A stretch of 64,000 nucleotides of DNA, from assembly GCA_950097015.1 (NCBI GenBank), contig CATNEN010000025.1, positions 2,294,001 to 2,358,000 of the forward strand, written 5' to 3'. Positions 1 to 64,000 of the stretch are shown one piece after another. The translations under genes were made by a program, and so were the position numbers. The notes under the pieces were generated by a model. It worked only from the letters and a program-made list of their open reading frames with translations, did not search any database and was not told the origin of the DNA. Every line of letters begins with the position of its first letter. Position 1 is the first letter of the stretch. The DNA is from Macrostomum hystrix (taxonomy: Eukaryota > Animalia > Platyhelminthes).

Positions 1-395
1 ATTCTGGATCTCCAATCCTAGCTCATCATCTTTAATCTAGGATTCTGGATCTCCAATCCTAGCTCATCATCTTCAATCTAGGATTCTGGATCTCCAATCC
101 TAGCTCATCATCTTCAATCTAGGATTCTGGATCTCCAATCCTAGCTCATCATCTTCAATCTGGGATTCTGGGTCTCCAATCCCAGCTCATCATCTTCAAT
201 CTAGGATTCTGGGTCTCGAATCCAAGCTCACTATCTTCAATCTAGGATTCTGGGTCTCCAATCTCAGTTCATCATCTTCAATCTAGGATTCTGGGTCTCC
301 AATCCTAGCTCATCATCTTCAATCTAGGATTCTGGGTCTCCAATCCTAGCTCACCATCTTCAATCTAGGATTCTGGGTCTCGAGTGCTCACTCAG
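1..395. repeat. 41-bp tandem minisatellite in tankyrase intron
   Basis: Unit ATTCTGGATCTCCAATCCTAGCTCATCATCTTCAATCTAGG repeated about 9-10 times from the window start; lies downstream (minus strand) of the tankyrase donor at 429. Confidence 0.95.
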
Positions 396-429
396 CATCT
401 TCAATCGTTGTCTATGAGACAAGACTCAC

Positions 430-1069
430 CTGTGAGCACAAGTCGCACCTCGCCTTCTGCTAAATCTAGCGGCGTCCGACCATCGTTGTTGTGCGCTGTC
501 GGATCGGCTTTGCGCTGAAGCAGCAGCAGGCAGGCCTCCAGCTTGCCCTTGGCCGCAGCCTCGTGCAACGGCGTGTAGCCCCAGTTGTCCTTCAGGTTCG
601 GATCGGCGCCTGAGTCCAACAGTAGGAGCACAACATCGCAGTGGCCGAAGGAGCAGGCATTGTGCAGCGGCACCAATCCGCCCTCGTCGCGGGCATTGAC
701 CGGGGCGCCGCTCTGCAACAGCGCGGCAGCCACTTCGTGCCTACCGAAACCGGCGGCAAAGTGAAGCGGCGTGCTACCCTGGCCGTTGGGATCGCGCAAT
801 AAGGTGCTCTGGTGAGCCAGGGCCAGCAGCCGCCTGACGCGAACTAGGTCGCCAGATCGGCAAGCCTCGAATAAATCAGTCGATGACGCGACGTCTGGTG
901 CTGGCGTGGACGGTGCAGAAGTAGGCAGCAGCTGCTGCTGGAGCTGAGGCAACGTTAGTAGCGGACATGGAGACTCATTTAACAGCTCCAACGACGATTG
1001 CTGCTGCGGCGAGTGGGAATCGTTGCAGGGGGTGGCGCCACCCGATACAGTGCGCGCGCCACTAGGCAT
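430..1069 (-). CDS. TNKS: Tankyrase (PARP5), first coding exon with the first ankyrin-repeat cluster; gene continues beyond the left edge
   Basis: GSTPLHFAAGFGR...ARDEGGLVPLHNACSFGH...DNWGYTPLHEAAAKGK...DGRTPLDLA...VLTGE matches the tankyrase ARC1 sequence. Likely ATG at 1069 (MPSGA), acceptor TTTTTCTGCAG at 1088-1087, donor CAG|GTGAGT at 430/429. Confidence 0.9.
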
Positions 1070-4000
1070 GGCGCAGCACAAATGGGCTGCAGAAAAAAAT
1101 GAGATATTCTTTACCAATATGAATGAAAGCTGTATCTAATTTGGCACTAAAAGTGACCTCGAAATAGCAAAATAAGTATTAATCAGTTTTGTCACTCTTA
1201 GACAACAACTTAAATGTGCAATTTTAGAAGTTGAAATACATATCATTGCATTACATATTAGCTAGCTACCACAATAAAATAAGATAGAAACACTTGCCTA
1301 AATTTAAATCTTAGCTAATACAAAGTAACAGGCTTATAAATATCTATTTAAACTATAAAGTTTACTATAAAGAAAAGGCAAATTAAGTGTCTTAGTCTAC
1401 TTAACAAGTCAATTATTTATTTGCATTAAACACTAAACCCCCTTTACTAATACAAAAAAATCATGCATTGTCTTATATCAAAATGTTTTGACAATAAAGC
1501 AGCAATAAAGTTTTACTTATGACAAAAAACAAAAAATTGCTTGTAAATAAAAGCATTTCAAAGTAAAGCTATAAAGGTATTGCCTACAAAGCCCCTATTG
1601 GAATAAAGATAGAAAACTTGTGGACGTGTACTTGTACATGTACTTAAGAAAAAATGCAAGTCATTTTATCCAACTTTAGCATTGTAATGTGATGAAAATT
1701 CTAGCAGATACATAGAACTGTTTTGTTAATTCTAGCAGTTAGTTGTTATTTTATGGCCTATGCTTTCCTATGCACTTATTTTTTCCTGTAGAATCGATAG
1801 GAAAGCAGTACAAAATAAAAACACCAATGCTATGTATGCTGTGTAGCTACTTAGCACATACCAAACTGCACTTTACACAACTCCCAAAAAGGCACACTAG
1901 ACACAGCCAAGACTATCTGCAGATTGTCAACTTTTTTCTAATAAGGTCCAAAGCTATAAATACCCATACCAAAATGAAGAGCTACCCATTAGCAATTAAG
2001 CAATACATAATTAAACTACAAAGGCTCTAAAACAAGATGTACAAAGTATTGAGTCATTGAAAATTATATATATACAATTTTTTATACATAGTTCATTATC
2101 ATGAAGCAAGGATAGGATTTAAATTGCCCTACAAATTAACAAATTAGGTAACAGTCAATAAACAAAAAATATGTAAAAAATGTAGTATCCCTTGTATCTC
2201 TAAAGGTTGGAGAAAAAAAGAACTGGCACAATCCTATCATTATTGTGTCTGTAAATGGGGTATTTCTGGACATGAAGCTAAGCTGGACTAATTTTTCTTT
2301 ATGAATGCAGCTTTAAATCTTTTAGGTTTCGTAGACTAGACTACGCCTTAAATTGACTAAATGAACTAGATTCTCGACTACTAATCTACTATATTATACT
2401 TAATTTTAAACTGACTCACTTCCCTAGCACATCTTTAATTAAAAATGCTTAATGCAACAATGTATGTTGCATGTGTACAATTAAAATTAAGAATACACTC
2501 TTATTTTCATACGTACAAAAGTTAATTTACGTATTCGATTTAGCTTATTCAGAATTTCTGAATTCATTTTTATTTTGAATGCTCATTAATATTTTTCGCG
2601 ATTCCAGGAATATTTAGGAAATATTATAACAAACTGTAGACATATTCTACACATAAACCAACATGAATCAAAGTATTTAGTTGTTTTTCGTTCTAGTATT
2701 ATAAAAATTTGATAACCAACGATTTGATTTGATTTAATCTTTGAAAAAAAAGACCAACTCTAAGTCAAAAGCAAGTTCACTTGACTGCGATAGTGCAATG
2801 GTTGTTGAAGGCAATACTTTTCAGTAATTTAGGTAAACTTAGTTATTACTTAAATGTCAATTTATTTAATAACTCTCATTTAGTTAGGTTACGTCTTTTA
2901 GTGTCTATCACTGCGAATAATTGACTGGTGAGAAACGCTTGACCTGGGCGGGTTTCGTGACAGCGACTTTCTAGTTGCGAATAAATGCACAACCTATACA
3001 GTTATCAGGTTTAACATACAGATGTCACGAAATTGACCGTCGTTCATCCTTCCGTCTATCCATTTTCGTAATTAACATCCATCAATAGTTAAGACACCAC
3101 GCGACGTGGCGCAACTAACTATACTGAATTGTTGGACTCATTTTGATGTTACGAGATGTTTAGCCTCGTGTATAGAATTCCGGGTATTTTTAACTGCAGA
3201 CAGTCCACAACAAAGGAATAGGAGCATGGTGTGTTCGTTTTTATATGTAACGTACCCACCCAACCCATGCTTTTAGTTTTGTAGAACCGTTAAAAATTAT
3301 GCTAACTCCTTTCATTACTCCAACATTGAAATTGAAATCATTGAAAACAAGGTTTCAGTAAGAAAGCGGAATGACATTTTTTCAATTGGAGATAGAGTAC
3401 GAACAAACGAAACTCGCTGATTTTGTCCATACAACTGAAATACAGTGGATTTTTACAGCATTCCTTAACGAACTGTTGCTGAATTTAGTATTTTACAAAT
3501 TCTATTTTTTCCAGTCCAAGCATGGATTGTGGACAATGGGATTGTGGACAGTGGAAACAAAAGATGGGCAGATTTTTTGTACACGGAAATCTTTTTACAA
3601 TAAAAGATCGCCTTTGCGGTGTAAGTAGTAAACTGTAGCTTTATAATACTAATGTCAATTATTTACTAGAGAGTAATTTTACTGTATCAAAAGTCCAGAA
3701 ACAAAGTGCCAAATGGTGTATTAGTGGGTGCAGTGGAACTAGGAAAAGCAAGCGAGATATGCTTGCGAAAATCGAATCATAGCAAAGTTTAGATCAGAGG
3801 CTAAAAGGTGAATGAGGCATCGATAGCGCCCGTATCGATTAATATCGCGCATACTGAACACAAACGCACACAAGCACATGCACACCAATGAGAGGGCGAT
3901 ATTTTTTATAATATTGCACACCTAATGAAGAAGGGTAAACCTGTAGTTTTTTATTTTAATTAGCGTTATGCTACAATATGTCCGGTAATATTGTAATAAA

Positions 4001-4355
4001 GCTAGCAATGTTCTTTACCTTTTTATAAGCTAACGCCAATTTATATTAAAAAGGGCTTCTACACTACGATGCAGGAAAATTCTTAATAATGTCAGGCTTT
4101 GCTAACAATGAGCAAAATAAATTTTAAGCCCAACTAAAATAAATGTAAGAGACGACAGAACTATTACGAGGTGGGATTTTAAATTTAACAAGAAACAGCA
4201 TAAAAAGAGAATTGAGAGAACTCGCATTTGTTGTCACTTTTCCAAAGTGATAATCTTCGTTAATACAACGAATAATCGAATAGAATGTTTTAATGGAAAA
4301 AGTTCATCAAACAGCTGATTGAAAATATCGTTTGATAAGACAACCCGGCTGTGCG

Positions 4356-7084
4356 TTAGGCTGTAGCGGCGGAAGCTTCAGCAGCAGCTGCCGTTGAAGG
4401 TGGTGCAACTTCGCCAAAAGTCGCGTCTGCGTTGATTTCTTGTAGCTGGTGCCGAGGTCGCTTTTCGCTAGGTGGTGCCGAATCGCACGAGTTGCTCTCG
4501 GCGCCGCTATCTGCAGCGCCATCGTTGTCGGCATCAGGCCGCCGTTTTGTCGGTCCGATGCGCTCCGACAAAGGCGACGCCGCAGCATCAGTAGTACCGC
4601 CGGCATCGTCCCCAACACCGCCATTCACAGTGGCTGTCTGATCGTCAGCGACATCTGAGACCTCATCTGGCGGCGGGACTTCTTCTGGCGACGCGTCAGG
4701 CTCAGATGACTCGGCAGGTCCGTCGGCAGTCGGAATCCTTCGCGGTTGCTGCAACTTTCTACCGCATTTTTCACGCCGTCTGCGCGCTTCTAACAGTTCA
4801 AGAATGGCGGCTGGCTTGCCACCACCGCTAGCACTGCCGGTAGCAGTTGGCGCAGCAGATGCGGGAACCTCAGGTTGATCCGACTGCTTGCCAGCCGCTA
4901 CTTTATTCTCGGATTCAATGCTGCTATTATTATTCTTATTATTGTTCTCAGCGTCGTCGTCATCGTCGTCACTCAGAACGACCACCATTTCTGGCACAAC
5001 CTGCGCCGGCTGACTAGGACGCGACACGGACGTTGCCTGACGCTGCTGCGATTGGCGCTGCTGCGATTGCTGGACAACCTGGGCATGCGAATGGTAGCGC
5101 GACACAACCGGCACTGACGACTGAATCAATTGCTGGGTCGGCCCGGCGGATCTGGTTTGCGAAGTATGCAGGCCCGACTGCTGCATTTGCCGATCTGCTG
5201 TTGCGCCAACCGAGGATCCGGTCAAATCGATGACAGACGAATCGACAGCGCCAAACCTGGCGCCAGTCCTGTTGCCAGTCTTGCGCATCATATGCTTGTC
5301 CTCCTCGGCTATGAGGCTGCGTAGCTTACCCAAACGTAGGAATAGGTGCATTCTGTAGGCGCTCTTGAAGCGCGCTACAACCTGGGTCTTGTCCGCAAGA
5401 GTGGACGCACCATTGAAGTCCTGCATGAAGCGACTGTACTGGCGCATCATGCCCTGCAGCAGTGAGACTGTGGCGTTTAGTGCCGTGCCGATGCTACGCA
5501 CATCAACCGACTCAATGTCGGCCAGAATGTTCTCAATGCGCACATTCTGCTTATACCATTGCTCGGTGCGCTGGGTTACACTGGCTTGATTACCCATCAC
5601 AGCTACGCCGGGCGCGACATGTTGCTGCTGCTGCTGCTGCTGCTGCAACTGTCGGCGCTGCTGAAGTTGCAACTGCTGCAACTGTTGCCGATTTTGCTGC
5701 AAATTCGGCTGGTTCTGCTGCTGTACCAGCTGACGGTGAGGCTGCAGCGGCTGTTGAACCGATGGCGCCCGGCTAGTAATCTTTGGCACGGCGCTCAAAT
5801 CAAGCTGCATGCCACCAATGGAAGCACTGTTAGACAAGCCCACGCCGCCGCGAACACTGCTGTAGGCGATGGTGGGTGTCGCAGCGGCTACTAGAACTGG
5901 TCCGGGCCGGATCTGTTGCAGCTGAGGAAGCGGCAGCGGCTGCAGTTGCGGCTGCGCTTGCATTACCGGAGTTGAAATCGGCGCGGCGACGGCCTTCTTT
6001 GCTTGAGCAACTTTATGCTTCTCGGAGCGCTTGTTGACCTCCTGGAGTAAGCCGAATAAAAAAGTTAATACTTTTTAAATTAATTTCTTTATTCTGTAAT
6101 GGTGCAAATAGTATTATAATCAAATAAAATAACTATTGCCAGAGTACTGGAAACGCAATATACCTGAAAGTGATCCTTGACAGCCTTGATGACAATCGTA
6201 GCCTCCTCCTGCAGATGCCGCAGAGAGCTTTGATCGCAGGCAAAACAAAGCCAAACAGAATCGTCCGGTAAGCTTTCAATTTCTTGCAGAGCGCTTCTAC
6301 CTAGATTGCGCTTGATGCAGGTGCGACAAAACGAATGCTCGCAATTATCGCAGCAGATCAGCGAGCCGCCCTCGCCGCACCAGCGGCACTGGTTCTCCTT
6401 GCCCTGCTCGTCCGAGTCGAAATGACCGGAGGCGTAGAATTTGTAGCACTTGTGGCAAACCAGCACCTTCAGCAGCGGATGGACCTGCGTGACAAGATGG
6501 AGAACATTAAAGTTTGCAAGTGTAATTAGTTTGTGATTCGCTCTGGATTATCATGCCCTCTAGTATGCGTGGCTTCAATCTCTCCTCACTTATCTTACCT
6601 CCGCGAAGCCAATAAAATGCTTTATAGGCTTCTTTACTGTTCCTAGCCAATATAGACTACTTGCGTCTACTGATATCATATCAATCTTTGAAATACAAAA
6701 ATAAGCAGTGCTACTTACATCCATAGTGCCGTTGTAGGGATTAACTTTTTTTCCGCAGGCCGTACATTTCACAGTGTCATAGATTCCAGGCGCGGAGCAT
6801 CTGGCGGCGCCAGATGAGGCCTGGTCGAAGCAGCCGACGTGGCCGCTGTCGCCAGTTTCGGTGACCGCTTCCGGCTGCACAACAACAGTGCCATCTTCGA
6901 GCTGCTGTTGGCCTTGGCCATTAATAATCGTGGCCGCGGTGATAATAGACATTATTGGAGTGTCCGACGGAGGGCCAGATTCCGGCGACTGGGGCATAAC
7001 AATAGATAATCCGTTAGCCGAAGGTTGTCCTTCATCGTCGCTATCGTTGGCTACGCGGCGGATAGCGCTTTGCTTGGTTCGCAT
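4356..7084 (-). CDS. ATRX-type ADD-domain protein, 790 aa, 3 exons, no helicase domain
   Basis: Exons 7084-6719, 6484-6164 and 6041-4356, all GT-AG and phase 0. Splicing rebuilds CTACGKKVNPYNGTMDVHPLLKVLVCHKCYKFY...QCRWCGEGGSLICCDNCEHSFCRTCIKRNLGR...WLCFAC, the GATA-like plus PHD-like ADD fold of ATRX. The rest is Q-rich/disordered and ends at TAA 4358-4356. Confidence 0.88.
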
Positions 7085-10000
7085 GATTAACTACTTCTGA
7101 GTAAGATGAGCTGCGTTCACTTATCGCTGCAGGTTATCGCTAATGTTATCTTTGGCTCCAATCGTTTTTGCACAGTCTAGTCGTTTACGGATTCTCCTTT
7201 TAGCGAGGTTGGTTGCTGCAAAATAAGGCAGGCGTGAAACACTGCCGACTATGACACACTCAACTTGGTTAAATAGAAGACTCGGCGTAAATGTACAACA
7301 GGGGAAGAGGAACGGTGGCTGTGCTTGTGATTGGACAAAAATAATTGAGGTGGGCTAGTAGAAAAAATGCAGAAGCAAATGACAGGGAAGACCGCGTTTG
7401 GTTACTGAAGAATTGAGGGTGGAAAAATATAGAGATTTTTGCGCGGGCCACAGTGGTAAGAGGGGACAGGAAAGGAAAACCTCTCCAGTGTTCAGTAGAA
7501 TAGCAAGCAAGCACAGAAAGCCTGCCCCTTTTCTACCCCCCACTATCTTTTGCGAAGGTTATGGGGGCAGTCCCACCCACTCATGCCTACCCTAGCTTGG
7601 TCATGTGACTTGCAACCTGCAAGCCCACCCCACACGGAGCGCGAGAAGCGCTTGCACACTGTACATTTTTAACTCTCTCCCCTTATTCAAGTCAGCGCGA
7701 CACATTCATTCCCTCTTCAAGCGCCCTTTCGTCCTAAACGTTCCGGACCAGTCAAAACCAATGAATGTACATCGCACACGCGCTGATCACGCGCTAATCA
7801 CGCGCTGATCACGCGCTGGCCGTGTGATAGAGAGACAGATTGGACGCCTAGAAGGCCGAACGGAGGGAAAGACAGAAAGAGTGGGTTTAAGATTGGTAAA
7901 GAGCTAGGGTTTTACGCACAGGGTTTATACGCAGGTCCACCCCAGCCGGAAAAAACCGGTTTTGTATTCGGAGCAGCAAGCAATCCAATCCAATCCAATC
8001 CAGCAATCCAAGCAATAAGGGAAATAAACGTCAAAGAAAGTGTACTATGTACTTCATACATACAACGAATAAAGCCAAAAAATACGCGGTAAAAATGATA
8101 TGTAATTATTTTTTTCGCATAAATTAGGAAGGGCGGTAAATTATGACGCACTTTTTAGCTATCGAAATCCAAGAAACCAGTAATGAGTTTTTTTGTTACC
8201 AAGTTATGCCTAATATAGAAAAATGCTTACATGGTCCGTATAAAATAATAACTAAAATATAGGCGAAAGTGAGCTTGTCGATAGTTACTTTGTAATTGAA
8301 AAATAAAACCACATGCTAATCAAAATCTAATAAAACTAGTCCGTACTCACTTTAGATTTTGAGAAGACAACCTGGGACGGGGAGAAGATCAATACAAATA
8401 TTTCTGCAACTACAACTTACCTGCAAAAAACTTAGTTTTCGAGTACTTCATACGATTCGCAGGTCCAAGATATGGAAGTTTGGATGCTGAAAGACTAGAT
8501 CAGTTGCTTAACTTGATTGCCTTGCTATGCCCGTACAAACAAAGATTCAGAAATCCCGAAGTCATGCTGAACTATTTACTACTCGCTCTAAATTGGTATT
8601 GCTAATTAACCCTAAATACATATCTCAGACCTAATAATTTAAACTAAGTTTTTAGGGAAAAGTAAAAGAAAAAAACGAAGATATTAAAATTGCAAGACAT
8701 CTCTTCCAAGGACACAATCACACAATGGTCCTTGTTCCACGAGCGTTTATCTACATAAAACACAGACAGATAAGAGAGACGGAACAGAAGTAGGGTGGCT
8801 TAATGTTTTTCTCGGTCCCTCACTCTAACAGTCAATACGCTAGCACATTTGGTTCGTTTGTTGCCGAGCGCGGTTCTGAGTCCTGACAAGGCGACAGAAA
8901 CTGCCAAGTTTCTAACTAATCCTTCAAAATAATTCAGCTTGAAAAATCGAATAAAGAGAAAGGTGTTTTAGCTATCGAGTACGTAAGTAACGCGATGCGA
9001 CTGACTGATGTCGGTATTGAAAGCATGCGCAACAGATAGCAAAAATCAGGACTAGCGCTCGACTCTCACTTTGGTGTTAAAGGGCACGCTGATCAACCAA
9101 ATCGATTTGCCCACCAGGAAAGGGATACGGCGGCTTAAAAAGCTTAAACAATGGTTAGAGCAAAACAAAAAGAAAATCAGAGAGAAAGATATACAAAGTA
9201 ATTTTTATCACATTCACGCTCGATAAGAAGCTGAGCGCTGATAAAAAAAACCACGACCTAATGAAATACGGGCAAAGAGAGAAGCTTTACAAGCCTTTCA
9301 AAATCGTTTATAGTGATAACTAACTTTAAATATATACACAGAGACACACAAACAATACAAGAATACAGCCAGCTCAAAGATAAGCCAATAGATAGGTCAA
9401 GCAAGGTGTGCACTACTACTAACTCTTATTAGAAGGAGTTTTCTTATATATTTGGGTTAATCAAAAATTTATATAAAGAATTAATTGAATCTTTTTAATT
9501 ACTTAAGGCTGACGTTTACAGGTAACTTCCCAGGGCGAAAAAAATAAATATCAGCAAATGTAAAAAGTCCATGAAAAAAACTATTATAAGCCGACTCGGA
9601 CAGGACCATTGAAGTGAATAACTAACTAATTTGCACAAGAGAAGATTCTACACACTATCATATACAGGCAAACACTGGCGAGAAAATCAGACACCCAACT
9701 ACTTAATCATCAGAAGCAATGAATGAATAAATGAAAATAAATAGTTATATTATTGATGAAAACCACGGTGATACCTAAAGCTGTTTGCATTGACTTGGAC
9801 TTGATTCTGCTGCACACTCAAGAAGTCAGGTGACGCATAGATGATCACGCGATCATGATTTAGAAGGCCAGATAACAAGACCCTATATGAATTTGAACCA
9901 TCATGCAAGCAATAGATGATAAGTATTTGAGTTAATTGTCCCCTTTATGACCAACAGTGCACATTTAGTTTTAAGAAAGCCATTATCAGATCTTAATTAT

Positions 10001-10803
10001 TGCAAATCCTGCTTTCAGGTTATCTAAAAACTGTTTTGTGATTATTCCTGGATCCCGAGATTATTATTATGATTAAGCTGCAATGAAATTATCATTGTGC
10101 TAGTTCGTCTGGTTCTTTGCAAAAAAGGGGCATTGGTTGCCTGCTGGGGGGACATTGGCTGCCTGCTTTTGTAAATAATTTGTTAAAACGTACCACATTG
10201 TTACAACGTCAAGGTCCAAATTATATGCTGCCGTTCAAAAGTTTGCAAATGAGGTCTATTGGTGATGCCTTCAATGGGCTGAAAATAGGAAGCCTTGGCA
10301 GCGCTTAAAAGTGCAATCGATTGTCCCCTAAATATATTTGGTTGGATCTCCACCCCAACGGGGGAGTTAGGTGCTAATTACCAAATACATTAACCGCTTG
10401 TGATGACCCTACAATGAAATGATTTTGCTTGATGAAAGAAAATCTAAAATGTAAGGCCTGGAAAGCATTAGTAGAAAAAATGAAGATGTTTTCATTATTA
10501 AATCAAAACATGCAAGCACTAAAAATATCTGTTTTGATTGCCTGAATAAGCATTTCTTATCTAATCAAAGAATGTCTTTTGGGGGAGGCAAAAATGTACT
10601 TCTCATGTACGTTTTAACTCGTACAATAATACAACTAAACGATCCATCAAATGTCCCAAGATCTTTAGCGAAGTTAAGTGAGATGTATTCACCACCTGAA
10701 AATAAAGAAACACAAAGAGTATAGTAATGACATTATTTTAATTTTGACATAAATTTTTGGGTACGTAATTCATCACTCGGGGCATTGCTAATTTCTTGAC
10801 TTT

Positions 10804-12410
10804 CTACGACGGTTGCTCCTGCGGTTGCGGCTGCTGCTGCTGCTGCTGATCTAGGTTAATCCTGTGCACGTGAATCTGACCAGTCTGCCTGGGTGGCCTC
10901 TGCGACCAAGAGGCGAAGAAGGCGGCAAAGAACAGTAGCGTGACGGCACCCAAAGCCATTGTGGACATGAAGTTAAAGTAGGCCTTATAGCAGACTCGGC
11001 AGTACCAGATGATACCTAGAATGCCGCCAAACAATGGAAACATGTAGCTACCAATGTCGCCCTGGCCTTCAAGGGGTCCGCCGGATTCGCCATCGGCCGC
11101 AGCGCCGACTCCAGCAGCGGCACCACCGGCATCATCGGCACTTGGACTTCGTTCAGTGATAAGGCAGTGAATTGTGGCCTCCTCTGGTATAGCATAGCTA
11201 GCCAAAGTGCAGTTGACACCCTCTTTCAGTTCCCGACCATTGTAGATTAAGCGAATGTTCATATTGCGCGATAGCTCCACTTGGAAGTGCTTGCTGGATT
11301 GGTTGTTAAGTAAGGTTAAGTATGAAGTTAGCAACATTAATGCGTGTAAATACAAATGGCAACTAAATAACCTTGCTAAACGCAACGACATGTTTTTGTT
11401 TCAAAAACTGTTGAAAAAGACATTAATTCCTCTTTTCATCGCAAAACACATGCACTAAGGAGCTGAACAAACCGTTTGAAATTCGCGATAGACTCAGTTG
11501 GCAAAGCGACGACAGTTCGCAGGTCGTCATTGAAGTATTTTAATCGGAGCAATAGACTACCCGGCGGCCGACTCGATGAGACGGCTGGAGTCGCAGCCAC
11601 AGGCGGAGGGGCTGATGCCGATGAGTCGGTAACGACAGTAACGGTAGCGGACGTTGGCGCCGAAGCTTCGACAACGGAAGAAGTGGCTTCAGTGTCGCCT
11701 ACGCTGCTAGGGGCAAAGCCAGCGGCGGTGCCAGATGAAGAAGTTGATGCAGTGCTCACTCCGGCAGACGTATCTGAACCACCTGCATTTGGCTGGGCCA
11801 GCAAACAATTGAAGTACTTCAGTCGACGATTGCGCAATTCAGAATCGTTCTTAGCCTCCATGACTTGGGTGTACTCGTTCAGTACATCTTCGACGCGTTC
11901 GCGCATCTCCTGATCGAGATCGCCGTCCGATTCCAACACGTCGACATCGTAGGCGGCCAAGTCACCAGGCGAAGCGGAGGTGGCACCAGCTGCAGTGGCG
12001 GCAACCGTTGTATCTACAGCGTCTACTACACTGGGAGCAGGGTTGGCAGGCGTTATGGGCGTCTCCGTGACAGCATCCGGCGTTGAAATGACGCCGGTAG
12101 AAGCGTCACCTGATGACGACGGAACAGGAGCAGGACCGACCAACACAGGTGGCACTACAGGAGCAACTAATGGCTGCTGCTGCTGTGGCGGCTGCACTTC
12201 GCCAGGCCTGTTGCGACCAAAATTTTCAAACACAAAGACCGCTATCGGTCGCATATCCTGTGGCACGTAGGTGGACAGCCAGGCCGCAACCAGAATGAGG
12301 CCGGCCAGCAGAATGAATACGCATACAACAACTTCGGAGCCGATGCCTTCTAGTAGGCTGCCGCCGACTGCTGACGCTATTGTGGCTGGAGCCCCGGCCG
12401 GGTCTGACAT
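10804..12410 (-). CDS. TMUB: Transmembrane and ubiquitin-like domain protein (TMUB1/2-like), 2 exons, about 475 aa
   Basis: Exons 12410-11473 and 11293-10804 (phase 2). N-terminal LEGIGSEVVV...LVAAWLSTYV TM segment, UBL domain (LRLKYFNDD...IRLIYNGRELK...TIHCLI) and two C-terminal TM helices (FPLFGGILGIIWY..., MALGAVTLLFF). Confidence 0.85.
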
Positions 12411-15400
12411 GGCGCCTGTGATTCTTAAGCCTTCCTAGTTCTTTTCTGTTTATTCTCTGTTTGGCTTTCTGTTAGGCTGTGTCCGAGTTTAAATTTAAAA
12501 CTGAAATAGTTAGTCAGCGAATGAAAGTTTCTGTCTGAAAGCTGGTACAAATTAGAGAATAATAATGGCAATTGTAAGATGTGAGACTAGAGAAACATAA
12601 TAAGAGATTGTGCTATCGATAAGCAGCAAATATACGTGTTATACCACCTCTAATTTGTCTCTATTGTCTCAAAACAGCAAAGAATTTATGATGCTAGTTA
12701 GATTTATTGCACAAAATGACTAGCTCGTATGTAAGCTCGCATTAAAAAATAAGTTAATTAAAGAAAAGCAACTCAGATACCATTAAAGTTTTTCCTTTAT
12801 TGAAAATATGCAGCATCTAAACTCCAGGCGAAAAATAAGTTTGGTAAACAAAGACTCGATAATTAAGAATAAAGAATCTATCAGAAAGATCCTGACAAAT
12901 TAATAACTAAATGTTTGTTTTGCTGTGAAAACTTTGTACTACTAATAATGCACTGTGCGGAAATGAGTTCACAAGTTAGTTCAATCGTTCAAACAATAAA
13001 ACTGCCGGTTACCCAAACCAAAAATATTAGCGGGCAAAGCCAGACGATAGTGAGTGGCATGCTTAACAATACATAATAAACTGTTAAAACATCCGCGAAA
13101 AATAGAAGTGAATCTTAGGTTAAACATCTGCCTCAGAGATGACCCTGGATATGATGAGGCAGAAGCAACTGAGGCAAAAAGGTTCGGAAAACATTACTAT
13201 GAGGCAGGAGAGCGTAGCTTGGCAACTAAACAACTGGCAATCTTCAAGCAGGCCTCCTTCAGATTTTCAGGCTGACAAACATCAAGCTATTATTCAAGAT
13301 TGTTCACTGTAAGTGCAGTTTTCAACTTAAAAGACTTTATAAAAACGGTGCAATTCAAATGTATACGATTCGATTTACAACCGAGCCACGACTAAATAAT
13401 AAATGAGAGAGCAATGAAAAACAAATTGAGATCCGCTGTTTTCAAGGGAGATTTTTCATGGGGATAGATCATGACAATTCCCGTCTAAATATGCAAAGTA
13501 CATTTATATTTCTACCTATAAAAGATAAATTTACGGAGATAAGAAAACCACAATTCACCTGCAAAAATTGCAAACTATTTAAGGGCGAAAGTCTTAATTT
13601 ATCACAGACAATAAAAAAGAAAAATATAAGAAAGTCTATTGTGCGGCGTGCGTGCAGCCAGTGACTGAGAGAGAAATCAGCGTTTGTGTACAAAAATAAT
13701 GCCTACGTGATGAATATACGGAATTCATAACAAAAAGACTGAGTCGAAAAAATCTTTAGAGGAAAGGAAATTTGTCTAACTTTAAGTTCCCAATTCTAAC
13801 TTTAATCGAGACTTTTGATCTTATAGATCATTTGAAGACCAGCAACTTTGTACAGCTCGAAGGCAAATAAATAAAATGAAATAGATAGGTACACGTTTGA
13901 GATAGGAAAAGATAACCGTAACACAGGAGAGAGGAGACAGGAAGAGATAAGACTGGAGAGATAAGATAGGGGAGAGAAGGTTAGGTTTAAGGAAGCCAGA
14001 TTTAGAAGTTTGCGGGCGGATTTGGCCCGAGGACTAAACTTTGAAGTAGATAAGCCTGTACTGCGTTTTGTGTGTGTGTACAGACACTGTACAGCAAGCT
14101 ATTATCTGCGGCTCTACTGTTATCAGTCAAAGCGCCTAGCCCTAGCCTTGACTATTGCGTCTAATTTGTGTGTGTGGCTTGGCCCAGTGTCCGCAGATCT
14201 GCCCTCCCACCCTCCCCACCCCCGCCCTAGTTGGAGGCCGATGACTCATAATCACGTGCCCTGCCGATTCAATCATAATAGCGAGAGGCAAATACTAAAA
14301 TTAGTTCCTTCTCTCTGCCCCAAACTCTACCCCACAGCAGGATCGCTCTACCCCCTATCCCTCCCGCGTATGAGGGGTGGTGGTAGGAATTTTGTGACTG
14401 CATGACTAATGCTTAATCCTAATAATCCTTCCTTCCTAAAAATCCTTTCTTCCTATAAACGAATCCAATAAACTGACTAATGAGAATAATTTTCGACCTA
14501 AATATAAATCGCAATTTCTATTTAACTGTACCAATTGTACTAATTTCGGATTTTTTACATTTGGAGCGAATTCAAACTACTTATTACTTTTTGACATGGT
14601 AAAAAATGAAGATTCTGTTATGATCCATCTGCTCCATTTGTTACTTTCGACGTTGTGAAAAATTGGTGCTTGTAAAAGTAACTTTACCCATGAAGTCCCG
14701 CTATTTTGTTCAATTGCGAAGCATTCAAACGGATATTATCATGGAAAGTTGATACGCCTAAATTCAATGTCCTAAAATCTGCATCTTATAGACCGATCTT
14801 GTCAACGTGCACTATTACCCAACACTGAAAAGCAAGCTATATGATAGCATCTGTGATGTTTTTTACAAATGAAAAATAAATATAATCGATAGAGAAAGCA
14901 AGCAGCGATGCACTCTAATAAAGGATAACTCCTGCACTTTTAAAGGATTTTTCTATAAACAATTTTTGCGATTAATTGCGAGCCACTGACGAATGACAAT
15001 GCGTAAATAAATTTCACCATAAACAATAATAAAAAGCAAGAAATTAAATTATATTAGGTCCGATACAATTGCACAAGGGTTCCAACTTATATAGTTAACG
15101 TACATCTTGATGGTCTAATAAGCATGAGTCACACAAAATAGTTCTAAATTTAGATCAAAAGACTGTGAGTCAGCATTTCACACTCCACTCTACACTTTTT
15201 AGTAATATTTATAAAACACATGAGATTCTGGCGTTTTACTACTAATCAGTAGTAGCAATGCTTTAGACTAGAATTTTTTACCACATAATATAACAGAAAT
15301 ATAATCACAAGATTTTACATTAGCCGCTGGTTTTCTCTGGCGTGTAACTATGCTTACACATAGTTACCTATGTGTACACATAGTTACACATAGTTGGCGG

Positions 15401-15495
15401 CATCTTGGTCGTCCTTCGTAGTCTACTATGAGCAGTAGCAGTAGCTCTTGAACAAACATTTAAGCCACCTAAATTCCAACGTATTCTGAAAAAAG

Positions 15496-17149
15496 CTAAG
15501 CAACATGAACAGCGGACAGCAGGTCAGCTAGCTGGGTCTCATCTGGCGCTCTGTCTAGCACTCCGCCAATATAGGAGGCAATGCTGGCTGCGGCATCTAG
15601 CACGGCACTCTCCAATAGAAACGGATGCTGCAACAATTGACGATATTTCGGCCGCTTTTTAACTTCTTTAGTTAGGCAGAGATTGACAAAGCTGCGAGCC
15701 TCCTCAGAGAATCGGCTGTCAGTTAGCCTTGGCGGATCACTTTTCACCACCTGTTCCAACTGCTCAAACATTGTGCCCCACTGTCTGTAGGGGAAGCGTC
15801 CGGTGCAGAGCTCGTAGAGTGAAATGCCCAGCGACCAGACGTCGCTGCGCACGTCGTAGCCTTCGGCCATTCTCTGATGATCGATGCGCTCCGGCGCCAT
15901 GTAGGGCCGGCAGCCGGCGTCGCGAGTCTTGGCGATGCTGTCAACCAGTTTGCCTGCGATGCCGAAGTCACAGAGCTTAACTCGGCCGCGTCGATCAGCT
16001 AAGATATTGCTAGGCTTCACGTCGCGATGCATCATGCCCAGCTTCTCTTTTAGGTAGTCTAGAGCTGAGACTGTTGCTAGGGCTACTCTAGCGATAACTA
16101 CCTCAGGTATGGCTTCGTTCAGGTGATGGTAGACTATTCTGTAAGCAGGTGGAGCATCATATTCTATAAGTGTGAATTAGGAAAGAAAAAAATTTAAGCC
16201 GACATTAAATAGGCTTTCACATTTGACTGATAAGTAATAAAATTCAAACCACAATGATGCTACAATTGGGATGTGTTTTTAAAATGTTACATTTGAGAGT
16301 GTTGTAATCAGGATTATGTAACATTTGAGAATGTGAACCAGGGTTATGTAACATTTGAGAATGTGAACCAGGGTTATGTAACATTTGAGAATGTGAACTA
16401 GGGTTATGCTACATCTAAGAATGCGAACCAAGGTTATGTAATATCTAAGAATGTGAACCAGGGTTATGCTACATCTAAGAATGCGAACCAAGGTTATGTA
16501 ATATCTAAGAATGTGAACCAGGGTTATGCTACATCTAAGAATGCGAACCAAGGTTATGTAATATCTAAGAATGTGAACCAGGGTTATGCTACATTTCAGA
16601 GTGTGAAGCAGGAAAATGTTTTGGCTTTGTAAACAGCAAGGCTCTATCTGTTTACTTTAAGTCATATTAGACAACTGTACTTTAAGCTGCAAATAACATT
16701 GGGACAGACCTGTAGAACTTATCCAAACTGGTGTCCATAAGCTCCATGCAGATCCAACAGTCGCCCTCCTTGAATAAAGCGCCATAGGATCTTGCAATGA
16801 ATTCGCACTGACAATTGACAACAACATTTAATTCCAGCAGCATGTTCTTCTGCTGACGCTCGTCAACTGTTGACCGAATCCGTTTGACAGCTAGCACTAT
16901 GCCAGTTGGCGTGTACCGCATCCGATTCACAGCGCCAAACGCGCCTCGCCCAATTTCGCCGAGATCTTCCAGATCTTCAACGCTGAATTGTCGCTCTTCC
17001 TCGTCTGGGAGGCATAGTTTTCCAACCGCTGGCATCAACTGATTCTGCTGCTGCTGCTGCTGCTGCTGCTGATGGTAAATAATTAGAGGCGGTCGGGTAA
17101 TGCCACCGAAGGCTAATTCTAGCCTAGGCCGGGGCCGGACCCGCTCCAT
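15496..17149 (-). CDS. MAP2K4: MAP kinase kinase 4 (MKK4/SEK1), 2 coding exons
   Basis: Exons 17149-16710 and 16138-15496 (phase 2). GEIGRGAFG loop, HRDVKPSN, and activation segment LVDSIAKTRDAGCRPYMAPERID characteristic of MKK4; basic-hydrophobic D-site RPRPRLEL at the N-terminus. Confidence 0.92.
16295..16605. repeat. 30-bp minisatellite in MAP2K4 intron with 60-bp higher-order dimer
   Basis: ATGTAACATTTGAGAATGTGAACCAGGGTT-type units, about 10 copies; later copies alternate between two variants. Confidence 0.9.
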
Positions 17150-18344
17150 GCCGGCTGTGAGCTGCTGACTGTTGCTCTTGAAATTAATTTGTTATAATAA
17201 AAAGATTACAATTATAACACATTATAGCACTCAAGACTTTTCCTGACATAAAATCATAATTTATTAAGCATGCACCAAGGTGCAGCCAACATTAAAGCCG
17301 CAGCTATTTGACTAATTGACCCAGCTAGTGTCTTAGTGTCTTGCCCAAGGGCAGAAATTCCTCCATCATACTTGGGAAAGTGATTTTACAATGTCATTTC
17401 ACACTGCACAGTGTCACATAAATATATTAAAAATGCAGTTTTTCATTTCCTTGTACATAGTAGGTAATTATATAACGCTATTGTACATAAACGAACTTCC
17501 TAACTAGTTTTAAGACCAGAGGCCAGGGACTTGCATTTTTTAATATAAATTATGACTATCATAATCAGAGCAATTCTAAATATATGACTTTATGTCATAA
17601 AATAGCAATGCTTAAAAATATATTATAATATAGCTTCAATGCAATATCCAGACTATATACTACAAAGTTAAGACTGTTATTTGTTAAGCTATAGTCAAAT
17701 ATAAGAATCTGTCATAATTTTTTATACATACAGAAGTGCAAAAAATAGACAATAAATTTATGAATAATGCTAGTCCAAAATACCATTTTTAGCCTTGTAT
17801 AGCTTGGCAATTTATCTAAAACTAATTAATTTTTTATTATTGCCAAATTAACAAAAAACTGCTGTATGTACAACTGTTATGTGGTGTGTAACAAACTTTT
17901 TAAAGAATAGCTAAACTTGTACAAAAAACGATATATGCCCAATTCTGCAAATGCACTTTGCTATTTCCAGTATCCAGTATCCAATATATAATTTTTCCAT
18001 ATCACTGAATTTGCTACTATAGTAATATGTATATCCATAGTTACAAAGTTGACCTATTACAAAGAGACCTATAAAGAGTGGGTCAGTTCATGAACTTTGT
18101 TATGATGTTATGAACAAAGAATAAAAACATGGTCACTTTGGTAACTGCTCATTTATTGACATACAATTGGCAACTATAATATGTAGGTAATTAAGTTAAG
18201 GTAGATTTGACTCTTCTGATTTAGATATTTGAATGGACATGTATAGTATATTGTTATAACACCTTACCACACTTACATGTCAGTGCTTTAACAAAATTAT
18301 AGTTTGTTAAAGCAAAACAAAATTTAGCAAAATTTTGTTATAGT

Positions 18345-18545
18345 CTTCTGGTTAGAGCATTGGACTAATGTCTGAAAGTTCAGAGGTTAGATTCTAGACT
18401 CCACTGGAACAAGTTGTGTCCTTAAACAAGACATTTAACTTTGTGTGGATTCTGTATACCTAGCTGTTAAATGGTACCCAGCATTGGCTTGGGTAATTGA
18501 GGGTGGGTGTGCATCTCCTTAGTCCATAGACTGAACAGCCAAGCC
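18345..18545 (+). mobile_element. Diverged tRNA-head/CORE-like SINE copy
   Basis: TGGTTAGAGCATTGGAC...GACTCCACTGGAACAAGTTGTGTCCTT...CCCAGC...GGTACC...GACTGAACAGCC aligns to the better copy at 46526. Confidence 0.7.
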
Positions 18546-18697
18546 CTGACCAAAATTGCCATATTCAGGATAGCAATAACTTGAATTTTGACAAATATCA
18601 TCAAAAAGTTGTCTTCTGTGTTTGCCCTAATTGGCTCTGCTCTATCTTTGCACCACCACATCAAAGCATGTCAAATGAAACAATATAAAAAACTCTA

Positions 18698-20030
18698 CAA
18701 AAGCTCCATACATGCGCAACCTCCCAAATTTACACCGGCCGTGCGACTTCGTTTTTAAAAAAAATGCGACATACCTATGCCCAATTTTTTTTATCTGGGT
18801 AAACGACAGGGGTAACTATGACTGTGTTGCAATAGTAAAATGCCTCGTCATCTAATTAGTCTTCCGCTGGCAGCAGTGCACTCTCGATCGTCAGCGTGAA
18901 TGAAATTGGTGAGGTCAGCTGCGTGGCGTCGCCCGTCAAGCTGCTTCCCTGCTTGTCCAATCGGATCTTCCAGGTGGTGCCGGAGACCATGAGGCTCAAC
19001 ATCACCATCACCATACTCACGAATTTGTCATACTGTACGCCAGAAAAATGGTCTTGTGTGCCAGAAATTCAAATTTCAAATGTACGCCAGGAAGCAAACT
19101 GTAGCCCATAAAATGTACGCCAGAGAGAAATTTTAGCTTACAATAGAAGAACACATCTAATGCCCAAGACTCTGGAACATTTACTGCGAATTCACATTAA
19201 TGTACCACCATTGAGAAAGTTTAAACCAGATCAATATGTAAATGACTGGCTTAAGAGTCACTGGCGATCTGATGCTTCTGGAGGTCGTCAACAGCAACCT
19301 ACTGCAACTTCTGATGCGGAGAATATAGAAGACTCACATTCGGACTTGCAGAGTGGACTTTTTTGAGTTCAGTAACTTCAGTTCCTATCCCTATAAGTTT
19401 AATGCACTGTAATAAATCTGATTGCGACTTACCTCCCCCTAAATGTGACTTACTTCCCTCTGAATGCGACTTACTTACCTTGGAATGCGACTTACTTCCC
19501 TCTGATTGCGACTTACTTACCTTGGAATGCGACTTACTTCCCTCTGATTGCAACTTACTTCCCTCTGATTGCGACTTACTTACCTTGGAATGCGACTTAC
19601 TTCCCTCTGATTGCGACTTACTTCCCTCTGAATGCGACTTACTTCCCTCTGAATGCAACTTACTTCCCTCTGATTGCGACTTACTTCCCTCTGAATGCGA
19701 CTTACTTCCCTCTGAATGCAACTTACTTCCCTCTGATTGCGACTTACTTCCCTCTGAATGCAACTTACTTCCCTTGGAATGCAACTAAGTTGCCTCTGAT
19801 TGCAGATTTTGTCACGTTTTTGCTTCTTTCCCCATCTGCTTTCCTTCCTTTCTTCTTTCCTTTCTCTGCTTTCCTCCTTTTCCTGCCTTCTTTTCTTTTT
19901 TTCCGCTCGTTTTTTTCTGTCCGATTTTTTTCTCAGGTGGCCATTTTTGCGACTTACCTTGCTTGGCCGGCTTGTCACCCGGCCGGATCGGCTAGGTCGG
20001 CCGGGTGTTGCGCATGTATGAAAAGCTCTG
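18698..20030 (+). mobile_element. Decayed non-autonomous hAT-type DNA transposon
   Basis: Imperfect TIRs: CAAAAGCTCCATACATGCGCAAC at 18698 and GTTGCGCATGTATGAAAAGCTCTG ending at 20030. Internal broken hAT C-terminal dimerisation-like remnant (ERNFS.../NRRTHLMPKTLEHLLRIHINVPPLRKFKPDQYVNDWL, about 19120-19366). No clean 8-bp TSD seen. Confidence 0.6.
19430..19790. repeat. 21-bp minisatellite inside the hAT derivative
   Basis: Unit GCGACTTACTTCCCTCTGAAT, about 17 copies; explains the spurious ORFs at 19299, 19363 and 19445. Confidence 0.95.
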
Positions 20031-23000
20031 TACACCTATGGGTACATTCAGTATATATCATAGTCTGGTTCATGTACACTATGCCAAATAAATCTAGCAT
20101 ACATTCACCTTAGGTCTAAAAGTTGGTGTACAAATTGGGATACACTGCCAAGGTTAGCACAACTAAGTTGGCAAATTTGGCATAAGTTGGTCAGAAAAGC
20201 ACAAATTTCAGAAAAGTCAATCTAATTACTATGAGAATTTTATAATTTTATTAATATAATTTTGGTTGCCATTTGTGCAGTGTTTTATTGGTAAGGCCCT
20301 ACTTGCATATATATTTTTTTTATTGTACATGTTTTTGTTAATTGTTACTGTTGAAAAATTTAGTAGGCCCCCCCTAAGTAAAAAATGTAAAGCATTTTAG
20401 CCCCTAATGGAGCAAATTTAAAAAAGCTGCGGAGACTCCTGCTAGGCGCACAGGTGCGCAGTTGTTTTCAAGAAAAAGAGTGCAAATCCGCAATTGCTAT
20501 ATATCTTCAGTCTAACTCAATATAGTAATTGATTTCACGAAAAAATGTCAAAAGACCTTTTTTTGATCTCCGCAGTGTATTTCTAAAAATAGAACAGGTA
20601 TGTGGTGATTTCGCATAAATACAGATGCATAATATCAAATGACCTTTTTTTATCTCCGAAGTGTATTTTTTTTAATTAGAACAGCTAAGTTTGTCTTTTT
20701 GTACTCGGGCACTACGGAGCATCTATTTGTGTAAGGGCACAAAGGCGCACTGTTTGTTATACATCTACATACTTATGACAACTTTACACACACAAGGCGT
20801 GGCCACGCGGACAGGAATTTCTTTCTGCACAGCCTCGTAGGCAATTTTTCACAAGCGCGCCAGACGCTGTCCACAAAAACCCCTATTGGCTCCAATAGGG
20901 ATTTTAGCTATATTAACTTTGGTTTTTTATTTGAGATTTCAAATACAAATGTTTGTCTGAATCACTCTTTATTGCACTTTTAAACATTTTCTGATTGGCA
21001 TAAAGTTTTAGGGCTATTTTTTCACTTAGCATAATTATGCATGATAAAAAGATAAGCATGTTGAATTTTTACTGACAATCTAACATATGGCCAGCATGAT
21101 CCCAACTATATGCATGCTGGGATTCATGTACATTAACTCTACTTTAATAGGGCCTAATCAAAATCATGTACTTTTAACTATGTACTTTTAAACATTAAGA
21201 CAACCCCATTTTGTTCATTTTCTTATCTGCACTTAGGAGACCTAACACTGTAACAGTCACACTTTAGTAGGGCCTACTTTATCAATTGATTTAACAAAAT
21301 GGCAGACAGGCAGTCAACATAATGACTAGCACCCACAATTATTTGATAATTCAAAGATATAAGCACAAGCAGAACAAAACAACCTACAAACCTTTTAAGA
21401 ATTTTTGTGAACTTTCAAGTCTTTTGATTTGAAATTGAAACCACTGTCATTTTTGTCAGACATTTTTATGGTGGCTGTCATTATCTGAGGTGAGTATAAT
21501 CTAAAGAAATGCGAATGCCTACTTGTCTAGTTATTTTAAGCACTTCAGTCTTCTACTAGGCCTACTAGTACTAGAACTACTTGTAAATTGTCTAGTACTT
21601 CTACTAGCTGGAGCTGATCATGGTAAATAGTTGTGTCAATATTCAACTTTGTCCTTGTGTTTCAGAAAAAGACTAAACACGGAAGGTAATAAATAGCTAT
21701 ATCGAAACCAATAGCAGCATGATGTTATAGGCTTATAGCAGCATAAGTTTTTTGAGCGTTATTACTTAATGCATATACACTTTGTACAAATTACAACATG
21801 CTGCAACCGCAACCTGCATCTGCATCAGTCAACAAGAAAATATGTAGTTACTAATGATATTAGATAAATCTAGAATAACTTATTATAATCTATTTATTCC
21901 TAGAGGTACTATTGCTTGCCAGTTTTAAACTACTAACCACTAGAGTGGACCACTTTAACTGGACTGGACATGTAAGAGCTTAAATTAAAGTGAACGTTCA
22001 TCCTTCTTTTAAAACAATGCCTTGTCTTTCTTACAATCCACACATGTTAAATTCACACATAGTTTGTCCTTTCTTAAATAGTAGAACCGAAGTTTTTGTA
22101 AAAAAATAATGCAAAAATCGTGTGCCTTAGAGAATTAATTTGTTTATCGTCATAGAATACGTTAGACCGAGCCCAGCTTCAAGTGCACGCCTTTCAAATA
22201 GATTCGTATCTTCAATACGAATAAATATATTTGTATAAATTCATATTGATTCAAATACATCACATAACTTAAATTTAAAATCATTGGTTGTTGGGCGATT
22301 TTTCTAGTAGTCAAAACGGGGTAACAAGCCCCTAAGTATACCGGCCGTTTTGGAGCCTAGGTGTGTCAAGGGCAAAAAGTAACCACAAATCAGTTTTCAA
22401 TGATTCCCGTTATAAAATGATTTAATTAGAATGATTTTAATAAAACAATATTCGGCAATAGTAATAAGCTATATGAATGCTGGTAGTCCCGTATTAAGTA
22501 GTCCTTGCAATCAGCACCTGCACATTCGAGGTGCGTGCGCAATCGTACTGATGATTGTGTGCCACGTAAACTGGAATTATAATCACCCGGATACCCCAAT
22601 TTGCTCGCTGATGTTTGCCCGCCGGATTTTTGTTATGCTTGACACTTTTTGCAATTTGAGTTATTCTTAATTATTATTTTAAAGGACATGCATCTCGTAT
22701 ACAATATAGAGTTCTATATATTTCATATAGATAAGCTGTGCATGACATGTTAGTCAACAGGATCGCAGATGATTTACCTGTTACTGAGTCACTGAGTCCT
22801 GACAGGAGGTTGAGTCCGAGCTTAAATTAGATAAATTGCACGCTGCCGGCACGCTATATAACTGAACTAGGGCTGGGCTGCTGAAGATCTTCTGACTGAG
22901 GTGGGTTCTCTGCCTTGTCTGATCCGCTGCTAAAGCTATAAGAACTGGCAGAAATCTTCAGCTGCAGACAATCGGCGACTTGATGCGACTTAGTCTGCAC

Positions 23001-24254
23001 TCAAGGTGTGCTTCTCATCACTTAATGGGTTTTCACTTGCGGCTTGTGCATGCAATGGAATAATTAAATATACTCACGCTAACGAAATAAATACTTGCCT
23101 TGAAACACACTAAAGTACCCTACTCTCTTATCATGGATAAATCATCTATGATCCATGATCCATTGATAAATCATGCATGTTCATGGTATTTTCATGCATG
23201 GATTTTTAAAACTTTCCATGGTAAAATCATCCATGTCAGGGAGTTCATACGGGAAAATAAATAACTAAGCTTATAAAAAATTTCAGGCTATTTTATGTAT
23301 ATCTAATAAAGTTTTAAATATATTTAATAAAAGCGAAATTGTAAATACAAAAAATAGTTTAATAAATTTGTTAAAATCTTCACCTACAAATTGCTTTGAA
23401 TATATTACCAGCAATTTTGTTGGCCATTTTGTTTCGGTTTAGTTAATTACGGACTTAACTTCCCATAAACATAAATTACTAGGCCTATTTTTCCTTTCTA
23501 AGAGGACTCTGTCACTCTTGCATGTTGTCATCATTTCATTATGTGTCACTATGTGCTATGTTTATGTTTATGTTTTTTCTTAGCTATATACTTCCAGTTC
23601 CACTTTTGGTAGCTAGTTTTAAAATTCGGTGGCTTGTAAGGTTTTTTGACATGCTAATTTTGATCTTCACTCCTTCAGTGAAAATTGTATTTGTAGATAT
23701 ATTAGAAAATAGAAACCCTATTATATATTATATTTGGGATGCAAAGATAACCTATAGGGGTTAGATGTATATTTTTGAATGATATTTTGCTGCATTTTTA
23801 TAATGATAGGTTGGCCTAACCAAAGCCAAAGGCCTAGTCTAAAGTGGCATCCTAGACCTAGGCCATAGCCTAATGATAAAAATCACATGGTAGGCTGACA
23901 GTTTCAAAATAATAAAAAATAATAGTATATTATGGTAATTGGTACTTAATTTCGAGACCTTTCATGTCCTTTGTATCTAATATACAGTCTATAATCAAAA
24001 CTAGACTAGACTAGGCCCAATTAGGCCTAATATTGTCTACTTTGTATCAGAAAATCCACAATGGCACAACTTTATAATTATAGGCCTATATATAGGGCCT
24101 AGGCCTTATATTATAATTTTTATTTAAAATCATAGGGGCCTAGGGTCCCTACATTAAATTTTTTTTATATACAATTCTAATTGGTTTGTCATTGGCCTCT
24201 TGATTGATTCTTCAAACCTTATCTCCTTGTGAAACTTTTTCAGAAGAAATTGTT

Positions 24255-26205
24255 ATGGATGATATTGGATTAAGTGCATCTAATTCTAGGCCTCTTCGAA
24301 AGCAGACAAAAAGTACTTCTAAATTTGGAAATGACAATTCAGCATTGTTTTTCTGCTTTATTCTTCACAATGTTGGCCATGATGAGCAATATGTGACCAT
24401 TGCATTTGGGTCTCCCTATTGGCCAAGTACAATAACTAATGATGAAAAGTTGGAACTTGCACAAGTAAGATTTTAAGTTGGATTTATATGCATAATATTT
24501 TGTTATTGAGTACATGGTTTCTAAAACAAATTATTCCAACTACAAATGTAATATTACTTTATTAAATTATATTTTAGGGGACTAAAGTCTTTTTACGCAT
24601 GTATGGCAAACTATTTTCTGCTACACTTGTGGCAAAAGGTAGTGAAAGGCAAATGGCTTCAACTATGAACCAACTTTCCAACTTGGTTAGTGAGGCTGAA
24701 AATACTGATTCATTGATTAGCCAAGCTATTGAGCTTTTTGCAATGAAAGATCCCCAAGCTGGCATTGCAAATGTAAGGACAATAAGGTCATCTAGTTCAA
24801 AGCAGGTTGCTTCAAGTTCTAGTTGTCATCAGCATGGACTACTTGACGAGCTTTATGAAGTGGATAGTGAAAGTGGCGAACCAAATTTGGCGATACCAGC
24901 TACTCAATCAATGGGTAAAACTGCAATATATATGAACTATTAATTGTTTGCAATTTGTTTTTTTTGTTGTATTATTTGATTAATTATTATTTTTTAGAAA
25001 AAGCCATTTCTGCATTTGAGAGAGAGGCATCTTTGGTTGAAAATGAGCAAGCTCGTGCCACAGGCCTCTTGGAATCAAGTTTGTATATTCTATTACACCT
25101 AATTGAAAACCAAATACCAAATGAGTCAATATTTTTGTAGCAATAAGCCTTTTTTATCACTAGGTGCAATTCAAGAAGTGCAACCCCTCCGAGGGGTACA
25201 GATAGTAAACAGTGAATCGGATGCAACAATGAAAGGTATAATTTTATTTTTTTAATATGATACAATCACATTATTAAAAATCAAAATCACCATATTTTTA
25301 TATATGAGCATATATCTTACTCTAGATCTAAAACTGTTCATTCAATCCGAGTTGCTTTCTCTTGAGAAGCGTCTTGCTGCAAGGATATGCCGACTTTTAA
25401 AAAAGGATGACAACTTTGGTGGAATGCTAACAATTAAAGAATACCAAAATGAGGTATGTCAGTTTTTTCTTAGCATCAGCAGCATCACGTCTGTAGTATA
25501 AAAGTTCTACTATATAATAACATTTTTTAGGAATTTAGGTGCATTGATGGTTCCCTAGCTGAGCTGTCTTCAATTCTTTGCAACGATCCTAAGGTGTTCC
25601 TCCGAAGGTATATCAAGCTGCGATTTGGCGAAGGCTACTTGCTTGAGCATATAATCGATTCATCCTGTGGTGCTCGCAGTTCCCGAAGGCCTGCTCCATC
25701 TGAGCATGTGACAGAGTTTCAACGTAAATATATATATATAATTTTTTCACAGTTTTGTGCAATTTTTTTATTATAAAGCAATTTAGGCTAATTAATGCTA
25801 AATGATCTGAATCCAATACTTGGGATATTTTCTAAAAAAACACATTTAGGTCTGAGATAAAAGAAATTGAGGAAAAATAGTTCTAAAGTTCAATACATCC
25901 CATTGACCTATTTAATGATTAGCATCATAAATCAACTTCCTTTTAAATTTAGCCTATTTCTACTATAAACACAGTACACAATGTCTATTGTAAAAATATT
26001 TTACTATACTCGTGAATTTTCAGGTTTGCTTCAATTGTGCTATCGAACATCTGGCTACGACTTCCACGAAATCTGGAAGTCTGTACGAGACCATCTCAAT
26101 CAGCTGGCCAGGGAGGAGACACGGGCGAGAAAGCGAACTTCAACTGCTGCTTCTGGACCCGAGTCAGGGGATTCCATTTCCCGCTCAAGGCGAATGGGAC
26201 CGTGA
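24255..26205 (+). CDS. Transposon accessory protein (TnpA-analogue), 7 exons, 400 aa, BEN-like C-terminus
   Basis: Exons 24255-24464, 24578-24914, 24998-25078, 25164-25235, 25326-25453, 25531-25723 and 26024-26205. All GT-AG with compatible phases, giving 1203 nt with no internal stop. The BEN assignment is by eye (FLRRYIKLRFGEGYL...IWKSVRDHLNQLAR). Confidence 0.7.
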
Positions 26206-26254
26206 ATTGCGGAAAAAATTCTAGTAACTTTTGAATATTTGAATTGCTATTTTT

Positions 26255-28555
26255 ATGTCTAGTAAATCAGAATCTGAGCACTCTCTTTCTACTAATTACT
26301 CAGCCTACTCTTGTCAGGCGATTTCTTCTCCCTCAAATAGTTTTTCTACAAGTAATAGGAGTTCAATTTCAAGCGAAGCCGGTGTAACGCACTCGCACAG
26401 CTGTCCTGACGCTGTGGAAACTTTTATTGGTGAAAACAATGCTGTGCCTGTGCTTGAGGAGAGTTCAGATAGCTTAGCGAATTTGGCTTCCATCTCAGAT
26501 CCCAGTGTGCAGGCGGCTCTGATTTTTCAGTGGGCAATTACTTCCGGAGTTTCAGAGGCTGCTCTTGATAGACTCCTGAAGCTACTTTCTATTTTTAGTA
26601 GAGATTCTCTAGCTCTTCCAAATAGCGTCAAGTTGCTCAAATCATTGATTCAAGATACTTGCCCTCTTGATGATAGTGACGTGTCTGAATTTGGCTTTTG
26701 CCCAGAATGCAAAAGCCAGTGTCAGGTTCATTCCCCAAAGTCAAAGGTTGCTGTGACACAGCTCAATATTGTTCCACAGCTGCGGACTATCTTAAGCAGC
26801 CACACTTCAACTATTCTGCAGTATGAGCAAGAATTGCAAAAGGATAAAAACACAGACGTTTTGAATTCCAAAATAGTTAAAGAACAAGGCTTAAGCCTAT
26901 CTTCTGGCAAGTCGCTTCACTTGCATCTTCTAATCTCAGCTGATGGCGCCAATTTTTTTGAATCTGTTCAGAGTAGCTTTTGGCCATTTCAGGCTCAACT
27001 TCTAAACCTTCCTGTTTACATCCGTCAACGCTTTGCAAATTTAATTCTAATTGCTCTTGTTTCATCGAAGGCAGTCCCGCATTTCCAGTCTTTTCTGTCT
27101 GAAATTATGAACAATTTGCCAAAACAGTTTATATTCTCGGAATACACCGTTCATGTCCATTACACACTCTTTGTTTGTGACTTGCCCGCTCTTGCTAAGC
27201 TCTTCTGCATTCACCAGTACAATGGTGCGTTTAGCTGTCCTAGGTGCTTGCACCCAGGTGAGAGCTTTAAAGTATCCGAGAAAGGTAAAAACTGGATCTT
27301 CCGCTATGGTGAAGGCTACTTGTTTCCTTTGAGAAACCCATCTTCCCATCTTGAACACTGTCGGCTCGCACAAATTCGAAATCGGCCTGTTTTTGGCGTA
27401 AAGATGCGCAGTTGCTTGTTAGACTATGTTCCGTTTCCCAGCTGCAATCCTATTGACAGTTTACACTGCTTTTTCGAAGGCCACACCAAGTATCTACTAG
27501 AAGAGCTGTCATTACCTGCAAACAGGCGCGAGTTGTATTTTTGCTCAGCTAATTGCATGGATTTCATATCTAATTGTATTCGTCAATCTATAACTCCTTC
27601 TAGCATCACAATCAACACAAATTTTAAAGGCTTTTCAGATTGGAAAGCAAAGCATTTTAAAAACTTTGCGCTATACTTTCTTCTTCCTACGTTTTTGCAG
27701 AGAATTTCGCATTTTCCATTGAAACTGCTGTTAACTAATTTAGTTCTTATTTATCACATGTTGTATAGCCCCCAATCAAATAAGACTGATATCGAAAAGC
27801 TATGCAAAGCTTTTATCTCCAATGCTCAGCAAATATTCGGACCGAAAGTACTCCGCCTTAATTTCCACCTGCTTTTGCATATGGCTGAACAGTACGAATT
27901 GTACGGACCTGTATTTAATTATTCTATGTTCGCATTTGAGAGCTCCATTGGCATGTTCAAAAAGTTCTTATGCGGAACTGTGTCATTTGGCCCACAGCTT
28001 GTTCGCAAGTTTTTGTTTCAAAAGTTGCTACATCACTACTTTTCTTGTGTTAAGGACTCTATTGTAGTGGATGCAGTTAACTCTATATCTTTAGAGCCAT
28101 CCAGGCCACATGGTATTCTTCGAAACTCACTTGCTTATTTTAATGGACATTTTTTCTCGACAAGCTCAGCTTGTGCGTCGAAAAATTCTAACCATCTTTG
28201 CCAATTGAAGTCCGGCGAAATCTGCACTATTGCAGAGTTCCTCGAGCCTAATACTATTCGAGTGCAAATTTTGGATCCCATTGGTTCGCTGTTTGATTTT
28301 GTTTTACGAGTACCAGCAGCAACTTTCCCCATCGATTTACTTAATTGGAAAGCATTGCTGGAATCCATGTTCAAAAAGTCTTCGACATTCAATTTTGTAT
28401 TGATATCCCTGTCTAATGCGCCCAGATCGGCCAGACGCGAACGTATAGTTAATTTTTCAGAGGTCGATCGACCCTGCATCGCTGTTCCAGTAGAATCGTT
28501 CAGCAAAGACTGTTATTGCGCTGTGCCATTGTTCAAAGAGTTTGAACATGATTAA
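26255..28555 (+). CDS. CMC/EnSpm-type DDE transposase, 766 aa, uninterrupted
   Basis: Motifs ISADGANF...WP...LNLP (D1), CDLPA (D2), YNGAFSCPRC (C2C), DSLH, WKAKHF, HLLLH (H3H) and YGP...SMFAFES (E) are the signature set of CMC transposases. Confidence 0.92.
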   Translation: MSSKSESEHSLSTNYSAYSCQAISSPSNSFSTSNRSSISSEAGVTHSHSCPDAVETFIGENNAVPVLEESSDSLANLASISDPSVQAALIFQWAITSGVSEAALDRLLKLLSIFSRDSLALPNSVKLLKSLIQDTCPLDDSDVSEFGFCPECKSQCQVHSPKSKVAVTQLNIVPQLRTILSSHTSTILQYEQELQKDKNTDVLNSKIVKEQGLSLSSGKSLHLHLLISADGANFFESVQSSFWPFQAQLLNLPVYIRQRFANLILIALVSSKAVPHFQSFLSEIMNNLPKQFIFSEYTVHVHYTLFVCDLPALAKLFCIHQYNGAFSCPRCLHPGESFKVSEKGKNWIFRYGEGYLFPLRNPSSHLEHCRLAQIRNRPVFGVKMRSCLLDYVPFPSCNPIDSLHCFFEGHTKYLLEELSLPANRRELYFCSANCMDFISNCIRQSITPSSITINTNFKGFSDWKAKHFKNFALYFLLPTFLQRISHFPLKLLLTNLVLIYHMLYSPQSNKTDIEKLCKAFISNAQQIFGPKVLRLNFHLLLHMAEQYELYGPVFNYSMFAFESSIGMFKKFLCGTVSFGPQLVRKFLFQKLLHHYFSCVKDSIVVDAVNSISLEPSRPHGILRNSLAYFNGHFFSTSSACASKNSNHLCQLKSGEICTIAEFLEPNTIRVQILDPIGSLFDFVLRVPAATFPIDLLNWKALLESMFKKSSTFNFVLISLSNAPRSARRERIVNFSEVDRPCIAVPVESFSKDCYCAVPLFKEFEHD

Positions 28556-28885
28556 AAAGGTACGAGTATGTGTCCGTACCTTAGATCCGATTATTTTATT
28601 ATTAATGCTGCAAAGTCTGGCAGAAAATAAAATTATGCTCCATGACCAAGATAAAACCATCAGGGAATCAGAATAACTTTCCAGATGCCCAACTTCCTCC
28701 CTCTCAGACTCCCACCGTTACCTCTCTTTGTCCGATCTCTCCATATTCAAAATCTCCAAGTTTCTGTGCGCAAATAATTGACTAATGCAGCATTAACTTC
28801 GTTTCGTAAAGGATTAGTCGGCCCTTGCCCTTAATGCGTACCGAATTCGGCTAATTCTATTTATTGACTGTTCAGTAAAATTTAC

Positions 28886-29362
28886 TGTTTTATTTTTTCT
28901 TACAGTACCTTGAAATGCGTCAAATTCTGTCTATTCTGTATCTTAAAGCTCTCTGAGCTGTTTTATTTTTTCTTACAGTACCTTGAAATGCGTCAAATTC
29001 TGTCTATTCTGTATCTTAAAGCTCTCTGAGCTGTTTTATTTTTCTTACAGTACCTTGAAATGCGTCAAATTCTGTCTATTCTGTATTTTAAAGCTCTCTG
29101 AGCTGTTTTATTTTTTCTTACAGTACCTTGAAATGCGTCAAATTCTGTCTATTCTGTATTTTAAAGCTCTCTGAGCTGTTTTATTTTTTCTTACAGTACC
29201 TTGAAATGCGTCAAATTCTGTCTATTCTGTATTTTAAAGCTCTCTGAGCTGTCTTATTTTTTCTTACAGTACCTTGAAATGCGTCAAATTCTGTCCATTC
29301 TGTATTTTAAAGCTCTCTGAGACTGAGCTGTCTTATTTTTTCTTACAGTACTTTGAAATGAA
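28886..29362. repeat. 73-bp minisatellite inside the CMC element
   Basis: TACAGTACCTTGAAATGCGTCAAATTCTG...TTTTATTTTTTCT; copies start at 28901 and 28974 (period 73), about 6 copies. Confidence 0.93.
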
Positions 29363-29782
29363 TTATGCCTAATTATCATTAATAATATAAGTCTCGAAAT
29401 GGTCATCATACGAGTTTTCAATTACTTCTACATTTAATTGCATAAGTATTTGTTCTGATACTTTTTTGTTTTGAAAGTGATTTATAAGGGAATGGAAACA
29501 TATTTCTCAGCAGCACTAAAGATGCTGCCGAATTTGTTTAGAAAATTTCAGCTTTAAAATGAACCTACGCAAACATTGCGTTCTACTAACAGTAGTGTAG
29601 TAAGGAAAATTATATTTAAAATCATACATCAATGTACATGGATGGAAAGTAACCATGGATGAAGTTTACGTGGAACCATGTATGATCAGGTATGGCTCCA
29701 TACATGTTCAGGTATGATCCATACATGGCATCATGGATGCTTCATCCATGATTTATCCATGCAAGGAGAGTAGGGTAGCACA

Positions 29783-29944
29783 CTAATCGCACTCGCGATT
29801 GGCCGAGCACCAGGTGAAGTTCTGGACTTTGTTCACAAAGACGCACCTGTTTGCTTCGAGACTGTACGGTGACGGACAATCGGCCCGAACTGGCAGAAGC
29901 TGCGAGCTGAGGAATACTAGAAAATAAATTCGACAGTGAGCCAT
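29783..29944 (-). pseudogene. Truncated secreted C-type-lectin-like coding fragment next to the transposon end
   Basis: MAHCRIYFLVFLSSQLLPVRA (signal-peptide-like) + DCPSPYSLEANRCVFV...FTWCSANREC, resembling the CP..C..W..A...C start of CTLDs; stop codon 7 bp before the element boundary. Confidence 0.4.
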
Positions 29945-31455
29945 GGTGGTTTGATTTTCGGTTGAGCTAGAATGAAAATATACATTAGCTTGCATCTACC
30001 AGTTGTATTGCTGTGCTTTTATACTCTGAACAAGCCTTGCGTAAGTTTGCTAAACGGCATCCGCCATTGGACAAGATAAAAACTGTTGTCTTTGAATTAG
30101 CTGCAGCTACTAGCTTACAGGTTCAAAAAAATTTCTCTAAGGAAAAGAGCACTTCTTCTTTCTTTCAATTACTGTGTATTTACAATTAAGCCAAAGTGTG
30201 ACTTGGAAATAAGGAAGTGCCCATATGCGTATATACCACTCGAGGTTGTCTAATGATGTTCAAACAGTAAGCATATGTGATTAGCTGAAAGTACACTTTT
30301 ACTTACTGTTTCGTGTCACAAAGTACTGCTTAATGCTCTCTGGTCTAAGGGACACCGCGCGAGTTGTCAACGACCATCAGCCTACGTCTCGGCGTCGAAG
30401 ACGTTCGAGCGAGGGCGGCCGATGACCCTTGGATGCTACTGTCGTTCACAACTGCGACCCAAGTCATCTGGTTGCATCAGCCATCGTCACCCGGGGCTAG
30501 CTCCTGTTGCTCCAGCTGAGGCAAGCAAGGCCACCGGCACGACTTCCGCCCAGTTAGCGTCGAGACGCTGGGAGCCTTCAACCCTGAGCCCCTTCAGCCC
30601 TGAGCCCCTTCAGCCCTGAGCCCCTTCAGGCCTCAGTTCCACCCCAACTTACTTCCTGTCTAAATAGGAACCGAGTTAACTTAGCTTAAAGTTTGGAATG
30701 TCCTTAACAAGCTACTTGCAGTACTAACAGAAGCCCATAAGCTTTGACAAGCAGACTCCAGAAAGAGCATCGCATTACTAAATAAAAAATGACTTGAACT
30801 GAAGAGTATGTCGGCACACAATGAGCCATGTGAGTGTGTTAATCGCCAATTCATTGAAAAATCTATGACGGGACCTATTAGATAAAAGTCTGTACAGTAT
30901 GTACACGCTGAAGAGTCTCTGTTCAGTGTGCAGTGCAGTGCTAATTTATAGATGAGAGCTCTTTTGCACGTGCATTATCTAAAAAAATTGTTCCTAGTCT
31001 GACGCCGATCCACTGGCGAAACATTTTGACAATCCTGTATTTTTCTAACAAATAATTTTTTGATATCGCTATTATTCACTTCTGTTCTCTAACTTAAGCC
31101 TTTGTCTCGAAAAAGGTCCGTATTTGACAGTGAAATATACTACTGTTGGCCCATCTAAGAGAGAACTGTGAATGAACAAATCTGACATTTCCAAATTCTC
31201 CGATCAGCCCGTGTGTCCTCTGACTATCTAAAATCACCATCAATCACAAAATCATCAGGAGTGTCTCACTTTTGTCCACACTTGTTAAACCCCAATCTCA
31301 TATCGTAAAATCCTCTGCAAAATCGTTAGTAATCATGTCAAACTGTGTCAGGAAATATCAGAATAGCAGCGGCTACTGCTGCTGTTGCTGCTCCTGTTCT
31401 TGCTCCAAGGATGCTACTATTGCTTCCGATGCTGCTGGTGCTGCTACTGTTAATT

Positions 31456-32296
31456 TGTTCTACCTCACTCTCCCGGTTCTACCCCACTCTCCCAGTTCTA
31501 CCTCAATCCCCCGGTTCTACCCCACTCTCCCAGTTCTACCTCACTCTCCCAGTTCTACCTCACTCTCCCGGTTCTACCCCACTCTCCCAGTTCTACCTCA
31601 CTCTCCCAGTTCTACCTCAATCTCCCGGTTCTACCCCACTCTCCCAGTTCTACCTCACTCTCCCAGTTCTACCGCACTCTCCCAGTTCTACCGCACTCTC
31701 CCAGTTCTACCTCAATCTCCCGGTTCTACCCCACTCTCCCAGTTCTACCTCACTCTCCCAGTTCTACCGCACTCTCCCAGTTCTACCGCACTCTCCCAGT
31801 TCTACCTCACTCTCCCAGTTCTACCTCACTCTCCCGGTTCTACCCCACTCTCCCAGTTCTACCGCACTCTCCCAGTTCTTATGAACTCTCCCAGTTCGAC
31901 CCCACTCTCCCAGTTCTACCCCACTCTCCCAGTTCTTATGAACTCTCCCAGTTCTACCGCACTCTCCCAGTTCTACCTCAATCTCCCGGTTCTACCGCAC
32001 TCTCCCAGTTCTACCGCACTCTCCCAGTTCTACCTCAATCTCCCGGTTCTACCCCACTCTCCCAGTTCTACCTCACTCTCCCAGTTCTACCGCATTCTCC
32101 CAGTTCTACCGCACTCTCCCAGTTCTACCTCACTCTCCCAGTTCTACCTCACTCTCCCGGTTCTACCCCACTCTCCCAGTTCTACCTCACTCTCCCAGTT
32201 CTACCTCACTCTCCCGGTTCTACCCCACTCTCCCAGTTCTACCTCACTCTCCCAGTTCTACCTCAATCTCCCAGTTCTACCCCATTCTCCCAGTTT
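31456..32296 (+). repeat. 19-bp C-rich minisatellite array (left arm of inverted pair)
   Basis: Unit CTCCCAGTTCTACCCCACT; gives spurious ORFs with a 19-aa period. Confidence 0.95.
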
Positions 32297-32622
32297 TAGA
32301 ATTCTACAGGGTAGAAAAGAAAGTTCTAACACAGTTTTATATTGAGTTTTTTTGTCTTTTCCAGCATGAGGTCAGTATTTTTTAGCCTGCCACTAGGGAG
32401 CCACTTCAAGCTGAGAACAATTCGCAGACAGTGTCAATCGTTTTGATGTGTTGCATAATAAGCCACAACAAGGATATTTTCTGTAAACAAATCGAATTAA
32501 TTGTAATTCTTAACGTTGTACTCCAAAATTCGTATGCTTGCTGTATGTCTGTAGATAGAATGAAAACATATCTAACAATTAATACATTATCAAATTAAGT
32601 TGAGTGTCAGTTTCTTCAACAG

Positions 32623-32868
32623 ATTGACGAAACCATCCACTTCACTGATAAAAGAGTGATTACTCAGCTAGCCAAAGTCGTAGATGTTATATTAAAGTCG
32701 ATCACACCTGATAACTTAAAGATGAAAAAGGCATCATCCGTCAGCATCGAATTTAAGGGCGAGACGGCACCATGGCCGGCTTTTCAGGAATCCAGAAAAC
32801 AGCTGGAGCAGACAGGCTCTGCGCCGACATTCGTTTCGCCAGGGTCTGAGGGCAGCAATGAGTGTGAG
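32623..32868 (+). CDS. Putative internal coding exon of an unidentified gene
   Basis: Acceptor TTTCTTCAACAG, open frame IDETIHFTDKRVITQLAKVVDVILKSITPDNLKMKK...ECE, possible donor GAG|GTAGAT; 246 nt, phase 0/0. No family recognised. Confidence 0.35.
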
Positions 32869-32884
32869 GTAGATGTGGAAGAGT

Positions 32885-34441
32885 AGGGTAGAACTGGGAG
32901 AGTGGGGTAGAACTGGGAGAGTGGGGTAGAACTGGGAGAGTGGGGTCGAACTGGGAGAGTTCATAAGAACTGGGAGAGTGGGGTAGAACTGGGAGAGTGG
33001 GGTCGAACTGGGAGAGTTCATAAGAACTGGGAGAGTGGGGTAGAACTGGGAAAGTGGGGTAGAACTGGGAAAGTGGGATAGAACTAGGAGAGTGGGGTAG
33101 AACTGGAAAATTAGGGTAGAACTGGGAGAGTGGGGTAGAACTGGGAAAGTGGGGTAGAACTGGGAGAGTTCATAAGAACTGGGAGAGTTCATAAGAACTG
33201 GGAGAGTGGGGTAGAACTGGGAAAGTGGGGTAGAACTGGGAAAGTGGGATAGAACTGGGAGAGTGGGGTAGAACTGGGAAAGTGGGGTAGAACTGGGAGA
33301 GTGGGGTAGAACTGGGAAAGTGGGGTAGAACTGGGAAAGTGGGATAGAACTGGGAGAGTGGGGTAGAACTGGGAAAGTGGGGTAGAACTGGGAGAGTGGG
33401 GTAGAACTGGGAAAGTGGGGTAGAACTGGGAGAGTTCATAAGAACTGGGAGAGTTCATAAGAACTGGGAGAGTGGGGTAGAACTGGGAAAGAGGGGTAGA
33501 ACTGGGAAAGTGGGGTAGAACTGGGAAAGTGGGGTAGAACTGGGAGAGTTCATAAGAACTGGGAGAGTTCATAAGAACTGGGAGAGTGGGGTAGAACTGG
33601 GAAAGTGGGGTAGAACTGGGAGAGTTCATAAGAACTGGGAGAGTTCATAAGAACTGGGAGAGTGGGGTAGAACTAGGAAAGTGGGGTAGAACTGGGAGAG
33701 TGGGGTAGAACTGGGAAAGTTCATAAGAACTGGGAGAGTTCATAAGAACTGGGAGAGTGGGGTAGAACTGGGAAAGTGGGGTAGAACTGGGAGAGAGGGG
33801 TAGAACTGGGAGAGAGGGATAGAACTGGGAGAGTGGGGTAGAACTGGGAAAGTGGGGTAGAACTGGGAGAGTGGGGTAGAACTGGGTGAGTGGGGTAGAA
33901 CTGGGAGAGTGGGGTAGAACTGGGAGAGTGGGGTAGAACTGGGAGAGTGGGGTAGAACTGGGAGAGAGGGGGTAGAACTGGGAGAGTTCATAAGAACTGG
34001 GAGAGTCGGGTAGAACTGGGAGAATGGGGTAGAACTGGGAGAGAGGGGTAGAACTGGGAGAGTGGGGTAGAACTGGGAGAGTTCATAAGAACTGGGAGAG
34101 TTCATAAGAACTGGGAGAGTGGGGTAGAACTGGGAGAGTGGGGTAGAACTGGGAGAGTGGGGTAGAACTGGGAGAGTGGGGTAGAACTGGGAGAGTGGGG
34201 TAGAACTGGGAGAGAGGGGTAGAACCAGGAGAGTGGACTGTGAGAGTGGGGTAGAACTGGGAGAGTGGGGTAGAACTGGGAGAGAGGGGTAGAACCAGGA
34301 GAGTGGACTGTGAGAGTGGGGTAGAACTGGCAGAGTGGGGTAGAACTGGGAAAGTGGGGTAGAACTGGGGAGAGTGGACTGTGAGAGTGGGTAGAACTGG
34401 GAGAGTGGGGTAGAACTGGGAGAGTGGGGTAGAACTGGGGA
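32885..34441 (-). repeat. 19-bp G-rich minisatellite array (right arm, reverse complement of 31456-32296)
   Basis: Unit GTAGAACTGGGAGAGTGGG(G); includes the same TTATGAACT/AGTTCATAAG variant seen in the left arm. Confidence 0.95.
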
Positions 34442-35231
34442 TTCCTACCCCCATAGCTTGTCTAAGTAAGCCATTCAGTTGTCAGCCGTGAGTCACTATC
34501 CACCAGTTCGCAATGCAATATTTGCTCACACCGGGCAGACCACAGCAGCTAATGCAACAAGCAGGTTGTCAACAGTGAGCCTTCATAGTTGAGGTGATAA
34601 GCCGAGTTATGTTTAGGCATTTCTCGTGTAAGTCTCCGTCAGTCTTACACTAAAAGATTAGCTTTAATGATTAGGAATATATTTGAAAATCGCCCAGATT
34701 ACATTGCGGAGCATTAGAATGAGGCTTTGCAGTCGTTGCGGTTTCAACATTTACATAGAGCTTCAGGACTTTGATTTGGCCCTATTCGGAATGTAAAGCA
34801 TTATCAGTTTAAAGTCATCGTGTCGAAGCTATGCTGCTCACAATTCTACACGTATTGCTGAGCTCACTTGTTTTTGTTTAAATAAAAAAATTATCCAACT
34901 TCCAAGGAGCAAGCAAGATTTTTTTAGATCATAAAGTTGTTACTTTGGGTTGTCAGTTTTTCTCGGGAGACATACGTTGCTTTGACGATGCAATAAACTT
35001 AGAAGAAACTATATTATATTCAGAACTATACGAGTTAGAATCATAAAATGATCCTTAGCCAGCGAAAATAGCTTTACATAACTACATGCTGAAGCTCTTC
35101 TGAATTGCGTAAACACTGCTTGGGTCAAGTCATTTGGAGTGACTAAACATATGTGGATTGGATTCAGGAGAAGAATGCTAATTCTCTAAAGGTAGATAAT
35201 AAACCTGAGAAACTACATAGGGAAAGATTTT

Positions 35232-35978
35232 CAATAGGAAGACAACTGAAGCTTTCAATTGGTAGATAACTGAAGCATTCAATTGGTAGATAACTGAAGC
35301 ATTCAATTGGTAGATAACTGAAGCATTCAATTGGTAGATAACTGAAGCTTTCAATTAGTAGATAACTGAAGCTTTCAACTGGTAGATAACTGAAGCTTTC
35401 AATTGGTAGATAACTGAAGCTTTCAATTAGTAGATAACTGAAGCTTTCAACTGGTAGATAACTGAAGCTTTCAATTGGTAGATAACTGAAGCTTTCAACT
35501 GGTAGATAACTGAAGCTTTCAATTGGTAGATAACTGAAGCTTTCAATTGGTAGATAACTGAAGCTTTCAACTGGTAGATAACTGAAGCTTTCAATTGGTA
35601 GATAACTGAAGCTTTCAATTAGTAGATAACTGAAGCTTTCAACTGGTAGATAACTGAAGCTTTCAATTAGTAGATAACTGAAGCTTTCAATTAGTAGATA
35701 ACTGAAGCTTTCAATTGGTAGATAACTGAATCTTTCAACTGGTAGATAACTGAAGCTTTCAATTGGTAGATAACTGAAGCTTTCAATTGGTAGATAACTG
35801 AATCTTTCAACTGGTAGATAACTGAATTTTTCAACTGGTAGATAACTGAAGCTTTCAATTGGTAGACAATTGAATCTTTCAACTGGTAGATAACTGAAGC
35901 TTTCAATTGGTAGATAACTGAAGCTTTCAATTGGTAGATAACTGAAGCTTTCAGTTGGTAGATAACTGAAGCTTTCAA
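35232..35978. repeat. 24-bp minisatellite
   Basis: Unit TAGATAACTGAAGCTTTCAATTGG, about 30 copies. Confidence 0.95.
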
Positions 35979-36644
35979 TAACAGTCATCTGAATGATCCG
36001 ACCAAAAGGAATGAATTCAAAGGACCGGCTCAGTTACGCACGTATAGGATCAATAGGTATAAATTTGAGACAAATTAAGTGCTTAAAATGATCAATTAGT
36101 TTAACTATCCGTTGAACTTACACTCAAGGGTGATCTCTTAGACACTAAAATATACCAATGGGGGCAAGACAAAGCCTCATACTGATAAGGATGCTTTTCA
36201 CTTGAGGTCCAGTCTGAGATAAAGTTTCTGAGCGGAGCCTCTTTTAATGAAACTCTCAGTGAATACAAGACACTATGCGGGACAATTCGACAGAATAAGG
36301 ATCCTTTGATATCCCGCGACCAATTATTCAGTAGTTTGGTTTCTGAGCAGTCCAGAGCATTCCGCCTCATCAATTCCTCTGCATAGGTGTAAGACATCAC
36401 GGAATGATGGCTTTGGCCTACATCTGCATGCACACTTGCAGTTGCACGGAATAGCAATTAGATTTGAATAAAGAACACTTTGGCCAACTGCCAAGCAAAG
36501 GTTCCATATACTAAATCAATAGGAAATTGTGATGGTGAATCTTGAAATTAATTCCAATGCATGAGCATTGAACATGCGCTTCAATTGTTTGGAATATTGT
36601 TTAATTGTGTAGGCACTGGACATTTGCTGTTCGCTGTTTTCAAT

Positions 36645-36935
36645 ATTTACTGTAATTCACAGCTGCATTACTGCTGTAATTCACTGCTGCATTACTGCTG
36701 TAATTCACTGCTGCATTACTGCTGTAATTCGCTGCTGCATTACTGCTGTAATTCACTGCTGCATTACTGCTGTAATTCACTGCTGCATTACTGCTGTAAT
36801 TCACTGCTGCATTACTGCTGTAATTCACTGCTGCATTACTGCTGTAATTCACTGCTGCATTACTGCTGTAATTCACTGCTGCATTACTGCTGTAATTCAC
36901 TGCTGCATTACTGCTGTAATTCACAGCTGCATTAG
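36645..36935. repeat. 24-bp minisatellite
   Basis: Unit AATTCACTGCTGCATTACTGCTGT, about 12 copies. Confidence 0.95.
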
Positions 36936-38388
36936 AAATTTGGGTTGGTGTAGCAGCCTCCCCAGTCCAAGGACTGAACAATTGTACACAATGTACATAG
37001 TAACTTGGCTGTACATCTGTAATTTATATTCTCCATCTCAGTATTCAAATGTGCCGATAGACTTGAAATGTATCAACTGCACTTGACCGCACTGCTAAAC
37101 ATCTAAAAGGAAATATATCAGAAATATCACAATATGAAAAGCTATTATAGCATAGGCTATACATTCACTATCAATGTAGTCCTTAGATAATATAGTATTA
37201 TATCTAGTCTTTGTTAAGTTCCAATGTGGGTGCATCTGGATGCTCAACAAAGACCACACGGCAGCATAGCACCTGGTACATATAGAGCAATTGCATCATT
37301 CTCCGCGGCTTCGTTTTATCCATCCAGCGAGGCATGACATCACTCTTTGTACGTCTAGACAAAGCAAGATTACAGGCGACAGCAGAACGACTTCCACACT
37401 GGATAAGTTTAAGATTTTAAATCAACATTGGCAGCCCTCGTGTTGGCCCAACACTTTGTCCATTTTTATATTACGCGAGTATATAGTTTCAATGCGACAG
37501 GTAAACTTTGTTAATCGCATTGCAGGAGCTAGCTATATTAGTCTTTGTTGGGCTTAGTTCTGTCAGTTGGGCCGAATCAATGGAGACCTGTTGTTGCCAT
37601 ACAGATGTCGCTATATAAATTCTTTTGATGGAATCTAAGCCCTTCTGAATAAGTTCCGGGACATCTTAGATGCCTATCTGCCGTTATCCATCTCCACATT
37701 AGCACGGAATTCCAGACACTTCTCAAACCCAACCTGAAATTAGCCCAGTGTGAGCATTAGGTCTCTATCTATTCTTTGAGCTCATCGCCCACCTGTTTCG
37801 CATGAGGGACTCAAGAAAAGACAAGAGAAATTTGAGCAGTATAAAGATTCCAAAAACAATTTCAATTGTCACACTCGCGCCGTCTATTTCATCTGATTCC
37901 ATCCTTAGTTTTGCAGCGTTGCTAAGGCGCTTGGGCGAGTCTTGACGAACAGCGGCCGTGTAGTGTCAAAATCACCGCTCATCCTCTCGTGTTGGAATAC
38001 TAGAACCATTAATTAACTAATTAGGAGAGCTTTTTCATAGCTGGACACACTTCAGTGAGAGAGATGAAGAGGAAAAAACACAAAGAGCACAACACAGTGG
38101 AGTTTGGCTATCTCAGCCAATAGGAACACGCCATTGGAGCCGGCCCAACCAGCCAATGAGAGGCGAGATTCAATTCCTCCACTACCCCTGCTGGGCTAAC
38201 AGCTGACGGTGGCATATATATAGATTGGAATTGCGCAAAGCATTTCAGTCAAGGCAAGCTCTTGCAAGCTGATTGTTCACTAAGGCATTTAATAACTAGC
38301 CAGCGTGCCAATCATGACCCTGGCCTCTCAAACTGCTGATAAGTGTTCCATTGTCGCGGCCGAGTTGCGGCAACATCAGGCGCCACAG

Positions 38389-41300
38389 ATGACAGCTGAG
38401 GTAAGAATTATTAGAGCCATTATATTTTTCTTGTAGGTCGGGAGTTCGATTCCTGACTCCACTAGAACAATTTGTGTCCTTTGACAATAGTCAGTGGTGG
38501 TCCGAAGTTCGAATGCCATCCCAAAAGAAAAAAAATCTCGCGTCTCTCAAAAGAGACCAATAGTCGAAATGAGTTAGAAATTTGACTGGGTGTGATAGCA
38601 CACACTGGTCCCAGAAATCGTGGTTCATTTCTAATCCCAAACCCATAAACCCAACTCGCCGGGCAGGACAGCACCGCCCGCTACTGCCGCCGGTTGAACT
38701 CAGTGCTCAACACGCGGCCCGACGGCCCGAATCCAGAAGACGCCCGTCTGGCTGAGACAGCTCGCCTCTTCCGACGTCTCAGGCCGGAGCAGTTCTGCGA
38801 GCTGGCCCGAGTACACCTGGCCTTCCTGCTCGACCTGCCGCACTTCGACTATGAAGATGTTGGCCACAATGGCGGTGGAGGCGGACGACGGACTAGCTTC
38901 CGATTGTTGCCCAGACTGCCAGGACTGAGGAGATGTGAGTGTACTGGCAGGGTGAGAGGAAGGACGGGTAGGGTGAGAGGAAGATGGTTAGGGTGAGAGG
39001 AAGATGAGTAGGGTGAGAGGAAGAAGAGGAAGATAGTTTAGGTGAGAGGATGAGATGGGTGAGATGGGGTAGGGTGAGATGGGGTAGGGTAAGAGGAAAA
39101 TGGGTAGGGTGAGAGGATGATGATTAGGGTAAGAGGAAGATGGTTAGGGTCAGAAGAAGATGAATTAGGGTGAGAGGAAGATGAGTAGGGTGAGAGGAAG
39201 ATGAGTAGGGTGAGAGGAAGATGAGTAGGGTGAGGAAGATGAGTAGGGTGAGAGGAAGATGAGTAGGGTGAGAGGAAGATGAGTAGGGTGAGAGGAAGAT
39301 GAGTAGGGTGAGAGGAAGATGAGCAGGGTGAGAGGAAGATGAGTAGGGTGAGAGGGAGATGGGTAGGGTGAGAGGCAGATGAGTTTGCTAATAAAGAAAA
39401 GACAGGTATCACAGGATAAAATATGGAGTGATTCCCAATGTGTTTTAAATTGTTAGCTTTAGCTAATGAGTTTATCAGCAAACCATTTAGCACATTTTCA
39501 ACAAATTCTTGAGTGCCCAAGTCCAAATTTATAAAAAAGCAATGGAAACTAAAGGTTTAATACTCGAATTTGGTTGCCATCACAAGTCTGTTTTATTATC
39601 AACAAATTTGCAACTACAACATAAGCCCCATGGGCTTCGAGTGCATGTATTCACTGAGTCGTGTACCCGCAGGCAAAGTCCTTAGAAGCCAATTGAAAAA
39701 CATTCTCCCAGTTGCACCTTGCGTACTAGCTCCCCGACACACTCGTAGACTCATCCGCACTCAATTTCGACTCGAACATACACAAAGCTTTAGTTGCTAA
39801 GCGAGTGTCTCGATTGTCTCATTTTGAGACTGCCGCGCAATAGCTATAGAGACTCAAATATATATGGAAATTGCTGCGGGGCACACTAAGGACTGACTAA
39901 TAAGCTAGAGCACAGATTCCCAACACATCTCAACTCTGGCACCCAACAGTGCTGATTGAGTTATAAGAAGCCTATTTAACACATTTATAGGGGCTCTTGT
40001 TTAGAGTTAAGAAAGGCGAAAACACCCTTTGGGTATTCACAGACCCATAGCTGATTGTTTTTGGTTTCGAGGTGCGAAAAACCGCGGACCAGATGGGAGT
40101 GAGTGAAGGGGCTGGATAGTTCTAAGAAATCACCAATTCTAAGCATCCTGCTGAGGCCCAATATGGGTCCACTTGAGTTAGCTAAAGCACTGGCGAAAAT
40201 TGGGACCCTTTTATATGATGCACTGCAAACAATGGCACCGCCACCGACTGTGGCGATAGGCAGGTAAGGTAGGCAGGTAGATAAGTAAATAATTGGTAGG
40301 TAGATAGATTAAGAGTTGTGATTGGTTGCTAGTAATTAGATCTATTGCGTAGGTAGACTGTTGGGTAGATGTTGGGTGTTAGGCAGTTCAATAATCTATC
40401 AACGCCACGCCTTCCTAACCGCAGTGGCAGTTCGCAGCCAGAGCAATCTGCCAGTCGCGTCATTGTCAACGTCGGCATCCGGCAGTCAAGTTGGCGGCGG
40501 TCGCGGAGTAGACGGCCCGGTGGCCGCTGGATTATCGCTGCTGCTGCGCCACCTGCACGATGGAGATCGTGAGTCGCAATGATTAGTTCTCATAGTCGTA
40601 GTCAGATCTCGCACCGATCATTCTCAGTGCATGCAGTGCAAGCCAGAATGAGACGGCACCATGCAGGACATCTGCAGTTGAGTGCACCCATAGCATATTA
40701 CACCAGTCTGTACATGCGGGCACACCTGGTATGCCACAATGCACACTTGGCGGACCAGAAAGATGAGCCGGGCATTCTCACCTGGGGCGGAAGTAGCTGA
40801 TTGAAATCTTCCAAAATCTATTTAATTCTCCCACTTCACCTATTCTAAATCGAGTATAGTCGATTGTTTGAAAACAATTAGCTGTATTTTGCCCCTTAGG
40901 CTTGGGTCCACAGCTGGAAATCAGATTTAGCCCTATTCCGAAAAACAGTGGGTGGAATAAATTAATCCCTCCAAGCTATGGACCCAACCCTAAGTGGTCT
41001 ATAATCGATTCAATTAGCAAAGAACGGCCTGACTATTCAGCATAAACAAATTATAATCAGACAAAAGCAATCTGAAACCTCTGCAATTGAATCTGATGCT
41101 TAATTCAAGCCAAGTGAAATAAGAATCTTAAAAAGGTGTTAATCGATTGTCAATTGGTCATTGTTTAACCAAACTTGTCAAATTCGTTCAAGGCTACAAA
41201 ACTGAGGGAATCTTCCGCAAGACTGGCAGCTGCGGCCGGCAACGCGAGCTGCTGCGCTGCCTGCTCAACGGCGGTCGGCCTGAGCTCGAATCCTACACTG

Positions 41301-43076
41301 TACACGACGTGGCCAGCGTGCTGAAGCAGCTGTTGAGGTGCCCGGAGGAGCCGCTGCTGACTGAGCGTCATTTGGAGATTCTAGCGGCTATCGGAGGTGA
41401 GGCTTATAATAATAATAATAATAATATAATAATAATAATAATTGGAGGAGGGCTGTGGGCAAGGGCACACCATTTGGGGACACTTGAGCCGCTGCCAGCG
41501 AGGGGGCAAATCTTCCCATTTCGCTGACTCCTGAGCACACACGCACAACGTACGCAGGCACACACTCACACAGGTGTGTACATCTGCCCTGACTTTCTCA
41601 TCGTCAGGCAGTTACATTTCACGGTGCCTTGGAGGTTGGCCCTCAAGGGTGTAAATTGTACGAAAAGCCCTCGAGCCTTCTCTCCGCGGCTGCGCCCCAA
41701 ATGAATGCGGCTTCGCCGCGGAATCGAGCTTAGGGACCTTGGTGCGAGAGGCAAGCGTGTGGATGTGAGGCTTAGTTCCAATGAGTTCAAATCAAAGCTT
41801 AAAAACAGAACAGAAAATAAAAATAAAAACTGACGCTCTTGATTCCATCGACAGATCTCGGAGGCAGGGCGCCAGATGAACTCAGCAACTCACAACAGCA
41901 GCAGCAGCAGCAGCTAATCCGCTGTCGCCGGCTCCGAGCCGCCCGGCTTCTGATGCAGCTCCTGCCTGATGGAAGCGCCCGACTGCTGGCCCGCCTGCTG
42001 CGACTGCTGGCTGCGGTGGCTGCGGCGCCGTCGACCAGAATGTCCTGCGCCACCTTGGGCACAGTCTTCGGCCCTGTGCTGCTGGGCAACAACAGCAAGT
42101 CGGTGAGTGCCGCGCAGCTTCTCATCGTGGACCCATAGCTAAACCATGCAGCAGTTAACTAATTCACGTTAAATCCTCACTCAAAATTTCAGTGCGAGCC
42201 GGGCCAGGTGCAGAAGCGAATCGAGAGTTTGAATAGTGCCACCGCCTTCCTCATTACCAACTGCGCCACACTCAGATTGGTGAGGCTTACTCAGAATGCT
42301 TGGTAAACAAGTCAGTGGGCAACAAGCAGTGAATGAGGGTTAGGATAAGGGAGATAAAGAGCTATTTAATTTGGTGTTCTCGAGTAAGACACTTAACTCC
42401 CTACTGCTGCATTCGCATAGCTGTAAAATGGCGAGTAGCATCAGTTGGGGGTCGGTGGCAGAGCAGTAAACGCGTTTGCCTCTCGAGGCCACATTCATTT
42501 GGGGTGCAGCCGCGGAGAGAAGGCTCGAGGGCTTGTCGTACAATTTACACCCTTGAGGGCCAACCTCCAAGGCACTGTGAAGTGTAACTGCCTGACGATG
42601 AGTCAGGGCAGATGTACACACCTGTGTATCTCCTCGTCATTGGGTCTAATGTCACCAAATGATGTGCCATTACCCGCAGCTTTCCTGCAGTTATTATTAT
42701 TATTGTAGTAGCAGTTTGGAGTAGAAAAAATAGTGGGTGCCTTTGGAAAGCTGAGCCTTATCTGGTCTATAGCGGTTCTTTAATACTCTCATTCTCATAT
42801 TCAAATTCTCAGATTCCGCGCACCTTCGCCGAAGATCTCAAGCGTCATTTCGATCAGTTGACAGCGGCGACGGCGGCGGCCGCTTCCGAGGCAGCGGTCC
42901 CTGACGCGCCGCCCGCAGCTGCCGGCTCGAGTGGCGCCGATGTGTACAGTCAGACTCAGCTGGCCCAGCTCATCGACCATGTCAGCCGACTGCCGCCGGG
43001 CTGTCGGGACCGACGCAGGTTCGAGCGCAGATTTCACAGTCACCTCATCCAGCAGCAGCAGCAGCTGCAAAGAATT

Positions 43077-43110
<34 letters not shown>

Positions 43111-46064
43111 TCCAAGTAACACCAAAGAAGAGCGACTCTATTAGACGCCGCATGGGTGACAGCTCTGACCCAACTCAAGCTGGTGGACGAGGCGGTATTG
43201 GGCGCCTTCTGTCATTCAGGGTGAGACATCAGAGTTTTTTTCAGAGTCTACCAGAGTTCTGAGTTCACACAGTTAATATAGGCCGAAAATAACCAAAATC
43301 AAACTCAATGTTTGCAGAAACGACTCCGGCAGAGCGGAGGCAGCTGCGTCCCATTGCCAGGTCTGGGCGAGTGCAGTAAACTCGAGGCCTCCACTCTAAC
43401 GGTGAGCATAGACTCATCATTACTGATTGATTTTTAAACTAGCAATGCATTTTATTCCTTCATTAAGTTTGATAGGATATATTCAATTTGGTAGGATAGA
43501 CTAGCAATCCATTAAATTTGGTAGGATAGATTAGCAATCCATTCAATTTGGAAGGATAGATTAGCAATCCATTCAATTTGGTAGGAGAGATTAGCAATCC
43601 ATTCAATTTGGTAGGATAGATTAGCAATCCATTCAATTTGGTAGGATAGATTAGCAATCCATTCAATTTGGAAGGATAGATTAGCAATCCATTCAATTTG
43701 GTAGGAGAGATTAGCAATCCATTCAATTTGGTAGGATAGATTAGCAATCCATTCAATTTGGTAGGATAGATAAGCAATTCATTCAATTTGGTAGGATAGA
43801 TTAGCAATCCATTCAATTTGGTAGGATAGATTAGCAATCCATTCAATTTGGTAGGATAGATTAGCAATCCATTCAATTTGGTAGGATAGATTAGCAATCC
43901 ATTCAATTTGGAAGGATAGATTAGCAATCCATTCAATTTGGTAGGATAGATTAGCAATCCATTCAATTTGGTAGGATAGATTAGCAATCCATTCAATTTG
44001 GTAGGATAGATTAGCAATCCATTCAATTTGGTAGGATAGATTAGCAATCCATTCAATTTGGTAGGATAGATTAGCAATCCATTCAATTTGGTAGGATAGA
44101 TTAGCAATCCATTCAATTTGGTAGGATAGATTAGCAATCCATTCAATTTGGTAGGATAGATTAGCAATCCATTCAATTTGGTAGGATAGATTAGCAATTC
44201 ATTCAATTTGGTAGGATAGACTAGCAATCCATTCAATTTGGTAGGATAGATTAGCAATCCATTCAATTTGGTAGGATAGATTAGCAATCCATTCAATTTG
44301 GTAGGATAGATTAGCAATCCATTCAATTTGGTAGGATAGACTAGCAATCCATTCAATTTGGTAGGATAGACTAGCAATCCATTCAATTTGGTAGGATAGA
44401 TTAGCAATCCATTCAATTTGGTAGGAGAGATTAGCAATCCATTCAATTTGGTAGGAGAGATTAGCAATTCATTCAATTTGGTAGGATAGATTAGCAATCC
44501 ATTCAATTTGGTAGGATAGATTAGCAATCCATTCAATTTGGTAGGATAGATTAGCAATCCATTCAATTTGGTAGGATAGATTAGCAATCCATTCAATTTG
44601 GTAGGATAGATAAGCAATTCATTCAATTTGGTAGGATAGATAAGCAATTCATTCAATTTGGTAGGATAGATTAGCAATCCATTCAATTTGGTAGGAGAGA
44701 TTAGCAATTCATTCAATTTGGTAGGATAGATTAGCAATCCATTCAATTTGGTAGGATAGATTAGCAATCCATTCAATTTGGTAGGATAGATTAGCAATCC
44801 ATTCAATTTGGTAGGATAGATTAGCAATCCATTCAATTTGGTAGGATAGATAAGCAATTCATTCAATTTGGTAGGATAGATAAGCAATTCATTCAATTTG
44901 GTAGGATAGATTAGCAATCCATTCAATTTGGTAGGATAGATTAGCAATCCATTCAATTTGGAAGGATAGATTAGCATTCCATTCAATTTGGTAGGATAGA
45001 TTAGCAATCCATTCAATTTGGTAGGATAGATTAGCAATCCATTCAATTTGGAAGGATAGATTAGCAATCCATACAATTTGGTAGGATAGATTAGCAATCC
45101 ATTCAATTTGGTAGGATAGATTAGCAATCCATTCAATTTGGTAGGATAGATTAGCAATCCATTCAATTTGGTAGGATAGATTAGCAATTCATTCAATTTG
45201 GTAGGATAGATTAGCAATCCATTCAATTTGGTAGGATAGATAAGCAATTCATACAATTTGGTAGGATAGATTAGCAATTCATTCAATTTGGTAGGATAGA
45301 TTAGCAATCCATTCAATTTGGTAGGATAGATTAGCAATTCATTCAATTTGGTAGGATAGATTAGCAATCCATTCAATTTGGTAGGATAGATTAGCAATCC
45401 ATTCAATTTGGTAGGATAGATTAGCAATCCATTCAATTTGGTAGGATAGATAAGCAATCCATTCAATTTGGTAGGATAGATTAGCAATCCATTCAATTTG
45501 GTAGGATAGATAAGCAATTCATACAATTTGGTAGGATAGACTAGCAATCCATTCAATTTGGTAGGATAGATTAGCAATTCATTCAATTTGGTAGGATAGA
45601 TTAGCAATCCATTCAATTTGGTAGGAGAGATTAGCAATTCATTCAATTTGGTAGGATAGATTAGCAATCCATTCAATTTGGTAGGATAGATAAGCAATCC
45701 ATACAATTTGGTTGCATAGACTAGCAATCCATTCTAATCCTTCATTTGATTCAACCCTCGACAGCCGTCGCTGCCGAAGCCGCAGCATCGCCAGCCGCTT
45801 CTCCGCCGTCTGCTCTTACTGGCTGCAAGCCGACGCAACCGGTCATCCAGCAGTCGTCGAATGCGCCAATCCATATCGCTAGTTTCGTCGCCAAAGTTGA
45901 CCTTCTGCGACGTTGGCCAGGCCGCTTGCCTGTCGCCGTCGCCTCCTCAGTCGCCGACTTTTCAGTCCAGCATCGGCGGAGATAACAATGACAGCGTGGA
46001 TGGCGAATCGACTGTGTTTGAAAGCCCAGTCGTACTGACCTACAGCTGTGTGACAGCTCTTTAA
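38389..46064 (+). CDS. ARHGAP19: RhoGAP, ARHGAP19/RhoGAP54D-like, 9 coding exons
   Basis: Exons 38389-38400, 38667-38934, 40425-40568, 41193-41396, 41855-42102, 42193-42279, 42813-43220, 43318-43401 and 45765-46064, all phase-compatible GT-AG. Motifs RPEQFCEL...LLDLP, TEGIFRKTGSCGRQ (arginine finger), HDVASVLKQLLR..EPLLT, RMSCATLGTVFGP, LNSATAFLI and TQLAQLIDHV match the ARHGAP19 layout. The first two exons are less certain. Confidence 0.8.
38960..39385. repeat. 20-bp purine-rich minisatellite in RhoGAP intron
   Basis: Unit GGGTGAGAGGAAGATGAGTA. Confidence 0.9.
41565..41735 (-). mobile_element. SINE 3' segment in RhoGAP intron 4 (inverted relative to the copy in intron 6)
   Basis: Reverse complement matches 42480-42630 closely (ATTCATTTGGGG.GCAGCCGCGGAGAGAAGGCTCGAGGGC...GGCAGATGTACACACCTGTG). 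Confidence 0.75.
42380..42630 (+). mobile_element. CORE-like SINE fragment in RhoGAP intron 6
   Basis: GTAAGACACTTAACTCC...GCTGTAAAATGG CORE-like segment followed by the same 3' segment as at 41565-41735. Confidence 0.7.
43465..45730. repeat. 30-bp minisatellite (about 75 copies) filling RhoGAP intron 8
   Basis: Unit GTAGGATAGATTAGCAATCCATTCAATTTG, highly homogeneous; bounded by donor 43402 and acceptor 45764. Confidence 0.97.
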
Positions 46065-46525
46065 GACGCGGGTTCTGACAATTTTTTTTAGAGTTTCACT
46101 GTTTGTACAGAATTTAGCTTTCTTTCATAGTCAGCCCTTGTTTGCTCGATTCGTCAAGTGTTGCAATGATGAATTTAGAATATTTTTGGCTTCCAATAAT
46201 TTGCACTCAACCATGTTGATCATTGTAAATAAAAGTTGCATTTTTAGCAGGATAATTAAAAATTATATAAAAATTTAAGCATAACTCCGTTTTGGCCTTA
46301 ATTCCTATAATAATAATCCTATAATATAATCCAATTGAGTCTTCGCAGTAAGAGATCGTCTTTAAGGCGGTAAAGGGAGACCAGGAGAAGGAAGAGAGGG
46401 AGATAAAGAGGGAGAGAGTTATAGGAAGAGGGAAAGAGGGATAGGAAGAGGGAAAGAGGGATAGGAAGAGGGAGAGTGGGATAGGAAGAGGGAGAGTGGG
46501 ATAGGAAGAGGGAAAGAGGTTGTAG

Positions 46526-46840
46526 GAGGTTGTAGCCTAGTGGTTAGAGCGTTGGACTCACGACTTGAAGGTCGGGGGTTCGATTCCCGACTCCACTGGA
46601 ACAATTTGTGTCCTTTAGCTAGAGACTTAACTGTGCATTGCTTCAGTTCACCCAGCTGTTAATTGGGTACCAGCATCAGCTGGGATAATTTTAAGGTGGG
46701 TGTGGCGTCCCCCCAGTCCATGGACTGAACAGCCTTCAGATGCACCGCGCAATATCTGCGGCTGTGCTGCCGGCTGCACATCTGGCCCAATTGGGGCAGG
46801 TGTAATCAATTCTTATTAATTATTTATTAATTTTCCTATA
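46526..46840 (+). mobile_element. tRNA-derived SINE with CORE-like central domain (best copy)
   Basis: A box TAGCCTAGTGG and B box GGTTCGATTCCC, then TGTGTCCTT...ACTTAAC...CAGTTCACCCAGCTGTTAATTGGGTACC (similar to the CORE/MIR domain), 3' body and AT-rich tail. Other copies or fragments at about 18345, 38440, 46930 (-) and 53562 (-). Confidence 0.8.
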
Positions 46841-47639
46841 ATAAGAAATTTTTTTTTTATCAGAGGGTGATAAATCCTCAATTACTGAATGTGAAATGAA
46901 GCAAAGGACAAAGAACACAAATTGTTACAGTGGAGTCGGGAATCGAAACTCCGACCTTCAAGTCAAGTCACAAGTTGACAAAGGTTAAATCCTGAGCAGT
47001 CCTTAAGAATCGTTACCAAAAGTTCTAGTTTCATATTGTTCTCTTTTTTTCTGATTCTCGACATTCTCAAAAGTTGCACGACTTGTTCACCCACCAATGT
47101 CCGCTGAATGTCTGCAGTCATCTGACGTGCTTCGCTGAGTTTTTATGTTGCATTGCGCAACTCTCGCGGCTAGTCAATCGCGTCCAAATTCAAAATTGCC
47201 TGGCATAAAATGGCATTCCAATTTATATTCTTTGGATAAACATACTAGCTTCAATCCTGCTGAATAATACGAAAAAAACTTATTTTCCTCGAGGCAATTT
47301 AACATAAAATAATTGATTTCAAAGGATCACCAAATACCTCAGCAAGGTGTTGAGATTGGGCAGCTAAGCGTGACGGCAGAGCCTCAGTAAACTGAATCAC
47401 CTGAGATTGTGCTGAAAAGATTATAAAAGCTAATTAGGCAAAGAAAAACAACTTGAAAACGGTGCGAAAACAATTGTGAACATATAATTTGCTGTAATTT
47501 TGTTAGTAAAATCTGAAACTTATAAAAAAGGAAGTGTGAAATATGAGAGCAACTCAAATTGATCAAATACCTGAATAAAGTGTGGGAAAACTTACTTAGC
47601 AATAATTAAAACTTAAAAAAACTTTTTTCATGAGTCATA

Positions 47640-47960
47640 AAGTAAGAAGTGGCCAGAGTGAGGAGACAGTGAGACAGTGGAAATAGAGACATAGAGTGGA
47701 AGAGAGAGGCAGAGAGGAAGTCCAGGAGAAGGGAGAGAGGAAGAGGGAGAGGGAGAGAGGGAGAGAGTGAGATAAAGTGGGAGAGAGGGAGAGGAAGAGG
47801 GAGAGATTAAGAGGGGAGAGAGGTGGAGAGAGTGATTGGGTGATGGAGAGTGAGATAGAGAGTGCGAGGGGACGATGGAGGGGCAGAGAGGGAGAGAGAA
47901 CGAGACAGAGGTAGTAGATATAAAGAGGTAGAGAGTAAAAGATGGTGAGAATGGGATACC
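47640..47960. repeat. GA-rich low-complexity tract
   Basis: Runs of GAGAGG/GGAGAG. Confidence 0.85.
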
Positions 47961-48699
47961 GGGAGCGAGAAGATAGTTTAGGCCCGAGTTGCAACAGTTA
48001 GCTAGTTGTAGCTTATATTTAAATGTCGGGCATTAGCATTAAAATTTAAGGCCTCTGAGCATATAAATGAGAAATTCAATGCAAAATAATACCCGCTATG
48101 AATGAAACAGGAATTGCAGGGCATCAATCACTGTCTCAACACTCCATTGTTACCAGACTTTTGTTCTCAATTATATATCCAAATGAATAAGTGTCAGGAC
48201 TCGCAATGGGCGACAATATTGAACGAAAAATTCCAACTCAGAACAATGGTCTCGGAACAATGGGTAGGTGGCTAGTAGATTTTCAATCGGGCTGTTCATT
48301 TTCTGGTCCCTGATGCTCAGAGCTGAAATGGAATAATTCTCCAAAATGAGATGAGTTTAATTTAGCCTATTTAAAAGTAGAACCATATATTGTATATGGC
48401 CGCTGGCCTGTTTGGCGGGTTGAGTTGCGAAGGCCACCCAGTTTGTTTGTTTGTGAGATTTTGCGCTGTGTGGGTCCTGTATTGCTCAACGCCCCCTAGC
48501 AACTGCTGGACCTTGAGTAGGCTCTCAGGGGATGTTGAAGGTTGCCGGGCAATAAATTGTTAATGGGGACGAGTCGCTTCTGGTGCCAAGTGAACAGCTT
48601 TCAGGGCTCAGGTGTGTCGCAAGAATGCTTTGAATTTAAATTCTGTATTTTCTTTAAAGCTTTGAGTCAGTTTCTGTTTATTTTGCTAACTCTGCCTAA

Positions 48700-49985
48700 C
48701 TCTCTGAAGTTTCTGGGATTAAGTTTCTGGTGGAATAAGGGAACTTTCTGTGAATAGGGAACTTTCTGGGATTAGCGAAGTTTCTGGGATTAGCGAAGTA
48801 TCTAGGACAAGCGAAGTTTTTGGGATTAGGGAAGTTTCTGGGATTAAGAAGTTTCTCGGATTAAGGAAGTTTCTGGGATTAGGTAAGATTCTAGGGTTAG
48901 GGAAGTTTCTAGGATTAAGGTTTTTTTCTGGAATTAAGTCAATTTTTATGATTAGGTAAGTTTCTGGTGACATTAGGGAACTTTCTGTGAATAGGGAAGT
49001 TTCTGGGATTAAGGAAGTTTCTGGGATTAGGGAAGTTTCTGGGATTAGGGAAGTTTATGGGATTAGGGAAGTTTCTGGGATTAGGCAAGCTTCTGAGATT
49101 TGAGATGTTTCTGGGAATAGAGAAGTTTTTTGGATTAAGGAAGTTTCTCTGATTGAGGAAGATCTTGGCATAAAGTGAGTTTCCGGGATTAGGGAAGTTT
49201 CTTGGATAAAGGAAGTTTCTAGGGCTAGGGAAGTTTCTGGGGCTAGGGAAGTGTCTGGGGTTAGGGAAGATTCTAGGATTAGGGAAGTTTCTGGAATTAA
49301 TGAAGTTTCTGGTATTAGGGAAGTTTCTCGGATTAAGGAAGTTTCTGGGATTAGGGAAGTTTCTGGGATTAGGGAAGTTTCTGGGATTAGGGAAGGTTCT
49401 CGGATTAAGGAAGTTTCTGGGATTAGGGAATTTTCTGGGATTAGGGAAGTTTATGGGATTAAGGAAGTTTCTAGGATTAACGAAGTTTCTGTGGTTAGGG
49501 AAGTTTCTGGGATTAGGGAAGTTTCTGGGATTAAGAAGTTTCTCGGATTAAGGAAGTTTCTGGGATTAAGGAAGTTTCTGGGATTAAGGAAGTTTCTGGG
49601 ATTTGGAAAGTTTTTGGGATTAAGTAATTTTCTGGGATTAAGTAAGTTTCTGGTGGAATTAGGGAACTTTTTGTGATTAGGGAAGTCCCTGGGATTAATG
49701 AAGTCCCTGGGATTAATGAAGTCTCTCGGATTAAGGAAGTTTCTAGGATTAACGAAGTTTCTGTGGTTAGGGAAGTTTCTGGGATTAGGGAAGTTTCTGG
49801 GATTAAGAAGTTTCTGGGATTTGGAAAGTTTTTGGGATTAAGTAATTTTCTGGGATTAAGTAAGTTTCTGGTGGAATTAGGGAACTTTTTGTGATTAGGG
49901 AAGTCCCTGGGATTAATGAAGTCTCTGGGATTTGGGAAGTCTTTGGGGTTAGGGACGGTTCTGGGACTTAAGGAGTTTCTTGGAC
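48700..49985 (+). repeat. 18-bp degenerate minisatellite with internal block duplications
   Basis: Unit GGGATTAGGGAAGTTTCT; larger blocks are re-duplicated (e.g. about 49455-49720 and 49725-49920). Confidence 0.92.
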
Positions 49986-50894
49986 TCGTAGTTTTAGGCT
50001 TCATGTTGCGGATGAAGAAATTCCAGGAAAAACCTGATTTCTGAAAAGCAATTCATTTACTTTAATGATATTTCGGACGCGCAGGTGAATTAGAAAATAA
50101 TTGCAATCACAAACGAATGTAACTTTGAAACCTTTTTGGCTCATTAATTTGCAACTCCCAAATAGCCTCTGTCGCCACCTGTGCATGAGTTTTTCGATTT
50201 TGTTCTAGGATTTATTGGCCCCTAAAATGACCAGAGCCATCGGTCAAATGCTAAAACTTTCAAGTCATTAATAATGAGACGAGAAGCAGTAGTGTCCTGG
50301 TCCTTCTCCCAACTCCTCATACAAAACTGCCCTGGTAAGGTTTTAGTTGCGACGCAGCCAGACCTCCCACACAGGCTAAGTTCTGGTCCACTTGGAGACT
50401 GCGAGTTAGAATTGGCCGTTTGCCAAAACCGGCGCACTGACCAGCTGTGAAAGGGCCGAGGACAGGGAACAGGAGCTCGTCTGGAGCAATTATATTAAAA
50501 ACTTCCGGCATTGCTGTGGCCCCGAAAGATAAGAAGGAAGTCAAGGCGTGGGAAGGACAACACGGAGAGCTAGCTCAAATAGATTGCTCCCAAACTACTA
50601 GTAGTTTTCTTCCCACGCCTTTATTGTCAGCATTGTTATAGAAACTTAAAACTTATTCATACTTAATTTCTCGACAGAGTTTAACCGAATGCCAAAATAC
50701 ACATTGATTCGAACCATTTTTACCCACATAGATAAGATTTCTCACCGCAGATAATGGTGAAACATTCGATAAGAAGGGTGGTAACTGAACATGTTGACAG
50801 CAGAAACATTAATCACTGCTTTAAGAAGCGGAAAAATTCAACAGATTTTAAAAAACCTACGCCAACTAAATATGTTTAATAAGAATTATTCAAT

Positions 50895-52045
50895 TTCCAG
50901 ATCCCGAAACTTCCAGAAAAATCCTGAAAGTTCCAGATCCCCACACTTCCTAATCCTGAAACTTCGCTAAAGATCGCGAAAGTTTCAGATCCGACACTTC
51001 CAGATCCCGACACTTCCTAATCCCGAAATTTTCAGATCCCGACACTCCCAAATCCCGAAACTTCCAGATCCCGACACTTCCTAATCCCGACACTTCCTAA
51101 TCCCGAAATTTTCAGATCCCGACACTTCCAAATCCCGAAACTTCCAGATCCCGAAACTTCCAGATCCCGATGCTTCCTAATCCTGAAACTTCCAGATCCC
51201 GACACTTCCAAATCCCGAAACTTCCAGATCCCGACACTTCCTAATCCCGAAACTTCCCGAACAATCCGGAAAGTTCCAGATCCCGACACTTCCAGATCCC
51301 CACACTTCCTAATCCCTAAACTTCCAGATACTGGAACTTCCTGATCCCGAAAGTTCCCGAAAGATCCAAAAACTTCCAGATCCCGAAAGTTCCCCAAAGA
51401 TCCCTAAACTTCCAGATCCCGAAAGTTCCCCAAAGATCCAAAAACTTCCAGATCCCGAAAGTTCCCGAAAGATCCAAAAACTTCCAGATCCCGAAAGTTC
51501 CCCAAAGATCCCTAAACTTCCAGATCCCAAAACTTGCAGATCCCGAAACTTCCAGATCCCAAAACTTCCAGATCCCAAAACTTGCAGATCCCGAAACTTG
51601 CAGATCCCGAAACTTGCAGATCCCAAAACTTCCAGATCCCAAAACTTCCAGATCCCAAAACTTCCAGATCCCAAAACTTGCAGATCCCGAAACTTCCAGA
51701 TCCCGAAACTTCCAGATCCCAAAACTTCCAGATCCCAAAACTTCCAGATCCCAAAACTTCCAGATCCCAAAACTTCTTAATCCCAAAACTTCCAGATCCC
51801 AAAACTTCCAGATCCCAAAACTTCTTAATCCTAAAACTTCTTAATCCCAAAACTTCCAGATCCCAAAACTTCTTAATCCTAAAACTTCCAGATTCCCACA
51901 CTTCCTAATCCCGAAACTTCCAGATCCCGAAACTTCTAGATCCCGAAACTTCCAGATCGCGAAACTTCTTAATCCTAAAACTTCCAGATTCCCACACTTC
52001 CTAATCCCGAAACTTCCAGATCACGAAAATTCCTAATCCTGAATA
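50895..52045 (-). repeat. 16/17-bp minisatellite related to and inverted relative to 48700-49985
   Basis: Units TCCCGAAACTTCCAGA / TCCCGACACTTCCTAA versus TCCCAGAAACTTCCCTAA, the reverse complement of the 18-bp unit. Confidence 0.85.
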
Positions 52046-52687
52046 AGGCCGTTCGGGAACACGATGAGTCTTCATAATTTCGAAACAAATTATAAGCTTC
52101 CTAAGGATTCCAAAGTTAATAATTTCCTAATTGGGCCTTTACCAGACTCAGTCACTATTTTACAATCTCGTTTTCTTTTGCGTAATTGGGAGTTTTAAAT
52201 AGAAACAGATAAAATGCGAAAATGGCTGCTTGTTTGTCTTGGACTCAACGTGCGAATCGGACCCACGCACACGAGGGTGTTAGCTGGTTGAGCAATGTTT
52301 ATGGCCGGTCAGCTCCTTTGAGATCGGCTCTGGCAACTTGGGGCACCATGCCACTTGTGGAACATTGTGAGATTTCACTAATATTTTGCGACCCAGCTTC
52401 ACATCCTGTCTGACTTTTATAATATTGCACTGAGCTAATTCTGAGTCTCTGTTGTTTACGATCGAAGCTTGGTCACGAGTTTGAGTCGACTATATTGCTA
52501 CAAACATTTATTGCACCAAAGGTGACGAGGTTTTATTATCCCACCAAGCGGTGTGAGTACACGAATCAATGAATTTTAGTGAGCCGAGCTCCAATGAACT
52601 TAAAGAATGGGAAAGAGCTCACATTCTGAGCATTCTGAAGCTCATTAACAGTAGGACTACCAAGCCATTTTGCTGTCCGTTTTTATA

Positions 52688-53231
52688 CCAAGGGGGGTGG
52701 GAATTCCCCCCCTGAGAACATTTTGGCAGCGCCTGAAAACTAACCGCGCAGGGTGGTGACTGTTTGGTTGACAGACTAGGCGATGGTGTACTGTAGTTAA
52801 GCTGCGCCTAATATTTAGGCTTCAGCAGTGAAATTTTAGAAATTCGCGTCAGGGTGTCCAGAGTGGCCTATTTCCACATTTTTTGCATTTGAAGGTCCCG
52901 CAGTCCGTCTAGATAAAGGTAGGTGACCAACAAAGACGGAGATGATGCAGGCACATTCGGGTGACATGCTGATAAAGTTTAAAGGCCTGGCAAGGCCGCA
53001 CTGAGGCGCAGTGCAAATTCGTGTATAGGGGTGTATGAAATACACTAGCTCTTATGGGAAAAATCGGACCTTCGGCCAGAAACATTGAATATCTCGACGG
53101 TCTGTAGAGCTGGCGACTTGTTTCTTGTTTCAGAAGATGCGCAACAAAAAGTTGGCCCGTGTTCTTGAGTTTCGTGTGCTTGCATTGTTCCATTCGGGTG
53201 CAGCAAAAAAATTGTCAGGGGGGGCCCTTGG
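52688..53231. mobile_element. TA-flanked MITE (544 bp)
   Basis: TA|CCAAGGG...CCCCCCTGAGAACATTTT at the left and AAAATTGTCAGGGGGGGCCCTTGG|TA at the right; non-coding; internal body shared with 61530-61925. Confidence 0.7.
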
Positions 53232-53561
53232 TAGTTCTACTGTTAACAGTTAGAAAGACCACGGAGGCAGTTCTAATACCCACGTTCTTTTCTGTATTTT
53301 CCAAAACTATTTAAACAATTGCCATGAAAATGAAGAACAAGGCACAAAATACAATAAAGTAACTTCCAGAATCACAAAACATCGGCATCGTCGAGATATT
53401 CAATAATTCTCATCAGGGTGTCTTGTGGCAAAAACCACCAATATAGGTATACGTTTTCGGCTCACAAATTTTAGCTGTCAATGTCACCGGAGTCTTCGAC
53501 AAGAATCGCTGAGTAGCTCGACGATGCTGACGTCGGACGGCTTTGACAGGTGTAAACACAA

Positions 53562-53760
53562 TTAATTAATTGAATACACCTGCCCCCAATCGGGCCAGAT
53601 GTGCAGCCGACAGCACAGCCGCAGCTATTGCGGGTGAACTGAAGCAATGCAGAGTCAAATGTCTTGCTAAAGGAGACAAATTGTTTCATTGGAGTCGGGA
53701 ATCGAACCCCCGACCTTCAAGTCGTGAGTCCGACGCCCTAACCACTAGGCTACAACCTCT
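53562..53760 (-). mobile_element. SINE copy (same family as 46526) with internal deletion
   Basis: Reverse complement gives AGAGGTTGTAGCCTAGTGGTTAGGGCG...GGTTCGATTCCCGACTCC...CAGTTCACCC joined directly to GCAATAGCTGCGGCTGTGCTG...GGCAGGTGTA. Confidence 0.8.
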
Positions 53761-54114
53761 AAGGCGACCAGCGAGAAGGCGATTTTGTGACGTTTTCATA
53801 GTCCAGTAGTTTAAACTCTCACGGGCGTTGGACAAGCCGCTAAAGTCCCTACTGAAAGTAGCGTGACATGATTCGTCTCCTCAAGTTATTACCAATTGTT
53901 ACAAGCTTAGGAGACCCAGAAAAGTAATTTTAAATAATCTGAAAAACGAGACAACACTGCAAGCAATAATTTTTTTGCACTCCAAAAACTGGCACAAGTC
54001 GCCAGCAGCGAATTTTGTGCACATCTTTTTAATGCAAAGAAACACAAAGTTTTTAAATTTCCTTTGAGTAGGATACCGAGTAGCTATCGATAAACATTTC
54101 AAATCCAGATCTAT

Positions 54115-55230
54115 TCAACAAGACGCTCGACATTTTTCAACGTTCATCAGCCTGGAGGGCGGATTTGGCAAGCAGGATTCGAGGAGTGTCTCGCTCTCAT
54201 TTAGCAATTGCCGCATCAGCTCCGAGGACAAGCTGACCTCCTCCGGCACTGATTTGTTGCCATTAGACGCTGACGCCAAGATCTTCGTCGCATCCGCTGT
54301 AACGCCGTAGCCGTCATCCGAGTAATAAAGCCTCGGTTTCTCCGGCGTCGGGTGCCAACGAACTGATGAGTGAACAGGTAGCGAGCGACGCCGGGGGGCC
54401 TGACTCTCGCGGTTGTGGGCTCGATGGCTCGCACTGAAAAATGCACCGGCTTCCGCGGCTCGCCGACGGCGGAACAGGCGCCAGCTGGCTTGACGCATCC
54501 GGTCGCTCCAGAATGCACCAATCTGGCCGCGCCCATTCGCAGTCGAGGCAGTTCCTGGAGTCGCGTCGTCGACAACGAACTCAACAAAATCGTCGTTCGT
54601 TGCCTGCAAGGCCTGCCACTGCGTGCCGTCTTCTATGGACTCCTCGCTGGATTGAATATCATCCACCTCCTGGTCATCTTCTGATTCAGCCTCGATTGCA
54701 CGAATAACTACAAAGTCGGCCTGGCCTTCGTTTAAGTTTTCATCGTCGTCAAGGTCATCAAGAGCTACCACTAAGTTGCGAGACGTTCTCAGTCTGGCTG
54801 TATTGGCCACACGGAAACCAGCTGCCTCCGTTGACGTGTCGTCATCGGCTTCATCGTCTGCATCTTGCGCAGACTCGTCAGACGAAGCCTGATCGTGCAG
54901 CAAGGGTTGGCGCCGGTGGCCAACAGCCTGGCGAAGCAAACGGCGTGAGGAGTGGCGATACACAACGGTTGTTGAAGCTGGCAATCGTTCAGTTACGCGT
55001 TGAACAGTGGCGGATTTCGATGTAAGCGCCGCTGTTGCCGTCGCTGTAACCATCGCTGTCGCTGTGTTCGTGGCTGCGGCTGATTCGGTGATGGCAGCGG
55101 ACTGGACCAAGTGCCAACTTTCAGAGCTCTCACTATTAGCTGCAGCTTCGTTAATAGTGCTAGTTGGCGAACTGCTGGAGGACTGCGATTCTTCCGTGCT
55201 GCCAGAGCCACTTCGGAGTGACTCCTGCAT
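54115..55230 (-). CDS. Orphan acidic, Ser/Ala/Thr-rich, largely disordered protein, 371 aa, single exon
   Basis: GC-rich ORF in an AT-rich background; splice acceptor at 55267-55266 about 36 nt upstream of the ATG; no recognised domain. Confidence 0.65.
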   Translation of the reverse strand: MQESLRSGSGSTEESQSSSSSPTSTINEAAANSESSESWHLVQSAAITESAAATNTATAMVTATATAALTSKSATVQRVTERLPASTTVVYRHSSRRLLRQAVGHRRQPLLHDQASSDESAQDADDEADDDTSTEAAGFRVANTARLRTSRNLVVALDDLDDDENLNEGQADFVVIRAIEAESEDDQEVDDIQSSEESIEDGTQWQALQATNDDFVEFVVDDATPGTASTANGRGQIGAFWSDRMRQASWRLFRRRRAAEAGAFFSASHRAHNRESQAPRRRSLPVHSSVRWHPTPEKPRLYYSDDGYGVTADATKILASASNGNKSVPEEVSLSSELMRQLLNESETLLESCLPNPPSRLMNVEKCRASC

Positions 55231-55497
55231 GGGGTTGGCTAATGAAGCCTTTGATGATTAGCAGCCTTGCGGATAGGAGATAAAATTTTATTCAACTGAT
55301 TTATCTACTCGCCTATTTCTGTATCCATCAACGCCGTCTATTATCGATCGATCGAGAAAAGAATACTAATTAGCCTTCTAGCAGCCCCTTGCCATTTCTT
55401 AGTTGCTACTTGTAATCTACTCAAGATATTTGTCAGAGTTTAGTTTTTTCGCTGTCTATGGGATTGTTTAGACTTAGCCACGCTAAGTGTGGCCAAT

Positions 55498-55556
55498 GAC
55501 TTCTATATAATAGCATCTAATACCATTTCCAGTCCAGATGCTATTATATAGAAGTC
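55498..55556. other. Perfect 21-bp inverted repeat with 17-nt loop
   Basis: GACTTCTATATAATAGCATCT (55498-55518) and AGATGCTATTATATAGAAGTC (55536-55556). Confidence 0.95.
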
Positions 55557-55944
55557 CTTGGTGTGGCACTTCTTAAACGAAATAATACTCTGTACAGAAT
55601 AATTCTACCAAACAAGTCTACCGTAGCAACACCGACTGCAAAAATAGCTCGTATATATTTTCAAATCAAGAACTAACAAGAGGCTAGTAAGCTTTAGCAA
55701 ATTCTAATATTCAAATAATATTTTCTCGCCGCATAAAGCGCCCACAAGGCAGTGAGCATGACACGTGGTCAGCAGTAAAATACGCAGAGGAAGAAAGGAA
55801 AACTATAGTAAATATCTACTTAGCGAATACGAGGATAAGTAGAAAGAGATTATACAATTAGAAGGCCAATAATTAAAAGTAAAAAGTACACAATTTCTGA
55901 AAATCGCTCATTACGATTAGAACTCAAACAAATCAAAAAACTAT

Positions 55945-55976
55945 TCACGAAACTGCCACAGAGGATTGTTGCTGAA

Positions 55977-56013
<37 letters not shown>

Positions 56014-59000
56014 AGCCGCATCAGAGTAGAGGTAGACAACTAGAAGGCAGTCCTGGCACAGCTGCACCACCCTGCGGCAGCAGTTAATCTCAGTTTCTGT
56101 GGGGGCCTCACGTGACTGTCGAAGAATCACCTCCCAGCCGGCGCTGCCTGCGAACGTCTCCCACAGGCCCTGACCGTGGCACCACAGGAGGCGGTTGTAC
56201 AGCTTCTCAAATAGGCGCTCGAGGTTCTTAGCAGCGGCAGCCACATCCGAGGCTGTCATACGCAGCGCCTTATCGAGCGCTACGCGCACATTTCTTCTGG
56301 CGATGTCGAGCACTTTTTGTCGTTTGTCAGCGTCGAGGCTTAACCGCCAGTAGCCGCTCACATCGGCCTTTCTAGTGCGCCAGTTGTCCTGCAGCTGACG
56401 CAGCAGCTGATCGGCGCCACGGTTCGACTTACCCGGGAAGCGGATGCTCAACTCGTTAAGAAACTTCAGTGTTCTCAACGCAAGCTGCTCGCGTTCGTTC
56501 GCGCTAGTCAATTCTGAATGCTGTTTCTGCTGCTGCTGTAGCAGTTTCTGCTTTTTTAATGCCTTCTTTTTCGTATCATCCTTTGCAGCTAGCTTTTCTG
56601 CACCAGTTTTTGTCTCCAGCTGCTTTTTAAGACTCGCTGCACCAACCCCCACTCTACTCCGTCGAGCTGCAGCCTGTTCTTCGTCATCAGAATCGGATTC
56701 GCTGCTAGCAGCCTGGCCCTCGGCCATCAGCTGTTGAACAGTCTTGGAGCTGAGCTGGGCCAGCTTCTTGGCCACTTCGTCAGTTTTGCTAGTGTAGAAC
56801 GTTTTGAGCTCGCGTTGCAGCGCCTCCACTGGGCCGCCATCAACCAGGGCCGCGATGGCATCTAGCATCTGGGACACAAGTTTCTCCTGCTTCGCCGCGT
56901 CGTCAACTGGAAAGATGCGACGGAATCTCTGGCAGACCCGCCCGTCCGCCTCTTTCATGCGGTCCTGCAGCTTCAGTCGGGCCAGCAGTGCTGTGAGATC
57001 GGTCACCTCCTTCTGAGCCGACTTGACCGACCCGGGAGGACCTTCTGTTACCTGCGTTGCGGTCTTCCAGTCTGCTGGGCTGACGTTTAGTAGCATCAGC
57101 GTCTCTTCCAGTAGCTGCAGCTTCACTCCCTGCTCTCTGGTGTTCTCGTAGTCAAAGCTGGGCGATCTGTTGACTTCCATTAGCCAGGGCTTTAGTTCAG
57201 CATCGAGCAGGACGTCAAAACCCAGAAGCTCGAAGCAGACAGAGTTACTGCCTGGATGATCTGCAGGACGGCACTGCCGGTAAGAGCGGAGGATATGCGG
57301 ATAGGCGGCAAACACAGTCCTAACTATCAGGTCAACGATGTTCCGCCAGACTAACGCCACATCGTACTTGTGCTGTTGCAGGTAGTTGTTCAGAAACACC
57401 AGCGGGCGCTTCGTGCCACTAACTGTGGCGCCTTTGCGCCTGGAAGAGTCGTACTGATCATTCGGCCGATTCTGCTTGTTCACCGAGCAGTTTGTCAGGT
57501 GCATGAATGACAGTTCCTCATTCGCTTTGCACTTCTGCGGATCTAGGTAGGGCTCGGAGCTCATTCGGGTGAAGCCGTCGTTGAACAGATAAATTCGAAG
57601 TGGATCGCACGAGGTGATCAATACATAGAGCCGCAAATCAAACTTGACATTTTCGATGAGGAAAGGATTGGATACGTACTCTTGTAGGACGCATTCTCCT
57701 TCAAAAGTTTGCGGCACTTCATCCGCTGTCTTGTAGATCTTAATGCCGCGACCAGATGCGCCGTCCACGGGCTTGCAGATATAGGACGGCTTCACTTCAG
57801 ACTTCTGCTCCTGCACGTGCTGGCGAAACGTCGCGAGTTGATCAGGTAGGCACCAGGTACGCGGCGAGAATTTGTACTCACTTGGGTACCGTGCTGCTAG
57901 TTTATACATGTTCTTAGCTAAAAGATCTTTGCGACAGATTTCCACCATACCGGGAAAGTGATTGACCCTTTGAAACTGTTTCAGCTGAGTCAGACGCTCA
58001 GTAGAAATGAATGTATCATTCCAGATGAGAAAAGGCGTTTTAAAATCGTCTTTGGTTGTTTTTACAAAGTCGATATGCCTTGCAGCTTCTTCAACAACTG
58101 AATATCGAGTACCGCTGAGATTCGCTGGCAGGGGTCGGCTTAGTTTGATGATTCGCAGCTTTTGTAGCTCGAATCGATCAAATTCAAACTCAGCTAGACC
58201 TTTGGATGCACGCTTTGCTGAGAAGTCCTCTTCGCGTAATCCACGCTTCACAAATGGCCTCTCATCAGTTTCAGACAGCCTAGAAGACTTCGGCCTTTCT
58301 GCGATCATAGACCTCTGCTCGGCTGTTCTCGGCGGAGACAGATCCCGACCGGGTGACTGCTTGCGACGACCTGAAAGGGTCAAATCCTCTCTAGGAGGCA
58401 TTTTTGAGCCAGATTTTAAGTAGCTCGACTCCTTTTTAGCACTACTGTCATCCCGAAGAGCGCCGCGTCGAGGAGATAGTCGATTATCATCTTTGCTTGT
58501 GGGTCTTAGCGATAAGTCCCTGTCACTGTCTTTTCGACTATCAATTCTAGTGACGCCTCGCGGCGACAGGCCCTTTTCGTCTTCTTTTCTCTTGTCCAGG
58601 CCTTTTTTGCTATCATCGAGTGGCTTCTGACCCGCTCGTAACCTTTGCGGAGCAGAGTCGAAGTCCTTTGCTCTGCGCGGGGAGGTCTCACTTTTACTTA
58701 TGGTCTTAGATGGAGGTGAAAGGCTTCTCCCAGCTTTGCCGCTAAGCAAAGGACGATTGGCAGGCGCACGTTTATTCTCCTCGCTTTCGCTGTGGCTGTC
58801 TGAATCCGACGTGCGAAGACCGGCTGATTTCTTCTTTTCAAGCGGATCCTGTCTTGGTGAAGAACCGGGTCTGTTCAATACGCCAGCCTTTGGCTGCTCC
58901 TTGTCGCCTCGAAAGCTGGACTGTGAAACTCGTGTTTCTTTTGGAATGGAGCCTTCCTTTCGATCCAGGCCCGGTTTGTATCCAGATTTCGGCCTAAGAC

Positions 59001-61062
59001 CACTTTTCGGCACATCAGCTGTGACCTGATCAGGAGCTTCATCTCGACGTCGCGGCGACAGACCACTGCCTGACCTGTAGCCAGTCCTTGGAGAAGACTC
59101 TTTCTCTTTCTCAACTCGCAGCTCCTTTCGAGTAGACGGGTCATTTCTACGCCGCTGCAAATCATCGTCCCGTTTCTGGAGTGGAGAGTCGCTATAGCTA
59201 TTCTCAATCAAACCTTTTGAGCGCGAGAGAAGATTATCGCGCTGGCCGACCTTTGATGGTACTCGCTGCGCACTCGCACGACTCGGCGATAAATCTTTTC
59301 CTGATGAGGATTTTAAAGGCGGTGACGAGGCGCGACCAAGGTCATTTCGACGACGAATAGGAAGAACGTCGGACATTCTCGGAGGTGACTCTTCATCACT
59401 GTCATTGGGCCTCTTTGCGCGACGCAACAGAGAATCGTCTCTATCATCCGTCAATATCTTCTTACGGGCAAGAGGCTCTTCACGCGTCGCTCTTGGTGGA
59501 GGTGAGTCAGTGCGGCCCCTTAAGGGCTCCCTTCTGCGGTGCAGAGGCATTTCGTCTAGTTCGCCTCTACTCGCCAAATCTCTTCGACGATTAAATGACT
59601 CCTCTCGCGAAGTGGAACCAAGAGGTGGTGAACCACTTCTCAATTTGAGATCCCTTCTATTTCGAGATGGTAGGTCTTCAGCATCGCTGGTTCTGCTTGT
59701 AAATTCATTTCGACGAGTCAGCGATTCCGTACGCGATAAAGAATCGAGAGGTGGTGAGCCACTTCTAGAATTAAGATCTCTTCTCTTGCGCAATGGAAAA
59801 TCATCAGCATCGCTGGTCTTGCTTGTTAAGTCCTTTCGTCGACCAAGGGACAATGAGTCGGTTCTTTCGTCGGTTTCATATCTTCTCCGCATCTCATTTC
59901 GTGGGGAAAGCTTTGAAGGCGGTGACTGATCTCTTCCAGGTCCAGTCAAGCCTCCTCGAAACGGGCCTCGAGCAGCAGTTCTCGAACGAGGAGAATCACT
60001 ATCGACTTCAGCAGTTCGTCTATGACGCACTGGAATGTCATCATCAGCAATATCGCTTGTAGGCTCCTTTCTGCGGTTCAAAGGCTGTTCACGAGAGGAC
60101 GACCGAAGTCGTGAAGAGTCGTTTTCTGCATCCAGATCTTTGCGGCCACGAACAGGCGAATCTGCCCGTGATCCAATTTTGAGGGCTGCCCTAGGGGAGT
60201 TGCGGCGCAATGAGATATCAGCGTCACGAAGGGCTTCATCCGAAAATTTTCTGCGACGATTTGGAACTTCATCAAGATTCATGGACTTCTGTGGCGGAGA
60301 ATCATATTCAATGCTTTTGTTGCCGAGGTTACTTTGACGAGAGCGCAATGAGCTATCATCGTCACGAAGGCTCGATTGAAGCCTACTGCTGCGTTGGGAA
60401 AAATCTGCATCGCTCTTACCAGAGACAACCGGCCTCAGGTTTCGCGATGTGTCTGCTAGCCGGCTCCGTGCAGCATCCGAGTTATCAGAAGAAGACGCAT
60501 CATCTTTAACGCCAAGTCGCATGTTATCCGTGCTGTCATAGGGCCTACCAGGCTTTCCATTGGCAGCCGTCCGACGGCTGAATGAGCGGGTGCCTGCTGC
60601 GTCCTCATCGGCATCGCCAGCTCTGCCTCGGCTGTGAATTCCTTGAGAAGGCCGAGGCGACAGCTTCGAAGATCGCTCTGGGTCACGCGATGACGACTCA
60701 GCTGGTCGCGGTGATCCCGACCGCCGAGACGGGATGTCATGGTCATGGATGCTTCCACCGGGACGCAAGGAAGATCCAGCAGACGCTCTCGATCGGTAGG
60801 ATGTAAAGCTGCTGTTTTTGTCCACTTCTTCGTCGCTATCGCTATCTCGATTCAGTCGACTGCGAGTTCCGGTGCCAGTAGAGCCGCTGCGACTGCCGCC
60901 TGGTGCTGGATGCCTTTGGCCACTGCTGGTTGCTGGCTCAATAAGGCGGCTGCCTTCTGAGGACCTTGATGGGCTCTCAGAGATAGGCTTCAGGTCCTGA
61001 GCTGATGCCTTGTTCAGGTAGAGAGGCGCCATGGCGTCATAAAGTCGTGCAAAGCCTGCCAT
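55945..61062 (-). CDS. TTLL7: Tubulin polyglutamylase TTLL7-like, 1705 aa, intronless CDS
   Basis: TTL core: QRVNHFPGMVEICRKD, YICKP..GASGRGI, QEYVSNPFLI..KFDLRLYVL.TSCDPLRIYLF, HLTN, CFELLGFDVLLD..KPWLMEVNRSPSF. C-terminal LYNRLLWCHGQGLWE...CCRRVVQLCQDCLLVVY matches the TTLL7-specific tail. Confidence 0.88.
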
Positions 61063-61529
61063 TTGGTTGTCCTAGTTTTCGACGGCAGGTTTGCCACTTG
61101 CTTGCCTTAGTAAATTAAATAAATGAAGAATTCGTTATCTTCAAACTAGTTTTCTCTTTTTCTCTTTTATTTAGCTTGCAGAGTAATTGGTCTGTCTTTA
61201 GCTCAATATAAAATTCGAATGCGTTTGCGTGCTTAGTGTCTCTCATGGCAACGCGCCTTTCTAACCCTTTTAGCTGGCAGCCCAACGGAGCACACATGGC
61301 GGTTAGCAAGAACTCCAAGTCTATGCATTATGTACAGTAGTTTCTCCTACGCGTTCCATTTGTCATTGGCCCCACCCGCCCAGTGCACAGCCGCGAGTGT
61401 GCTGCGCTGTGCGCTGCAATGCACAAACTTACCTCGAACTATGCACCAAATTGTTTTTCAAGCGACGGTATTCGATAGTGAAAAAGCTGAATATTAACAG
61501 TAGGACAACCAAGCAATTTTACCGCCCGT

Positions 61530-61925
61530 TTTCCCCCCCCCCTGAAAATTTTTGTCGTGCTAACAGCGTTGGTTGGCGACTGTTTGGTTGACAGACTCGG
61601 CGATGGTGTCCTGTGGTTGAGCTGCGTCTAATATTCTGGGTTGATCAGTGAAATTGGAGAAATTCGCGTCAGGCTGTCCATAGTGGCCTAGTTCCACCTG
61701 TTGTAGCCCTTGAAGGTCCAGCAAATCCGTCTAGATAAAGGCAGGTGACCACCGAAGGCGGAGATGCTGCAGGCACATTCGGGTGACTTGCTAATAAATG
61801 TTGAAGGCCTGGCAAGGCCGCACTGACGCGCAGTGCTAATTCGTGTATAGGCCATAGGGGTCTATGAAATACACTAGCGCTTATCGGAAAAATCTGACCT
61901 TCAGCCAGAACCTTTTTTGAATATC
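61530..61925. mobile_element. Second, truncated copy of the MITE body at 52688
   Basis: Colinear direct similarity with 52705-53090 (GACTGTTTGGTTGACAGACT, GCAGGCACATTCGGGTGAC, AAGGCCTGGCAAGGCCGCACTGA, TATGAAATACACTAGC). Confidence 0.8.
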
Positions 61926-62190
61926 TAAAAATACAGCAAGTTTTATCCACTAAGCTAATATATAATTAAGTCACAATCAAAAGCACGAACGAGGGACTTA
62001 TGTACAATGAGCTTCATTGCGTGATGGAAGTACTAAATATTTTAAATCTTGAATTAGTTTTAGCTGAATGTAAATTTTATTTTTTCATTTCACAGTAGAA
62101 AATCAGGCAATAATAAACTAGAATGACGCTTAATTTAGCTAATTATTGCAATCAGATTAAAGCGAAAGTACAAAAAACCCTCCAAGAACA

Positions 62191-62631
62191 TCACAGCTTA
62201 GCAGACACACTGCTATCCTTACTACTAGCGGTAGTAGGTACCTCTGCGACGGCCACAATCTCAACTCTTGCCCCGCCTGGCAGATTTGACACCTGGTAGC
62301 ACTCCCTGGCCGGATAAGGTCGTTCAAAGAATTCCGCGTAGACAGCGTTGAAGCGTTCAAAGTCGCGAATGTCGGCTAAGAGGGCCGTGCACTTTAGCAC
62401 ATTGTTATAGTGCAGGCCGGCGGCGGACAGGACGGCGCCGACGTTGCGCAACGCCTGCCTAGTCTGGCTCTCAATGTCCAGGCCAGCCAGCTCCCTGGTC
62501 TCCGGCCGGAAGCCGCACTGGCCCGCCAGAAACATCAGCCGGGAGGAGGACGAGGATGTCAGCACGGCCTGGCTGAATGGCCCGATTGCGGCAGGCGAGT
62601 TCTTTGTCTCTACTACGGTTCGTCCGGACAT
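62191..62631 (-). CDS. RIDA: RidA / YjgF / UK114 family enamine-imine deaminase, 146 aa, intronless
   Basis: PAAIGPFSQAV, LAGQ, QTRQALRNV, VLKCT, DFERFNAVYAEFF, YPAR (catalytic Arg) and LPGGARVEI; ends in SAKL-stop. Confidence 0.92.
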   Translation of the reverse strand: MSGRTVVETKNSPAAIGPFSQAVLTSSSSSRLMFLAGQCGFRPETRELAGLDIESQTRQALRNVGAVLSAAGLHYNNVLKCTALLADIRDFERFNAVYAEFFERPYPARECYQVSNLPGGARVEIVAVAEVPTTASSKDSSVSAKL

Positions 62632-62729
62632 TGCTTAGGGGCCGAACAAATTCTGAAAGCGTTTGTTCATGTATGCCGTAGACGAAAGATAGACATAATC
62701 TACTTCATTAATTTGCATTACCACAACAC

Positions 62730-63320
62730 AGGGAAGCAGCAGACACACTGAAGGCTCAGGGGGGAAACAGCAGACACACTGAAGGCTCAGGGGGGAAACA
62801 GCAGACACACTGAAGGCTCAGGGGGGAAACAGCAGACACACTGAAGGCTCAGGGGGGAAACAGCAGACACACTGAAGGCTCAGGGGGGAAACAGCAGACA
62901 CACTGAAGGCTCAGGGTGGAGGGAAACAGCAGACACACTGAAGGCTCAGGGTGGAGGGAAACAGCAGACACACTGAAGGCTCAGGGTGGAGGGAAACAGC
63001 AGACACACTGAAGGCTCAGGGGGGAGGGAAACAGCAGACACACTGAAGGCTCAGGGGGGAGGGAAACAGCAGACACACTGAAGGCTCAGGGGGGAGGGAA
63101 ACAGCAGACACACTGAAGGCTCAGGGGGAGGGAAACAGCAGACACACTGAAGGCTCAGGGTGGAGGGAAACAGCAGACACACTGAAGGCTCAGGGGGAGG
63201 GAAACAGCAGACACACTGAAGGCTCAGGGTGGAGGGAAACAGCAGACACACTGAAGGCTCAGGGGGGAGGGAAACAGCAGACACACTGAAGGCTCAGGGT
63301 GGAGGGAAACAGCAGACACA
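62730..63320. repeat. 31-36-bp minisatellite upstream of RidA
   Basis: Core GGAAACAGCAGACACACTGAAGGCTCAGGG with a variable G/TGGA spacer, about 17 copies. Confidence 0.95.
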
Positions 63321-64000
63321 CCTTAGGGCTTGATGAAACGGTGCGGTATAAAAAGTTTAATTCAAATACACTAATTAAATTACAATTCCATTCGATCACA
63401 AAAACTCACGGCTGTGACGATTGTAAACGTTCGAATTTCAGAATCTGCCTACTGTGGTTTTAAATTAAAATTTTCTTTCTTAAGTAAAATACACTGAATT
63501 AAAATACTCTCTGCATTATAGGAAAATGTGTTATCGCAGTTCTTCAATCAAGTCCAAGGTAAGGCCGAGAAATAGCATTAATTTGCGCCTTGCAAATGAT
63601 AACAGGTAAACCTATGCTTTTAGATAGTTTAAAGGGACTAGGTATGTAACAAGGTCTTCAAGGAGTGTAAAGTGATGTACATTCGACAATGTACGTCTCT
63701 ATAACCAATGTCTGGGATATTTCTGTAACCTGGCCTGGGTAGTTTAGTGAAACTTTTAAAGATAACTCAAAATCAATAGTGTAATAGTGAATTAACACCT
63801 TTCTTCTACTTAAAGTAGACAGAAATGCGACATTTTAACGATAAAAGAAACAAAACATTTTAAAGTAGGTAAAAAACTTAGCTGCTGTCATACCAGCCAA
63901 CAATTCAGCTTGTTTAATTGAAACGCTTTTAACTACTATTTATGAAACAAACCGAGATAGCAATAAAAATTCATTTTATATGATCAAAATACGCAATAAA

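What the first reader, a model, noticed from the sequence alone, without database searches (positions are those of the whole stretch)
4356..7084. Stand-alone ATRX ADD-domain gene with no SNF2 helicase (dADD1-like split ATRX)
Seen: three exons splice to a complete ATRX-type ADD domain followed by about 560 aa of Q-rich/disordered sequence ending in TAA. The 3.2 kb to the tankyrase gene is AT-rich with no helicase-like ORF, and a minus-strand AATAAA lies at about 3955-3950. Known: vertebrate ATRX joins ADD and SNF2 in one protein, whereas Drosophila splits them into dADD1 and XNP. Inference: an independent ADD/helicase fission or an ADD-only paralogue in this lineage, i.e. a separate H3K9me3 reader.
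Basis: partly seen in the sequence, partly recalled or inferred. Interest (0 to 1): 0.72.

Follow-up and report, generated by a model that had tools for sequence, protein, structure and literature searches.

The report
Flatworm ATRX split: stand-alone ADD gene
This flatworm (Macrostomum) gene makes only the histone-reading front part of the chromatin remodeller ATRX, and in the related M. lignano the motor part sits in a separate gene elsewhere, a split that probably arose independently of the known one in fruit flies.

Summary
A three-exon minus-strand gene (ATG 7084, TAA 4358-4356; 122+107+561 codons) encodes a complete ATRX-type ADD domain and no helicase.

In three runs, one spliced RNA contig removes both introns exactly as predicted. 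It carries the Macrostomum spliced leader at 7216 and runs through a ~0.9 kb 3'UTR to 3438, so the main mRNA is ADD-only.

The window comes from a Macrostomum-type flatworm. M. lignano has the same gene, with the same introns and neighbours (ubiquitin-like gene, ADD gene, tankyrase).

The tail is not only disordered. It holds a ~95-residue helical domain under purifying selection as strong as on the ADD (dN/dS 0.03). I detected that domain only in flatworm ATRX proteins, including the full-length (ADD+SNF2) ATRX of flukes and tapeworms, directly after the ADD.

M. lignano also has an ATRX-type SNF2 gene (1702 aa, no ADD) on another contig. No long macrostomid ADD protein turned up among 1.84 billion representatives.

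Best reading: a lineage-specific ATRX fission, probably independent of insect dADD1/XNP. The ADD tree alone cannot prove independence.

H3K9me3 reading and re-association with the SNF2 half are inferred. I found no paper on this. It is a new member of a known kind, of moderate interest.

The parts
7216..7217 (-). Spliced-leader trans-splice acceptor (AG after a TTATTTTGCAG tract); the mRNA body starts at 7215/7216
   Evidence: contigs of X4, X5 and X6 each carry 21 loose letters at 7216. Their reverse complement, CGAAGACTCAATTTATTGCAT, is the 3' part of the 35-nt M. lignano SL (PMC8629364).
7085..7215 (-). 5'UTR (131 nt); the SL's terminal ATG opens a 13-codon uORF that stops before the main ATG
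6719..7084 (-). Exon 1 CDS, 122 codons: conserved N-terminus (MRTKQ..IRR, LEDGTVVVQPEAV) and the first CxxC of the GATA-like finger
   Evidence: tblastn to Opisthorchis ATRX aa 1-107. dN/dS 0.07 against M. lignano.
6485..6718 (-). Intron 1 (234 nt, GT..AG, phase 0); same position in M. lignano
   Evidence: Joint
6164..6484 (-). Exon 2 CDS, 107 codons: rest of the GATA-like finger, the PHD finger and the C-terminal helix of the ADD
   Evidence: E 1e-25 to human ATRX ADD. 92% identical to M. lignano, dN/dS 0.027.
6167..6793 (-). ADD domain as a whole (exon 1 aa 98-122 plus exon 2 aa 1-106, interrupted by intron 1); all zinc-binding Cys pairs are present
6042..6163 (-). Intron 2 (122 nt, GT..AG, phase 0); same position in M. 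lignano, where it is 1959 nt
4356..6041 (-). Exon 3 CDS, 561 codons plus TAA (4358-4356)
5292..5579 (-). Flatworm-specific ATRX helical domain (exon 3 aa 155-250; WYKQNV...RFKSAYRMHLFLRLGKLRSLIAEEDKH); predicted helices with a long hairpin
   Evidence: dN/dS 0.027. A profile finds it in 28 flatworm proteins, including full-length fluke and tapeworm ATRX, and in none of the non-flatworm proteins in the 281-protein set. AF2 pLDDT 78.5. No Pfam match.
5220..5234 (-). SUMO-interaction-like motif VIDLT
   Evidence: Motif conserved in window, P0001 and L003 (FIDLT); its function is inferred
4953..4985 (-). SUMO-interaction-like motif VVVLSDDDDDD (hydrophobic core plus acidic run)
   Evidence: Conserved in window, P0001, P0004 and L003; its function is inferred
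4431..4475 (-). Conserved basic C-terminal motif PPSEKRPRHQLQEIN (nuclear-localisation-like)
   Evidence: Alignment; its function is inferred
3438..4355 (-). 3'UTR (~918 nt); contigs of three runs all end at 3438; AATAAA at 3955-3950 lies inside it
   Evidence: contigs cannot prove a poly(A) site
401..1117 (-). Context: first coding exon of the downstream tankyrase-like gene (ankyrin repeats)
   Evidence: same neighbour in M. lignano

Best explanation
This is the ADD half of a split ATRX in a Macrostomum-type flatworm.

Shown:
- An expressed, spliced-leader trans-spliced, three-exon gene encodes 790 aa.
- The protein has a conserved N-terminus, a complete ATRX-type ADD domain, a flatworm-specific helical domain, and an acidic, Q-rich tail with two SUMO-interaction-like motifs. 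It ends in its own stop codon and 3'UTR.
- It is collinear with the first ~530 residues of the full-length ATRX of flukes and tapeworms.
- In M. lignano the ATRX-type SNF2 motor is a separate gene without an ADD, on another contig.

Inferred:
- An ancestral fused flatworm ATRX was split in the macrostomid lineage, and the two halves were relocated. This probably happened independently of the insect dADD1/XNP split.
- The ADD binds H3 tails carrying K9me3 with unmodified K4.
The pair would then do in trans what vertebrate ATRX does in one chain.
For: - Gene structure and domain.
- mRNA from SL to 3'UTR, with both introns removed and no further exon, in three runs. The SL sequence is matched to PMC8629364.
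- M. lignano orthologue P0001 (758 aa, ADD only) has the same intron positions and the same neighbours.
- Purifying selection: dN/dS 0.027 on the ADD exon and on the helical domain, 0.15-0.27 elsewhere, with dS saturated.
- A third ADD-only copy lies on a metagenome contig and has its own stop codon.
- The nearest non-macrostomid relatives are full-length fluke and tapeworm ATRX with ADD+SNF2+Helicase_C. These carry the helical domain right after the ADD.
- tblastn finds only aa 1-530 of those proteins in the window and in the M. lignano ADD loci.
- M. lignano P0192 is 1702 aa with SNF2+Helicase_C and no ADD. It is 54% identical to schistosome ATRX in the motor domain. It lies on a 691 kb contig between unrelated genes. 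There is no ADD anywhere in the 28 kb locus (10 kb flanks each side), and a stop codon lies upstream of its first ATG.
- P0001 and P0192 align to complementary parts of Opisthorchis ATRX: aa 60-528 against aa 1107-1937.
- Zinc ligands, H189 and an aromatic residue at the Y203 position are kept (PMC12900699).
- In Drosophila the post-ADD region of dADD1 binds XNP (PMC4249797).
Against: - The SNF2 half was found in M. lignano, not in this genome, which I could not search.
- The P0192 model is flagged 5'-partial.
- The ADD tree on 107 columns does not reject a clade of macrostomid plus insect ADD-only proteins (AU p 0.416). The flatworm grouping is only weakly supported (74/47).
- E252, which matters for H3K9me3 binding in human ATRX, is Ala here, and the acidic loop is only partly kept.
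- The planarian Dugesia XNP also lacks an ADD. The split may therefore be older or repeated within flatworms, and the fused fluke models were not checked against RNA.
- No binding or interaction was tested.
Confidence: 0.75

Rival explanations
1. This is an ADD-only paralogue made by partial duplication, like teleost atrxl, while a full-length ADD+SNF2 ATRX is kept elsewhere in the macrostomid genome.
For: ADD-only paralogues do exist beside full-length ATRX in teleosts (P0034 is nested in teleost ATRX). M. lignano has two ADD-only paralogue groups, P0001 and P0004, so the ADD half has been duplicated. P0192 is a 5'-partial model.
Against: No long ADD-bearing macrostomid protein appears among the best hits of a search of 1.84 billion representatives; every long hit is from another group. 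The M. lignano ATRX-type SNF2 gene has no ADD anywhere in the 28 kb locus fetched (10 kb flanks each side), and an in-frame stop lies upstream of its first ATG. P0004 also ends in a stop with no SNF2 in the 4.8 kb downstream.
Confidence: 0.12
2. This is a member of one ancient ADD-only lineage shared with insect dADD1, arising from a single old fission or duplication before protostomes diverged.
For: The AU test does not reject macrostomid plus insect ADD-only proteins as one clade (p 0.416). There is one faint local similarity, QRTELWYKQNV against QRTKVWFDTSI in Chrysoperla (E 0.018).
Against: The helical domain after the ADD is shared with full-length fluke and tapeworm ATRX but not with insect ADD-only proteins or any non-flatworm ATRX in the set. 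Insects form their own clade (100/99), and macrostomids group, weakly, with flukes and tapeworms. ATRX is fused in molluscs, Lingula, Owenia, Tubulanus and a millipede.
Confidence: 0.05
3. This is an assembly or annotation artefact: a full-length ATRX broken or misjoined here, with SNF2 exons lost or lying further downstream.
For: None was found. The idea rests only on the general risk that tapeworm models are sometimes split in two.
Against: RNA contigs from three runs start with the SL and end in a 3'UTR. The stop codon and the tankyrase neighbour are conserved in two M. lignano contigs. No helicase similarity occurs in the whole 64 kb window.
Confidence: 0.02

Closest known systems
Drosophila dADD1 (CG8290) with XNP/dATRX
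   Same: The ATRX ADD domain sits in its own protein, the SNF2 motor is a separate ADD-less gene, and the ADD is followed by a non-helicase region. In dADD1, aa 355-625 bind XNP (PMC4249797).
   Different: The phylum differs and the origin is probably separate. There are no MADF or THAP domains. The gene carries a flatworm-specific helical domain and SIM-like motifs, and its mRNA is SL trans-spliced.
Full-length ATRX of flukes and tapeworms (e.g. Opisthorchis felineus TGZ66706.1, Schistosoma mansoni A0A3Q0KQB0, Echinococcus canadensis A0A915EWX5)
   Same: The N-terminus, ADD and helical domain occur in the same order. These are the closest ADD sequences outside macrostomids, about 46-55% identical.
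   Different: Those proteins continue into SNF2 and Helicase_C (about 1900-2200 aa). This one stops after 790 aa, and they lack its SIM-like motifs.
Human ATRX ADD domain (PDB 2JM1, 3QL9)
   Same: The GATA-like plus PHD zinc-finger fold is shared (E 1e-25). All Cys ligands, H189, Y204 and Q219 are kept, and the Y203 position stays aromatic (F).
   Different: E252 is Ala, and the acidic loop 207-218 is only partly conserved. The domain is not joined to a helicase.
Teleost atrxl (ATRX-like, ADD-only paralogue)
   Same: It is an ADD-bearing protein of about 800-950 aa without a helicase.
   Different: It is a vertebrate-specific duplicate that coexists with full-length ATRX and nests in teleost ATRX in the tree. 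Here the SNF2 gene has lost the ADD.
Macrostomum lignano BOX15_Mlig023686g3 (P0001) and BOX15_Mlig031735g2 (P0004)
   Same: P0001 is the orthologue: same exons and neighbours, 92% identical in the ADD. P0004 is a paralogue with the same architecture.
   Different: Both are deposited only as hypothetical, 'PHD-type domain-containing' or 'DNA helicase' proteins. I found no paper that describes them.

Membership tests
ATRX-type ADD domain (Pfam PF17981 plus PHD) | Sequence match above the curated threshold | tested here: met
   Exon 2 scores 32.6 bits against a cut-off of 25.7. The exon 1 end supplies profile positions 10-24. Human ATRX ADD matches at E 1e-25.
ATRX-type ADD domain (Pfam PF17981 plus PHD) | GATA-like C4 finger and PHD-finger zinc ligands | tested here: met
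   CTAC and CHKC; CRWC, CCDNC, FCRTC and LCFAC all align to the human ligands.
ATRX-type ADD domain (Pfam PF17981 plus PHD) | Residues of the H3K9me3/K4me0 binding surface (H189, Y203, acidic loop, E252; PMC12900699) | tested here: inconclusive
   H189 is kept, Y203 is F, Y204 and Q219 are kept, about 4 acidic residues remain in the loop, and E252 is A.
ATRX-type ADD domain (Pfam PF17981 plus PHD) | Binding of H3K9me3/K4me0 peptides | not testable with these tools
   This needs a peptide pull-down or ITC.
ATRX/XNP SNF2 remodeller (one-chain ATRX) | SNF2-related and Helicase_C domains in the same polypeptide | tested here: not met
   There is no Pfam hit in exon 3. The mRNA ends at 3438 without further exons. 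There is no helicase similarity in the window.
Flatworm ATRX N-terminal module | Helical domain (..SF.S.YR.HLF.RL..) directly after the ADD | tested here: met
   The profile matches 28 flatworm proteins and none of the non-flatworm proteins in the 281-protein set. tblastn aligns P0011 aa 397-472 to window 5528..5301.
Insect dADD1 orthogroup | Common descent with the insect ADD-only clade | tested here: inconclusive
   The clades are separate in the tree (insects 100/99, macrostomids 96/92), but AU p is 0.416 for joining them. The helical domain is absent from the insect proteins.
Insect dADD1 orthogroup | Accessory MADF (Drosophila) or THAP (Chrysoperla) domains | tested here: not met
   There is no such Pfam hit in any exon.
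Insect dADD1 orthogroup | Partner SNF2 gene that lacks an ADD | tested here: met
   M. lignano P0192. This was shown in the sister species only.
Insect dADD1 orthogroup | Physical interaction with XNP and HP1a | not testable with these tools
   This needs co-IP or pull-down.

The most novel reading that the evidence does not exclude
ATRX has been split at least twice in animals, in insects and in macrostomid flatworms, and perhaps also in planarians. In flatworms the conserved helical domain, which sits next to the ADD in fused fluke ATRX, would be the tether that re-assembles reader and motor in trans. That would give a second natural split-ATRX system, in a regenerating, transgenic-ready model animal.
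Probability: 0.3. Interest if true: 0.6.

Novelty: new member of a known kind. Interest (0 to 1): 0.45.

Why it matters
ATRX mutations in people cluster in the ADD or in the helicase domain. Until now, Drosophila has been the only animal described in which the two functions are naturally separated.

A second and probably independent split, in a different phylum, makes two points.

Macrostomum can be studied with RNAi and transgenesis.

The result also warns that database names such as 'DNA helicase' for these ADD-only proteins are wrong.

Tried and rejected
- The ESM Atlas feature search of the helical domain gave no usable hit.
- Foldseek against PDB and VIA-align wide on two AF2 models gave only generic helical-hairpin matches, with best Z 8.3, below the level that is meaningful for helices. 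No fold assignment was made.
- The word search with the ADD region is blind to long proteins and gave only 7 hits.
- Notes of this scan contain nothing on ATRX or SNF2 in this genome.
- Pfam on the four intergenic ORFs gave nothing.
- The ADD-only tree could not decide on independence from insects.
- The AATAAA at 3955 was rejected as the main 3' end, because the contigs run on to 3438.
- Runs X1-X3 hold only small unspliced pieces and were not informative.
- Step left out: the joined 790-aa spliced model was never assembled, searched or folded as one sequence. Exons were used by reference, and the M. lignano orthologue P0001 served as the full-length proxy.

Full report
**What is in the sequence**

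On the minus strand, an ATG at 7084 opens exon 1 (7084..6719, 122 codons). A GTAAGT..CAG intron (6718..6485) leads to exon 2 (6484..6164, 107 codons). A GTATAT..CAG intron (6163..6042) leads to exon 3 (6041..4356, 561 codons ending in TAA).

The Pfam ADD_ATRX profile is split across the end of exon 1 and the start of exon 2, followed by a PHD finger. Exon 2 alone matches the solved human ATRX ADD domain at E 1e-25, well ahead of AIRE, CHD4 and DNMT3L/3A. All zinc-binding cysteine pairs are present.

**Expression and transcript ends**

Four public runs were laid on 1350..7349. In each of three small runs from one study (X4-X6), a single contig covers 3438..7216, with both introns removed at exactly the predicted sites.

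At 7216 each contig carries 21 further letters. Their reverse complement, CGAAGACTCAATTTATTGCAT, is the 3' part of the 35-nt Macrostomum lignano spliced leader (PMC8629364). The genomic site is a TTATTTTGCAG acceptor. These contigs are therefore RNA-derived.

The mature mRNA runs from the spliced leader through a 131-nt 5'UTR, the 790-codon ORF and a roughly 918-nt 3'UTR. All three contigs stop at 3438, although contigs cannot prove a poly(A) site. No contig splices from exon 3 to anything else.

**No hidden helicase**

The interval down to the tankyrase-like exon (401..1117) has 29-40% G+C, only small ORFs and no Pfam match. That exon's ankyrin repeats give their best long collinear match to tankyrase-1.

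tblastn with four full-length ATRX proteins against the whole 64 kb window finds only their residues 1-530, all within this gene.

**Whose gene it is**

- The closest proteins are from the flatworm Macrostomum lignano. P0001 is 758 aa and ADD-only.
- P0001 lies on two contigs in the order kinase, ubiquitin-like gene, ADD gene, tankyrase-like gene. That order matches the window, where the ubiquitin-like gene is at 10804..12410 and the tankyrase-like gene at 401..1117.
- Both intron positions are the same.
- Synonymous sites are saturated (dS 1.7-2.5), so this is another Macrostomum-type species, not M. lignano.
- dN/dS is 0.027 for the ADD exon and 0.15-0.27 for the tails.
- A second M. lignano paralogue (P0004) and a copy on a metagenome contig (P0006 plus the next ORF of L003) have the same build and their own stop codons.

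**The tail is not just disorder**

Exon 3 residues 155-250 (5579..5292) form a block with dN/dS 0.027. The block is predicted as helices with a long hairpin (pLDDT 78.5). It has no Pfam family and no informative structural match.

A profile of this block finds it in 28 proteins, all from flatworms, and in none of the other ADD or ATRX proteins collected.

Two SUMO-interaction-like motifs (VIDLT and VVVLSDDDDDD) are conserved among the macrostomid-type proteins only. Their function is inferred.

**Relation to full-length ATRX**

An exhaustive profile search of 1.84 billion representatives placed two kinds of hit just after the macrostomid proteins: Nematostella, and the full-length ATRX of flukes and tapeworms. 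The flatworm examples are Opisthorchis, Paragonimus, Calicophoron, Heterobilharzia and Echinococcus canadensis. They carry ADD, SNF2 and Helicase_C, with the helical block directly after the ADD. The window's protein is thus collinear with the first ~530 residues of a fused flatworm ATRX.

No long macrostomid-like ADD protein appeared in that search.

**The other half**

A word search with a schistosome-relative SNF2 domain found M. lignano BOX15_Mlig008142g2 (P0192).

- It is 1702 aa, with SNF2 and Helicase_C and no ADD.
- It scores among mollusc ATRX proteins.
- It lies on a 691 kb contig between unrelated genes.
- Nothing ADD-like occurs anywhere in the 28 kb locus (10 kb flanks each side), and an in-frame stop lies upstream of its first ATG.
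- P0001 aligns to Opisthorchis ATRX residues 60-528, and P0192 to residues 1107-1937. The two are complementary and do not overlap.

This is the pattern expected of a gene fission followed by relocation. By contrast, in Echinococcus multilocularis the ADD and SNF2 models are adjacent, 760 bp apart on one strand, and are fused in other tapeworm models.

**Independence from the insect split**

ATRX is fused in molluscs, Lingula, Owenia, Tubulanus, a millipede, echinoderms, amphioxus and vertebrates. The insect fission is described in PMC4249797.

In an ADD tree the clades resolve as follows:

| Grouping | Support |
|---|---|
| Macrostomid ADD-only proteins | 96/92 |
| Flukes and tapeworms | 99/93 |
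| Insect ADD-only proteins | 100/99 |
| Teleost atrxl nested in teleost ATRX | 99/86 |
| Macrostomids with flukes and tapeworms | 74/47 |

The grouping of macrostomids with flukes and tapeworms is weak. An AU test does not reject macrostomids plus insects as one clade (p 0.416). The argument for independence therefore rests on the flatworm-only helical domain and on the taxonomic distribution of fused ATRX, not on the tree.

**How it probably works**

By homology, the ADD reads the H3 tail (K9me3 with unmodified K4). H189, Y204 and Q219 are kept and the Y203 position is Phe. However, E252 is Ala and the acidic loop is only partly kept. Binding is likely but not shown.

In Drosophila, the post-ADD part of dADD1 binds the N-terminus of XNP. 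This is inference.

**Novelty and limits**

The M. lignano proteins are in databases only as hypothetical, 'PHD-type' or, wrongly, 'DNA helicase' entries. I found no paper on ATRX in Macrostomum or on an ATRX fission outside insects.

Three limits apply:

- The SNF2 half was seen only in the sister species, and its model is 5'-partial.
- The planarian Dugesia XNP also lacks an ADD, so the age and number of splits within flatworms are open.

**Verdict**

This is a new member of a known kind (split ATRX), of moderate interest.

Noticed in passing
L006 (Echinococcus multilocularis LN902841.1) 10001-11918 and 12678 onwards: The ADD-half model (518 aa) and the SNF2-half model (1502 aa) are adjacent on one strand, 760 bp apart. 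E. canadensis and Hymenolepis models fuse them, so the 'split' tapeworm ATRX models are probably one gene cut in two by annotation.
   Followed up: partly
P0242 (Dugesia japonica XNP, Q868M6) and P0005: The planarian XNP (1076 aa, starts with Met, SNF2 at 201-920) has no ADD. P0005 is an N/K/I-rich protein with an ADD and the flatworm helical domain, and could be an ADD half from such a lineage. The ATRX split may extend beyond macrostomids.
   Followed up: no
window 7085-7216 (-): The spliced leader ends in ATG. On this mRNA that ATG opens a 13-codon upstream ORF (MQPTSLKGESVND*) ahead of the main start codon.
   Followed up: partly
P0002, P0003 (M. lignano UniProt isoforms of the orthologue): These shorter isoforms have internal deletions in exon 3 that remove the Q-rich stretch and the first half of the helical domain. 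No such joint was seen in the window's RNA contigs.
   Followed up: no
window 26255-28555 (+): A 766-aa ORF with DUF1258 and DUF4218 (transposase-associated), lying inside the element that earlier notes call a CMC/EnSpm transposon.
   Followed up: no
window 55945-61062 (-): A single 1705-aa ORF with a tubulin-tyrosine-ligase-family domain at residues 1029-1328 and a long N-terminal region with no Pfam match.
   Followed up: no
window 10804-12410 (-): A two-exon ubiquitin-like-domain gene upstream of the ADD gene. The same neighbour (516-517 aa) is present in M. lignano, so the block ubiquitin-like gene, ADD gene, tankyrase is conserved.
   Followed up: partly
P0192 (M. lignano SNF2 half), around residues 678 and 1236: The SNF2 half carries SIM-like motifs (VVLLDDSDSDD, TIDLTGD) that resemble those in the ADD half. 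Lingula ATRX has IIDLSDSD in the insert between the two motor lobes.
   Followed up: no
P0034 / P0277 (Paramormyrops 'ATRX-like') and P0050 (Apostichopus 'Atrxl'): ADD-bearing, helicase-less ATRX-like proteins also exist in teleosts, where they nest within teleost ATRX in the ADD tree. A sea cucumber model is also named this way. ADD-only derivatives therefore seem to arise repeatedly.
   Followed up: partly
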